A stretch of 5,037 bases of DNA from a virus. The position numbers were made by a program, and so were the translations under genes. The stretch is taken from the IMG/VR virus record IMGVR_UViG_3300045988_008646, positions 1 through 5,037 of that record; one strand, 5' to 3'. Positions 1 through 5,037 of the stretch are shown one piece after another (the stretch's first letter is position 1; the number at the start of each line of letters is the position of its first letter). The notes beneath the pieces are model-generated. The model saw nothing but the letters and a program-made list of their open reading frames with translations, searched no databases and was not told where the DNA came from.

Positions 1-119
1 AGATTCTTCGTTCGCACTTTGGCGTTGTTTCTCCAGATTCTCGCCTCCAGCGTCCGGAATACCTTGGCGGATCTGAAAGCCCCGTTATTATCAATCCTGT
101 GGTGCAAAATTCCGCGACT
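1..119. repeat. Terminal redundancy: 1..119 is identical to 4919..5037. This is the circular-genome wrap-around (assembly overlap), not a biological long terminal repeat. Unit genome length is 4918 nt.
   Basis: Direct base-by-base comparison of the first 119 nt with the last 119 nt gives a perfect match. The VP1 reading frame is continuous across the junction (4918 is a codon start and position 3 is in frame). Confidence 0.95.
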
Positions 120-683
120 GGTTCAACCGGCGCAGAAACGCCGCAAGGCAACCTTGCCGCTTATGGTCTTGTGTCTTCGACTTCCGCGAAACACGGATTT
201 ACAAAATCGTTTGTTGAGCATGGTATCATTATTGGTCTCTTGAACGTCCGCGCTGATCTTACGTATCAGCAGGGTATTCCGCGTATGTTTAGCCGTCGTA
301 CTCGCTTCGATTTCTATTGGCCAGTTCTTGCGCATCTTGGTGAACAGGCTATTCTTAATAAAGAAATTTTTGCACAGGGTACCGCCGTTGATGATGCTGT
401 TTTTGGCTATCAGGAAAGATACGCAGAATATCGTTATTTCCCTAGCATGATTACTGGTAAGCTTCGATCTACGGATCCACAGTCTCTTGATGTTTGGCAT
501 CTCTCCCAGAAGTTTGATAACCTTCCGACGCTCTCTGCTCAGTTTATTCAGGATAATCCGCCTGTATCTAGAATTCTTGCGGTTCGGAATGAGCCTCAGT
601 TTATCATTGATTCGTATATTGAAATGAAATGTGCCCGCCCGATGCCGGTCTACGGTGTTCCTGGTCTTGTTGACCACTTCTAA
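1..683 (+). CDS. VP1: C-terminal part of major capsid protein VP1 (continuation of 3937..5037 across the circular junction). In-frame codons begin at position 3 and the stop TAA is at 681-683.
   Basis: Same frame as the ORF-track entry 99..683. The region 3..98 is open in this frame and duplicates 4921..5016. C-terminal sequence is ...NEPQFIIDSYIEMKCARPMPVYGVPGLVDHF*. Confidence 0.93.
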   Translation, partial: ILRSHFGVVSPDSRLQRPEYLGGSESPVIINPVVQNSATGSTGAETPQGNLAAYGLVSSTSAKHGFTKSFVEHGIIIGLLNVRADLTYQQGIPRMFSRRTRFDFYWPVLAHLGEQAILNKEIFAQGTAVDDAVFGYQERYAEYRYFPSMITGKLRSTDPQSLDVWHLSQKFDNLPTLSAQFIQDNPPVSRILAVRNEPQFIIDSYIEMKCARPMPVYGVPGLVDHF

Positions 684-698
684 GCGAGGTGATCTATT

Positions 699-1601
699 AT
701 GGGTTTTCTCAGTAAGTTCGGTGGTGCTATCCTTGGTGCTGGTAGTAGCTTACTTGGTGGTATCCTATCGAATAAGCAACAGAAAAAACAGTTTGACGCT
801 AATTATCAGTTGGCTCATGATCAGCTCTACGACCAACATCAAATTGAAGTTGCGGATCTGAAAGCCGCTGGTCTTAATCCGATCCTTTCGGTTAATGGTG
901 GTAATACTACTTTTGGTGCTTCTTCTGGCGGTAGCTATGAGAACCTTGGTACTGCTGCTACTTCCGGATATATGGCGGCTCAGCAAGCGAAAAATCTTGA
1001 GATGCAGAATGAGGCTATCAAGGCTACCGTCGAAAAGACACGTGCTGAAGCTAGTAATGTATTACAGGATACTAAGCTCAAGTCCGCTCAGACTTCGCAG
1101 GTACAGGGTGAGACTACTCTTATTCCGCTCCGTGCAGAAAATATCTCTACTCTTACGGCTCAGGCTAAACAACAGACTGAAGTTTTTAAAATGCAGGTGA
1201 AGGTTGCTGATGCGAATATAAGTAAGATTCTTCAAGATATTGAAAATAGCAAGCGTATTACGGATGCTCAGGTATCGGAACTTGGTACTCGTTCGGAAGC
1301 TAATCTTGCTCAAGCTGGTGCGGCTTCTGCGCTTGCCGCAAAGTCTTATGGTGAATTGTCTAGGCTTCAACAGTTGACTCCTTATGAAATTGATAAATTG
1401 GCCGCTGGCACTGCGGAAAATTTGGCTAGTGCGGCTAATCTTGATGCTTCTGCTAAGCGTACTCTTGAAGATTCGTTGCGTATTAAACTTGCGAATGAGC
1501 AGGAACAGTCCGTTCAGGATATCAAAACAGGTCCGGCTCATCGTTTTGGTACGTCTATGGGTGAATTATTGCGCTGGATGCCTTTCAGTGCGTTGAAATG
1601 A
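699..1601 (+). CDS. VP2: Minor capsid / DNA pilot protein VP2 (phiX174 H-like), 300 aa.
   Basis: ATG 699 with GAGGTGA (686-692) 6 nt upstream. It lies immediately downstream of VP1, as in gokushoviruses. Gly-rich N-terminus (FGGAILGAGSSLLGGILS), a conserved-looking LKAAGLNPIL motif, and a long Ala/Gln/Ser/Thr-rich, probably coiled-coil body. Confidence 0.85.
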   Translation: MGFLSKFGGAILGAGSSLLGGILSNKQQKKQFDANYQLAHDQLYDQHQIEVADLKAAGLNPILSVNGGNTTFGASSGGSYENLGTAATSGYMAAQQAKNLEMQNEAIKATVEKTRAEASNVLQDTKLKSAQTSQVQGETTLIPLRAENISTLTAQAKQQTEVFKMQVKVADANISKILQDIENSKRITDAQVSELGTRSEANLAQAGAASALAAKSYGELSRLQQLTPYEIDKLAAGTAENLASAANLDASAKRTLEDSLRIKLANEQEQSVQDIKTGPAHRFGTSMGELLRWMPFSALK

Positions 1602-1615
1602 AAGGAGTGTTTTAT

Positions 1616-1732
1616 ATGAAACGTCGTAAACTGTCTAAGAAAAAGTCTCGTAAGATCTTTACGAAAGGTGCCGTTAACGTTAAAAAACGTAATCTCCGCG
1701 CTCGCCCAATGCGCGGTGGTTTCCGGATTTAA
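1616..1732 (+). CDS. Small highly basic DNA-binding/packaging protein (J-like / gokushovirus ORF8-VP8-like), 38 aa: MKRRKLSKKKSRKIFTKGAVNVKKRNLRARPMRGGFRI.
   Basis: Strong RBS AAAGGAG (1601-1607) 8 nt before ATG 1616. About 40% Arg/Lys. The C-terminal RGGFRI resembles the conserved tail of gokushovirus J-like peptides. The stop is 2 nt before the VP4 ATG. It is below the ORF-track length cutoff. Confidence 0.7.
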   Translation: MKRRKLSKKKSRKIFTKGAVNVKKRNLRARPMRGGFRI

Positions 1733-1734
1733 TT

Positions 1735-2634
1735 ATGGCTTGTTATCATCCGATCGATTGTTGGCGCGTTCCGGACGCCAGCTCGAAATCGGGTTATCGG
1801 ATTGTGTTTGGTTCTTCTGGTTTGCCGCCTGAACGTGGCGCGGAACCTTGTACAATTCCCTGTGGTAAATGTATAGGATGCCGTTTGGCATATTCGAGAC
1901 AATGGGCAGTCCGTTGTGTTCATGAGGCTTCTTTGCATGACCGTAATTGTTTTTTGACTTTGACTTTTGATGATGTGCATCTTCCAGCTTCTGGTTCTGT
2001 GAGTGTACGTGATGTTCAGCTTTTCTTAAAGCGTCTTCGTAAGGCTTTATCTTATCGGAATATCAAAATCCGTTTCTTTGCTTGTGGTGAGTATGGTGAT
2101 AAAAATTTACGTCCTCATTACCATCTTATTTTATTTGGCTATGATTTTTCTGACGATCGTCAGCTTTTACGACAAACGCCTTATGGTCCGCTTTACATAT
2201 CTGATTTTTTGTTTCGTGTTTGGCCTTATGGCTTCCATACTATTGGTAATGTTACTTTTAAAAGCTGTGCTTATGTAGCGCGATACGTGACTAAAAAAGT
2301 ATATGGTAAGGATGCTCCTGCGCATTATCAGGGCCGTACTCCTGAATTTATTACTATGTCTCGTAAGCCTGGTATCGCTCACGATTGGATTGTTAAGTAT
2401 TTTAATGATGTTTATAATTATGATAAAGTTGTTTTGCCTGATGGCATGATTACGCGCCCCCCGGCGTATTATGATGAATATTTGCATTTGACGGATGCAG
2501 AAAAGTATGATATTCTGAAGGCACAGAGAAAGGCGACGGTTAAGCATGAATCGGTCACGCGCCTGCTCCAAAAGGAACAACATCAAGTTGAGGTTGCTAA
2601 AAAGTTGATTCGACCGATTGAAGGAGACCTATAA
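1735..2634 (+). CDS. VP4: Replication initiation protein VP4 (phiX174 gpA-like rolling-circle HUH endonuclease), 299 aa.
   Basis: Rolling-circle replication motif I FLTLTFDD (nt 1951-1974), motif II (HUH) PHYHLILFG with HYH at 2116-2124, and motif III AYVARYVTKK with tyrosines at 2272-2274 and 2284-2286, directly comparable to phiX174 gpA YVAKYVNKK. The N-terminal Cys cluster PCGKCIGCR is typical of gokushovirus VP4. Confidence 0.95.
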   Translation: MACYHPIDCWRVPDASSKSGYRIVFGSSGLPPERGAEPCTIPCGKCIGCRLAYSRQWAVRCVHEASLHDRNCFLTLTFDDVHLPASGSVSVRDVQLFLKRLRKALSYRNIKIRFFACGEYGDKNLRPHYHLILFGYDFSDDRQLLRQTPYGPLYISDFLFRVWPYGFHTIGNVTFKSCAYVARYVTKKVYGKDAPAHYQGRTPEFITMSRKPGIAHDWIVKYFNDVYNYDKVVLPDGMITRPPAYYDEYLHLTDAEKYDILKAQRKATVKHESVTRLLQKEQHQVEVAKKLIRPIEGDL

Positions 2635-2636
2635 CG

Positions 2637-2924
2637 ATGAAAGTTATTTATGCTATTTTTGACCGAAAAACAAACTCTTGTTCACTCTGTAAAGAAGCCG
2701 GAAATATTGAAGAGTTCCAGCGCTGGTTTGCCACTGTATTTCTTCGTGATTCTTCCATGTTTGCGCTTTATCCTCAGGATTATGATATTTATTCTGTTTG
2801 CACTTTTGATGATGAAAATATGACCATCCCGGATTTTCATCCGCCGACGTTGATTTGCTCTGTTGATGAACTTTTCGACATTTTCAAAATTCCGCGCCCG
2901 ACCGTTGCCCAGTCGGGCGAATAG
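2637..2924 (+). CDS. Hypothetical acidic protein, 95 aa. By position (immediately after VP4) it is possibly the VP5-like (phiX174 C-like) protein of gokushoviruses. No diagnostic motif recognised.
   Basis: GAAGGAG (2621-2627) 9 nt upstream of ATG 2637. The start is 2 nt after the VP4 stop. Third-position T bias matches the other genes. It ends in TAG 2922-2924 inside a terminator-like hairpin. Confidence 0.6.
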   Translation: MKVIYAIFDRKTNSCSLCKEAGNIEEFQRWFATVFLRDSSMFALYPQDYDIYSVCTFDDENMTIPDFHPPTLICSVDELFDIFKIPRPTVAQSGE

Positions 2925-2939
2925 GTTTTCTTATTTTTG
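2895..2939 (+). terminator. GC-rich hairpin (stem CGCCCGAC 2895-2902 / GTCGGGCG 2912-2919, 9-nt loop) overlapping the end of the 95-aa ORF, followed by the T-rich tract GGTTTTCTTATTTTT.
   Basis: Perfect 8-bp inverted repeat read directly from the sequence. A U-rich tract follows immediately after the stop codon. Confidence 0.45.
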
Positions 2940-2956
2940 CCGTTTCCTTTGCGGCG

Positions 2957-2990
2957 AGCCGCTAATGTTTGCATACGTTAGCGGCTTTTC
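2957..2990 (+). terminator. Rho-independent terminator-like hairpin: stem AGCCGCTAA (2957-2965) / TTAGCGGCT (2978-2986), 12-nt loop with 3 further possible pairs, then TTTT.
   Basis: Perfect 9-bp inverted repeat, GC-rich at its base, directly followed by TTTTCTCTTCCTTTG. It lies in the intergenic region after the VP4-VP5 block. Confidence 0.5.
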
Positions 2991-3014
2991 TCTTCCTTTG
3001 TTAGCCCTAGGGGT

Positions 3015-3097
3015 ATGGGGGGAAATGCCGCGGTTTACCTGATTTTGTCTGTTTTGTTGTTTAAGTTCTCTTGTGTTTTGCGGCAGGTTCCCCCCAT
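3015..3097. other. Long-range interrupted stem-loop: ATGGGGGGAA (3015-3024) pairs with TTCCCCCCAT (3088-3097) and TGCCGC (3026-3031) with GCGGCA (3080-3085). It encloses a 48-nt T-rich loop.
   Basis: 10-bp perfect plus 6-bp inverted repeat with one bulge (16 bp total). G6 and C6 homopolymer tracts. The palindrome CCCTAGGG (3005-3012) sits adjacent. Confidence 0.5.
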
Positions 3098-3125
3098 TAT
3101 TAGCTTAAGGATGTGATGTTATGTC

Positions 3126-3338
3126 ATGTTTAAAGTTCCTACTGCTTTTAATCGTTTCGTATTTGACGGTGTCGATCGTTGTGAGTATTGTCAATGCGTT
3201 TTGTACCACGTTGACGACTATGTGGCTGTTTGTTTAAATTGTGGTGCATGTTTTACTAGTAGTAATTTTAAACCTACTAGTCTATTTGAAGATACTTGTA
3301 GCGCGGATCCGCGCGGAAAGGAAGATCATGAAATTTAA
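3126..3338 (+). CDS. Small Cys-rich protein (70 aa) with a zinc-ribbon-like arrangement, CxxCxC-(11)-CxxCxxC. Accessory or hypothetical, not one of the core gokushovirus VP1-VP5 genes.
   Basis: RBS TAAGGA (3106-3111) 14 nt upstream. Very strong third-position T bias identical to the core genes. The stop overlaps the VP3 start by 11 nt. Cys at residues 19, 22, 24, 36, 39 and 42. Confidence 0.6.
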   Translation: MFKVPTAFNRFVFDGVDRCEYCQCVLYHVDDYVAVCLNCGACFTSSNFKPTSLFEDTCSADPRGKEDHEI

Positions 3339-3774
3339 TTCTCGTTATTCTGTTACCGGCGAAAAGTCGGGTATTAAGTTTGACCAGCCTTCGCAGACGC
3401 TCCAGTCTTTTAAAGATGATGCCGATATTAACTGTATTATTGCGCGTTTTGAGCATACCGGCGTTTTAGTTGATTCTACGGTTTCGGTTTCTCGCACTCC
3501 TCAATTTGGTGATTATTCTGACATGCCTACCTATCAGGAGGCGCAGAATGTCATTGTGGCGGCTAATAATGCGTTTAGTTCTCTCTCTTCTAAAATTCGC
3601 GAACGATTTGGAAATGATCCTGCCGCCTATTTTGATTTCGTTCAGTCCCTCAAAAAAGGAAGTGATGATTATGCTGAAGCAATTAGGCTTGGAATTATTG
3701 ACAAACCTCTTGACGGTACTCCTGAAGTACCTTCCGGACCTGTTGAAGGTGCCGGTGAAAAAGTAAATTCTTGA
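3328..3774 (+). CDS. VP3: Internal scaffolding protein VP3, 148 aa.
   Basis: ATG 3328 preceded by GGAAAGGAAG (3315-3324). The sequence MKFNSRYSVTGEKSGIKFDQPSQTLQSFKDDADINCIIARFEHTG...PQFGDYSDMPTYQEAQN...IRERFGNDPAAYFDF matches conserved gokushovirus VP3 blocks (PS.T.QSF, DIN.I..RF..TG, FGD, IR.RFGN.P). The ORF-track start at 3241 is a non-AUG upstream extension and is not used here. Confidence 0.9.
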   Translation: MKFNSRYSVTGEKSGIKFDQPSQTLQSFKDDADINCIIARFEHTGVLVDSTVSVSRTPQFGDYSDMPTYQEAQNVIVAANNAFSSLSSKIRERFGNDPAAYFDFVQSLKKGSDDYAEAIRLGIIDKPLDGTPEVPSGPVEGAGEKVNS

Positions 3775-3797
3775 CATTTTGCTAACGGTAAGCGCCG

Positions 3798-3833
3798 TCC
3801 GGCCAATTACACTACTTGATGTAATTGGCCGGA
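3798..3833. promoter_or_regulatory. Strong hairpin in the VP3-VP1 intergenic region: 13-bp perfect stem TCCGGCCAATTAC (3798-3810) / GTAATTGGCCGGA (3821-3833) with the 10-nt loop ACTACTTGAT. The loop/stem junction reads ACTTGAT-GTAAT, resembling the phiX174 origin core ACTTG^ATATTAAT.
   Basis: Inverted repeat read directly from the sequence. Comparison with the phiX174 gpA nick-site sequence from established knowledge. Its function as an origin is an inference. Confidence 0.4.
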
Positions 3834-3838
3834 GTGAC

Positions 3839-3851
3839 ACCGTTAAACGGT
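3839..3851. other. 13-bp palindrome ACCGTTaAACGGT immediately downstream of the hairpin. Possible protein-binding site.
   Basis: Self-complementary around a central A, read from the sequence. Confidence 0.3.
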
Positions 3852-3867
3852 TTACACCTCACACCCA

Positions 3868-3897
3868 TTGAATAATTTGTGAATTATTGTGAATTAT
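3868..3897 (+). promoter_or_regulatory. Putative VP1 promoter region containing a tandem direct repeat TGTGAATTAT x2 (3878-3887, 3888-3897) plus the degenerate copy TTGAATAATT (3868-3877). A possible sigma70-like pair is TTGAAT (3868-3873) -N18- AATTAT (3892-3897).
   Basis: Exact 10-bp tandem duplication seen in the sequence. Hexamers are weak matches to TTGACA/TATAAT. It lies about 40 nt upstream of the VP1 start. Confidence 0.25.
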
Positions 3898-3936
3898 GCA
3901 GCTTGTTGGCGAAGCCTTTGAGAAAGGATTAATAAT

Positions 3937-5037
3937 ATGAAATCGGTCATGAAACATTTATTTTCACAGATTCCGCGAGCTCAGATCTCCCGTTCTGTGT
4001 TTGATAGATCACATGGTTGGAAATCTACATTTGATTCCGGTTACCTTGTGCCGTTCCTCGTGGATGAAGTTTTGCCCGGCGATTCTTATAAAGTGAAATT
4101 TAATTTCCTTGCTCGTCTTTCTACTCCAGTCGTTCCTACGATGGATAATCTGTTTCTCGATACGTTTTATTTTTTTGTTCCGTATCGCTTGCTCTGGAAA
4201 CACTGGGAACAGTTCAACGGTCAGCGGGATTATCCCGGCGCTTCTACGGATTATCTTGTTCCGCAGACTTCTGCTCCGGCTGAAGGTGGTTTTCCTGTCG
4301 GTTCCCTTGAAGATTATTTTGGTCTCCCTACTGGTGTAAAAGGTATTAAGGCTAACGAATTAGCCGCTCGCGCTTATGCTCTTATTTGGAATGAATGGTT
4401 CAGAGACGAAAATCTACAGAATCCTATTAACCTTTCTTCCTTTGAGGAAATTTCAACCGCTTCTGGCTTGGATGATGTTGGTCTCGGTGATGCTGGTTTT
4501 ACCGGATCTCACAAACTCCTTCACCGTGGTAAGCGTCACGATTATTTCACCAGTGCTCTTCCATGGCCGCAGAAAGGCCCCGGCGTTGAGCTTCCACTTA
4601 ATGGTGATGCTCCGATTAAGACACTTGCTAATGGTAAAGTCTTTGATGGTATTGTTTTACCTGGTACTCATTATCAAACTGGTAAGGATCCGACATTACG
4701 GTATTTTAATGATGGTGAGCTGCGTAAACTTGGTATACGCTATGAATCGTTCCAAGATGGTAGTATTGCGAGGTGGTCTGGTGGTTATGATGGTATTGAT
4801 TATGAGACTATCGCCGATCTTTCTTCTGTTACTGCCGCTACGATTAACTCTCTTCGTCAGGCCTTCCAGCTTCAGAAGCTTTATGAACGTGATGCCCGCG
4901 GTGGTACTCGTTATACTGAGATTCTTCGTTCGCACTTTGGCGTTGTTTCTCCAGATTCTCGCCTCCAGCGTCCGGAATACCTTGGCGGATCTGAAAGCCC
5001 CGTTATTATCAATCCTGTGGTGCAAAATTCCGCGACT
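3937..5037 (+). CDS. VP1: Major capsid protein VP1 (phiX174 F-like), N-terminal and central part. The ORF runs off the window end and continues at position 3 (same gene as 1..683). Total length is 554 aa.
   Basis: ATG at 3937 preceded by AAAGGA (3923-3928). No stop before the window end, so it is absent from the ORF track. The translation MKSVMKHLFSQIPRAQISRSVFDRSHGWKSTFDSGYLVPFLVDEVLPGD...TRYTEILRSHFGVVSPDSRLQRPEYLGG matches conserved gokushovirus VP1 N-terminal and C-proximal motifs. T-rich third codon positions. Confidence 0.95.
   Translation, partial: MKSVMKHLFSQIPRAQISRSVFDRSHGWKSTFDSGYLVPFLVDEVLPGDSYKVKFNFLARLSTPVVPTMDNLFLDTFYFFVPYRLLWKHWEQFNGQRDYPGASTDYLVPQTSAPAEGGFPVGSLEDYFGLPTGVKGIKANELAARAYALIWNEWFRDENLQNPINLSSFEEISTASGLDDVGLGDAGFTGSHKLLHRGKRHDYFTSALPWPQKGPGVELPLNGDAPIKTLANGKVFDGIVLPGTHYQTGKDPTLRYFNDGELRKLGIRYESFQDGSIARWSGGYDGIDYETIADLSSVTAATINSLRQAFQLQKLYERDARGGTRYTEILRSHFGVVSPDSRLQRPEYLGGSESPVIINPVVQNSAT

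Follow-up and report, generated by a model that had tools for sequence, protein, structure and literature searches.

The VP3-VP1 intergenic region and its hairpin

The stretch of DNA analysed here (the window; positions 1 to 5037 of IMG/VR record IMGVR_UViG_3300045988_008646) is a gokushovirus sequence. Self-comparison of the 5037-nt window revealed that positions 1-119 were repeated at positions 4919-5037. Owing to this duplication of its termini, the window corresponds to a circular genome of 4918 nt, and not to 5037 nt of unique sequence. The nearest GenBank genomes (n = 7), derived from human, pig and cat samples, showed 75-85% genome identity. All genes of the window were encoded on the plus strand. 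The gene for the VP1 capsid protein (Pfam Phage_F) ran from position 3937 through the junction to position 683, and was followed by the genes for the VP2 pilot protein (699-1601), a small basic protein of 44 aa (1598-1732), and VP4 (1735-2634; phrog_942, 7e-117; Pfam REP_ORF2-G2P), the HUH rolling-circle replication initiator that is presumed to act on the hairpin described below. The remaining ORFs encoded VP5 (2637-2924; phrog_1670), a Cys-rich protein of 70 aa (3126-3338) and the VP3 internal scaffolding protein (3328-3774; Pfam Chlamy_scaf, 1e-29). The Chlamy_scaf and Phage_F matches confirmed the earlier placement of the hairpin between VP3, upstream, and VP1, downstream. A second non-coding region, at 2925-3125, was also present and formed a more elaborate structure (fold z = -8.1).

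The hairpin consisted of a 5' arm, TCCGGCCAATTACA (3798-3811), which is the perfect 14-nt complement of the 3' arm, TGTAATTGGCCGGA (3820-3833), and of an 8-nt loop, CTACTTGA (3812-3819), holding the conserved core CTTG (3815-3818), all on the plus strand. The consensus of the 3' arm among relatives was GATGTAACTGTgCC, with moderate sequence conservation besides the pairing. The first-pass annotation had described a 13-bp stem with a 10-nt loop at 3798-3833; the structure and its place were right, but the closing A-T pair had been omitted. The 14-bp stem was the longest perfect inverted repeat of the genome, while the longest one found in 200 shuffled genomes was 11 bp (mean 7.6). Folded alone as single-stranded DNA, the hairpin reached -15.4 kcal/mol, and it also formed when the 162-nt VP3-VP1 spacer was folded in full as ssDNA (minimum-energy structure, z = -6.2). 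An additional, clade-specific outer helix can be drawn between the upstream strand AACGGT (3784-3789) and ACCGTT (3839-3844), the latter overlapping the end of the conserved box located 3' of the hairpin. Compensatory variants of this helix, AGCGGT/ACCGCT (L002-L004) and TACGGT/ACCGTA (L005-L007), were found in relatives; the helix is tentative, being absent from the minimum-energy fold.

The 7-mer ACTTGAT, shared with the phiX174 origin and positioned at the junction of loop and stem, had been reported to occur nowhere else in the genome. It was indeed single on the plus strand (3814-3820), but a second copy was identified on the minus strand (2582-2588). As two copies against 0.88 expected correspond to the chance level, the match of this 7-mer to phiX174 carries no evidential weight when taken alone, and the significance of the hairpin rests on the comparative evidence presented below.

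Conservation of the element among gokushoviruses

The hairpin, its loop and the following GTGACACC were retained in 7/7 of the GenBank relatives, together with compensatory changes in the stem, e.g., CCAG/CTGG in place of CCGG/CCGG in one lineage (L001). Among 25 close relatives, the hairpin was 97% identical, with its central 18 nt fixed by the way in which these sequences were gathered, the box was 100% identical and the flanks, coding sequence included, were 65-86% identical. The exact 18-mer around the loop was found in 34 IMG/VR contigs, 27 of which were microvirus-sized. Relatives with VP4 proteins only 35-45% identical carried an unrelated stem sequence, the same loop and the downstream TGACACC.

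The sample was then defined by the capsid gene: 80 gokushovirus contigs were picked by VP1 homology only (53-84% identity), and these are phylogenetically non-independent. Three features together, a stem of 7 bp or longer, a loop containing CT[TAC]G[AT]T and a GA[CT]A placed between +19 and +28, were present on the coding strand of 65/80 contigs and on the opposite strand of 0/80. This restriction counts in favour of a replication origin, because it is the coding strand that is packaged and that the Rep must nick. A covariance model (R1) was built from 18 ungapped seeds taken from the VP1-selected gokushoviruses, with the window excluded, and was followed by model-based alignment. Exactly one plus-strand match at E<0.01 was obtained in 67 of the 80 contigs, the single-copy and family-wide occurrence expected of a double-strand origin. 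At E<1 the number rose to 74, the seven additional matches being weak. Apparent duplicate copies were explained by the terminal redundancy of circular contigs, and no R1 match was obtained in six contigs, at least two of which were incomplete. In the window, the full match extended over 3792-3844 of the plus strand (50.2 bits, E = 1.3e-11), although the window had no part in the model. Conservation of the hairpin and its loop, the comparison on which the first-pass annotation had made its proposal depend, was thus observed in the GenBank relatives, in distant gokushoviruses, which differed in the stem and not in the loop, and in the VP1-selected contigs.

The stem was further evaluated for covariation. 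Among 66 distinct elements in the model-based alignment, compensatory changes were found at 12/12 pairs, and 88% of cells were paired, compared with 25-41% when the partners were slid; as the alignment was fitted to the model, these figures lean towards structure. When 55 elements were aligned by MAFFT alone, misregistered 5' arms kept RNAalifold from returning a structure, and a count of pairs on this alignment gave only 60% paired. The eight central stem pairs changed exclusively by Watson-Crick replacement, with no G-T or G-U intermediates, which fits a DNA helix and not an RNA helix.

The location of the element was constant. In 67/67 loci it was intergenic and directly 3' of VP3, irrespective of the gene order, which was VP1-VP2-VP3-ori-VP4-VP5 in 43 loci and VP1-VP2-VP4-VP5-VP3-ori in 21, including the window. 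The remaining three loci had incomplete gene sets and still showed VP3 followed by the element. Such a position would also suit a signal acting at the RNA level, since in every genome the element comes immediately after a stop codon that closes a gene block. The signal could be a terminator or an mRNA-stabilising hairpin ending the VP3 transcript, or could regulate the expression of VP1 or VP4, and the intergenic region folds well as RNA (z = -4.4). We consider this explanation very unlikely. No T-run follows the stem, which is succeeded by GTGACACCG, and a terminator scan of 3600-4000 was empty, so that an intrinsic (rho-independent) terminator was rejected; the combined terminator and promoter scan yielded nothing relevant, and no Rfam family matched the element. 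Moreover, terminators require neither an invariant loop nor a box at a fixed distance, the central pairs lack the G-U intermediates mentioned above, and the fact that the next gene is VP1 or VP4, depending on the gene order, argues against a gene-specific translational operator.

To describe the conserved parts, 58 distinct elements were superimposed at the C of CTTG in an ungapped alignment; the search itself had required the C, T and G of this core. The element comprised three parts on the coding strand: the covarying stem, the loop yTaCTTG(A/T)TGT and a GACACC box located 21-22 nt past the C of CTTG. At the positions free to vary, conservation was high for T+2 (54/58), A+4 (44/58), T+5 (55/58) and T+7 (54/58). 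The conserved run extended from -3 to +26 and read c-t-a-C-T-T-G-A-T-G-T-a-A, followed after a spacer by A(+18)-c-T-G-A-C-A-C-C; beyond it the information content collapsed. The TAAT that had been listed as a feature shared with phiX174 was not conserved as such, and what was conserved at this place were T+5, T+7 and A+9 of the GATGTAA run. A minority of elements had the core variants CTAG or CTCG, in which the changed base lies two positions 5' of the proposed cut. In the window, the 3' box GTGACACC occupied positions 3834-3841 of the plus strand (GACACC at 3836-3841) and was invariant in 25/25 close relatives. The GACA of the box started at +21 in 34/58 elements and at +22 in 15/58 (49/58 together), irrespective of the length of the stem or loop. 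The box is a candidate VP4 binding site, by analogy with the origins discussed below.

Direct reading of the sequences revealed the element in the classical gokushoviruses Chp2, Chp1, SpV4 and phiMH2K. In Chp2 (2904-2941) it consisted of the 5' arm CTAGCGTATAACAG, the loop TCTACTTGAT and the 3' arm CTGTTATACGCTAG, followed by GTGATAGC; in SpV4 (512-544) of the 5' arm TGGGGCATAT, the loop ATTACTTGTTATA and the 3' arm ATATGCCCCA, followed by TTGACGAC; and in Chp1 (2750-2777) of the 5' arm GGGCTATAT, the loop CCTCTTGGCT and the 3' arm ATATAGCCC, followed by GAGCGACACA. The phiMH2K element was located at about 3297-3334, with a loop that includes CTACTTGTTGTAA. The box was degenerate in these phages (GTGATAGC in Chp2, GCGACACA in Chp1 and TCACAG in phiMH2K), and the covariance model detected these elements weakly or not at all. 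The GenBank records of Chp1, Chp2, SpV4, phiMH2K and the seven metagenomic genomes carry no origin annotation at the element; the Chp1 record annotates four other hairpins (h1-h4), the element not being among them.

The element was also identified in gokushovirus prophages of E. coli, which bears on a possible role in lysogeny. XerC/XerD act on dif sites of 28 bp with an 11-6-11 layout, found at prophage junctions, and the palindromic and non-coding character of the element could suggest a dif-like recombination site of the kind used by enterobacterial gokushoviruses. The architecture differs, with 14-bp arms and an 8-nt loop instead of 11-6-11. The C5 prophage of E. coli had the element in its interior (L128, 4993-5044, between the VP3-like and capsid genes) and ended between VP2 and Rep, beside hipA; lying inside an integrated prophage, the element is distinct from the dif site that serves lysogeny. 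Integration at dif occurs in some gokushoviruses, and most have no dif motifs (bioRxiv 10.1101/743518), whereas the element is present in nearly all of them. A dif/XerCD site was therefore rejected, and we assign this reading a negligible probability.

A further location to be considered was the VP4 gene itself, as a conserved ACTTGATA-like site at this phiX174-like position had been named in the first-pass annotation as an observation that would speak against the hairpin. No such conserved site was found. The VP4 gene of the window contained no CTTGA on the plus strand, and the corresponding 7-mer occurred in VP4 of only 9/78 relatives, at scattered codons.

The pattern CTTGATGTAAC-N9-TGACACC was found in at least 120 IMG/VR contigs. 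In bacterial assemblies, the same pattern marked about 29 hairpin-bearing sites, mostly beside microvirus genes. About 17 of the 46 matches in bacterial assemblies had neither a hairpin nor phage genes and were set aside, their number being equal to the chance expectation. Two hairpin-less matches, in Natronospirillum operosum and Marinomonas arctica, had been considered as integration junctions or phiX-like linear origins and proved to be CRISPR spacers of two different repeat/system types. In one bacterial MAG (L271), two direct repeats containing the element flanked 1.6 kb with no phage genes. This segment raises the possibility that VP4-type Reps could mobilise satellite DNA.

Comparison with known rolling-circle origins

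Origins of rolling-circle replication are composed of a nick site, often exposed by a hairpin, and of a binding site for the initiator (PMC5714925, PMC5703833). The initiator encoded by the window was compared with gpA of phiX174. The HUH motif of VP4, RPHYHLI, aligned with RLHFHAV of gpA, and the two-tyrosine motif YVARYVTKK aligned with YVAKYVNKK (common pattern YVAxYVxKK). Both tyrosines of this motif, as well as the HYH motif, were invariant in nine gokushovirus VP4 proteins. The replicon that carries the element thus encodes its own HUH initiator with a catalytic-tyrosine motif, as do replicons with a rolling-circle double-strand origin. The nick core of such origins, CTTG^AT on the displaced and packaged strand, was present as CTTGAT (3815-3820) on the coding strand.

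The origin of phiX174, CAACTTG^ATATTAATAACACTATAGACCAC, is located at nt 4299-4328, with rep_origin annotated at 4306, and spans -3 to +26 from the C of CTTG. The collinear block of the window comprised 30 nt of the plus strand (3812-3841) with the same -3 to +26 footprint. The two elements share a homologous Rep, the core CTTG^AT on the packaged strand, one copy per genome and a GAC at the same offset, within GACCAC at +21 in phiX174. They differ in that the phiX174 origin is part of gene A, lacks an inverted repeat and contains an A+T-rich spacer, while the gokushovirus element is intergenic, following VP3, its spacer is the 3' arm of the 14-bp hairpin, the 5' arm is situated upstream and the cut site is placed in the loop. 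As the phiX174 origin is not a hairpin and is located within gene A, the analogy demands a changed architecture. Identity between the window and the phiX174 origin amounted to 17/30 positions, which is modestly over chance with CTTGAT fixed, and the R1 model did not detect the phiX174 origin. An origin strictly of the Bullavirinae type (CAACTTGATATTAATAACACTATAGACCAC, with an A+T-rich spacer, in the Rep gene) was rejected given the 17/30 identity, the G+C-containing spacer formed by a hairpin arm, the intergenic location and the lack of a site in VP4. The shared layout nevertheless indicates that the gokushovirus element is collinear with the phiX174 origin and probably homologous to it; judged by its sequence, it looks like a phiX174 origin in which the A+T-rich spacer has been swapped for the 3' arm of a hairpin, with the complement added upstream.

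A second likeness was found with plasmids of the pC194/pUB110 family (Rep_1 HUH), which carry the core CTTGATA upstream of rep, beside an inverted repeat (TTCTTATCTTGATAATAAGGGTAACTA...TAGTTACCCTT in pC194). The CTTGATA of pC194 is taken here to be the nick site (Gros et al. 1987). In these plasmids, the core is 5' of the hairpin and not in its loop, and there is no GACACC box; the Rep of this family uses one Tyr plus a Glu (PMC5703833). The hairpin-loop origins of CRESS-DNA viruses, pT181 and pMV158 work in the same way as is proposed here for the gokushovirus element. Their Rep families differ, the gokushovirus loop has no TAGTATT^AC-type nonanucleotide, and its putative bind element is a single box at a fixed distance and not a set of iterons. 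A CRESS-DNA-type stem-loop origin (NANTATT^AC-like nonanucleotide) was consequently rejected, as the loop reads CTACTTGA, the working being similar and the family another.

A strong, strand-specific and non-coding hairpin in an ssDNA genome could alternatively be the complementary-strand (single-strand) origin, recognised by host primase, RNA polymerase or PriA for priming of the minus strand, in the manner of the phiX174 primosome hairpin or a plasmid sso. Single-strand origins of the sso type are long imperfect hairpins with host-specific motifs, e.g., the CS-6 loop TAGCGT. The gokushovirus loop has no host-specific motif and the element is common to phages of unrelated hosts, and an ssoA-type or phiX PAS single-strand origin was rejected. 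One loop and one box maintained across phages of Chlamydia, Spiroplasma, Bdellovibrio and E. coli, as well as gut and marine phages, would be unexpected for a host signal and expected for a VP4 site, and the homologous Reps of phiX174 and pC194 cleave at this core, which belongs to plus-strand origins. The structured region at 2925-3125 could fill the minus-strand role. Intergenic hairpins with identical loops and compensatory stems have been described in other Microviridae, the reekeekee- and roodoodooviruses, where the function was left open and a minus-strand origin was discussed for these very small microviruses (Olo Ndela et al., PMC9865509). By their description, these hairpins belong to other clades and are linked to neither the phiX174 cleavage motif nor a downstream box, which sets them apart (PMC9865509). 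Overall, we regard a minus-strand origin as quite unlikely for the gokushovirus element.

The conserved sequence, structure and box point to recognition by a protein, and this protein might be other than a nicking VP4. The element could serve VP5 or a basic J/VP8-like protein as a signal for packaging or condensation, or could be a Rep operator with no nick site; genes for DNA-binding proteins are present in the window, namely VP5 and the basic 44-aa ORF. In addition, a further small hairpin, with the box as its 5' arm, was found in 23/52 elements (2.2 expected) and could represent a separate protein site. A binding site of this kind leaves the coincidence of core and span with the phiX174 origin unexplained and is, in our estimation, unlikely. 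In phiX174, packaging goes together with strand synthesis from the origin and requires no signal of its own; given this coupling, a packaging role would add to the role of an origin and not replace it.

A putative viral-strand origin and its implications

Taken together, we consider it likely that the hairpin and its 3' box constitute the viral-strand (double-strand) rolling-circle origin, nicked by VP4 between G3818 and A3819. The presence of the phiX174 cutting motif in the loop and at the same place in nearly all relatives makes it very probably the Rep nick site. The evidence in favour of an origin, comparative in nature, includes a hairpin unlikely to arise by chance, the same loop on different stems, a fixed geometry, a homologous enzyme and a constant position. 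The core variants, the degenerate boxes in the phages of Chlamydia and Bdellovibrio, the six contigs with no match and the different architecture of phiX174 count against it. The rolling-circle origin suggested in the first-pass annotation has therefore gained support on comparative grounds, from conservation, the missing VP4-internal site and the 30-nt collinearity with phiX174, including the GAC box at +21.

The exact nick at G3818^A3819, its cleavage by VP4 and the extrusion of a cruciform are inferred, and all steps of the mechanism outlined here are modelled on phiX174 gpA and on plasmid and CRESS-DNA Reps. The 14-bp inverted repeat would extrude as a cruciform, or breathe, in the supercoiled RF and expose CTACTTGA in single-stranded form. 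VP4, placed by the GACACC box 21 nt downstream, would cut the plus strand between G3818 and A3819, and one tyrosine of YVARY would become joined to the 5' phosphate. The 3'-OH would be extended round the circle by the host polymerase. Refolded as a hairpin on the displaced strand, the regenerated origin would then be cleaved by the second tyrosine, and ligation of the old strand would free a circular plus strand for more replication or for packaging.

A broader proposal, which we consider less likely than not, is that the stem-loop, CTTG^AT and GACACC form an undescribed origin of the entire Gokushovirinae, homologous position by position to the 30-nt origin of phiX174. The hairpin form would be ancestral for Microviridae and the hairpin-less gene A origin of phiX174 derived. 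The element, whose conservation exceeds that of any other non-coding sequence in these phages, would also be used by other players (CRISPR, MAG DNA).

A search of the literature on gokushoviruses combined with hairpin, stem-loop or origin returned no description of the element; the original phage reports of 1987-2002 lie outside that scope, and an earlier mention is possible. The nearest published structures are the conserved hairpins of other, very small microviruses (PMC9865509). What is new here is a putative origin of the phiX174/pC194 cleavage type situated in a hairpin loop, accompanied by a box at a fixed distance and found subfamily-wide.

In gut, marine and soil viromes, few ssDNA phages are as abundant as the gokushoviruses. 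The definition of a 52-nt element with a predicted nick makes their origin directly testable, and the E. coli gokushovirus system carries the same element. For annotation, it offers a natural zero coordinate as well as a marker of strand and completeness, the covariance model giving one copy per genome. As a highly conserved target of CRISPR spacers, it may be of use in host assignment, and it may provide the cis element for gokushovirus-based constructs in vector development. With regard to evolution, the phiX174 origin, the pC194-type plasmid origins and the hairpin-loop origins would be joined in one series.

The probable origin in its gene neighbourhood

Among the 80 gokushovirus contigs chosen by VP1 homology (L047-L126), two gene orders were found, with VP3 and the origin placed either before or after VP4-VP5. 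VP3 and the origin were always adjacent in both gene orders, as if they were a single module that had moved together. In 23 of the 52 distinct elements, against 2.2 expected by chance, a second small hairpin directly follows the origin hairpin on its 3′ side and uses the GACACC box as its 5′ arm (e.g., GACACC-AAAA-GGTGTC). The gokushovirus contigs L052, L063, L066, L068, L076, L079, L081, L102 and L111 are among its carriers, along with others, and some of the second hairpins show compensatory variants, such as GACATC/GATGTC. The sole pairing available for this hairpin in the window is ACCGT/ACGGT (5 bp, 3839-3852). In many genomes, the stretch from the VP3 stop codon to the origin hairpin additionally holds an A-run followed by a short G+C-rich hairpin, as exemplified by contigs L062, L082, L120, L123 and L125. 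When read on the complementary strand, this arrangement looks like an intrinsic terminator, and it could represent a primer-RNA or minus-strand signal. In the window, it was absent from the interval between the VP3 stop codon and the origin hairpin.

Other features of the window

The window begins and ends with an exact terminal direct repeat of 119 nt (1-119 = 4919-5037), and the contig is therefore a circular genome of 4918 nt, in which VP1 (554 aa) reads across the circle junction. The second non-coding region (2925-3125), located between VP5 and a Cys-rich ORF, was very strongly structured (ssDNA fold z = −8.1). It comprises a 12-bp hairpin at approximately 2957-2986, followed by TTTTCTCTT, as well as a long-range helix of G-rich and C-rich segments. 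The region may act as a terminator, as a complementary-strand origin or as both. Just 5′ of VP1, the 10-mer TTGTGAATTA is tandemly duplicated (3877-3896); relatives carry one copy only (TTTGTGAAT...), inside a conserved TTCAC/GTGAA-rich stretch. The duplicated 10-mer may be part of the VP1 promoter or may supply further Rep or regulator sites.

The Cys-rich ORF (70 aa, CxxC...CxxC, 3126-3338) overlaps the VP3 start. It gave weak, zinc-finger-like Pfam hints, matched none of the PHROG families and has an equivalent in OP549870 that is annotated as hypothetical. A very basic ORF of 44 aa (MKRRKLSKKKSRK..., 1598-1732), assigned to phrog_10695 and located between VP2 and VP4, probably encodes a J/VP8-like DNA-condensing protein.

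Probable gokushovirus origins in bacterial genomes

CRISPR spacers matching gokushovirus origins were found in Natronospirillum operosum G-116 (L252, 3535-3568) and Marinomonas arctica 328 (L253), in arrays of different types with 32-nt and 28-nt repeats. Both spacers cover the nick core, the 3′ arm and the box (TACTTGATGTAACTGGTCT..GTGACACC), and these sequence matches link the two species to gokushoviruses. Because the spacers were retrieved only by using the origin as the scan pattern, they give no grounds for claiming a spacer-acquisition hot spot.

Full sets of gokushovirus genes, each accompanied by the origin element, were also present within large bacterial contigs beyond the E. coli group, namely L238 (Phascolarctobacterium faecium DSM 14760), L274 (a Desulfovibrionaceae MAG), L239, L240, L250, L257 and L255/L269 (Intestinirhabdus alba, two copies 3.7 kb apart). 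These gene sets probably belong to prophages integrated into genomes of Negativicutes, Enterobacterales and other lineages. In the Pseudomonadota MAG contig JBCCKS010000015 (L271), the origin hairpin occurs in both members of a pair of direct repeats about 90 nt long (2790-2836 and 4408-4454), one copy intact and the other degenerate. The 1.6 kb between the repeats holds two ORFs without an assigned function, and no microvirus genes were detected there. The locus may be what is left of a prophage, or a satellite bounded by ori copies.

In E. coli, an enterobacterial gokushovirus prophage adjoins hipA in the C5 chromosome (L128, 3377-7663), and such prophages occur in 6 other E. coli genomes. 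Their gene order is that of the window, and the element is flanked by the VP3-like gene and the capsid gene, at a site where RefSeq annotates nothing. The E. coli gokushovirus prophages offer a tractable system in which the origin can be tested.
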